A DNA stretch of 55,902 bases, the filler included, from Sphacelaria rigidula (taxonomy: Eukaryota): assembly GCA_964200075.2 (NCBI GenBank). It is 5 parts of 5 records of this genome, joined end to end, with 100 filler letters (N's around TTAATTAATTAA, not from the genome) between each part and the next. Parts side by side here need not be neighbours in the genome. Positions count along the whole stretch, not along the records: positions 33,604 to 44,703 come from CAXNAA020005388.1; 4 more parts are not named here. One strand, 5' to 3'. This document shows, in pieces, positions 1 through 55,902 of this stretch; within the stretch, counting starts at the first letter, position 1, and each line of letters starts with the position of its first letter. Below the pieces are notes generated by a model, which was given only the letters and a program-made list of their open reading frames with translations, searched no databases and was not told the DNA's origin. A program made the translations under genes and the position numbers.

Positions 1-93
1 GTTGTGTGTTGTCGTCCCATTTATTCTGATGCACCCACATACACCGAAAGATGTAGACTGGTGCCCAGAATAAATGGGACGACAACACACAAC
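1..93. repeat. Inverted repeat / hairpin at scaffold start
   Basis: 1-28 GTTGTGTGTTGTCGTCCCATTTATTCTG is the exact reverse complement of 66-93; 37-nt spacer. Confidence 0.9.
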
Positions 94-236
94 AACACAG
101 TGGCCATATCCACAACTACATAGTTTCAACGAGCCTAACCATAACATCATGAGCACCTCCGTCAGCGAGGTACGGCCTATCCTCCATAATAACGGACTTT
201 ACTTATGGGAAAGAGGAAGTATGTATACATGTGTAT

Positions 237-566
237 CACAGGCACCGTAGGTACCGAGCGTACCCCTGGTATTTACCGGAGTATCCCATACCTTGGTATG
301 CGTAGGTATCGTAGGTATGACATTTCAAAATACCGGATTGGGCGGGTACGATAGGTATTGAAATATCAAAATACCCTGGTATCGTAGGTATCGTAGGTGT
401 GACATTTCAAAATACCGGATTTGGCAGGTACGGTAGGTATTGAAATTTCGAAATACCTTGGTACCGTAGGTATCGTAGGTATGAGTTTCGAAAATACCGG
501 ATGGGGTCGGTATCGGTAGGGTATAAGATGTCCCAAATACCGGTACCGGGTACCTACCTGCCTTAT
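237..566. mobile_element. Non-autonomous DNA transposon-like element with 41-bp internal repeats, copy 1
   Basis: Starts CACAGGCACCGTAGGTA, degenerate inverted end TACCTACCTGCCT at ~551-563; AAATACC motif recurs at 331, 372, 413, 454, 495 (41-bp period, 82-bp dimer). Confidence 0.65.
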
Positions 567-644
567 CCTACACCGAATTCAAAACTGCCATCTGGCAGTG
601 CGAAGTGTTTTAGATCTGGGTGCAAGTTGGGCAGTCGAAGTTTT

Positions 645-1019
645 CACTGGCACCGTAGGTAAGGTACCGTACCGAGCGTATCCCCGGTATTTCCCGGGGT
701 ATCCCATACCGTGGTATGCGTAGGTATCATAGGTANNNNNNNNNNTAGGGTAGGTATTGAAATCTCGAAATGCCCTGGTACCGTAGGTATCGTAGGTATG
801 ACATTTCAAAACACCGAATTGAGCGGGTACGGTAGGTATTGAAATATCAAAATACCCTGGTACCATAGGTATCGTAGGTATGATATTGCAAAATACTGGA
901 TTTAGCGGGTACGGTAGGTATTGAAATCTCGAAATACCCTGGTATGGCAGGTATCGTAGGCATGACATTTCACAATACCGGATGGGGTCGGTATCGGTAG
1001 GGTATAAGATGTCCCAAAT
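645..1019. mobile_element. Copy 2 of the same element, truncated by the Gypsy insertion
   Basis: Starts CACTGGCACCGTAGGTA; colinear with 237-538 up to GTCCCAAAT, then switches to TGTTA at 1020; 10-N gap at 736-745. Confidence 0.7.
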
Positions 1020-1563
1020 TGTTATGGTGTTAAGCAGGATGCACTCTCTTGTGTGCACGCCGAGTCGGGTCAGATCCTCTTTAGGTCTACCCTGGCAGGG
1101 TCAAATTATGTTCAAAATCAGTTCACAACAATGTAGCTTCACGCAATAAGCTATACCCACTTGATACAAAAGACTCTTGTTCACTCGTATTCGTTATCGC
1201 TCCTTTCAATGCTCTCTCACGTTGCTCACCAGCTATAGCAATGCTTGGCAATCAGCTCCAGATCGCAAGTGTGTCAAGAGGGCTCACTATCGACCATGAC
1301 TGTACCTTTTATCAGCCTCACATCCGTCCTAGTTCAGGCTTGGTCAGACCCGTAACTACAAAATCCCAGGTTTGATAATAAACGCCTCCTAGCTTCATGA
1401 CACTCGCCCATCTAGACGAACCTCTGTTACAGTTTCGATGAGAGACCTCGAGAAGCAACGAAAATCGAAGTTCTTCGTTACGTCAAGTCATGAGCGACAA
1501 GGAGCGAAGCCAATGCTATAAAAGCACTCGGCCAGAGTGGCTGAAAAAAGAAAAGAAGATACA
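1020..1563 (-). repeat. Putative 3' LTR of element A (right boundary uncertain)
   Basis: Begins TGT exactly where the flanking repeat is interrupted; candidate ACA end at 1563 next to a short G tract on the minus strand. No partner LTR in the window to confirm. Confidence 0.4.
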
Positions 1564-2171
1564 CCCCATACGACGAGGGCAACATCCACGCCGTTGCCCG
1601 ATCCTCCCACACCTCAAGCAAGGTAAGCAAAATCCGTTGTCGAAAAAGCGCAAGTGCGCTTGAAGACGCAGGAGCACACAATGCTGCTGCGGGCCAGCGA
1701 ACTGAACAGACGAACATAAAAATGCCTCGACGTGCTAGCCAAAAAAAAGAGGCAAAAGAGAAATCACACCAGGGCACAACGTCTACGCGGGTGGCACCAA
1801 AGTCAACCGCCGAAAGGTCAATCACAGGCGGCGAGCGCATGGCGGCTGAGGAAAGCAAAGGAATCAGCAACATAAAGACTGCAAGTAATTCAGCGCCAGC
1901 CATATACATCAAGAGCGAGAATACGAAAAGCTCCAGTAGCCGAGGATGAAGGTGCTCCTGCCAAGGTTCATTCGTGGTCCGACGTTGTGCGCTGAGGAAG
2001 CTCCGGTTGTAGGCTGTTGAAGGAGTTGGTGGACAGCACTGGTGAGTCCTGAGTGGTGGGAGAAGGGAAATATATATATATACATATATATCAAATACAA
2101 CGGCAGAGGAAGAGAAGAAAAGAAAAAAGGAAACAATGTCGGGGAGGGGGAGGCAAGAGGTTTGTGTAAGC

Positions 2172-3455
2172 TTAAAGCGGTGCGTTGACATCGTGTGTGC
2201 GATCAGCATTATGTTGAATTCCGCGGCGGAGGCCTTTGGACTTGAGTCGCTGAAGACACCAAGATCCTTTCGGTGCGGATGGACTTGTTGTGTAAAGCTG
2301 TGGGCGGTGTTTGAGGTGTACGGGTCCGGGGTCATCGATGAAGCGCACGATGTATGTGTCAGGCGCGGTGAGGTCTGCGGAGTTGGTCTGGCCCAACCAC
2401 CAGGGGTTGTCGCTACCTTTGTACCACAAGTAAGCGCCTTTGGGGAGGAAGTCCTGTTTCGCGCGAATCTTTTCTTCCCGATGCTTGGTGGCTACTGGTT
2501 CATAGCCGTCAACGACAAAGCGTAAACCTTGGTTACGATGGAGTTCACGCGCTGCTGCGCCGCGGCGCATGTTGCGATATTTTTTGTTGTTAGCAAGGTG
2601 TTGCTGCTGAGGTTGTGTCCAGTAAAGGAGAATACCTCGGCGGTGCAGCTGAAGGTCGGATTCGCGTTCCCAAGACGCTCTCCGAAGGCCTTGCCAGTGA
2701 GTTTTGTACATGACAGCAATTTTACCGCCTCGACCGCGGGTGATCTGGTGACCAGAAATGTGGGACACGGCGAGACGAAGGGGTTGTTCCGTCACATCGT
2801 CGGTAGTAAGGTGATAAGGCGGTGATTTGGTCGAATAGCTCTTAAGTACGTACTGCGTAAGACCGGCGGGCAAATATTTGGGCATGTCTCTAGTACCATG
2901 CGGATGGATGCAAGGTTTACAACGGTGTACAGAGACGCGGGGTTTGGCGTCACGTCCCTGGAGATCGCGAGGGAGATCGAGATAAAGAAGTTTGTCACCA
3001 ACAGGTTTGTCGTCAGGTGATGATGGCGAGGGTCCTGCGGGCAGAATTTTAAATGGTCCTGTCCAGTTGAGGGAGAGCTTAGTCTTCAAGACTGTCTCGC
3101 TGGCGCCTCTGTCGGCGCCTTGGCGGATGGTTGACAAGCTGTTGTAAACCCAGACCCCATCGCCAACCTTCCAAGTAGGTCGTTTGTGCATCAAGTCATA
3201 GAGAGCATCATTAGATCGCTCAAGACGCGAGGCGTTGATAGCGTGTTGTTCACGCACGAGAGTGAAAGCTTTGCGCTGGCGTGTACGCGGCAGGCCATGG
3301 TAGGATATCTGATCCTGATCCAAGCCTTGATGGCCATCAAACGTGTGTCTCTCAAACACGGTGATGGGCAGGCGGGGGGTAGCGGCCGAGATGTAACTCG
3401 TTCGGAGAAAGGCCGGTAGCAGCGTTGACCGAGTTGTTATAAGACAGCATGACAT
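2172..3455 (-). pseudogene. Integrase C-terminal region: GPY/F motif, chromodomain, PWWP/Tudor-like module
   Basis: KLSLNWTGPFKI (GPY/F); ISGHQ...YKTHWQG...SWERESDL (chromo-like); GAYLWYKGSDNPWWLG...YIVRFIDD. Confidence 0.8.
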
Positions 3456-3480
3456 GTGAGAGATGTAGATCCCAATTATT

Positions 3481-5097
3481 TTATCGATCGTTAACTACCA
3501 TAGACAGCATCTGGGCGATGGTGTGGTCAACTCTTTCAGTACCGCCATCACCATTAGGATGATAAGCGCTCGTGGCGATCTTTCGAATGCCCCGGAGCAT
3601 GTACAGTTCGTTCGAGGGATCGGAGCAAAATTGCTGACCATTGTCGGAGAGAAGCCGTTTCGGGCAACCATAGTGTTTGATATAGTCGTGAACTAAGATG
3701 TTAGCAGTGCCTGCCGCTGTGAAGTCTCCAGCGGTGACGGCGTACATGGCTGCGTGACGGCTGAAACGGTCGGTAAAGAGCAAGATGTAGGTGTTGCCAC
3801 GGTCAGTGGGCGGTAACGGACCGCAATAGTCGAAAGATGCGAGGTGACCAGGAGCGTTGGGAAGTGCCATCGGAATGACTGGCCAACGTATTGTCTGTCG
3901 TGAGGTTTTGCGAACTTGACACTTGAAGCATCGTCGAATCCAGAAGCGGGTGGACACCTCCATACCGACCCACCAGTAGAAACGTTCGAGTAACGGTAAT
4001 GTGCGCGTGACACCAAGGTGGCAAGACAGGTCAATGTGGCAGCATTTTATTACCCACGGTCGCATCAAAAAAGGGTCATATATCCGAGTGGGTTCATCGT
4101 CAAGTACGCGTGCTTGACGTCCAGTGGGCGCGGATGAAGTTACACGCCGCTGAGGCGTAGGGTGGCGGACAAGGAGTTCGATTCCGTCATCAGTTGTGAA
4201 GATAGTACCTTTACGTGCGAGTTCGTACACTTCAGCGGCGTTTGGTGGTGGCAATGTGCCAACCGGGGCCGATATACTGGCCGGGATAGGGGCAGGGCAG
4301 CCAGCACGGAGGTACCGCATGGTAGCGCGGCATAATGGCTCTGCTTGTTGTTCACGAGCCCATTCACGATGGGAGTAACTGGCGAGAAATTCACGCAGTT
4401 GGCCTTCCGCCGGAGAGTCGACCAGACATGGTGGCTCAGGAAGCGGTGGAACAGGTGACGGAGGGGAGGTGCCAACGTCGATGTGTACATCGGGAGCATC
4501 AGAAGGGGCGGGCACGGACTGGACCGCGGCGGGCGGCGATGTCGCAGTAGTGCGCGCCGGAGATCGCGCTCGGCGCTTGTTGTGATAACTGCGCGTGGCG
4601 GGGGTTGTCAAGGCTCGTGGTGCAGTGTTGCGGGGAGCCGGCGCTACGCTACTCGCAGGAGCAGTAGGTGTTGTCGGTGGCGGCGGGACGCGGGGAGGCT
4701 TAGCGCGGGCGGCAGACCGAGAGCGCGTACTGTCGGAAATGAGATGGATAACTGGAGGTGATGAAACTGCAATATTTGCGCGAGGACCGATAGTACGGAA
4801 ATCGGTGAAATTGGCGTCTGTGGCTTTTAGCCCATCCAAGACTACATCATACGGTAGGGGGCGAGGGCCGCCCATGTGCATACCCGTCTCTGGGCAATGA
4901 AGGTCAAGGGCGTAAATGGGCGTTGAGAAACGCCGGGTAGGGTACACGCCGGGTTCATCTGGTTCAGTTAGTCGGCAAGCGGGGCTGGAATCGACAGCCG
5001 TTGGAGGGAGGGGCAAGCGGGAGAGAAGGTCAGCATTCCCGTTGGTTTTGCCAGGGCGGTGTTTGACCGTATACTGATAAGCTGTCAGGAACTCCAA
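3481..5097 (-). pseudogene. RNase H end, Pro/Ala/Thr-rich linker and integrase core
   Basis: HRPGKTNGNADLLSR (RNase H end); H-x5-H...CFKC zinc motif; SFDYCGP, LLSDNGQQF, YHPNGDGGTER (DDE core). Confidence 0.92.
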
Positions 5098-5099
5098 CT

Positions 5100-5950
5100 A
5101 ACGTTGCACACGCGGATTATGTTCGCCAACTTTGGCGAGTTGTTTAAGTGCTCCGTGATCCGTGTAGATTGGAAAGGCACATGAAACAAATATTATCGAA
5201 CGCGCTTTATGGCCCAAGTGATGACTCCGTCTTCCAGCTCCAGTAGACTCCAGTCGGCCTCGTTCGGCAGGGTGGCGCGACTGATATAGAGGATGGGTCG
5301 AATAGAGTCATCGAGTTGGGGTTGATTCAGGACCGCGCCGAACCCGTCGGTGCTCGCGTCTGTGTGTAGTTGAAAGAGGCGAGAACCGTCTTGTACGGCA
5401 TCCCAATCTGGGAAACAAAGGACCGTTTTTTCGGTGAGCGTTTTCAGCAAATCGCGCACGATAGCTTCCGTATCTGTGGTGAACACAAACGCGGCGCCTT
5501 TTTTGAGCAAGTCCGTAATGGGGCGAACCCGTTTGCATAGGTTAGGCAAAAAATTGCGATAGTAGGACAGCCCACCTAATAATGAGCGGAGCTGAGTAAC
5601 GTTTGTGGGCATCGGTAATTTGGTCATTGCCCTTACTTTGTTGGTTTCGGGGTGTAGACCCGCCGGTGAAATTGAGTGTCCCAGAAAATCCAGTTCAGTC
5701 GCCCCAAGGCAAGCTCTGGATGGAGACAGCTTCAAATCATGTTTCCGCAGTCTAGAAAGAAACTCTCGTAAGGTGTGTACATGCGCAAGAGGGGAGGCAT
5801 CGAATGTGATAGCGTCGTCCAAGTACATGATGACGTGTTCGAGACTTCCTGTAACGCATTGCATCATGCGTTGAAAACAACGTGGTGCAGTGGCAGCGCC
5901 TTGTGGCATACGGAGTCATTCGTTGACCCCAGAAGATGTGCAGAACGCTG
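5100..5950 (-). pseudogene. Reverse transcriptase C-part and RNase H
   Basis: MPQG...FQRMM, YLDD, FLGH, LHTDASTDGFGAVL motifs. Confidence 0.95.
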
Positions 5951-5953
5951 TCA

Positions 5954-6728
5954 GGCGGCATCTTATCACAAGTGATTATCACTTTTCAAAAAATCACTTT
6001 GTAAAAAACGACCGATGATTGGTTGCTGCGATACCACCCCCTCCAAAAAGTGCCAAAAAATCCCTTTCGCAAAAGTGATTTTGTGACACCTCGAACGGGA
6101 ACATACAACATCCCGTTGACGGGGGCATAACCGAAGTCTTGACAGACAAGTCAACACAATCAAACGTGAACCTGAGGATTGCATTAGCCTCTCAAACCAA
6201 AACACACCGCTCCATTCATTGCTGCTCATCAGCCGAGCACGCTGTGCGTGACCTTGTTCAAATCGATTCAGAATTCAGTGAGAAATAGTGATTTGCGTGA
6301 GACGCGCGCACAACACACGCTCAAAAACAGTCAGCAACAGCACGTTTTGGGTTGCTAGTTGACACGCAAACGGCTGACTTCCATCTAATACTGGACGGAT
6401 TTCCGTCAAATGAAGGCTGTCGTGTGTGGATGATGAAGAGCTAGCACTTGAGCTCATGTGCGCGAGTGGTGAAAATCTATCCGTCTGTTTTCGTGGCTAG
6501 GTGTGTCGGCGCTGTGTCACCTCTTTGCGTCTTTTCCGCAGCAGTACAGACATTTTGGACTAACGGCCACTTCCAGAACCGCCGCATTTTTCACCTGTGT
6601 GTAGATCTGGGCTTCGATCTGAACAAAACTGCCTGTCGATAAGACACAGCACTGGTCGTTGTGGGGGCAATCACTTCTTCAAAAGTGATTTTTTGAAAAG
6701 TGATAATCACTTCTGATAAGATGCCGCC
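5954..6728. mobile_element. PIF/Harbinger-type MITE (775 bp) inserted in RT
   Basis: ~47-bp TIRs GGCGGCATCTTATCA(C/G)AAGTGATTATCACTTTTCAAAAAATCACTTT; TCA TSD at 5951-5953 and 6729-6731; removal restores RT frame TVPLTAFCTSSG. Confidence 0.92.
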
Positions 6729-6731
6729 TCA

Positions 6732-7150
6732 GTGGGACTGTATCAGGGTGGATAACATTCTGAAAAAATCCAGAAGCGAGGTCGAAGGTACTGAATATTT
6801 TGCCTTCGCCTAGAGAGTCGAAGACTTCATCTATGCGAGGAAAGGGAAGTTTTCCCACTACAGTGATGCGGTTTAGCTGTTGATAATTCACGGTGATGCG
6901 TATATTTCTATCCTTTTGGGGGACTACCACTAGCGTTGAGGCCCACGGAGAAAAGTAGTGTTGGATTAAACCGGCATCTAAGTACGCATCTAAAATGACG
7001 TTAACTTTTTTGGTGGGGATGGGGTTCGTCCGATACGGCCGAGAAGAGATTGGCGAAACGCCAGGTTGAAGGGTGATTTCAAAGTGCAGCATTTTGCAAT
7101 GCCCCAGATCCGTTTTGGATCAAGAAAATCTGCCTTGGTACTCCAATAAA
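6732..7150 (-). pseudogene. Reverse transcriptase N-part
   Basis: SRPYR, SPWAS, RITVNYQQLN, PRIDEVFDSL, FSTFDLASGFFQ. Confidence 0.93.
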
Positions 7151-7667
7151 ACATCGCTCAATTCTCTGGCTATAGGCGTTGCAGCACTTCAGCAGGAGGG
7201 TCGGACGTTGACGGTGCAGGGTCCACGGTGTGGATACGTGGAGACGAAGAGGTTACGTCGAAGTAAGGCTCATCGACGTAATTGACAGAACCATTTGTCG
7301 GAGGCGCCGAGTTGGGCGTCGAGGGTTCAGTGGTACACATTTCAAGTGGAATGTGCATGAGGGCAGCAGCAATGTCTAAGACATCTCCGGGTTCCAAATT
7401 AGCATGACCCGTGAGTGGAAAAAGCTGTTTTCCGGCGGAGACAACGTGTTCTTTGCCGGCAGGCGCACCAACCCAAGAAATAATTTCAGCGAGGTAGTGT
7501 CCCGTAAGGGCAGGCATGCTAGTTCGGCGGACGAAGGCAACTTTTAGCAGTTGAGGATCGTCGGAGAGGGTAACACCAGCAGTACCATCGTATCGGAGGT
7601 GGTAAGTAGCTCCGGTAGTTTGTTCATTTTTTGATAGACCAAGACGCCGTGAAGAGTACCGAAATGT

Positions 7668-8144
7668 TCAAGGTTGAGTTCTCCACGAGGCGCGCTGTGG
7701 CGATAATGGTGGTAGTGTGCGGTAGGTGCGTTGGTCAAACCGCACATAACTATCTCGGCCCATGAGTAAGGCGTGAGCCATGGTGCTGTCGGAGACAACA
7801 TATGCCCAGACTGCAAGGCTGGAAGAACGAGTTGTGTTGTGAAAGAATTGCACACTGAGACGAACTGATATTCGTGTGGTCAAAGGTGCGGTGGAGTCAC
7901 CAAAACCGCCCCATACTCGAGGTTTGGTGGTGATTTCGCAAGCTGCTGAAGCAGCGCCAATCTCTTTCATATGTTCCCATATTGACTCACGAATAAATGT
8001 TTGTGGACTGCCGCTATCGAAGAAAGAGACACATGTGGCAGTCGTGGTTGCGTATGGTCCACAATGGAGCGTTACGCGAGTAGTAAAAGTGGCAGGATCA
8101 ACAGACACTTTACCGCCGACAAGATCCGGTCCATGTTCAGCCAA
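7668..8144 (-). pseudogene. Retropepsin-type aspartic protease
   Basis: FFDSGSPQTFI active site and LLMGRD C-terminal motif. Confidence 0.85.
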
Positions 8145-9144
8145 GGTGAATTGATCGGAATCAGTAGTGCTGACGGCGAAAACGGACGGCGGGTGATCCG
8201 CCGGGGGTTCAACTTGCTCACCAGAAAGTTTGGTGGATGATGTGTGATCCCCCGCGTTAGCACAGCTCGGCTGGTCATTAGCAATTTCATATATGACGGT
8301 GTTGGGAAGGCAGGGATCAAAGTCAGTGTAGTCCGCAGAAGAGGTAGAAATATACGAAATATCTTATTTGGATTCTTCTGGGACACTTAATAAATTCATC
8401 GAGCTCAGAGTCGTCGCATTTTGGAGAGAGTGAGGTCGAGATTTTCCACTCGAGGGAGGTGTATGTGTTGATGCGCGCGCTTTAGTGGGGGCATGTTCAC
8501 GGGGCTTCCTCCCTCGCCATGACAAAGGGCGGGGAACTTCCAAAGTGTTTGGGGAAAGCCCAACTGCGTCCAGTTGAGGGGATGGGGTCAGCATCCGGGC
8601 ATGCTCGGGCGAAGCTTATGGACTGTCCGCTGGCAAGCTTGGCTAAGGAGTCAGAGCCGAAGGTATAGTAGGATGGTTAATGTGGGAACCGGTCAGGGGT
8701 AGCTTCGCATGGTGCAATGAACGCGAAGAATGAACTCGTTCGACCTGGATGGGTGTTACATGGTCCGAGGTGGTCAAATTCAGACCAGCGGCACTTGAGC
8801 CAGTCGAGTGAATTATACTACTGCCTGTGCGTGCGGTCGCTGAGGGAAGCCTTTGTCTCGGAGACGGGCGGTTGCTGTTCCCACACCTCAGACTTACGCT
8901 CAGTTCTGAAGGACCAAGTCCAGAGCTCAGTGTAGAGCTAAGTTGTGAGTCAACGCAACTGTTACGCTGTGTGCGAAGAGGTGAAGACGGGGGTTGATGA
9001 GAGCGGCCGTCATTAATACTCCTACATAGTGCCAGGGAGGTTGAGCGAGAAATTTTTATCACTCGTTCCGCGATTGGTGTTTGAAGTAGTCTTCGTGTGT
9101 GCTGTCGGCGGCGCCGAAGACGTAAAAACTTCGGCGTCGGCATG

Positions 9145-11087
9145 TCATGGATCGGTACGATCAGTCATAAAGGAACCAGGGTTTCCGGCATTGGGGTTCG
9201 AGTGATTGTGATTCGGTCCCGTGCGCTGATGTCTATCAGTGGAATTCCGGTGACGGCGACAAGAACTCTCTCTTCGCCGGGAGCCAGAGTTGTCGGAGTT
9301 GCTGGGGCGACTGTCGCGATTTGAGCAAGTGTTGTCGCGGTTGTTGAAAGGGCGACGAGAATAACGGTTGGGTGTGCGATATTCACGCATGCGTTTCTGC
9401 CATCGGCGCCATGCTGGCTCATTGTCCTGCAGCTCAGAGTTCATGAGGTCAAAAGAGTTGATACAAGGGCGAGTACAATCGCGCATACTGTGCCCTTTGA
9501 TGTTACAATTGATGCAACTATTTGCGTGACGACTGAAGGCCTCGTGTCTGGCAGCAGGCGAGAGGAGGGGGTTCCACAAATGTGGGACATCTGTAGTAAA
9601 CGCAGAGGTAGATACAGTGTAAACATCAACCCAAGTCTCGGCGGAGTACGGCCATCCGTCAAAACTGGCGCTGAACGCATCTCTCTTGTTTGCAACGCTC
9701 ATGACGGAGCCGGCCACGGAGGCAGGCACCCACGACGAACGAAGCGAAGTGTGAGACTGGTTACGGGACCCTGAAGGGGTCAAGGGAGGCGCAGAAGTAG
9801 CCTAGGAACGAGCTGGGGCATACTTGTCGCCGCGGATGGCGAGTCAAATTATTTTCTTGGTGAACGAACGCACTCCATATCGCATCCACCGAGGGATAGG
9901 GTACTTCCCGGTGCGCCAAAGCGCCAGGGAACAGAGACGGCAGAAGTGTCGGAAACAGCTCAGAAATTCTATTCCGGACATATGATTTGACACATTGCAT
10001 CCGATGGACCAGTGTGTCGGCCTATTCCCATAGCGCTTGACACGACTCGCTTAAAAGCTCGAAGATAATCGGCGAAAAAAAAGTCTGCTGCTACACCGAA
10101 AGAACTGAGTCGCTGGATCACGCTACCTTGAGTGGTGTGATCGAAGTAGCTCGTTACACGCCGCTTCAAATGAGGGAGCAATGTTGGGCCGCCGGCCCCT
10201 GGGGCACGATCCGCATCCATAGCGGAGAAGAAGCTATCGAGCACCTGAGGGGGAGAAGCGGCTGTGTCCAGCGAGCGGCGGTTGATTGCGCGATGCATGG
10301 CTTTGTGGAGAGGGGTCTGCCACCCATCTACCCAATCAGAGTCCTCGAAGCGTTGTGTTCCTGTGGCGTCGGCTATTTCAAGAATGTTACGAACAGTCCT
10401 ACGAATTGAGGTGATGAGGGCGGTAGTAAATTCGCCAGAGTCTTCATTGTCGGCCGCAGGCATTGTTTTCACATGCCAGAGTTTCTTGACATCCATCTGG
10501 ATGTACTCTCGTTGGATGGCAGCTACGCGAGCGGAGGCGGCAGTGTGAGTGTGAGCTGATGACTGGGTGTATTGCTTACGTTGTGAAGTGGCGGCAAGAT
10601 TGCGAGCCACAACGGAAGACAATGGGCGATCAGACTCATCAGAGTCGGAAAGACCTAGAATAGTTCGTGACACATCTTCGAGACGCGGGGTAACTTGCCT
10701 GGGTCCAAACGAGACCGAGGTTGGGGGGTCTTGGTGATTGCGCGTCCGGGGTCGTCCGGCAGTCGAACTAGAGCTGTTGTCGCTGTTATTCCGCTTGTGA
10801 TGCGACCCGCGGGGGTTCCGATCCAAACGCCGAGCGTTGCCACCCGAAGAGGGACTGTGCCGACGGTTGCGAGAAGAAGTCGGCGTCCATCCGTCTTTAC
10901 TGTCATCAGCGGTGGCGGTTTGGAAGGCCGTGCGTAGAGCGTCGAAGAGTTCCACCAAAACAAGCTCGTACGGAGTGGGAGTCGGGGGTGGTGGTGATTT
11001 TAGGTGGTACACCATTTGGCCAATGGTGAGGAGGAGGGGTCCGTCGGCGGGACAGGCGCCATCACTGTCCAAATACGACATGACCAC
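9145..11087 (-). pseudogene. Gag-like region (frameshifted) with CCHC zinc knuckle
   Basis: Overlapping ORFs 11087-9969, 10000-9761, 9783-9145; CINCNIKGHSMRDC = CX2CX4HX4C; lies upstream of protease. Confidence 0.8.
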
Positions 11088-11101
11088 ACCCTGAAGGAGG
11101 C

Positions 11102-11201
11102 NNNNNNNNNNNNNNNNNNNNNNNNNNNNNNNNNNNNNNNNNNNNTTAATTAATTAANNNNNNNNNNNNNNNNNNNNNNNNNNNNNNNNNNNNNNNNNNN
11201 N
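11102..11201. other. Artificial scaffold linker
   Basis: 44 N + TTAATTAATTAA + 44 N. Confidence 0.98.
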
Positions 11202-11310
11202 TTTTTTTTTTTTTTTTTTTCCCTTTTTTTTTCTTTTTTGTCGTTTTTTTTGTTCTTTTTTTTTTTTTTCTTCCTGTTCCTATTGTTTTCTGTTTTTTTT
11301 TTTTTCCTTA
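11202..11310. repeat. T-rich low-complexity tract
   Basis: Poly-T with interruptions at scaffold start. Confidence 0.9.
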
Positions 11311-11329
11311 GAGCATGTTTGAATTCCGT

Positions 11330-11410
11330 TTTCCTTGAGTACGTCTATCATGAGGCCACGGCTGGACCCCTGGTGGGTCAGTTAAAGTACGACAATCAAT
11401 CAATCAATCA
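11330..11410 (+). mobile_element. Possible LINE/SINE 3' end with (CAAT)n tail
   Basis: GGTCAGTTAAAGTACGA followed by (CAAT)4; microsatellite tails are typical of RTE-class elements. Inference only. Confidence 0.35.
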
Positions 11411-11744
11411 TTTCCGGCGCGAAAAAAGGACCTATATTTCCGTCCAGAGTGGTATGTACGAAGTATTATTTTTCGGGTGTGAACGATGCTGATTCAACGG
11501 ATCGGCTACCGTCGCGGTCAAAGGCTCAAGCACTCAAATATTGTACGTGTATTCGCTTCTTCCTCCACATCGATCGCCTGTTGCGGAGGATCCAGATCTA
11601 TGGCGTCATTTCTGACTGAAGCGCCGCTAAAGCTGCTGCCCCCAGTGGTCGCCGTGTAGAGCGGGTTGTGTGTGTCTGTGGTAGTTACACCACGGATGAC
11701 TTCTGATGCGGTCATGTTGATGTTTCAAGAAGCAAATCTATCAC

Positions 11745-12328
11745 TGCACAGAACAGAAACAACTCCAAAATCGGCTGAGCTCCCGTCGCTCTTTTGCTCA
11801 TCCAGGGCAAACATGCGTAGCTCATGTGGCTCTCGTAGCTCAACCAGGTAAACATCCATAGCTGATGTAGCTCTCACAGCTTACTCAGGGCAAATATGCG
11901 CGGATGAGCTACGTCCGGTAGCTCACCCAAGGCAATTATGCGTAGCTCACCTAGCTCTGATAGCTCATCGAGGGCAAACATGTGTAACTCGTGTAGCTCT
12001 CATAGCTCATCCAGGACAAACATGCTTGGCTCATGCAGCTCTCATAGCTCACCCACGGCGAATATGAGCTGATGAGCAACGGGTTGGTAGCTCACCTAGG
12101 GCAAACATGCGTAGCTCGTGCAGCTCTCACAGCTCACTAAAGGCGAATATGAGGTCATGAGCTACGGGTTGGTAGTTCACCTAGGGCAAACATGCGTAGC
12201 TCATGTTTCTCTCGAAGCTTACCCAGGGAAAACAGGCGTAGCTCATGTAGCTCTCGTAGCTCACTAGGGAGCTACGCTAAAAAAGAGCTAGCTCAAGCTA
12301 TAGGGAGCTGATCTGTCCGATCTGTGCA
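11745..12328. repeat. AGCT-rich 42-bp tandem array (~11 units), possibly a non-autonomous transposon
   Basis: GGCAAACATGCGTAGCTC-type unit at ~11806, 11847, 11889, 11931, 11973, 12015, 12057, 12100, 12142, 12185, 12227; flanked by TGCACAGA/TCTGTGCA. Confidence 0.85.
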
Positions 12329-12749
12329 ACATTCCCATTGAATTTTTTTTATATTTACACAGGCAGAGGCAGGCTTTGTCTCTTCACCTCAAAAAGCAAC
12401 GTCCTTGACTTGGACAGGTCTCGAAAAGAAGTCAACAGAAGCGTGTAACACGCTGCACATACACACACACGCACACACAAAATGAACATGCTGCTGTCAC
12501 GACGAACCCATGATTGCGTGTGTATGCCTGACCCCCCCGTATCCCTCACCCCCACCTTGTGCTCCGCGCAAATCTTCAGCCGCAGCATATGGGGCGTGGA
12601 CGCATGGGCGTGGCGTGCGAGACAATGTCTTTAATGCTGCTTACCGGCCAGGCGAAGCTGGTGGATGCATTGACGGGGATGTACATGAAAAGTCTACCCT
12701 TTCCGGGGGAGGGGGATCGTATCATCCACGGTGCCCCGCAGGTACAGTT

Positions 12750-13047
12750 TTTTTTCCTCACACTTTGAACCCCTCCCCTTCCTCGGGATGAGTCCGTGGT
12801 CTCAAGGGATCATCCCATCTCTCCCCCGGTACGCGCCTTTCATTTTGTTCTCGCGGATTGGGTCAGCATTCCCGCACCGAGTCAACGCACATCACACAAA
12901 CCCAGTCCACTACTTTGTTTACTCGCGTTCTCACGCTTCCCACGGTGGAAGTCATACATGACGAAGAAAACCCCAATGCATCAGGAATCGAACCCCCGTT
13001 TTCCCCACCCTAATGGCGACAGTCGGACCATTACACCACCGGGGCGC
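12750..13047 (-). mobile_element. tRNA-derived SINE
   Basis: Minus strand A box TGGTGTAATGG (13028-13038), B box GGTTCGATTCC (12984-12994), 3' segment shared with three other loci, A-rich tail. Confidence 0.8.
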
Positions 13048-13051
13048 GGCC

Positions 13052-13166
13052 CTATCTATAACAAGCTCATTCGAGCAACCGTTGCTGCTTTCAACGACAA
13101 TTTGACTTGAACTTTCGTGCAAAAAGTGGCCCAAAATACCTGCCCCCTACCTATAGTAGGATGACT
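13052..13166. mobile_element. Right half of the MITE seen at 14279-14524
   Basis: Colinear with ~14410-14524 (ACCGTTGCTGCT.TCAACGAC...AAAGTGGCCCAAAATACC...ATGACT). Confidence 0.75.
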
Positions 13167-14010
13167 CCAAACTCACCGATCATGATTGCCAGAATGGGCG
13201 TGAAGGTAGCATATAGACAACTGCAAGTAGAGTCGTTGGACAAAGCAGCGATGCTATCATACGTATTCAGAGACTACATCTGCGTAGATTCTAGAGTCCT
13301 GTTCGCTTGGAGATCGTCATCGGGGTGGTGGGGTAATCCGGCATCGGCAATAGCGTGGTCACTAGAGCTCGGAAATGGTTTGTCTAACCATTAACTAGTA
13401 GAATGGGTACGCGTAGCGCACTCATGAACCAGTGAAATGGTATATGATAGTTTGGTCATCGAGCCGAACAACCGCGAGCCAAAAAGCCCCCCCCCCGGCA
13501 AAAGAGGCCCCGCCGCAGGCGCCCCTGGAGTGCCCCAGTGGAGGCGGCGTGCCGGGGGCACGTTGTGATGCGATTTGGCTTTACTAGAGCTAAAATATAC
13601 GCTAAAGTTGAGCCAATTTTCAAGGGCTGTATGTAGCATACGTAGCCGGTAATCGCTTGTAAAGCTGGTAACGGTAAAAAATGGTTTGAAACCATTATCC
13701 AATTTTTTCATATAACCATTACCATTAGTACAATTTTTCTGATAATGGCCAGTTATAACTGGTACTATTTTCCGAGCTCTAGTGGTCACACAACCGTGCT
13801 TGCTCTGCCTCAGTTACCATCCTCCCTTCAGCAATAGCAATCGCAGGAGACATCGAAGTCGTTGTGCCTCCGAATATGTCTCCCACAGTTCAACCATCGG
13901 CCAATAGGGAGTTTCGGAAGGTGTTTTTTTCATCATTGAGTCAGAGTGCAGAGTGGAATCTTCGAAACTTTACAGTGGATGTAAAAACGTTTATAGCGGA
14001 TGCTGATGTG
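13167..14010 (+). pseudogene. DIRS/Ngaro (tyrosine-recombinase retrotransposon)-type RT remnant
   Basis: ARMGVKVAYRQLQV...YVFRDYICVDSRVLFAWRSSSGWWG resembles KxDVKxAFRQ...DxRLxFGWRxSPGWW; degenerate FIAD at the YVDD position near 13990. Confidence 0.65.
13363..13781. mobile_element. hAT-type MITE (419 bp)
   Basis: TIR TAGAGCTCGGAAA/TTTCCGAGCTCTA; 8-bp TSD GTGGTCAC at 13355-13362 and 13782-13789. Confidence 0.92.
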
Positions 14011-14278
14011 ACATGGCATGACGTGATTTTTTTTGTCGCAGTGATTGACCGCAGGTTGCTCCGCCAAATGTACGATCGACTAGCGTCCATTTTGGAAGTG
14101 CATAGGCCGGCACAACACTGACTGTACCGTACACTGCGGCATCGTACGCACCGTACACTACGCTTTTTCACTGCACCTGCAGTACTTCAATCCACTACGG
14201 CGCACTGCAGGACACTGAAGTGCTGTAGTCTTGTAGTGCTGCGCAGCGTGGAGTACAGTACGGTACAGAGAGTGCAAT

Positions 14279-14524
14279 AGTCATGCTACGATAGGGGGGG
14301 GTGTTCGATTCCACGAACAAATTGGCTGATAGGTGCGTCAGATGACCCCACACATTCGCGATGCGCTTGCATTTAGGTAAAAGCGATGTCGAACGGTATA
14401 AAGGAGCGTTATAAATCGGAAGCAAGCGAGTTCGAACTACCGTTGCTGCTATCAACGACGATTGCAAGTTGAATTTCGTGGAAGAAAGTGGCCCAAAATA
14501 CCCCCCCCCTATCGTAGCATGACT
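14279..14524. mobile_element. MITE (~246 bp)
   Basis: TIR AGTCATGCTACGATAGGGGGGGGT / ACCCCCCCCCTATCGTAGCATGACT; no clear TSD. Confidence 0.85.
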
Positions 14525-15467
14525 CGATACAGAACCCTACAACAGTGTATTGCGATGCGGTCGACTTCTGTACAGCGATACCGTACAGAGTCAGTTGTAC
14601 AAACAGTAGTACAGGCAGTACAGTACGCAGCACTTTCAAACAGCAGACCTCGGCCGCATTGCGATGATTTTTTCACATGATACCCGTAACGGCGGTGCAA
14701 GACGTTATGATCTCTCACGGGATGTGAATACAGTCAGGTGTAATATTGCTTGTGCGCTGTAGACTACGAATCGTTCCCGTCGTCTTCTTCCAACTGACGC
14801 TGGCAAGAGTGAGGAACTGCACCCAAGGCAACGTGTACCCGTCGAGCATTTGAATTTTCACGCAACACAACCGAGCGAATGCTGATACCATGGCGGCGTC
14901 AGGGGGGTCTTTCAATTGCGATGCCAAGCTCTTCTACTCTGTGAATGGCTCATTGTCATCAGTATGGCAGCTTTGAGTTTTGATGGATGATGAATGTCTC
15001 ACTTTGCTTGTTAGGGTGTATTGGCTTTGGACTGGACGTGACCACGGTGGTGAAGGTGGGCGTAATTGTTTTTCATTCCGCTATGAACTCTGAGGAGGAA
15101 CAACCGTTTTCAGAGTGGGGTGGTGCAAACGGCACTCTCACTCTGAAAAAATCGCTATGAAAAAAACCTCATAGGGGAAAGTGTACCATTACCGGCTCTT
15201 TTTCCTTCCACTTTGACTCTAAGATGGAAAAACGTTTTCGGAAACTCTTTAATGTCTCTATAAAGTACATTGGAGCGGGGAGACTAGACTTCTGGGCAAT
15301 TTAGGGGATGCGTTCGGATCGCCGAAATTCCCCGAAATTGTTTTTCACCTACTAAGACCCCAACATTTTAGTGATCGAAATCCAAATTTGTAGAGCGTGT
15401 AGTACTTTTCAAGAGAAGCTAGTAGGTGAAGGAATATAATCATATTCCGAAGATTTGGTGTGGGTAC

Positions 15468-15725
15468 TGTAGCTAAATCATACCAAGCCGTAGGTTTCAG
15501 TATAATCGCATGCATGATTGGAGCAGTCGCAGGGGACAGGTGATCCTGGATTGATGAGCCTTACCTGTGTGGCCCCTTGCTGCTGGCTCATTATGTGGTC
15601 TATTCCTGGATCACTCAGAGGTAATAACAAGTGAGAAGAAAGGACTTGTTGAGCACGAGGCCAGTGCTACTGGAGGAGTCCCTCGTGGATAGTCCTCTTG
15701 TCCAGATCGTCTGGCAGAGGCTATA
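15468..15725 (+). repeat. 5' LTR of element B (258 bp)
   Basis: TGTAGC...GCTATA; direct repeat of 20969-21418 apart from the insertion. Confidence 0.95.
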
Positions 15726-15931
15726 ATATCCAGATATTATTCTTCCGGCACTCTGTTAGAGGAGTTTTGGCTGAGGACAGATTGGGCAGCAGCTCATAGA
15801 GCCAGTTGCAGAGCCCGCAGACAGGAGGAGACGCACCTTGAAGCGCACAGCATTGGGAGGACGATCCGTGAGCTGGAGGACGCATAAGTCAGGCAAGAGT
15901 ATCTACGTGAAGTGTTTGAAGTATAGACGAC

Positions 15932-18373
15932 ATGGCTCAAGCGGCGGCAGCGCCGCTGGTATTAGGTGAGCCATTACAGCCGCCAAAGTATGGTGAATTA
16001 TGGACCGAGGAGGCACCTCGCGTGTTTTTTGCCAGATACGTTGAATACGTACAAAGGTGAAGTCCAGCTAATGCAGAAGGAATTATACCACATGAGAGGG
16101 TGAGCATAGGTCAACTCATTCCTGTCTATGTTCACCGCTGCTTCAAGGATATGTACAAGGACGGTCGGGTTATGATCTCCGATGAATTGCTTGATACTGT
16201 GATGCAGCATGCTGGGTATACGACAACCGGTGGAAAGCATGACACTACGCGGGCTGCAGCAGACCTACGTAGGGTACTTACAATGAAGCAGAGCGGTGGA
16301 AAGTCCGTGAAGGGTCGTGCTATGATGGTTAGCTCAGACATGGAAAGGTTTTTTTCTGAACATTTGATGGTGCAAGCAATGTACCGTGCGGAGGACAGGA
16401 GTTGGTTGCCTGGCCCGGCCGAGTCGGTGTCCATAGCTTTGCTGGATGGCATTTTGCCCCCGGACTTCAAGGCGTATGTTAAAAACGTAGTAACGTATGT
16501 TGACGACTGGAAAAAGAACCCGACGGTGGTGTTCAAAAACAAATTTGAGGCGGTCGATCAGTGGAAATTCTTTGGAGCACATGCCCGGCGCGACTCTCCG
16601 ACAAGTGCAGGTGGTTCGCGCCGCAAACAGCAACATCAACAGAAACAGCAGCCGTCTTCGCGAGAGCCGTCCACTCACGCGTGTTATAACTGCGGCGACA
16701 CCGGACACATGATCAAGGACTGCCCCAAGCTTCGCACTCAAGACGCTGCACAGGGCAATGCACGAGATTTATCAGGGTCTCGGGGCGGTCGTCGCGGTGG
16801 ACGGGGCCGTGCCAATCGGGGATGCGGGCGCGGCGGCCGCGAGAGCAAGCAATCGGCGGCGGGTGGTGGTTCCTCCGCTGCTGTTTCTTCCACTACGTCA
16901 TCAGGTGGTGACTCTGGATTTTCTGGTTCGTCCGTAGCGGGGCGGATAGTGTACGTGGGAAACGGAAATACTTCGGTGGGGAGTGCTGGAGCAAATAGCT
17001 CGCAACCTATCGGACAGGCAGGATCCGTGCCTGGTGCATTTCCTACGGCTGCGACGGCGGTTACAGCGCCGTCTGCATGGTTGGCGACGTGGTCTGGTTG
17101 GACCGGCGATTCACAGTTATCGGTGCCGAGTGCTGGAGGGCAGCAATGGCGTCCGGTGACTATTGGGACAGAACAGGGTTCTTCGGCAGGCGTGGTACCT
17201 GCCGATCGCAAGGGTGAATGCTTACGCGCAGATTTATCCTTGCCTGGTTCTGTAGGTTCGTTTATGGCCAGCGTTATTCTGGATTGTGGGTCCGTTCTCA
17301 CGTCGATTGGTGTGGGGTTGCTTGAACAAATGTCTTCGCAGTTTGGCGGCGCTCAGCTTCAAATTCCGTTCGAAAACGAACCGCAAACGGCGCAGACCGC
17401 CACGGGTGCTCCCGTGACGGTTACACACAAAACAGTGCCAACTGCTGTTAGCGTTCGTACGCCGTGGGGGGTGGTGCAGTTGCAGCCCATTACTTTCGCT
17501 ATCATACCCGGTAGGGACAACGTGGTTCTATTTGTCATGGCAACAATCAAGGAGCTGGAAATTGATTTGTATCCGTTGGCGTTGGAGAAGTTACGTCCGC
17601 GTGCTGTGCCGGTGCAAACTGGCGTGGAAAATTCCAGCTTTCTTGCTGCAAGGCGTGTGATCGTATCAATACGGTCATTCCAAAGCGCCTGTGAGGAGGA
17701 GGCTCCTGCTGAGGAAGCAGTAGAGCACTTGGTCGATCGGGGGCCTGATATGTTCATGGGCCCAGCAGAGGAGAGAGGTGCACGGGAGCGTGCGGTTGAG
17801 GATAGTGTGCAGCAGGCCGAGCAGAAGGGCCTGAGCGCCGATGGCGCACATCGTCTGCGCGATATTCTGGCTCGTCGCGTAGATACATTTCGCCGTACGC
17901 TGCGTGGTGATCCGCCAGCGCGCGTTGAGCCCATGAGGGTGCAGCTCAAGCCCCAGGCAAAGGCGGTGAAGGCCAAGCCCAGACGGTACGATCCGGTGAA
18001 GACCGGGTGGCTTGCCTCATGCATCGCAGCTTTGGTGGCGTTTGGTTTAGTGGTGAGGAACATCCAGGCTGTGTGGGCGAGTCGGGCGATGGCGGTGCCG
18101 AAAAGGGATACATTCCGTTTGGTCAGCGACTATCAGGCGGTGAACACGCGAGTGGAACAGTCTCCGGGGGTGATGCCAAGCCAAGAAGACATGCGGGAGT
18201 TGCTGGGAGCCCAATGCTTCGGCAAGTTGGGCCTGCTACAGGAGTATTGGCAGATGACTCTGGCGCCGGAGGCTCAAGAAATCCGACCGTCACGCCGGAA
18301 GGTTTGTTCACGCCTACTTGTGCCCCGCAGGGGTGTTGAACGCCACGCCGTATTTTCAAGGTGTGCTGACTGA
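15932..18373 (+). pseudogene. Gag - protease - RT N-part
   Basis: CYNCGDTGHMIKDC zinc knuckle; ILDCGS protease; FRLVSDYQAVN RT; candidate ATG at 15932 followed by disruptions. Confidence 0.9.
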
Positions 18374-19330
18374 CATTTTGCGAGGACTAAAGTAAAGTGT
18401 GGGTGGATGACGTCTTCTATTTTGCGGAAACCGGAGAAGCACTGTTAGCTTTGCTTGACGAAATTCTTGGCCGCTTGGAGAGTGTTTGCCTGTTCGTCGC
18501 TGCGCATAAGTGTACTTTTTCCGCACGCGGAGTGGTTTGGTGTGATAGGGTGTACTCCAAGGGAACTGTTTCGCATGATCCCGTCCGTGTTCAAGGTTTG
18601 AGCAATATGCGACATCCTCATAACGCTAGTGAGCTGATGCAGTTTCTGCAGACGGTGAATTGGTTGCGGACTTCGCTCCCGCGCATGGCGGATGTAGTTG
18701 CTCCGCTTCGAGTATTTCTGGAAGAACTCATGGCCGGGGCTTCGCGCCAGACCAAGCGGGTGGCGCGTAATCGTACAATTCCGGAGGATGCTTGGACAGA
18801 GGATCGTGTGAGGGCATGGCGGTCTGCGCAAGATGTGGTGGCGCAAGCGGTGCCGCTGTATCATCCCCGTCCAGGGTGCATTGTTCTCATGTTTCCGGAT
18901 GCTTTGAATTTTCGCTGGGGTAGTTTTTTTACGTAAGTGCCTGTCGCAGAATTTAATAGTGGCATTGCGCTCGAAAACATGTCACACGAACCGTTGGATT
19001 TTCTGAGTGGTAGTTCAAAGGGTTCACAGTTGCGGTGGGCGACAGTGGACAAGGAAGGTTCCGCGATAGTCAATACATTTCGAAGGCCAGAGTACTTGCT
19101 TTGGGGTGGTGTCCGCATTTTTACCGATCATCGTTATCTCAAGCACGCTTTTAATCCCGAAGAGTGTGTCACATCGGTGACGAAGGCCATGGCACAACGG
19201 CTTGAAAATTGGAAAACGGTATGCCATTGAACACATTCCTGGAGAGCGCAATTGATTGTGAGATTTGTTGTCTCGCTGGGTGAAGGTTCCTACCGTGCCT
19301 GTTCGTTCTTTTGCCGTGTACAGCCCATGT
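18374..19330 (+). pseudogene. RT C-part and RNase H
   Basis: WVDDV, MFPDA, WATVDKEG, IFTDHR motifs with stops and frameshifts. Confidence 0.9.
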
Positions 19331-19399
19331 GATGCCGATGATTCGCTGCCCTCGTTAGATGTCATTCGTACCGCGTAGCGCAAAACAGTCGGCGACGGT

Positions 19400-20887
19400 G
19401 TTCATTCTTTTCCCACGACTTTCGGTCAAGCTACTATGGCTGACGATGGTTTGTTTCGCGTGCGTGTTGGCAATCGTGATGTTTTGTGGATTCCGTCGGA
19501 TGGCAAGGCTCCACAAACTCCCTTGATGGTGTGCGCTTACATGCGGTCGGCTGGTCACCAGGGTGTGGCGCCGACTCTGTTTTGTTTGAAAGAATAATGT
19601 GTGTGGCCTCACGTGGATTCCCACGTTCGCGAGTTCGTTCGACAGTGTTTGCATTGTGTAGACACTCGTGCTGGTGAGATTGTACCTCGTCCGTATGGCG
19701 ATACTGTGCATGGTACTGCGCCAGGTGAAGCTGTTCATTGTGATTTTCTGTACGTCGGAAGTAGCGGACCTGAAGGTACTAATGGTCTGCCTGAGGAGGA
19801 TGGTTTTCGGTACGTTTTGGTGATTCTGGATGATTCGTCCAATTTCGTTTGCTTGGAGCCGACCGAGGCTTGCACTGCCGAGGTTACGGCTAAGCACTTG
19901 CTCCATTGGTGCAAGACTTTGGGGGTGCCGCGTGTTTGGGTCAGTGGTACCGCCACGCAATTCAAAAATCGAGTGATCGCGCAGCTGAGCGATGCGCTGA
20001 AGGTGCGACGCCAATTTGCTGTGCCGTATACCCCTTGGTCAAATGGTGCTTGTGAGCGCATGGTGAAAGAGGTAATTCGTGCGTTGCGGTCTATTTTGTC
20101 GGAATAGCGACGGCCGGTGTCTGACTGGGTTGATGTTTTGCCAGCCGCTCAGTGGTCGTTGAATACTTCTTATCGTGAACGCTACCGTAACACTCCGTAT
20201 TGTGTGATGTTTGGGCGTGCGCCGCGTACAGTGTTTTCCGCGCTGGTTTTTGTCTCTGGCGGCGAGTGGAACGTCGATGTCATGGATGCTGATTCGCCGC
20301 GTGACAAGGTTCGAGGCGTGGTTGACGAGCAAGTGCGGTTTTGTAACGAAATGCAAGCTGCTGTCGCGGTGTCTCGCGAAACCAAACGCAAGCTTGCTCA
20401 GGGCCAGGTTGTGTTGCCCAAGTTTGCAGTTAGAGATTTCGTCTTGTATGCCCATGTTCGTAGGCAAGGTGTGACGCCAAAGTTGATGTCCACGTGGACA
20501 GGTCCGTGGCGTGTGGTAGGAGCCGATCACCCTCACGTGTATTCGGTGCAGAACAATGTTTCTGGCGCCGTGCACTCGGCCCATGTCGCTCGTTTACGTG
20601 TCTATGCTGACTCGCAGTTGCACATCACTGCGGAACTAAAATATCTTTTTCAGCATTCGTATGCTCAAGGTGAATGTCGGATGAATGCTTAGGTGCACGT
20701 CGCTGAGGATGACAATGGTGATGTCATTGTTTTGGTCGATTGGGAAGGGTTCGGTGCTGAAGAAGGTACGTGGGAGTCTCTTCGCAAGATTCATTCTTCT
20801 GCACCTGAATTTGAAGGAACTACGTAAAATGCGGTTGACTTGGATGCTGACAAGTAAATTAGCATCGGAGTATGGCATTTCTTTGTG
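19400..20887 (+). pseudogene. Integrase with GPY/F motif and chromodomain
   Basis: GHQG...CLHC; HCDFL; PWSNGACER; KLMSTWTGPWRV; VLVDWEGFGAEEGTWES at ~20725-20780. Confidence 0.9.
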
Positions 20888-20968
20888 ATCTGGCGCATAC
20901 GATTTCGTCCTGGTTTTTTTGTTGGTTGTCAAGCTCGTTCGTTTGTCTTGAACTCGCTTTGGGGGTGC

Positions 20969-21418
20969 TGTAGCCGAATGATACCAAGCCGTAGGTCTCA
21001 GTATAATCGCATGCATGAGTGGAGTAGTCGCAGGGGACAGGGTGTAATGCGTGAGAGGACCGCGTGCTTAGAGGGCCGCGCCGAAGCCCAAAACACCCCA
21101 GGATCGCACTTTTTAAAAACCAATCGGGCCAGTCCCTGCAGGAACCACGCCCCTGACTCTAACCCCAACCATAGGGTTGTTCAAATTTCGATGCGGTCCT
21201 CTAAGCTCGCGGTTCTCTCACGCATTACACAGGGGATCCTGGATTGATGATCCTTATCTGTGTGGCCCCTTGCTGCTGGCTCATTATGTGGTCTATTTCT
21301 GGATCACTCCGAGGTAATAACAAGTGAGCAGAAAGGGCTTGTTGAGCACGAGGACAGTGCTACTGGAGGAGTCCCTCGTGGATAGCTCTCTTGTCCAGAT
21401 CGTCTGGCAGAGGCTATA
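20969..21418 (+). repeat. 3' LTR of element B carrying a MITE
   Basis: Matches the 5' LTR; preceded by a short G-rich PPT-like tract GGGGGTGC. Confidence 0.95.
21043..21229. mobile_element. MITE (187 bp) with TGT...ACA ends inside the 3' LTR
   Basis: ~37-bp imperfect TIR TGTAATGCGTGAGAGGACCGCG...; CAGGG duplicated at 21038-21042 and 21230-21234; absent from the 5' LTR. Confidence 0.9.
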
Positions 21419-22302
21419 GTACGAAGATTACATTTCTTCGGGTTCTCATCCTCAATGATGAGCCCCATCCCCAATTTCAATGATCGGCTGTTACAATGAG
21501 GATTGGGTGGCCAAGAGTGATGGCTATGCCTGTGCAGATCATATTTGTTTTAGTGCAGAGCATCAGAGTTATTCGCGTACAGCAACAGAAACTCCACGAA
21601 GATTTCGTTTTAACGAGGGCGACATCGCATTCAGACGAAACGGCATCCAATGCGAGCCCAGAGTGTCTGGCAGCACGCGGATTGCGTATAAATTAGATTC
21701 AGGGCAAGCAAGGCGATCAGGATCGGAAAGGGGCGGTGCTGCTCAGACCACGCACTCGTAAACGGGGAACAATGCAGCCATAGATGGTGGGAAATTTAGT
21801 GGGATCAGGTGGCGAGGTTTCGAGGCAGAGCTGGAGTTGATGCTTATGCGCCCTGTTGAATTTTGATAAATAACAATTCCGAACATACATACTCAAGATT
21901 AGCGGTACAACCAGTTGCGGTTCACCGTCAGAACAAAGGTCGTGGGAATACCCGAAGGAGGAGGGTATCCGTCGTAGAATAATGAGTAGCTCATTTACTG
22001 TGTAGCTCGTATACAGACAGGCAGCATACTGTCAGAATACGGAAGGGTTGGGTACGAAGAGTCTGAGGTATCACAGTTTGGATCGACAGTTTTATATTGT
22101 CCAAGAGTTTTTGTCGACAGAATGCAATAGCTTTACGCCATTACTCTCCAAAAAAAGCGACCCACCTCAAGGAAGCCCACCAGTTTGTGATCAAGTATTC
22201 TGTGGAGTAGAGACTGATTGTATTTGATTTGAGTAACGCCCAACAGTGTTTTCGTGAGATTGAGAGTAGGTGATACGATTGAGAGTGAAAAGCGGTCAAT
22301 CA

Positions 22303-22402
22303 NNNNNNNNNNNNNNNNNNNNNNNNNNNNNNNNNNNNNNNNNNNNTTAATTAATTAANNNNNNNNNNNNNNNNNNNNNNNNNNNNNNNNNNNNNNNNNN
22401 NN
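22303..22402. other. Artificial scaffold linker
   Basis: N/TTAATTAATTAA/N, 100 nt. Confidence 0.98.
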
Positions 22403-22467
22403 TTTTTTTTTCGGGGCGACGGCCGCGGCGGGGGGGGGGGGGCGGGACCCCCTGCCGTAGGCGCGAA

Positions 22468-22503
<36 letters not shown>

Positions 22504-23249
22504 AAGTCACCGCGTGTAGTTGATAGTGCCCCGTTCTTCCGACGGCGGACTACTATGTTTATTTTGTTGGCAAATTAGAGCGGGGAAAACGTTCAGCTCT
22601 GACCTATCAAACATAGTATGCCCCGTCCACTTCTGAAACTAGTTTGCACCACAGAAATCGGCCAGTCTTCGAACACTAGCAACCGAGAAAATACATCCCA
22701 CTAGACGGGCCGTGGTGGCAGGTGGGAGGGACGGATTCTCAAACACTCGCGGATATGGACAGTATATTTTGTCTTCCCCTCCATTGGGAGATCTCGCCCG
22801 GACCGAACTGATACCAACACGATCGCAGTTCGGAAAAAACGCCTTGTGAAATTGTTTTATGTTCGCGCAAAGAAATGCAGAATGTGTCCAACAATCAGAG
22901 CATGGCAGTGTGCGATGCCCAAGCGCGGAGTTGCTTGTTGTGCTGCGCAAGAACAGCTACGCGAAATCCCCGTATCCGTCCGTCCGCAGCCGCCCGCGTT
23001 CAAGCAAGGGTATTACAAGTGTGACCTGAAAATCGAACAATCTGACGGACGAATTTACGGCAGCTCGTACGCAACAAAGAACTGGAGTTCGAAATATATC
23101 ATGTTCGAGCTGTTCATCAGTTTATCAAGTAGATATTACCGTTGTCCGTCAACCTGGAACAACATGTTTTTACCTGCAAATGTCCCTGCCAACCCGCGCA
23201 ACCTTGTCACGTCGACTGCGGACATTACAAGTGGAATTTGTCCCCCCCT

Positions 23250-23957
23250 CCGGTCTGATGACTATAGCATTCATGATCATGAGTACACCCCCCCTCCCCA
23301 TGATTGTGATCGAGCTACATCATGCTGTGCGGGGTGGGACTCCTCACTCACTCAACTTCGCACAATGAGGATGATCGTACTACGTAGTGTCAATAGTGAG
23401 ACACCCATAAGGCAGTGCAGTGTATAAGCCGTAGCTGTCTCTAGAAGTGGCGAAATAAAAAAATGAAGCAACCATTATAGGCTGTCATCCAAATGCAAGA
23501 TAATCAGAAGGCTTCCGGCCGAACAATCTCAACAGGATACAGCTCACCCTTCATGCGACTCGTCGAACACACCACGGCGCTTCGCGCTTGATGANNNNNN
23601 NNNNCCGCCCCGGGCTTGTAGGGATGCGAGGTCAATGGTCTGATGACTATGGCATGAATGATCACGAGTACCCGCCCCCTCGGTACTCTGGAAGTGGTGA
23701 TGCCAGAAAACGAAGCGACTCATTCGAGACTGTCATTTATATGCTAGATAATCAGTACACTCGAGGCCTAACAATCGTAGCAGGACGCGGCTTACCCTTC
23801 ATGCGACTCGCCGTAACACATCGCGACGCTTCGCGCTTAGTGATTGAGTGCGAGCCGGATCCGGCGAAGACCCAGCTTGCTCCGTCCCGCTTTATAGGTA
23901 TGCGAGGTCAATGGTCTTATGACTACGGTATGCATGATCACGATAACCACCCTCCCC
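23250..23957 (+). repeat. Three copies (one partial) of a ~165-bp dispersed repeat
   Basis: ACCCTTCATGCGACTCG...GGTCTGATGACTA.GGCATG.ATGATCA.GAGTAC.CCCCC at ~23250, 23545 and 23794. Confidence 0.85.
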
Positions 23958-24659
23958 GTGCGGTTAAACGACTCACCTGATCTTTCGGCCCTGCTTCTCC
24001 TGCCAGGAGTGCTGCTGCTACTACTCCGCTCCTTGGTCTCGCTGCTGTTGCTGTTGTTGCTGTTGTTGCTGCGGTCGCGGCTGCTGCGTCTGTTGCCGTC
24101 TGGAAGTGGGACATCGACACGGTCCGATGTCTCTCTGCGTGCGTGTTCGGAAAAACGTTTTTCCGCGATTCAAACGCCGGCATGTGTGCACGAAGGAGCG
24201 CGTGGTCGTGGGGGTGGGGGTGGGGGTGGGGGTGGGCGTTAGGGTGAGGGTGAGCGTGTCAAGAGCGCATCGGTTTAATCGAAAGAGTTCGTGCACGATT
24301 TGAAGTGCACCATTGTCGCTGCTAACAGTGTAGCACATGGGCGCGACCACGGGGGATGGGAATAAAAAAAACGTGTGCGTGGTTTCGCCAAGATAAAGTC
24401 GATGATGTTTCAGATAACAAGAAATATACTGACGGAAATGAAGAGGAATGTCCACAGATGTTGCCACCTAGGACGTACCGAAACATACAGAAAATGTAGA
24501 GCAACGACTGCTTCTTCGTGACATATTTTTCCCCCAAACTCACGCGGTTTTCGTGAACAGCAAATGATGCAGTATCTCTCTTTTCTTTCGCCAACATCCT
24601 CGTTTGGAGGCGTCAAACATCTTTATAAAAGGAGTGCAGGACAGATCTACTTGGCCTCA

Positions 24660-25520
24660 CCTGGCTTTCCGTGACGTCACCACGACGACCGGTGCTCTGG
24701 GAGAACCCTTGTCTGTTTCGAAAGTCTTTCCGTCTTTCCCTGGAAACATCTTGAAAGCGTTACCGTCTGTCCAAGCACATATTAGACACCCAAAACAGGG
24801 GCAGAAGAATAAACCAGGTGGTCGATTCAAGTTGCATCGCAAACGTTAAAAATACCGCGATTTTTGTTTATTTTAACTGCCGATCTGAGAGATTTTTTTC
24901 CGAGCACAGCTGGCACCCGTGTTTGTGAGCGTGCTCGTAGGTTCTAGCAAGAGATGTTTACCAAGTAGGTGGAGCTTAAGGTAGAAGAAACGTTACGACT
25001 GTACAAAATACCGTACAGCTGTTTCGTACTGGCTGTAGTGATATTGCCGAGTTTATCGGTGGGGTGAATGAGTGATTGATCGAATGTCGCACATTAGCTG
25101 ATTCACTACGGATCCCTGTCGCGGTCGCAGGATAGACATACCCGAAGTTCCATGGAAGCGCTCGTTAATGGATACTGGAGAAGAGGAAATAAATTGCCAC
25201 ATAGCATACAACAACGACAACAAGAACAACTAATCATGATAACACCAACGTGAGGTGAGTTCATTGCTATTGCCGACCTTTGATTGCGCACTGCACACAG
25301 GAAGTACCTTATGCACGACAAGTGACAACCCAGGAGGATGGCCAACTCACTATATATTTGAGAACGTTTGGGGGGCAGTTCCGGGTGAAGCTCCGGCCAC
25401 CACACTAATATCCTCGGATATATTGATCTGATTGAAGCAGATGGCGGGATACCGCTAGGCGACCGCAAATCGTCCAGGTGAATCTGGAGTGATCCCGGAT
25501 GCACCAAGATATGCATCATT
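24660..25520 (-). pseudogene. Intron-containing DUF6729-like putative transposase remnant
   Basis: Exon-like pieces in order GSLQIH...SIYPRILVWWPEL, RVCLSC, QTRVPAVLGKKS, bounded by AG and GT sites. By-eye motif order only. Confidence 0.4.
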
Positions 25521-28500
25521 ACGACTGTTCATTCAAAATTCATATCAACATGATGGTAACTGCGACTTCAGGCAACCGCCTTTTTGAGTTAGAAGCAAGG
25601 TGCTTCTCCACATGAAAAAAATCGACCGGCGTGAATTATTTCATGGGTGCGGTTCAACAGACCATCATGCATAGACCAAATGTATTACACGACCAAACAG
25701 TGCTCGCTATTCTTCGCATGTACGGTATAAATAATCTTGCATCCATCAAAACATATGGTGATGACACTGCACGTAATGCTGTCATGGAATGGTTTCGCGA
25801 GGCGTTGTTCGGTATGTGTGCCAATCCCGTCTCGTAGAACGAGCGGCAGCATTCTGCCCGTGGAATCGCAGCTTGGCCTTTGACTCAACAGGCGGCGACA
25901 CCTGGGACACCCTCACCACGCGGCATGTGCGGAGGTAGACCTGGGCGCGACGCACGTTGCTTCGAAGATGAGCGAAGGTCCAACTGAATCGCGTTGGATT
26001 TTCCCGTTGTCGATGATCGCCGCATCCTGCCATGAAAAAATAAAACAAGGCCAGAGTGAAATAATACACAGACAAAAGACACCACACGAAGAAGCTGGGC
26101 AGTAGTGATCACAGAAGTACTGCAATACTGTATGGTTTCTCTTCGATTTTTGGGCACAAATTGAAAGAAAAAGAACACAACAAAATAATTCTACGGAATA
26201 TATCCATTATCTTCAGCCGATTGTTTGGAGCTACAGAACAGTTTGGACAGTAAGCCTGAGAACGACCGGATAAATCCAGGGGTACACCGGCACTTGATGC
26301 GTATCATTTGTGGGTTCCGATTATGCGGTACTGCAAGCCAGGGCTGCTCCTGTACTGAGGTGGAGTTCCAGAAGACGGTCAACGAAATACGAGCGCATAG
26401 ACGTTACACAAGTAAGATGACAACATGCGTTGGAGAGGCTATTAATGCCTGAGGCAACACTGTCCTCAGAACGCCCCTCCTGGCAGTGTAACTGCACCAT
26501 TAGCATTAGAAAAAATGAACAAAACTCATTCCCAATTGAATCAAGCAGGACAAGGAATCCTCGGGAATGCGCATTTACATCACAAACACTTGCTCGGATG
26601 TGAGTCCCCGGAGTCCTCATCGGCGCATGCAATCGCGGTAATACAGCATGCCGTTTTCAAATATACCACGCATTCGTCATGCGATAGTGATGGCCAGCCT
26701 TCGGAACAGACGTGAGCTTTCGTGCGAAAGCTCGGGAGCTACAGGAATCTATAGCCAGTGTCTGAAAAGCTGAGAGCGTTTAGTAGGAGGATTATGCACA
26801 ATTAGTTGGGTGATCAACTTTGCTTGCAGCGACTCGAACAGACTGAAGAAACATCGGCGCACGTCGCATAATAGTGTCACCCCGTGCCGCACCTATTTGT
26901 TTTGTTTGAAAGTCAGGGGAACAAACACTCTACACAGGGCAAGTTTGGTGGTGAAGGTATTAGCTCAACGCTCACTCTGAGCATTTGTTCTCCTCGGCCT
27001 TCCGAGTGACTTTCTACGCGGCAGCATTCATTGCTCACGAGGCTTAGAAGAACGTACATGAACAAGCCTTCACTGCCGTCCAGTAACCCAACATTGACGA
27101 GCGAGCGGGAGAGCTCGATGCACCCACCGCGTGACAATCATACGTAAGATTGAGTTCATTATGATCCCGTTCGAAGTCCCGCGTGGTCGGTAGTGAAAGC
27201 AATTGTGACAAAACAGAATCATATAAGATTTCATGTTTTTTTGGTCGATGTGGATAATCGTGTGTACATGGTACGGTGAACAACCCCTCCAATCCATCAT
27301 ACTGTCCGCATTTGTGGTCGCTGCGGAATAGTGCCCAAGGGTTACCGAGATACAGATACGGGTATGCACGTGTGACAGCGAGTAAGCCCATTTGCTACAC
27401 TCGCCGCCCAAACCATAGGTACGACTTGCACCGTACACGCCTCAAGTAAAAACATACATGCAAAATCACTGCACGGCAGAGCACGCGCCACCGGGGGAGG
27501 GAACGGGAGGGGGGATACTCGACAAAACAGATGGCTGCAGCGTCAGAACTAGCTTGAAACAACAGGTCGTCGATAGTCAACAGCTTATCCTACAGGCACA
27601 CGGGGGTTAGACGTTAATGTTTCGTGCGATGTGCTTCTGTGTGCACATGATCCTCCGAAATAGGACTGTCAAGCCAGGTCATATTCAAGGTCCGTTGTTG
27701 TACTTTTCGTAGCGCGAATCCAAGTGAGAGTTGTTTCGAGAAACATCGACATCCTCAGAAGTTATGAACAGAGACCTTCCCGACCCTTCAGCAGTATGGA
27801 TCCAGGTCTTTAGCAAGTCACCTCTAAGCTCGAGGAAGCTTCGGAATTCACACGAAATATATATATATCGGGTACCTGCCGCTGTTACTGATGTTCCCCG
27901 CAATGGCGTCCTTGATAAGTATGGACGGCCTTTCCCTAGCCGTGGGTTTTACACGAGGGACTTTTACCCAAGTGCCAGAGCTTAGCGACCACCTGTACGA
28001 AGCAAATGAATTGCAGAAGAGAGGGAAATGGATACGAACGAGATCCATCATCCAGAGATAAACTGAAGTGGTCTCCGTGTGCAGTGACAACAGCGTGCTC
28101 TATCCGGTACCGAAGAAGTGTACCGAAGAGTGCTTGGTGTGCAATGAGCATATCAAAGCTGTTTTCATTGATCACGTGCGTGTAGAATGAATGATGGGGT
28201 GATACACGACAAAACAAATCACGAAACTAACGGGAAACATGAAATATGAAATTTTGTACGATCCACCGTCCGATCGAGATGATGAAAGCTTCCCCCCCCC
28301 ACACACACATCAAATGTGTAGAAAAAATCAAGACTCTTTGTACGCCGTGTGCACAGCCAAAGCTACCAGGCTGCGGTATACCTAACTATGGCAGGGTCTC
28401 CGAAGAACCCCCGCATGTCATCAACGCAACATGGCCGCATCAACTGGTACGCACACTTGAGTGCATTCGCAATGGAAAATGACACATTGGACAGATCATG

Positions 28501-29038
28501 TACGAAAATATTGAAGTGCTGTTTTGAAGTTGGTCTGTTAGAATCCGGCACTTGGAGGTTTGGTGTTTACAGAGTCCATACTTTTCGCCCAAGCTGACAG
28601 TCCGGATATACGTGAAGACACGTGACTCCTTCTCTTGGCAATAACGGACAGATGCCACGTTGCACTTCTATTTCTGCAGGCTTGGACGATAACCGAACGG
28701 TATTCTTTCTCACTTTTTCATCAACCGTGTACAAATATTGAGTCGTCCGGCGGAAGGGATGCACGTTTTTGGCCAAAACGTGTCTTCACATATTTTCACG
28801 TTGTGAAACAAAAAGCAGATATTTTTCACAGTCTGTGATGTTTGCGTGTCAGGGGATCGCCTCGCGTTTAAACGCAACTTCGTCCTAACTGTACTGGTGC
28901 GCGTGCGCGAGAGTCTGTATGCCACTCCAGTACGCCTGCCCAGAGAAAGTTTGTGCACCCCAACCACAGTCCATTGCATTCGAAAATGTACTTCATGAAA
29001 CCCAACAGTCATATACTCGACAACATCTAAATCCGCGA

Positions 29039-29358
29039 TGGTTATCACTTGGTCGATTAGAACCTTCCCGGAATTCTATGGCTTGATTTCAGTGTCAACA
29101 CCGATATTCAGATCTTTAGCGGGGCTGACAGCCCCAACTGCCCCTCGCCTGCGCAAAACGCGTTTACGTCAAAATCGGCACCTACGGCTCCGTTTTGAGG
29201 TCTGCCAACGCCACAATTTTCCTAGGGGACGCTTCACACCCCCCTCGCCCGAGGGTTCTCGGTATGCCTTGGGTTGGGGTTAGGGTAGGGGCTAGGGCTA
29301 GGGTTATTTGAAAAAAAAATGTACCCGAGAAATTTCTCGATCGACCAAGTGGTAAACA
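29039..29358. mobile_element. MITE family copy 1 with telomere-like tract
   Basis: TIR core CACTTGGTCGAT/ATCGACCAAGTG; colinear with 30589-30888. Confidence 0.85.
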
Positions 29359-30588
29359 CACCTCTGGTTTTCTTGTCTGGAGTGTTCTGCCCTTTCGACC
29401 TCAACCACGGGTTACCCAGTCAATACACTCCAAATGAACACGGCAATCCTCACTCGTGTCAATAATGCGCCGCGTATAACGTACCCATCCAACCGTGTCG
29501 AGCCGAGTTCAGCAGTAGGCGGCGTATCGAAATCGGTCTCATTCGCGGAGCTAACCGATGGTCAATGAGTGACGTATGTATTCCTGTGACTTTTCCGGAC
29601 GTGATGGAATAGTAAAAGTGGACGCGGGATGTTGTCCCTACGAAGGAGGTCTTCAATAGTTGTTTCGACTGCAATGGCTGAATAGTCTGTCGTTCAACAC
29701 TAGAGTGCAGAAAACAAGTGCTGGCCTCGATCCTCAAAGAACCATAGTGTGTGATCTCGACCGACGCACATTAGTGTCCCCGTATAAAACCCCACAAAGC
29801 GCACATGGCGCTATTAGTACTTGATTCGAGGCGGGGCACACGCTATGTTTGACAGCTGAAGTCACCGTATGCACATGAAATATTCCACTCACTCCTGAAC
29901 CGCCAAAAAACAACATCGTGATGAGATGGATCATGACACAACTCGCATGCACGCACACCACACGACAAACATGGTACTACAAACCACCAGCAATAGATTG
30001 TGCTGTAGAACCCAGTGAACTATGCCGCCATGAACGGCTTTATACTGGTCTGTATTGTGCAACAGCGGTGATGCCGAAGCTGGCTAGATGAAATTCGCGG
30101 TGAGCGTGCAACGCCGAATTAAGTACAAACGCACTATTCGGGGGATCATTATGTATGTGACATACAACAGACCTGTCATATCCTGCCACACTCGTTGGTG
30201 AAGCTGAAACGCTGTCAGCAGCGCCTCCGCGTACAGTACTCGTTTCATCATCTTCATCGCGGTCGTCTCCAACGGTAACCCTGCGCTGAGCAGTGCTGAT
30301 CACCTTTCCTGTTGATGACGCGCCTGTGGGTCTGCCAAAGCAAAGCGCGATAGGAAGTGATGAAGACAGGCACAGACGGCTATGTCATTGTTTTCCGCTG
30401 AGTCGTTGGACAAAAGAAGAACGTGCTGTTCTTCCCTAATGACCAAAGGGCGAACCCTTCAAAGGGCGATATATATGATTCCCACTGACGCGTCGGAGAT
30501 CGGATTAGAGACAAGAAAATCGAAGTCGGCATGTATCTCCAGTCCAATGCTCTATAATAGATACGAAGCACCCAGGAAGACACAGTAG

Positions 30589-30888
30589 TGTTTACACCAC
30601 TTGATTCGGTTAGAACCTTCCCGGAATTTCATGACCTGATTTGAGTGTAAACACCGATATTTGGATTTTAGCGGGGCTGATAGTCACAATTCCCCTCGCG
30701 TGCGCAGAACGCGTTTTCGTCAAAATCGGTACATGCGGCGCCGTGTTGAGGTCGGCCAACGCCACACTTTGCCTACGGACCGCTACATACACCCCTCGCT
30801 CGAGGGTTCTCGGTATGCCTTGGGTTGGGGTTGGGGTTAGAGTTCTAGAATTATTTCAAAAAAGATGTTACCGACCAAGTGGCAAACA
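30589..30888. mobile_element. MITE family copy 2
   Basis: TGTTTACACCACTTG...CAAGTGGCAAACA; shares TTAGAACCTTCCCGGAATT and CGAGGGTTCTCGGTATGCCTTGGGTTGGGGTT with copy 1. Confidence 0.85.
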
Positions 30889-31849
30889 CGCCTCAAACGA
30901 CAATAGTGGGGTAGGAGTGTAGGCATGCAAATACATGAAAAAAAAATAATGTTGGTGGTCCCAGTTGGAATGTCGGTGCGGGTTTGCTTGTCACATGTGG
31001 AGCCTTGACGACCAGAGTAGACACTAAACGCCGACAAACCAACAGCCTTCCGGGTAAGTAACGGACGGTGAGTTTCACAGAGTGCCCCGTGCCCAAGTCT
31101 AGAAGTAGTCCGGCTACCTGCATGTCCTCCTCACGGACAAATGCCTGACGAAAATGTCCAAGCAACGGACATGACACGAGAACACACCTAACGGCAGCAT
31201 CTTCTCAACGTACAACAACACCAGGCTAAACTAATCCCCAGGTACCCAAAAGACAAAAAAATGGAAACAAAAAATGAGAACAAACAGAATCAACGAAGAG
31301 TGGTAAAACGGAAGTCGCACCTCGTTTCGTCTTTTCCCGCTGGTGAAACATATCCACCTTCCTCGCTTCCACCAAGCATCAGGCCCATCTGGGGGGGAAA
31401 AGGCAAGAAAAAGTTGAGCATAGCAATGAATAGAGAAGGAAAGTCTTTACAGTACCCGGACACCATGAACTGAAATTCAGAAAGGAGCACCAACAGTACA
31501 CATTTTCAAAGCATGAGGCGTGGAAGGCACGGACGAGAACCAGCATGAGAAATGACAACCTACTAGCAGTCTCTACTTCCACTAGTGCGCTACACCCCAG
31601 CGTGGGTGTGGCCACCAAGACATGCAAGACGCGTAGTAGCAACTACCAGTAAAACCGATGGGGAGGGAGCAATGGATGATCGATCAAAAACAAAACGAGC
31701 AAAAAGAAGATGGGAGAGCGAGGGAAGCGCAAAGCAATGCCTGGAAAGGCCTCACACCTGGATCGATCTTCTAGGCGTACGAATCCTCCCGGAGTTTCGA
31801 GAATCTTCCCCACTATCTCCCCGCAGCAGCTTGCGGGACAACCTCACGG

Positions 31850-33200
31850 GGGAAGCCTGCGTCCAGGATAATCAGTGCACACATTTACCACATCACCGAC
31901 AGAAAGATTGCGTACAGTGCAAAAATTATCTACTGAAGCTCTGTACCAGTGTAAATAAACTGAAAAAAAGAGCAGAATATGATCATGGCGTCCTGAAACA
32001 GCAGCATAATCATTTCGAGTTGGCACGACAGAACAGGGAAAAAAGAAAAAGTACTCGCAAACACCTGTGAATGAAGTGTAGTTTTGTCGCCGACAGGCCC
32101 GTACAAAGACCGGTACAAATGAATATCTATATCTATCTATATATGGCCTAAACACGAGGATCGGTTTGATCACCATCTGTGTTCTTTGCGTAGTACATAT
32201 AGATGTTCATCTTCTCTGCACAGTCCCACGGCGATGTGAAATTCTGCCCGTCGTTTCTCGTGGTCGAAGCGGACACTCTCGGTTGGTCATTTCGGAACGT
32301 TTTACTCTTCAATGTACTTAATTTCACGTCATGAGCTGTCTCCATTACAGAGGAACCGCATTTTCAAAGCAGGTACGTGCCGTCCGTACTTGCTTGAAAC
32401 GACCACAGAAGTTATACGCTCTGCTTCAAAGTTAGATCGAGCTGCTGCGGTTCTTATTTTTGCCATGCTCTCGATTCCTGGTGATGACGCAGAGTGGTAC
32501 CGGTCACGTTTATCAGGGCAGTACGATGACGATGCAGCTGATGAACAACCCCGACCACCTTAGCATATAGCAACACAGGGTTGGGTCTGCAACGAGGCGC
32601 CCGAGCAACGAACCAAAACCCATCGCCGTACAGCTGGCTCTGCCGTCCTCGGTGCTGCGCAATTGTGGGTCCGCTACAGTATAAATCTTCACCTGCAAGA
32701 CCTTCATCGGCGAAAGACTTTCCCCGCTACTACCGCGACCTGAGAGCGAGGAAACTTCTCCACCGAGGCTTACGTCTCCCCTCGGACCAACCTGCGGGAC
32801 AGGATGTCGGTGCATGGGGGAGATAGGTGCGCGAGGAGAATTACGAAGGAAAATGGACCGGAACACGTGGAACCAAGAGTGTTGATGCCAAAAACGAGAC
32901 CGAACCTAACCCAACCGACCGAACCAACCGAACCAACCGAACAACAACAACAACAACAACAACAGCAACCAGCGCGGTTGATGACGGTGACCAGCATTAT
33001 GTTGCTGCCGGAGGGCACAGCAAAGTTCGGTCCTGTTTGCATGACGGTTCGACCTCGCGTTTCCTCCAGGATTTCGTTGCTGAATGGCCCAAAGATTTCG
33101 GCGATAGCGAAGACATATCATCGAGAGATATCGAAAAACGGGATGGTGTCGGAAATGAAACATCTTCCAGACTTGAGAAACTTGAGCTCGGCCGTCTTCT
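31850..33200 (+). pseudogene. Sola-like DNA transposase remnant
   Basis: In order: KDCVQC...HNHFELAR (31906-32028), AVQLALPS/VGPLQYKS (32625-32686), HGGDRCA (32813-32833), LLPEGTAKFGP (33002-33034). These resemble DxCxxC, YAQQxxxP...GPxYFK, HxDNCxGQNKN and GHTKFxPD. Confidence 0.55.
32900..32970 (+). repeat. (AACC/CAA)n simple repeat, probably intronic before an AG acceptor
   Basis: Directly visible microsatellite ending in CAG. Confidence 0.8.
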
Positions 33201-33273
33201 GACATATTACTCGCCGAAATCGATGGTAACTGAACCAAAACAGGCTTAATACGCTTGTGATGCAGCCCGCTTG

Positions 33274-33503
33274 TAGGGGGGTGTACTCATGATCTTGCAT
33301 ACCGTAGCCAAATGACCGTTGGCCTCGCATCCCTACAAAGCCGAGACGGAGAACGCCGGGTTTTCGCCACACCAGGCTCGCAATCAAAAACCATGTGCGA
33401 AGCGCCGTCTAGGGGGGGGTGTACTCATGATCATGCATGCCGTAGTCATGAGACCGTTGGCCTCACATCCCTACAAAGCCGAGACGGAGCACGCCGGGCT
33501 TTC
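33274..33503 (-). repeat. Two tandem reverse copies of the 23250-23957 repeat family
   Basis: GGGGGGTGTACTCATGATC...CCGTTGGCCTC.CATCCCTACAAAGCCGAGACGGAG occurs twice. Confidence 0.9.
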
Positions 33504-33603
33504 NNNNNNNNNNNNNNNNNNNNNNNNNNNNNNNNNNNNNNNNNNNNTTAATTAATTAANNNNNNNNNNNNNNNNNNNNNNNNNNNNNNNNNNNNNNNNN
33601 NNN
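33504..33603. other. Artificial scaffold linker
   Basis: N/TTAATTAATTAA/N, 100 nt. Confidence 0.98.
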
Positions 33604-35296
33604 CCAATCTACCACTTCCCTTTACAGACAAGAGCCATTCGCTATAAGTGAGATGGCTGTTTCACGTCGCTCCTATTGCTAAACGATTTTCCTTCAGCGT
33701 GCGTGAAGTTTCGACATAATTCGCACGGACAGCTGGCGCGGCGCCTTGGTCCAAGAACTGCACTTGTTGAAACTCTGCAGCACTACTCCTATACACAAGA
33801 CATACTTGACACCACACGAAGTTGTGTCGGTTGCAGTAGTGCGCGGAGATTCGCCTACAATACAGTCCCGCGCAGCATCAGTTTGATATCCCAAAATCAT
33901 GTACGGATGCATCAACCCCGACGTCATCCGCAAGGGATGAGCTTCGCGTGACACGTCTGACCGAACGATTTCATGTGCCCGGCATTCAGGAATAACGCAA
34001 GAGGTGCCTTTGGTGTGTTTGATTTCATAATACTAGAAGAATCGGAAGATTTTGCAACGAGTTTAGGTATGGTTTTGTTGTGAAGAGCTCACTTCCGTCG
34101 TTGCCCTCAGATCCGACGCAGATTGCACGCACAGCGGGAACGGCGCCTTGACCAAACAACTCAATGGACTGCATGCCCCCGGGATCGTTGTTGAGTATGC
34201 ACTCTAGCGCGTAGAGGTAGCTGCCTGCGTCTGGCGGCGTGAAACGCAACAGACACAGCTGGACAAAGGGAGACACGTTACCATAAGTAGTGAGTGGGAA
34301 AGATCCGGACAAGTGTATCGCAGGATTTCATGTCGGACATCATTCGCCGCGATCGCGTGTGGGTTTAATCGATGCTTATACGTAGATTGTGATGGAGTAT
34401 ACGAGCTGGGCCAGCCTAAAAACGGATGCAAGCTCTCAAGGCAATATCTCACCGACACAAACGAATTGGATCATGACCCTCACATCGTGTTAATCATCCA
34501 GTCAAGAGGAAGATGTTATTTCCTCAAAAGTCTGGGCCGATATTTCCCTGTGTTTTAAGCCCATGTTTAGTAATTCCTATACCTAACGGAGATAGCGTCT
34601 ATACTAAATTCTATATGAAACCCCCGATCGATACATTCAGCGGGTGACAACCAATTGTGGTGTGGCACTTCCCTGGAGCACGGAGAGATGATAGATGCCC
34701 TCACCTTTACCTAATTCGTTATCTATCTCGAGATATGGCGCACATAAGTTTCCATAGTAAGATCAATTTATTACGAGCAGAGGCACCAGATGAACTAAAT
34801 CTAGATATCGCGTTTCAGGTTCTGGGAGTTATTCTATGAAATTTCGTATGGAGGACCGATGGTGCATAATAAAGCTAACAAAAATGCTTTTTTTAATTTC
34901 TTTCATTTTTTTCATTTTTTTCTTCCCCTTTTAGGGCAGTTTTGAGGAGAAATGAACAATACTCTTGGCCCTTATCTCAATTATTTAGCTCAATTATTAG
35001 AATTGTGATTTGAAACTCACCATAAAAAACCACAGAGATATGCCGGAAAGAAAAGAAATGAGCCTCAATTATTTTGTATTGGAAGAGGTTCGGGCGTTCT
35101 CGTGAAAACATGGTCGTTTACGTACTAAAACGCCCTAAACCATATGAAAAAATCGAAAAATTAGCTTGACCCACTTTCTTTTTAACTATGCCCCAGCCAC
35201 GGCCCACACAAAGTTTCAATGCACAAACACCAAACTTGGGCCGGTAAGTGGCCTGCAGAATACTGCTCCGAATTTCTTCTGACCCCGTCACTAAAC

Positions 35297-35561
35297 GGCC
35301 CATTAACCGGCCAATATTTAGAGTTGGACCCTGAAATTTGACATGAACAATGAATAGGGCATAATGAAAACGAATACCACTGCACGCGAGTTTTTTTTTT
35401 ATGGGTTAAGGGCAATAATCAGGTTTTAGGTACCAGTTCAATGCCCTTAATTCATGAAAACAAAATCTTGTGTGCCCTGGTATTTGTTTTTAATTATGCC
35501 CTATCCGTTGCTCATATCAAATTTCAGGGTCCAACTCTAAATATTGGCCGGTTAATGGGCC
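35297..35561. mobile_element. Foldback element / long inverted repeat (265 bp)
   Basis: ~120-bp arms; outer ~45 bp GGCCCATTAACCGGCCAATATTTAGAGTTGGACCCTGAAATTTGA are perfectly inverted; ~25-nt loop. Confidence 0.9.
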
Positions 35562-36249
35562 TGCAAATTACAAATTCGCTTCTCGGCTGGCCCAGCTCGT
35601 ACGTTTATTTTGTGATCAGGACTGAACTCGTAGGGCATAAGATGATGCGCGACAACCAGTCCGTCGACCAACCAGCAATCAGGTCGGAAACGCGTAGGCA
35701 CATGCTGATGGCTGGCGGTCAGCCCGCGGACTTCGCCGGCAGTGATGCCGCGATGCGTCTCCGCCTCTAGAAGAATGACTGGCTTGAGGAGGCAAATCTG
35801 CATGCTAGTCAAAATGGCAAAAGCCGAGCACACTGAGCAGCTGAAAACTCCCAGGCTTGAGATAGGTTTCGCCAATGTCGCCCATATGAGACGCTCCGTG
35901 CAGCCTGAAACCAGGTGTCAGGCGCTGTATGGTCACTTTCTTTGCGACAGGGTTGGGGCTGGTTTGAGGGGGGCTACCACGGCATCCCTTCATCACGACC
36001 CTCAGCAGGCGCAACACTTGGCTAGAGAAAGTGCGAGAGGATTACAGAACGGTAAACTTTTGGTCCCACGTAGGGTTTAACTTCGAGCAACGGTTAGGGT
36101 TGAAGCGTAGGCAAGGGTCCTTGCTGGAAGGAGGGCAGGGATTTGTTGTTCGTGCGCGGGGTTTGATGATGTGAGTGGTTGCTGCGATGTTTGTCCCCCC
36201 CGGAAGTATACGTGTTTCCTGATTTCCTTTATTAAAGACAAAGGGCTAA

Positions 36250-38017
36250 TATCCGGCGTCTGGTGACAAGTCAGAAGGGCTGTGATCGAGCAAAGTGTAC
36301 CACGTTTCGGCGGACCGTGCGACAATCCGGTCTTCACTTAGGGCCCGCACATGACTCCAGTCGATGTTTTCATATTTACAGAGCCAAATATTTCGGTTCA
36401 GGCAACACATATAGCTGCTCAAGAGCCAGCAGGCACAGCACGTTGGCCACGGTTTTGTGCGAATATCTAGGCAAAGGTACATGCTATGACGTATTGCCCA
36501 TTCTTAGGGGCCACGGTAATGTCGTTCCAAAGGTTGTTCCTTTACCAAAGGTTGTTCCTCTACCAACTCGCATTGGGACGGAACCCTAACCCCGTGGATT
36601 ACCTGGAAATCGCCCGCGGGAATCAGTCCAACCGCAGGTTTGACGTCGAATACTGTACTGGGATCAGGTTTAAAGCTGAAGCAAGCAGGAATGTTCCCTT
36701 GATTTGACAGTCTGCTCGATAGGCATCAAAATCATTAGAGCAGAGCAATTGTGAACACAAGGTTAGAGCGCATGGACGTTCTGCGATATCATCGACCTAT
36801 CAAACACAACGCGAAATGAAAAGATTGCCCATGAGCGACTCGGTACACGACTACTCTTGATGTGTAAATAATATTTGGTCAGATATATACTAGATCCCAC
36901 TCTAGCGAGAGGGTAAGTCTCGCACTGTTCACAATTGTTCGCATTGACGAGGACTCTCACTCAGATCAGACCGCACTCAAGTGGGACCCCGTCGGCACGG
37001 AATTGAAATTTCGCGCTCACCTTATCGTCTGGTACACAGTGTCACCGACGTGACAGGCGGGGAAGCACAAGCGTTGCCCGGTGTGCTGGGTAGAAAAAGC
37101 AACCTTCGCCAAGAACTGCTCTCCTACAAAAGAGTGGCCCAGCACGCTCAGAGAACAGCACCAGGGAGGTTGCTGGAGCGGGTCTTGAACCATCCTGACG
37201 GAAGAAGTGAACGCCAGTCATGATTGAGAGCATCAGCCAGAGCTCCACAAGCCAAACGAGGAAGGAGAAAAAACTCGGGTTTGCGTAAAGATAGTAGGGT
37301 GTTTGCTGAAGAAAAAATTCGATTATCCGAAGTGCGATTTCTACCGTACAGCCTCCACTGAGTTCCAAGCCTCCGGAGCACCGTGCACACACACCAACAT
37401 TCAGCGCAAGACCAGCTTTGTCTTTCGAATTTTCCCCTATTTCGTGACTAGTCGGACATATACGGATTTCGGTTCGGAGGTGTTTTTTCCCGTAGGACAT
37501 CCTTGTGCCGGTGGATGCTGCCTGGGACACGGAGCTCGCTGGCCGCTCTGCACCAAAGTCGAAATTTGGGACACAGCAATGATTATGCACAAACGCACCA
37601 GTCGTGGCAATGTCAGTGCTGTAAGTGAAAACTGCTGAGACAATTTCTACGATCGTCCCCTCGCCCCCAAAAGTGCCTAGTTTGGGGAGGCAAAACCTTC
37701 ACGTGAATCGATATGAAAGACGCCGAGCACAACGAGCAGCTGGGCATTCCCACACTTGGGTTCGTTTTCGCCAATGTCGTCCATATGAGGCGCTTTATGC
37801 AGCCTGAACCCAAGCATCAGGCGCTGTATCTTCATTTTTTCGTGACACTTTTAGGTTGGTTTTGGGGGGCTATCGTAAAAAGTGTCTTCAACACGTGCTG
37901 AACACGCCTTGCAAAATATGTTAAAATCGTGGGTCGTTCACCTTCATTGGATGGACACATCGGAGGTAACTAATGATCCGGGGTATTATTTGCCGACGGT
38001 ATTTTCGAGTCCACGCA

Positions 38018-38065
<48 letters not shown>

Positions 38066-40480
38066 CCATCACATTAGCTCGACCTCTCGAACCCGTGGTA
38101 CATAGTATTTACTTTCTGATAATGCAGACTCAGAATTGGCTTGAGGCAATGCAAGTACATGGTTTTCTGCTGCATATCACGTCGAGAGGCCTATAAATGA
38201 TGTAGTGCTACGCTAGTATTCATTTCGTTTACTTCAAAAATGATTTCGGGTGAAAAAGCGGTCATTCCCAATTGAACATCGTACATACACGCACCCATCA
38301 CAAGGAAAATCGACGAAATCGCAGAACGGACGGGAACCGGAACGTGACAGTCTACAATAGATAGTGACGCCAGACACCAGCAACCGCAACACAAAAAATT
38401 AAGAACACAACAAGAGCGAACGTGTAAAATAACAAATATGGCATGCGAACAAAAGGCGATAAAAACAAACCTGAAGTCATTTTACGTTGACATTCCAGGT
38501 TTATTGCTTTAGCGATGTAATGCCCGGTGCAGCACGGGCTTCTGAAATACGACATACCCAAAATGATGCACGAACAGGAACCACTGCGGCTAACGAAGGA
38601 CGGTATGATGAGCACATTCTTTGCAAACATATCGGGAACGACGTACAAGCAGGCTCGGCAGAGGCTGGTATACAGGGTCCTTCGTCACCCTCCGAGCAAT
38701 GGTGCACCATTTTGTTGGCATGATCTCTTGGATGCCCCGAGTAGAAGCTGCTGATACCACTACGTCACTTTGGTAATCGTTGCCGCATCAAGGGCTGAGT
38801 ACTCTGTTGATGTGCTCAGTGGATCATCACGTTAAACCTGAAAAATCTTGTAGCCTACAGTGCACATTGCCGTCATCAGATGTGTTGGACTCTTGTGGTA
38901 CCCCTCCCTTTTGGTATGTTCGAAGCAGATCTAGGAACTCGCAACTATCCCGCGTGGTCGTTCGATTAAGCTTTCTCCAACCCTTCCCCCCCTTCTCACG
39001 CGGATGATTTGCTTACCTGAATGTGCGCTGATTGGTCGGCGAAACGAACGCTTCGGCCTCTTCGGCGAAATAACAGTTTCCCTTGGATACGGACAGGCCG
39101 ACTTGAAACGGAATGAAACCCCCCGCAGGAATGTCTGCTTCAAGCGGTGAAACTTCGAGTTCACCCCCTTCGTCTCCTGAGTCTTGTTTTCCGAGACGTT
39201 TCATGTTCCAGACAACGTGCACCTGGATACGGGTAAAACCGGTCGAACAGCGGGTGGATGTGGTTCGCGATAGTGTCTGACGTACGTTGGGGAAAAGGAA
39301 AGAGGATTGCGAGTTGGTATGTTTTTATTCGCTTACTTGGGTAATTCAAACACAGCGTTGGGAACGCGTTGGCTCGTAACGTTATTCTTAACTGGGTCTC
39401 GATTAAGGAAGAGTATTTCGACACCAACCGTCTTCATTCCTGAGTGCCATTATCTTCCGGGGTATAATTAGGTTCCAGACAAAGTGCGTCTGAGCCGAGA
39501 CACATGGAGGATGAACAGGGAGGTTGATTTGTTGATCGAATGGTTAATTGTCGCACGTAAGCTGATCCCCGTGGCGGAACATCGGTGTAGTACTTGAAGC
39601 CTAGCGAAAACGTGTGTTGTTCCGGTCAAATGAGTGCACATGAGTCGACTTGCATTTCATTAAGGTAAACCACTCCTGACTCTGAATCGTGACGTCAGAA
39701 ACGAATTGAAACTAAAATATCACCCGAAATAGATGCTTTACATCGTAGCGTAAACATATATTGCCAAAACATGTTCCTCAACAGCATTTCAGGTTCGTGG
39801 TGATGTGCGCCTGCATGGGGTACGCGGGGAAAAAATAGAATCGCGTTGCCGCTAGGTAGTATCCGAAAAAGAAGCAACGAGAATATCCGTTCTGCCACAC
39901 CGGAAGCAGGGTTAACCCCACTATCGTAAGGTTCCTAAGTCGAGAGAGTAGGAAAAAGATACTCTTGACCGCATACCCGTGATGGCCGATCTCTCGATGT
40001 TGCCTGAAATACTGGGATACCGTCCCTCTTGCATGACCGACCTGAAATAATGTGTCGCGGTCTAGGAATGACAACCCCCGAATAGCAGCGCACCACATGC
40101 TGCGGATCTGTACAGCCTTGGGGACGAATATCGCCCTATATACTGTATCTGTACAACAGGTCGAAGGCACGCTTTCTTTACACGGGCTCGTTGATGTCGC
40201 CCTCGCGATCGAACGGGAAAGTGGACATGAACCACAAGCGGATAACGATCAGGGTGGCGTGTTAGGAGTTTTGTCGGCTTATTTCGTCGTTCTCATTTAC
40301 TGCTGTTGTTGTTCCTCTCGTTGCCTTCGGCGAGTAAATAATTGAGTGAAAGTTATGATCATATTCTGTCTGAGTACAAGTAACGTCCCTGAAATGTTGA
40401 AATGGCGGAATCTTACACTTCGCGACATTCATCCCCATGAACGAGTCCGGAAGTACCGCTCGGCATTTGAGCATATCTGT
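36250..40480 (-). pseudogene. Multi-exon decayed DUF6729-like putative transposase
   Basis: Ordered pieces YPLVVHVHFP, PQGC, GVAERIFSL/GYYLAATRF, ETQLRITLRANAFPTL, VPDMFAKNV, KTGLSHGPPKRGT; GTAAGC/GTGCG donors and CAG acceptors. By-eye only. Confidence 0.4.
38019..38063 (+). repeat. (ATT)n microsatellite
   Basis: About 14 ATT units. Confidence 0.95.
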
Positions 40481-41494
40481 TCACGAGAAAAGGATGGCCT
40501 CAATCAATAATAGCTACATTTCAATATTCGCTGCTCTGTTTACCGAAACCGGAGTACTGTGTACGATATCCGCAAATTGAGAAAACAGAGTCATGAGGCG
40601 ATCATTGGCATGCACCAAGTCGAAGCGACCGTCTTTTGCTGCAAGAAGGTTCCACGAGATCCCTGCCGTCACACCTCAGTGTTGGTGTTGTTGGTAAGGG
40701 TAACCGTCTCGGTCCCGCCTCCCGAGGTATATCCGAGATCCACGGTCGACCGATCAAGGTAAACGTCGTTCACAGAAGGATCTGAGAACACAAGGGTGCG
40801 TCAGATTTGGGGTGAGGTTGAAAGAGTTGGTTTTTGGGGTCGCGGGCATATTTGATGTGGCGGCAGGGGTAGCAGTAGTGCGAACATGCAACAATAAAGC
40901 GAGAAACCGAGCACGAGAAACTGTATCAGTTACATATCGGCAAATGATGGGCGAAGCGAAAGGTTCCGTTCTTCGGGGATGTATATCTCAGGATTTGGGC
41001 CACATCCGACGCGAAAGCCGAAAAATAAAGCAGGCCCTACCAACGACGTCAGTATAGAGCGTGGCCGGGAGAAATGCACGCGAAAAAACACGGGGCCTAG
41101 GGGTAATGATGTTTCTGCTTCAATATTTCGAAGTATGCGGCGTTTGCATCACCACATGCTGAGTCTTGGACAAGATTTTGCCGGTATTTGTTGATGGATG
41201 ATTAAGGGGTGCAGAGTCTAGCTTATCAACAACATTGTTGCTGAAACTATGTCAACAGAGAGTGTGATACTCCGTCACCTGCTCTACCCACGGTCTATAG
41301 TGTGACATACGGTTAGTACCACAAATGTATCAAGTGCTCTCGGCGAGAAACTGCCTCATCTTACGGCAAAAGCAATTGTCGTGTTTGCATTATGCAGTAT
41401 TTCAAAATGGTTTCAGTCAAGGACGTTCACCTAAGGGATATGCGAATTTCCCTTGTGATTGTGTGCCTGTCACTTGAACGTTCTCTGAATACAT

Positions 41495-41866
41495 CACATC
41501 CTGGACGATACAATATGTTTCCAATATATATTAGTCGATCATATTGGAATTTTGCGATATATTGCCGGCGTAATATATATTGGCACCCTTGGACTGCACA
41601 CGTATTGCGCGCCCAATATATATATTGATGTGATGGGACTGCATACATATTTCCCGCCCAATATATTTATATATATATTGGTACTGTGGGGTTGAACACA
41701 TATTGTTCCATCAATATATATCGGGACAGCGTGGGCGACAGCATATTGCACGACCAATATATATTAGAGTCGCACTGATGAGAACATATTAACCGGTCAA
41801 TATATATATATATATATATTGGGTCTGCGTGTGTGCCAAGGTATTGGCCGGTCAATATATATTGGA
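41495..41866. repeat. Truncated element: TIR-like start plus CAATATATATTG array
   Basis: Starts CACATCCTGGACGATACAATATGT; palindrome units at 41522, 41571, 41614, 41659, 41712, 41755, 41798, 41853. Confidence 0.85.
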
Positions 41867-42214
41867 TATCATAAGTATGGTGTACGCTCTAAGAAGGATG
41901 CAGACGCGATGGATGCCGGAGCCCGTGCAGATTGGGAAAAGCTTCAAAGGGAGCCGCAAACGTTCGCGTGCATTACTACGGAGAGTAGTCGAATGCGTTT
42001 GACACACACATATGTAAATATATACTAGTGAAAAAATATGGTGACAGAAGAGGCGACCTGGTATATCTGCCTCCTAATATCTAAGTGGCCACCGGTGCGG
42101 GGCCGCCCATCGCCTTCCCAGCATCTAATTAACTTGGCTAAACATCACGATGACGGAAAACGCGGGTCGATATGCGCCTGTTGGTACCCTTGTGGTCACC
42201 GGGGCTGTGTTGCT

Positions 42215-43174
42215 TACACCCTGGACAACACAATATGTTCCAATATGATACCAATACCTTGTATTGGAGCCAGCTCAAACATTGTCCTTTCAATATATAT
42301 TGTGTTGAAACGTCCTCGGAGACATTGAAGCAACAACGTATATTGCTCGTGTCAGGATCATGAAGTAATATATGACAATATATATTGGACATACCTTTGC
42401 TCCGGGAATGAAACATTCAATATATATTGTGCATGCCGGCCGTGTATGTATTGAAGTGTCGATATATATTGAGTCGAAGCGATGCGTAGCATATTGTTAC
42501 CATAATATATATTGAACGCAAACCATGCAAATGTATTGTTTTCCCAATATATATTGCGCACGCTCATCGCATAGCTTTTGTGCAGCCAATATATATTGAG
42601 CACGCTCGCGGAGGAAGATATTGAGCGTTTTCGGCATGTGGTGATACACATTTCAATGGCGCCCGCGAACATAGAGTTGCCCGCCATACTTATTTCAATA
42701 CACTTTGCAATCTACATGCTGAAAATCAATATATATATATATGTATATATTGCTACACCAATATGTATTGTGACCGTCCGTTCCCTCGTGTATTGTCGGC
42801 CAAATATTTATTGGACGCAATGGCGCACGACATATTGGGGCGGCAATATATATTGGCGCTTCTGGTGTTGAGTATATTGAATCATCAGTACATATTGCCT
42901 TCGTGTGGCAGCCAATATAATACTCGACATATATATGTTGGTGCCATCTCGCACCAACATATTACTCGGCCAATTTATATTGAGGTGGCGCGTGTCGTGA
43001 TATATTGTCCGGTCGATATATATTGCATGTCGCGAGCCTTGACATATTGCTTGCCCAATATATATTGACCCTCTCTCGTGCCATCATATTGCTCGCCCAA
43101 TATATATTGATCACCCGACGCGTCGACATATTGAGCGGGCAATATATATTACATATTGTATTGTCCAGGGTGTG
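42215..43174. mobile_element. TIR element (~960 bp) built from two 42-bp-period palindrome arrays
   Basis: TIRs TACACCCTGGACAACACAATATGT / ACATATTGTATTGTCCAGGGTGTG; 8 + 10 units of CAATATATATTG or variants. Confidence 0.85.
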
Positions 43175-44703
43175 GAATATTTCAGGTCATACTGCGTGAT
43201 GTGAGGCATCTACGCAGCGTTCCGTTACTTTTGGTCACCCTAGCGTTCCATGAAGACCTGAGACCGATTCTCATCACCTGAGGAATCAACAAAGAACTCG
43301 TGTGCCACAGCCGTTTGCAGACGCGTGGCTTCTCCACTCCTCGTCAACGGCTTCGAGAGGCTGCACTTCTGGAGCGCCACCGTGCCCTGAGGTCCAACCT
43401 TCGCGAAGAGGTCGCTCATCCCCTCTTGCTTCAGTAGACTTTCCAGTTCCTCAGACGAGCATCGTCCAAGGCCCACGTTTGCTCTGCAACGGCAGGTAAA
43501 CGACATTTCTCGGATTATTGTCTGCTCTCTGTAGACGCCGACACCTCATGCGAGTGTAGTGTTACATAACTTGTGCTCAGAACACTCCGCAAGTGCATCC
43601 TTTACGCTCTCTTATGATGCGCCTACTCACGTTCGCCCCCAACTTTACACCCGAGAACGTAGAACAACATGCATCCATACTCGTGAACGACTGAATTCGC
43701 ACGTATACGCAGAATCTCTTGCCAAAACTACGCGCGCTTTACGTCTCAAGGTCAGATTTCTCGAACCAACATGCATCACACCAGATTTGTGGGCTACACG
43801 AAAAAGATGTTTGAACTTTGCCGAGACGCAGGCTAGTTGTCATCCACCCTTCGGACGTATATTACACACGCACGAGGCCTGGCATCCATACACTCCTGCA
43901 AAATACAGTGCGCTTGCCTGAAATGTACTTGTTCTGTGGCCATCACCTGTTTTAATGGATCCAATTGCTACGGATTGTACACTATAATAGTCACTGAACT
44001 GCTGACCACCGGGCTTATCGTCCAAGCCATGCTTCGCTGTATGGCGAACCGACAGTGACACTCATAACCTGCGGTCTACGATACACTGGTATACGGAATA
44101 TTCAACATCACCGTGCTAGAACAACATGTACCTGTTCCTGAACGCTTGGACGTGAGCGTGTCGTAACGGCGCTGGGCGTTGCTCCTCCACTTCCCCCTTC
44201 GCCACAAGGTATCCCGTGCCCATAGCATCCAAAACCAACGGCTGCTGGTTCTCCAGAAGACAGAAAATTCTCCTGGGTTGCAACGATGAGAAAGTACCCT
44301 GGAGTTGACAAGAGTGCACGCCTGAGTTTGGCGACGTGAGTATGTGCTCTCGTTGCTTTGTGCGCACCAGAGTGTACTCTATGGGCGTATTTTGTTACGT
44401 ACAAAGGTGCCCGCAATCTACGAGGTCGGTCGCGCTGCTCCCGTACACGTCTTGCATGCACGATGAGAAGAATCTGCAAAATATTAATTCTTAATATGAA
44501 ACAGGCATTCAGATGCAAACGTTTACATAGTAAGAATACCTGAAAATTAGGCCAAGTTTCTCTCCTTCTTACTTTTGTTTTATGGATCCATCTCGCATAG
44601 TCGGGCTGGTTGTGGGAGGAGGGGGGGGGGGGGGGGGGGGGGGGGTTTGATATAAAAAATTTGATTCTGCTCGTGGGGGGGGGGGGGGGGAGGGGCGGAA
44701 GGG

Positions 44704-44803
44704 NNNNNNNNNNNNNNNNNNNNNNNNNNNNNNNNNNNNNNNNNNNNTTAATTAATTAANNNNNNNNNNNNNNNNNNNNNNNNNNNNNNNNNNNNNNNNN
44801 NNN
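44704..44803. other. Artificial scaffold linker
   Basis: N/TTAATTAATTAA/N, 100 nt. Confidence 0.98.
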
Positions 44804-44880
44804 GTTTAAGAGACAACCAACTAGATTACTGATAAGTCAGCGCTGACTTTGTCAGTAGTCTAGTTGGTAGTCCCTTAAAC
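44804..44880. repeat. Near-perfect 77-bp palindrome at scaffold start
   Basis: GTTTAAG...AAGTCAGC|GCTGACTT...CTTAAAC with few mismatches and no loop. Confidence 0.9.
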
Positions 44881-45654
44881 CGTCACAACTCCCGCACTGA
44901 AACACTTCCAAAATGACGACTTTCATCGGGTGCTTATTGTGTTTTCGCACGTGTTCCGATGATGTGGCACAGATTTAGCCATCTCCAAGCTTGCCGCGGC
45001 GATTGTTCTTGCATTGAGAGCTCCGCTCCTCAGCTCTTCATCTAGTAAGTCACTTTTGCCGAATTGTTCGTCGCCGACGGATTGTCGCGGTGCACGTTTT
45101 TTTGCCTTTGGGGGCTTTTTCTCCGCCTAAGATATGCGTGAAAGCATGGCAGCCAATGGTGTTCTGAGAGGAGTTAGTGTCACAACCACCCTGCAGTTCG
45201 TGTTCAAAGTTATAATCACGTATTACTTTTCATTTAGTGTCCATCATCTTCGTCTTGTCGCGGATTATCTGCATGCGGTTAAACATACCGTGTTGTGTAT
45301 GTTCGCCAAATCAACCGGCAGCGAATAGATCAACAGCATCGTTACTGCATGCAGTCTGTCTCGCGTGTTGCGGAGCCCGACCAATCAGAACAACTTTCAA
45401 GCGCACTGGACGGCTTATGTCTGTAAGTATAGGATGCGGCGAACAAGTCGACAGTAACGTTGTTGTGTATACGTCGCTCTCAGATTATGCCATCATGTTG
45501 CAGAGTTTGATTGGGGTCGTATGCACGCGCAGGCACGACGGCGTTTGCAAACTGCTTGCGGATTTGTGATGTTTACTGTGGAACGTTACCGGGTACGAAT
45601 CGAGTCCGATTTTTTTTCTACACGATGCAGCATCGAAGATCATCACGGAAACCT

Positions 45655-46023
45655 GCATATCGCGCGACAACAACCATGGAACGCTCTGTGGCTGTCAAGC
45701 TTGACCTTGGGCCGGTTATCGCGAGGATCAACGTGTCGAAACGTCGGCTTCACCACCGGCAAAGGGGCCAGTGTCCCTCCCGCACGACCTCCGTTTGTTC
45801 TATCCAGTCCCGGCAGTACTAACGCTGCACCGCCACTTCTGAACGCTCTACCGCCATTCCCGCTGCCGCCCCCTCCAAAAGACAATCTTCGCAGGCGATT
45901 GCTATCGACGACATGTTTGTCGTTGCTACTGTTGTCCGCCATTTTGGCGAGTGGAGGGACATCCTCCGCTTCGTCCAGGTGGACCCGCGGAGACGCGCGG
46001 CTGCCGGCTACTTTACGTGCCAT
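45655..46023 (-). other. Possible exon of unknown gene
   Basis: GC-rich open frame ending at CAG|GTT; no recognisable motif. Confidence 0.2.
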
Positions 46024-47619
46024 GTCCAGATTCTTGTACGACTACGGCTCCGTTTTACCCAGGTCGCTCGCAGTGGAATAGGGGCACTGCATGCGAACAC
46101 GGACGAAGCTCACTCGTAGCACTGATACGGTATACTCTGTCCTGGACTGTTGAGCCTCGATTTCGGTACCCCGCATACTTGTATGCATACCTTTACGATG
46201 CCGGCGAGTGTCTGACACGCGGCGAATTATATTTCCTCAACAGATTTACGCTACAGACAACAAGCATCTCCATACTACTGATGATATTCGTTTTTGGCTT
46301 ATGGCAGCGAGGTGCCCAGGCCGTAAGGAGGAAAAGCTGAGCGCCTAGTTTGCAATACATTGTTGCGGTTCGACGAAATATTTGAGCCGCATTGCGCCGC
46401 ATGGCGGTGCAATTCGATATTGCCGTACACAACACATCTAGAGCGAAGGTGGCGCCGCTGCGCTTTCACAGCACAGAGCGAAAGCAGCAGGACAGTGTTG
46501 ATGATGTCTTACTATGGAGTAGTTAATGGGAAGCTACAAATAATGAAAGAGTAATCGAGCCTGCACACAAACCTCGGGTGCTTCTACAGTTCTCCCGATG
46601 CACCGCGTTGGAAAATCACGCGGTACATGAAGTAAGTGGAGACATCTACAGGATGTGCCGCGGTCGTGAAGACATCATCAACTACTACGTGCCGGCCACA
46701 AAGCCACCACTCGATCTGGGTGTGGACAGTACTTCGCAGCAGGCGGATTGCTAGCTTGATATTTAGCATGGTGATCATTAATAGGGGTGATCGTACGTAG
46801 TCTCGAGAGGAAATCAAGACCCGTGAATTGACGGTTGTTCAACGGTTGGAAATTCCAGGGCACTTATCGTTACACGTGATAAGTTATCGTTATACGTCAC
46901 AAGTTGAGTATCAGGCCAGGCCAGTACAACGGTGGGGGGTCACGTGGGAACGCTGGTGCTGGTCGTTCAAAGTCAAGTCAAATCAGCAAATCAGCAAATC
47001 AGCAAATCAGGGCTACTCACGTAGTCCCCCACTGTAGTATTAGCCTGGCCCGACGCCGCTTAACTTGTGACGTGTAAAGGTAACTTGTGGTGTGTGACGA
47101 TAAGTGCCCCGGAAAATTCTCCCACTGTGAAGGACGACACCAGCTAGCTGTAAATATCTGTAATCCCACGAGATGGTCGTAATCAGGTTTGGTGTTGAAA
47201 TCGAGATATAGTCATCACTTCCTCCGCCCCTGTCACCCTCCAAGCGAGCGGTGTATCAGGGGCGTTAGACGTGTCTCAGTCTTCTTTGGGGCGCAGGTAC
47301 ATGATGACTATCTCCTTTTTAGTTTTGTGTGACGTATCTTTTAAGTTATTGCTTCAGGTTAGAAAGCCACCCTGATGAATACAGCACGTGGATGTGGTTC
47401 GTTCAGGCAAAACATTTTCATATAGAGGAGGCCGGGGTACGGCGAAGGTGGCACCCACGAGACGTGGCCAGCCACACCAATCTTGCACGCACAGCTGATG
47501 CAAGTGGCGATATTGGAGCTCAGCGAGGTCAGGAGGAGGCTCCAAATGTGCACAACTCGCTTGCGATCCAGAAGAAGCATGTGTCGGGCATGTACAGGTC
47601 GGTTATCGCGTCTTGCCGT

Positions 47620-47624
47620 GGTCG

Positions 47625-47682
<58 letters not shown>

Positions 47683-47745
47683 TGTTCTTCTTCTTGTTGT
47701 TGTTATTCTTGTTCTTGCTGCTGCTGCTGTTGATGTTGATGTTGC
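47620..47745. repeat. Compound trinucleotide microsatellite (GTC/TTC/GTT/GCT)
   Basis: Directly visible; abuts the 3' end of the SINE at 47750. Confidence 0.95.
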
Positions 47746-47749
47746 GGTT

Positions 47750-48010
47750 CCGTCGTAATTTTAAGCCCTACCCTTCCTCGGGACGAATCTGTAGTGTCAA
47801 GGGATCAACCCATCTCTCCTCCGTACATTTGGTATCGCGGATTGGACTGTCACTCCCGCAATGTTCTTTTATCAAGTTCTTTGCCACTCACATGCTCGCA
47901 CTGTTACCGACACAGTTCAAATACTCGGGGAAAAGTGTATTCACCGGGATGCGAACCCTTAACTCCGTCCTAGCCGGTTGTATGGCCTACTAGTTTAACC
48001 ATCGAGGTGC
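47750..48010 (-). mobile_element. Diverged tRNA-derived SINE
   Basis: B-box-like GGTTCGCATCCC (47946-47957, minus); 3' segment CCCTTCCTCGGGA...CAAGGGATCA.CCCATCTCTCC shared with 12757-12830. Confidence 0.7.
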
Positions 48011-51000
48011 GGCAGCAATTCACATGAAACAGAGAAGATACGTCGCGGCACTTACACCATCGAGAAAATAACGTTCACAGGGTCCAGCTCTCCAGCAGTC
48101 CAATCCAATGTCGACATTCTGTCCACCATCGTGTAGCAGGACTCTGCGGAATATTTTCTATGGAATCGTTTCCCGATGGTAGAAAACCAGGCACATGCTT
48201 GAAGCATGTACCATGGTTAGGCTATACTCAATCTCCCAGGAGCGATAGACATCATACATGGGTAATATGTTCCTTCATGAGTTTTTCAAGCGTCCGTGCT
48301 ATCAAATACAATCTGAGTCAGCACTTTTCTCAATCGCTCATCATTTATTTTGCGGCGCTTCACCCTTCATATTTTGCCATGTATACCAGAGCTTGGAAGA
48401 GCCTTAATTCACACGCGCACGGACCAGCGGACACCGATCCATACGCCAGACATATTCCTGTCGGAAGGGTGCTGGCTGAGCGCACAGCTAGCGCCCCCTT
48501 AACCGAGGTGGACCGAGCTAACATGTACGCGGGTTCATTCGTTTTTGCACCTGGCCCTTGTGCGTATGACGGTGAGTCCATGGGTGGCACTCTAGTCCCT
48601 GACTTGCTGCTTCTACGGTAATTTGGTTGTGATGGTGATCGTGCTTCGCACATATGCTCGCAAACATAAGATTTCGGTACGAGGTATCACTGTAGGGGCC
48701 ACGCGGCACACATATGTAGAGGAAATTAGGATATTACCTGAGCTTTCTCCTGAATCGGAGTTTCCATCCATCACGGGATCCATGCACGGAATGCTTTGCG
48801 AGTTGAACACCACGGAAAATAGACAACCGCATGTAGTATGGTGAACGGTATGCTGCTGGGAGGGTTTTGAGGTCCTGGGCACGATTCGTGCTTCATGCGA
48901 AGTGCAGACTCCCTCCCGTTCCCCCAGCCGCGTGGCGCGCAGAACCTGGTCAAGAATTCCTTTTCGATGGCCAGTGTTCGACTGGCACGTCACAGCTTCG
49001 ACCGCTTTTGTACAGTCGCACGCACGGTGGCAAACGCGAAGAATGAATATCGCAGCAAGAAAACAGCCAGCAGTTTTGTTGAACCCCATGTCCACGCCGA
49101 TGATAAAACCCGAAACGAAGCAGCCCCATATATCTGTCTACCACGTACACTACTTGACACTAACCAAAATCCACTCCCAGCGCATAAAACGACGTGCCCC
49201 GTTAGACATCTCCGAAAAACTCCACAACGATAACGTCAGCCCATAAACACACATGTTGAGAATCACCTGTTCAACCCCTCCCCCCGCGCGCGCGCTTTCT
49301 TATTCCCCACTCTACTCAACCGATTTCAATCTAGCCTGGAATGACAGCGCATGGTCCTCACAACAGCATCACCAGCAAGGCCCGGGCATCATGGGGTGCG
49401 GCGTGCGAAAATGCATGATGGCACAAGATGGACACCCCCAACTCCCACATGCGAAACCCCGCGACAACCAAGACGGGCCTGGTCCTGGTACGTACACCGC
49501 CGGCGATGCTGCGGTGATGGGGCACCGGGGCAGGACGTTTGCGGCCGCGGATGAAAGGAGGAGGGCTGAGGTTGCTCTCGCGAGAGCAGCTGCACAGCTA
49601 AAAACTTTGGAGTGGAGGATTGCGACCATTCGACGCGGGATTCGGGATCCTGATAAGTGAGACGAGAGATAATGGAGTATAAACGGCGGACTCTGAGGAC
49701 GCCTCGTGTTTTAGAGACACCGTCGGCGTTGGAGAGCGACAGTTGACTTTCCCTTGCCGCACTGGCTGCGTAAAGTATGTTGTGATTTGTTTCGTCGTTG
49801 ACCCCGCACGGGGCGGGGCGTGTTGAGTGTTCTTATGCGGTTTATAAGCCCCACGTTTCATCATTTGTTGCGACAGATGCATCTTGATCGGATTGATTGC
49901 ATTGTGAGAGTCCCGTCCTCTTCTGCTATCCTCCTCTGTTTCAATCGCGGAGCGAGTAGGGTGATCAACCGACGCCGCACCTGGCGTGAATCTCTCCGCG
50001 CCTCAGACGACTTCGATTCTGCCACCGCTGTCCCAAACCAGCCATTTCGACGTGAAGCTCCATCATTCCACGCATAGAGTGCATTTTTTACAGCTCCAAA
50101 GCACGAAGTCATTTCCGTTTGTGTGCGATCATTTTACGCCGTTGCTGTTGCTCTGGGCGCGTTTTTTTGCCCTCTTGGGATATTTTTCCAAAGTCTACCT
50201 CCACTGCCCAACGCAGTACAGACAAGCGAAAGCACGAAATGCCATCATGAGCGTCTCGTTGTTCCTTGTCGATCTTTTTGAATGCACTGGCTTGTGTTAC
50301 TGTCAGCTATATCTGCGTGATGGATATACGTTTGTTGTCTTCGTTGTTCTTTCCGCCGTCTCCAGCACACACCCTCTCAAAGTAGCTATGTAAGGGGTAC
50401 AGTGGCAACGCGCAACACTTCAAAAACCCAGTGCGTTCATGGGATCGCTTGCTTGCTTTCGTAAGCCTCGGCGTATCTGATGTGTCGGTTCTTCTTGTGC
50501 GCGAGTACCATCTTCTCTGGCTGTTGTTTTCTTGCATGTCCACCCCCTCGTCTGCTTCGTTTTCACGGTTTTCGCTGTTGCCTACTCCCCGCTTTGCGTT
50601 TCCCATGTTTACGATCTCCTCGGCTGTGCAACACCATCCGTACACAGGGACCCCGAAAACAACATGAGTAGATACGCCTATTATGTTGCGCGTCATCCAC
50701 CACTACAGTGATCAAAATTATCAAACATAATGTTTCCTTTTCAGATAAGGGGGTATGTCTTAACTTCCTTCAGACGTGATCTGAAGGGACGTCCACTCGG
50801 TCAAGGCGAGGTACTCACCCTTCGGAATACCTTACCACATCCATTATTGTTTTGATCTGAACACATCCAGCGAAGTCATAACTATCCGCCATTCAACAAA
50901 ATACCCCCCGTGTTGGTATAATTACTCCTCGTGGAGACTTTGCCACCTTCTCGTAACTTTTCCGACTTGTCCTGCGGAAGAAGTAGCCACGGGGTGATGT

Positions 51001-51458
51001 TCCCATGAGTAAGGTCTCCAATGTTTGTTTCTGCTGCATTATCAAAAGGAGCCCGCCTGTCAGGTCACGACGCAAATAACCGAGGATCAGCCCCCGATCT
51101 GAAGAATATCAGCTGGTCTGATCTTGACCAACACGCTACTTTCGGATTCTTTGGCTCAGGCGCTGTTGATTTTTGGGGTTTCTCTGTGTTGTATCATGCA
51201 CATGATATACAAAGCTGACGGGCGTCTAGAGTACTGCGCGTGATGATAACAGTGCATGCTAGTCTTTCGCGTCTTCGGACTTTCTCTCTTTGACATTTCC
51301 TTTTACGTTTGCTTCTCTCTGCGGGTTTGTACGTGTATGATCATCTAAAAACAAATATATGCTTGCAAAACGTTTGACGCACGTGCTGTTGTTGCTGCTG
51401 CGGCTGCTGCTGCTGCTGTCGTTGTGTTTTTCGCATTGCTGCAATTCCACTCTGCCCA

Positions 51459-51772
51459 GCATCCGAGCCGGCCAGGCCCTTGTGATCAAGACACAATCCG
51501 GAAGGGAGCTAAAACGCCTCGAGACAAAAGCGAATGCCCTGAAGAAAAACGTCAACGCTCTGTCCGTTGTAGTTCGGGTGGCAACCGCATCGCGCGATCC
51601 TCTTCCGGGAGCTTACTTCACCAGCCCCATGGACACTGATTCTAAACCTCGTACGAGTGTCGACTCCGGAGAAGTAGGGGAAGCCGCTCACACCCGGCAG
51701 CGGCGGCGACGTCCCGCCACCACGCCTGGAGCGGGCGAGGAATGGAGACAGCAACGCCGGGCACATGTACAG
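51459..51772 (+). other. Possible exon of unknown gene
   Basis: Pyrimidine-rich CAG acceptor, open frame, CAG|GTGAG donor; no recognisable motif. Confidence 0.25.
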
Positions 51773-52126
51773 GTGAGGGTAAGCCTGGTGAAAAATTAAG
51801 CATATACGAGCCTGATTACTGTCGTAAGGTGGGTGCGGCCCAGAACTATTGGCTGATCGGAAGCAGTCGAAACCCTAGCGCGTCTGCATGTGTTGTCTAC
51901 CCCGTGCTGTGCCACGAAAATAGCCCCAACACAAACGCCGCGGTTAGACACTAATTACTCCGCAGTATTACAAGACCACCGAACATGAGCAAATTTTCGA
52001 GTGATTAAAAAAGCCGTCCGTACCGCTGCTGCACAGTATAGGTGTGGCCATGTGCTCCGTAAAAACCGTGGTATCTGGAGAGGGAGCCATGGTATCTGGA
52101 GAGGGAGCCGTGTTTTGTCTTGTTTT

Positions 52127-52198
52127 TGTCATACTTTGAGCCCCCCCTCACTTCTTGGGGCGGGCCCGTAGCCTCAGGGGACCACCGCATCTCTCCCG
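52127..52198 (-). mobile_element. Diverged copy of the shared SINE/LINE 3' segment
   Basis: GTCATACTTTGAGCCCC...CATCTCTCCC aligns with 12757-12830. Confidence 0.6.
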
Positions 52199-55057
52199 TA
52201 GCACCTGACCGTCAATCTGTTGTCGAGCATTGGGTCTGCACTCCTGCAACCCGTCAACATTTGTCGTGTCTTTGTCAACTACGATAGCATCACCACAAGT
52301 GCGACCACGGAAAACAGTGAGCACATACAAAATTACTTGAGATTCGACACTTAGTACTTCACCCACACTCGCCAATGATATACTAGTGTGCACAAAATAC
52401 GGATACGTGGCACATGCCAATTTTCACCTGTTGCACTAACTCTGTTCATTGTACCCTGAACCGAAGTGGCGCTGTCTCCACGTCTTTTTTTACGGTTATA
52501 AAATAGTCTGGAGACCGGTTCTACGACCCGCTGTGGAGCACATCAAGTTTCCTAGATGTCCCCGGTCCCGGATCCTACGGCGTGGCGGGCGGAGATGACG
52601 CATTTGGCCGAAGTTCATTATGGAGGTGAGAATACTTGGGTCGTGTATCGCGATGAAACCCGTACAATATATCGGTCGATACGATATCGCGTATATATCG
52701 TCTCTCGGCGGAGGCGATGTATCGCAATATCACATGTCGTCGTCGATGTATCGCAGGTAGACGGTGATTCGTCGCGGGTATAAGGTCCGTGTGGTCATGT
52801 GTGTATATTTTCATAGTATGTATTGTACAATGAACAGGAGTGACCATGCCCCCTGTATACTACACAGTACAGTACAATCATCTACATTCAGAACATTGAG
52901 AGGAGTGACCATTCCCCGCCACCTACCGCAAGGAGCGGTGGGCAGAATCTCCGAGGCGTGTTTTGCATGGCGTCCTTCTCGGGTTCGTTGGGTTACGGCA
53001 GTCGGTCGGGTTTCAAGTGCCGAACATTTTTTACGTGTGAGCACAGCTTCAGCGTTTCCACCGGTGCTGGTCGTACCTAGTGTACGATGCAGAAGTGCTT
53101 ACCAACGTGGTGGGTGTCCAACAAGCAATGACAGCGCTTCAAACCTGTTCTACGGCTTTTGTGTGGATGTATGCCGAGATGGCCAACGTCCCGAGAACCG
53201 AGAGAGCTTCTCCCTCGCAACATGTTGAAGTGTGAAATTATCGCTAAAGTCGGGTGAGATATCGTCTGCGAATATCAACGATGTGTGGAGTTTTATCTCT
53301 CTCTCTACACACACACACATATATATATATATCGCCTGACTAAAACTGACCATATTAATCGTATTTTCGAGTCATAGCGACACGTATCCCTAGAGAGTGT
53401 CTGTTGGCACGCTGTTTGAAATTAAATGTGTTCCGAAATGTGCAGTTGAGCGGCCAATCTCCCCTTGACACTGGCTCTCTACAGAAAAGGCAATTGCGAT
53501 CCAAGGCCGTGTAAATATCAGGAGTAGTTCGGGTGCGCCGTAGAAAATAGAGCCACAACCCCAGCTCGGGGCATTCATTGTGCGGTAAAGTCGAGTGCTT
53601 CGGGTGTTGATGGGGAGAACACAGACTTCTCTAATCGCAATGTTCGCAAATCTTCTACAACATTGCAAAAAACAAATAAATCTGGATTGAGCACGCTATA
53701 TTTCGGCAAAATCGATATACACTGCTAAAAACTTGAAAAAAATGATTACTTATCGTCAAACAAATAATTAAAATGCTTTAAATGCTTCAAGAGAAACATA
53801 TGTCGTGATGCACAAATGTTTTTTGGGGCATAAAAAACATTCAACAAAATGTTATATAATTTCTGAAAGACTTGTATCAGCCAACCTCCCCCTGTTGCCA
53901 TCCTCTCGAACACGAGCTACCTTAGTTTTTCCAGCAATTTCAAAGCATGAAACCAACGCTTCGTTCCAAACAACACCTTGTGGATTAATCGGAAGCCCCG
54001 ATTCCATTAGACGTCAGCTGGAGACCGACGTGCAGTAGACCGAACTATTCACACAAAACGAAAATGAAAACGGTAGTAGTACTCACATGAATGATACTGC
54101 ACACGACTCTCTCCACAAAAAGCCGCCGGCAAAAAGAACTATACAGGGAAAAATCACTCAAGACGTCAACACGCGCGCAATAGGACGATACCCAGAAGTT
54201 GGGTTGACTTTGCAATACTGAACGAGACAAAAGTATACTCTTGTAGTAATTAAAATAAAAACAAGAATGCGCGTACTCGATTCCCCTCATGTAGCTTCTG
54301 TTGGTGAATTTTCATGACAAACAAAGCAGGTCTCCTTCTTTCGACCTCATGGAGCCTAGGGTGGTCGGTGAGCGATGCGTTGCTGGTCGCAGCCTTGCCT
54401 CTCTTCACCTCCACGCCACCACCGGGGGGGGAGGCGAACCCAAAACCCACGATTTGGCCCCTTTCCACGCATACATATCCGATTCGGGGCCTGGCGAGTA
54501 CACGCCGGATATGTGTGCACCCCTGCTACGGAATCAGGGTCGACTGCGGAGAAAAATAAACACAAGCGGGGGTTGAGGCGTTGGACGACAGGGGAAGCAG
54601 GGCAATAGTGCCATGATCAGTCGCACGGACCTGTGCACCAGGGGTACCGTGTTCCTGGTATATCTAGCTTTGACGAGGGATGACATGCAAAAGACAGAAC
54701 TCCTGCGTAGTTTTGATCCGGACAACCGTACCGATATACTCTCTGCTAATATTGGGCGAACTCGAGCAGCAGTTTCAATGTATATGGTTGGGGACGCGAG
54801 GCGGCAGGGCGGTGTCATCTTGTTGTTTTGATAGCTTTTTGCTTTTCGCTACGTCATGTGTACGTCATGTGTGTCGACAACGATTGAAATCCATGTGTTC
54901 TTGTAACTCATGTACCTTGAGCTTCTGTCAGATATAGGCTTTGTCGCGGGTGTCTCAACATGAACACGCCGTTCAAGCAAGACTCCTTGCGGGATTGTGC
55001 CGCGAGGGGAGTATCGAGCGTGCGTACTTTCGCTGGCTTCCACGAAATTGAATTAAT

Positions 55058-55135
55058 ACCAGGGAGAGATGGATTGATCCCTTGAGATCACGGACTCGTA
55101 CAGAGGAAGGGAAGGGGTTCAAAGTGCGACATATA
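55058..55135 (+). mobile_element. Copy of the shared SINE/LINE 3' segment
   Basis: GGGAGAGATGGATTGATCCCTTGAGATCACGGACTC...GGGGTTCAAAGTG is a reverse-complement match to 12760-12827. Confidence 0.75.
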
Positions 55136-55902
55136 AAATAGGGATGATAATAATATACATAAAAGTAACCAGTCGGTGGCGAGGAAGGTCGTTGTCGTTG
55201 CGTTCCGAAGTACTGTCACACCAGCATATGTAGAAGCATTCTGACGAGTAGTTCCTGGTTTTGTTTCCGGGTGTGGTAAACGCGAGGCTTGTACACCGCT
55301 CAACGTTGAGTAAACGACTCCGCGCCCTTGAACGGACTGCATGTGAGCCCCGCTGTTCAACCTGAAGCACGCTTTTCCGTTGGGCCCCGCAATTTTTGTG
55401 AGGGCTCCGTAGCCGTGGCCACTTGAGGCGTTTCTTCCCAGCACAACAGTCTCTCTTGTGCTGTACTGCGTATACCGTGCATCGATATGGACCTTCTTCG
55501 CGTACCACTCACTGCCCGTGATTTGCTCCTTACGTGCACACGCGATAAGAATAATATGCCACCTCACAGCAGCGTGATCTGTATGCATCTAGTCGCTCCC
55601 AAGCTTCCGCGTACAGTTTACCACGTACATGCAATCACGAGCCCTGCCGATAATGGTGGTATGCATTTTCTAGGTCGGGGGGAACAGCGCCTAAGCCTCC
55701 TTCCTGAGAGGCTGATTTCTCCTACCGGCGTAACCGGCATGCAGTTGACGTTTTTTCCTATCGATCGAGCGATATCGTTGTGATACTACAGTAACACTCT
55801 AATACGTACCGGATTTGAGAAGTCAACATGCATGTATGTGTCCGAAACCCAAAATAAGCAAGGCTCCTCTCGGGAATATTCCCGTGATACCGCGGTATTT
55901 TT

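Follow-up and report, generated by a model that had tools for sequence, protein, structure and literature searches.

A CRISPR-like palindrome array in the brown alga Sphacelaria rigidula lies within a transposon that is probably a non-autonomous hAT with phased subterminal sites

The array of palindromes and spacers reported from Sphacelaria rigidula (assembly GCA_964200075.2) sits inside a larger, 1,680-bp non-autonomous DNA transposon at positions 41495-43174 of the window, by which we mean the whole 55,902-nt stretch of DNA that was analysed. The element has 24-bp terminal inverted repeats (TIRs), three arrays, an 8-bp target site duplication (TSD), a dispersed colinear family and a transposase-bearing relative with the same terminus, pentamer and period. 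Judging from sequence, we consider it probable that this is a non-autonomous brown-algal hAT element with phased BED-finger sites, mobilised by a divergent hAT transposase supplied in trans, for example that of the relative, C9129. The first-pass annotation had proposed a phased protein-binding array, probably of transposase sites, in a TIR element. That proposal gains support from the 8-bp TSD, from a relative that bears a transposase and matches the element in terminus and pentamer, and from purifying selection on the repeat cores and on unit length.

The boundaries differ from those first drawn (Table 1). The repeat at 42215, first taken for the left TIR, is a TIR copy inside the element, and the true start at 41495 brings in a third array that had been missed. 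Because the left flanks of matched loci are all alike, the element must extend upstream of 42215; of 30 loci examined, 26 yielded both motifs, and in each of these the sequence upstream of the internal TIR is family sequence. This internal copy is not an end in any copy read. Contigs of the public run X1 have loose ends at 41494/41495 and at 43174, although this run, which includes the flanks and could come from the sample behind the assembly itself, is not independent. The longest frame of the element (147 aa) has no Pfam match. The element is non-coding, keeps its TIRs, and occurs in many dispersed copies with differing TSDs, as do non-autonomous TIR elements or MITEs.

Table 1. Parts of the transposon and its flanks, in window positions.
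Feature	Position	Strand	Remarks
Left TSD	41487..41494	+	8 bp, GAATACAT; 6/8 match to right TSD
True left TIR	41495..41518	+	24 bp; 2 mismatches to family consensus
Array A	41522..41864	+	8 palindromes; 43-bp units in consensus
Internal segment, non-repetitive, with (TA)n tract	41865..42214	.	no coding match
Internal TIR copy	42215..42238	+	tip TATAC; CACAC in consensus
Array B	42291..42598	+	8 palindromes; mean period 42.3 bp
Array C	42759..43151	+	10 palindromes; mean period 42.3 bp; orientation as A and B
Right TIR	43151..43174	-	24 bp, identical to consensus
Right TSD	43175..43182	+	8 bp, GAATATTT

Some details of this structure are worth recording. In the window copy several palindrome centres of array A are enlarged to (TA)n, and the centres at 41614, 41659, 41798-41821 and 42727-42752 grow into (TA)n microsatellites after insertion. 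The internal TIR with its TATAC tip lies at +704 here and at +735 in a sister element, L174, that is otherwise non-alignable; it was not found in the first 2.1 kb of the C9129 left end. The left end is tandemly doubled in copies L032, L044, L046 and L057, with two left TIRs about 500 bp apart in the first three, and doubled left ends are a possible route to internal TIRs.

Searching the alga's own genome with the reported stretch gave 645 first-look candidates, and the 40 that were scored have 82-90% identity, mostly across the full query. Of 55 loci, we retained 30 as distinct copies that measure 1,300-1,750 bp and have an outer TIR at each end, leaving out duplicates, truncated copies and interrupted copies; the 30 are the best matches to the window copy, not a random sample. 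They diverge from a 1,649-bp consensus by 5-9% (mean identity 0.936), so the burst is old. The flanks of the 30 copies have an identity of 0.88 when 8 bp are compared, and no other length between 2 and 12 bp gives more than 0.38; TSDs agree at six to eight of eight positions in 29 copies, and their sequences are distinct. An 8-bp TSD and a 24-bp TIR fit the hAT superfamily, described as having 8-bp TSDs and short, 10-25-bp TIRs (PMC3942097). The first 12 bases of the TIR fit CAY-N5-GGAC, as at hAT ends in this genome.

Insertions favour a loose palindrome, RAATATTY, with a central TA. Across 60 target flanks, A is found at position 2 in 42 and T at position 7 in 45; T4 occurs in 32 and A5 in 30, the AA..TT flanks being the stronger. 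This differs from the nTnnnnAn preference listed for the Ac family, which these 60 flanks do not show; nnnTAnnn is listed for the Buster family (bioRxiv 10.1101/2022.09.16.508221). The 24-bp TIR has 127 exact matches in the genome and a looser pattern a further 935. Nearly all exact matches inspected (29/30) run on into this family, and the remaining one is the same element with an insertion. Thirteen extended loci with seemingly unmatched TIRs, considered as partners, contained insertions or truncations and yielded none. Beyond this assembly, contig pieces from runs labelled organisms B and C are colinear with the element over 25 of 30 bins, and a 22-bp TIR query had no exact match in JGI metagenomes.

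Within the arrays, the unit layout first described holds: a palindrome, 17-18 nt, a TATTG half-site and 6 nt, in the same orientation in both arms. All but one of the 18 palindrome positions then listed carry CAATATATATTG with at most two mismatches; 42928 is too degenerate, and the palindrome listed at 42801 begins at 42802. With at most one mismatch this word occurs 19 times in the 55.9-kb window, always within 41522-43151, whereas shuffles predict 0.07. Units of the consensus are 42 bp (11) or 43 bp (11) long, and their mean of 42.5 bp corresponds to four helical turns (10.6 bp each). What is conserved is the pentamer CAATA, present in the palindrome as CAATA-TA-TATTG, in the half-site as TATTG and twice more in the TIR. 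The 1,649-bp consensus holds 77 exact CAATA/TATTG words, two of them within each TIR, in line with the sets of subterminal repeats near the TIRs of hAT ends (PMC10368747). Across the array gaps, palindromes stand 445 and 158 bp apart, or 42.0 and 14.9 turns of 10.6 bp; on these two values only, the three arrays may be in phase with one another.

Identity between units is 0.95 for the palindrome, 0.70 for the half-site, and 0.33 and 0.30 for the two spacers, slightly above the 28.6% and 25.5% of shuffled spacers; GC content is 16-27% in cores and 58-60% in spacers. The spacers had been called unique. They are dissimilar, but a mean pairwise identity of 0.33, against 0.286 +/- 0.006 after shuffling, marks them as related, and their identity reaches 0.72 within the left array. 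We interpret this slight excess, higher within the left array, to indicate that tandem duplication built the arrays and that the spacers then drifted to near saturation. Hairpins are not in excess in the spacers: the value observed is matched by 29 of 300 shuffles.

Which transposase might move such an element? We probed the downstream stretch of 12 loci among 77 further transposase matches. Seven of the 12 belong to one family ending in CACACCCTG(G/T)ACAAT; they are 80-89% alike, their flanks all differ, and in six the TIR lies 1,323-1,344 bp from the same transposase point. One member, G000:C9129 (1078-7856), is a 6,779-bp (6.8-kb) element bounded by two TIRs and a TSD that matches at 7/8 positions, and each of its ends holds arrays of 42.5-bp period. 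It has the same 16-bp terminus as the window element (16/16 bases), the same pentamer and the same period, and alignment between the two is limited to 16-19 terminal bases. C9129 is a candidate for the autonomous partner that had been envisaged. The arrays of the putatively autonomous elements hold degenerate CRATR sites, mostly without the 12-bp palindrome.

Protein evidence for C9129 comes from its C-terminal exon and an N-terminal motif, on either side of the middle 2.2 kb (3501-5699). The hAT C-terminal dimerisation region is recognised in that exon by a profile of 18 PF05699-bearing homologues (E 7e-20) and by a pairwise match to the PF05699 region of L216 (BLASTP E 1e-15, 30% over 116 aa); a direct Pfam search gave no PF05699 match, and in the PDB, Hermes chains are the top three rows, weakly (E 0.08-0.1). 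For a hAT exon of this genome, 18 homologues were obtained; the seven that are named all come from genera that we take to be brown algae, one of the seven being identical to the query, in keeping with a brown-algal host. The N-terminal C-x5-C...H-x3-H motif scores 0.95 to a BED cluster in the Atlas. Across the clade, W, C, C, RHL and H of the finger are invariant in 5 exons, with Atlas BED clusters at 0.93-0.95; both calls are weak, given low recognition values (under 2300). As zf-BED, the clade finger was matched by Pfam in none of 4 exons and was negative in a PDB profile search; a fold search on a pLDDT 55 model gave no match, a search with the BED exon matched only itself, and a homologue search among longer proteins found none.

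On these sequence grounds, the divergent hAT transposase of C9129 is the likely mobiliser of the window element. Since only 16-19 terminal bases are common to the two and L174 is closer, the exact mobiliser may be another subfamily. L174 (1,758 bp, perfect TSD, 43-bp period) is a closer derivative of C9129 than the window element, which shares terminus, pentamer and period only; L174 can be aligned to the window element only at TIR words and the (TA)n tract. The 935 looser TIR matches come from sister families, 103-397 bp long, in which the 16-bp terminus recurs together with CAATA words and 8-bp TSDs. Among sister MITEs, those of 170 bp (L153, L155, L163, L166) and 138 bp (L151, L152) are abundant and fold back over almost their whole length; they share this terminus, but their CAATA words are spaced by 9 bp and the 42-bp period is absent.

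Two candidate ends were set aside. At L104, a supposed hAT end with this TIR, a 170-bp sister MITE is present by chance. At L117/L145, CACACCCTGGACAAC occurs 1.1 kb past the transposase, and homology places the true end, CACACGTCGGAC, nearer the gene. The hAT copies L145:91-2226 and L210:1-2140 are alike over 2.1 kb beyond their end, a stretch that holds the CACACCCTGGACAAC terminus with the same flank; from this sequence they appear to be nested in, or duplicated with, another element.

The 42-43-bp period extends to related ends that carry other words. Other hAT ends in this genome start with CAY-N5-GGAC followed by a family-specific word: AGCTC at L217, L219 and L223, ACGAG at L227 and L228, the last with both TIRs and a perfect TSD. 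Using a comb score at 42.5 bp, with the 95th percentile of 165 control windows (1.74) as threshold, we found the period kept with other pentamers in 8 of 9 hAT end types tested. Seven of eight end types exceed the threshold (2.1-6.1; L213 scores 1.5), and the ninth, the C9129 family, scores 3.05, with best-window scores of 3.7-7.1; five of the 165 control windows reach 2.2, one of them 4.6. In this comparison L145, L225 and L226 are not independent, as they align with each other, the L215 TIR was not located, L122 is marginal and L213 is without clear period. The period is not hAT-wide: it appears at 2 of the top 30 PF05699 loci; among the 30, one had no downstream sequence and three had under 900 bp. 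GGTAC-rich hAT ends L231, L233 and L236 peak near 41 bp, and L232 and L235 show no period. The two arms are in direct orientation in 5 of 5 elements checked, so the common orientation is a clade trait. Our search, with Repbase reports and most subscription papers outside its scope, found no published fixed 42-43-bp or helical-turn period in hAT ends.

Other parts of the window hold comparable features. An array at 11796-12264 has AGCTC words, a 42/85-bp period and 75-86% likeness to the ends of L217, L219 and L223, and by its sequence would be a second clade member in the window. A duplicated GGTA-rich array at 288-980 has a 41/82-bp period, a sister period, judging by length and GGTAC richness, to that of the L231, L233 and L236 ends; the terminus of L231 is CACAGGTCGGAC. 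At 7232 (-), a lone CACACCGTGGAC word fits the clade terminus and may be chance. Tandem arrays also occur near hAT loci, at L215:2822-3332 (105 bp), L216:424-744 (63 bp) and L222:1038-1319 (97 bp), the first two periods being near 10 and 6 turns. Retrotransposon-type frames with integrase (rve, Integrase_H2C2) and zinc knuckle lie at 3481-5097 (-) and 16061-18373 (+).

These observations suggest a mechanism. CAATA would be the site of the transposase's N-terminal BED-like zinc finger, and each 42.5-bp unit would offer three such sites, TATTG-N6-CAATA-TA-TATTG, that is, the palindrome plus one extra. Four turns per unit would put successive modules on one face of the DNA, where one or several transposase oligomers could load and bring the TIR, with its clade-wide CAY-N5-GGAC, to the catalytic dimer. 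The spacers would act as rulers that set distance only, which would explain why their sequence drifts until saturated whereas cores and length are preserved. Tandem duplication of one unit may have given rise to the arrays, with whole units still being lost by slippage. It is a matter of speculation that dense, perfect sites let the element out-compete an autonomous partner whose sites are sparser and degenerate.

With rather less than even confidence, we suggest that the four-turn, 42.5-bp ruler in the ends of this clade is the footprint of a transposase oligomer: one unit, one oligomer, three fingers. Such a ruler would outlive complete turnover of the pentamer (CAATA, AGCTC, ACGAG, CATGA), and its polarity along the element would mean that ends pair through stacked oligomers and not by one ring alone. 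If this is true, the clade offers a natural series in which each finger is matched to its own pentamer while the scaffold stays constant.

Alternatively, in the same hAT element the phased cores may be recognised by a chromatin or DNA-bending protein of the host, or work through DNA shape, aiding the pairing of ends, with transposase contacts confined to the TIR and the first sites. Arguing for this case, a bending factor from the host has been put forward for the inner ends of Hermes (PMC10368747), AT-rich cores alternate with GC-rich spacers, and the clade conserves the period, not the motif. Counter to this, the pentamer (CAATA, AGCTC, ACGAG) varies by family together with the bases right behind the TIR, as expected of co-evolution with a transposase, and several motifs are not AT-rich. 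Because the pentamer changes with the family, we favour the transposase over one host protein and consider the host-protein or shape explanation unlikely.

The variation among the 30 copies bears on whether the arrays are instead a decayed minisatellite, carried passively, in which period and cores persist by inheritance and slippage. Private substitutions per site are 0.038 in cores, 0.036 in spacers and 0.036 in unique sequence; in other words, after insertion cores mutate at the spacer rate, a point in favour of passive carriage. Variants present in five or more copies, which we term shared, passed through transposing ancestors, and these avoid the cores: they were seen in 8 of the 359 columns of the cores and in 48 of the 561 of the spacers (Fisher P=5e-5, an approximate value, since shared variants stem from few branches), in none of the 48 TIR columns and in 64 of the 607 columns outside the arrays. 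In neutral simulations with the private indel rate, all 22 units stay at 42/43 bp with P=0.004 at 0.3 substitutions per site and P=5e-5 at 0.5, and the sole shared length change is from 42 to 43. Within the replicating lineage, both the CAATA cores and unit length are thus under purifying selection.

A passive minisatellite would also account for the trace of common descent left in the spacers and for deletions of at least 15 nt, 10 of 15 of which take out whole units from copies that are otherwise ordinary, and the length simulation rests on the assumption that units diverged independently. Against it stand palindromes 95% alike between units when spacers are 33% alike, the shared variants and the single shared length change just described, and the recurrence of an identical period in ends that cannot be aligned. 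The even divergence along the monomer of a plain satellite is not seen. We regard the minisatellite explanation as largely refuted by the shared-variant and length tests, and hence as quite improbable.

Still less probable is membership of another superfamily with 8-bp TSDs, such as KDZ/Zisupton, in which case the window element would resemble the hAT family in its terminus by chance. Ectocarpus KDZ families do have 8-bp TSDs and complex termini with tandem repeats (PMC12477816), and our transposase search was without KDZ, P and Merlin. The KDZ termini shown in that source begin CAGTA, GGGTG, GGGGG, GGGTC or GGGGC, whereas hAT-2_Ec32 has CACAC-GTGTG, and here 16/16 terminal bases, pentamer and period match ends that bear a hAT transposase.

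The order of the spacers, a check named in the first-pass annotation, disposes of its suggestion that the array acquires spacers. Across the 30 copies, 635 of 660 spacer positions were recovered; order is kept in 27 copies, and the other three have unit deletions where a neighbour was matched. Among nine insertions of at least 15 nt, eight are (TA)n expansions of the palindrome and one duplicates an existing spacer. The fixed spacer set, with 0 novel spacers in 30 copies, refutes acquisition in this family. The label of a CRISPR-looking array is not borne out either: Rfam gave 0 matches at E up to 1, Pfam gave 0 families in the three flanking or overlapping frames scanned, and the palindrome pair had no exact match in IMG/VR viral contigs. 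A CRISPR-like memory array, favoured only by its look of constant repeats and dissimilar, equal-length spacers, can be dismissed with near certainty, given the fixed order, the nature of the long insertions, the colinear contigs labelled organisms B and C, and the Rfam and Pfam results.

The preferred reading, a hAT element with phased BED-finger sites, is best compared with Hermes, an Ac-family hAT. At its left end, the palindromic pair STR1-STR2 and a further site, STR3, are occupied by three BED domains that belong to three dimers of an octamer ring; phasing there is crucial, and shifting by one base impairs cleavage (PMC10368747). Mutation of inner BED sites in Hermes had no great effect on transposition (PMC10368747), which counts against a phased-site mechanism here. 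The two are alike in having pentamer-sized sites right behind the TIR, a palindromic pair with a third site, phasing and an 8-bp TSD; as we read that account, the left and right STRs of Hermes also run the same way along the element. Unlike Hermes, with one module and scattered sites in the account given there, the window element has 25 modules with a strict 42-43-bp period in three arrays, and its targets are RAATATTY-like with a central TA, not nTnnnnAn. The Hermes authors describe multimerisation data for other hAT transposases as lacking and the role of the inner ~200 bp as unexplained (PMC10368747). BuT2 MITEs of Drosophila (PMC3942097) resemble the element in being non-coding and moved in trans, with conserved TIRs and 8-bp TSDs that differ between copies; they measure 532-927 bp compared to 1.65 kb here, where there is also an internal TIR copy. 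The window element, unlike hAT MITEs of the BuT2 type, is not a simple internal deletion of the partner found.

The closest known family, compared by description only, is Ectocarpus hAT-2. Listed as hAT-2_Ec32 (Repbase hAT-2_ESi), it is autonomous, measures 8,945 bp and has 21-bp TIRs and CACAC-GTGTG termini (PMC12477816). Both are brown-algal hATs with these termini, with TIRs of 21 and 24 bp and, for hAT-2_Ec32, a TSD assumed to be 8 bp. It differs in being autonomous, and its entry, as far as given in that source, names no subterminal array, period or non-autonomous family. The four hAT families of Ectocarpus make up 0.05% of the genome in 128 copies (PMC12477816), compared to 127 exact plus 935 looser TIR matches here.

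The kind of element is thus already known, as a hAT with CACAC-GTGTG termini; its selected, helically phased subterminal sites set this one apart. In itself it is an ordinary non-autonomous hAT, and what it adds is geometry. A clade that keeps a four-turn period under selection while swapping pentamers predicts binding that follows each family's pentamer, a drop in activity on a half-turn insertion and rescue by a full turn. CRISPR arrays combine a constant palindromic repeat with dissimilar spacers of equal length. The array described here, in contrast, lies in a eukaryotic transposon, has fixed, inter-related spacers with a second conserved site in each, and is without an Rfam match. Selected cores with drifting spacers can mimic a CRISPR array, a caution for sequence scans.
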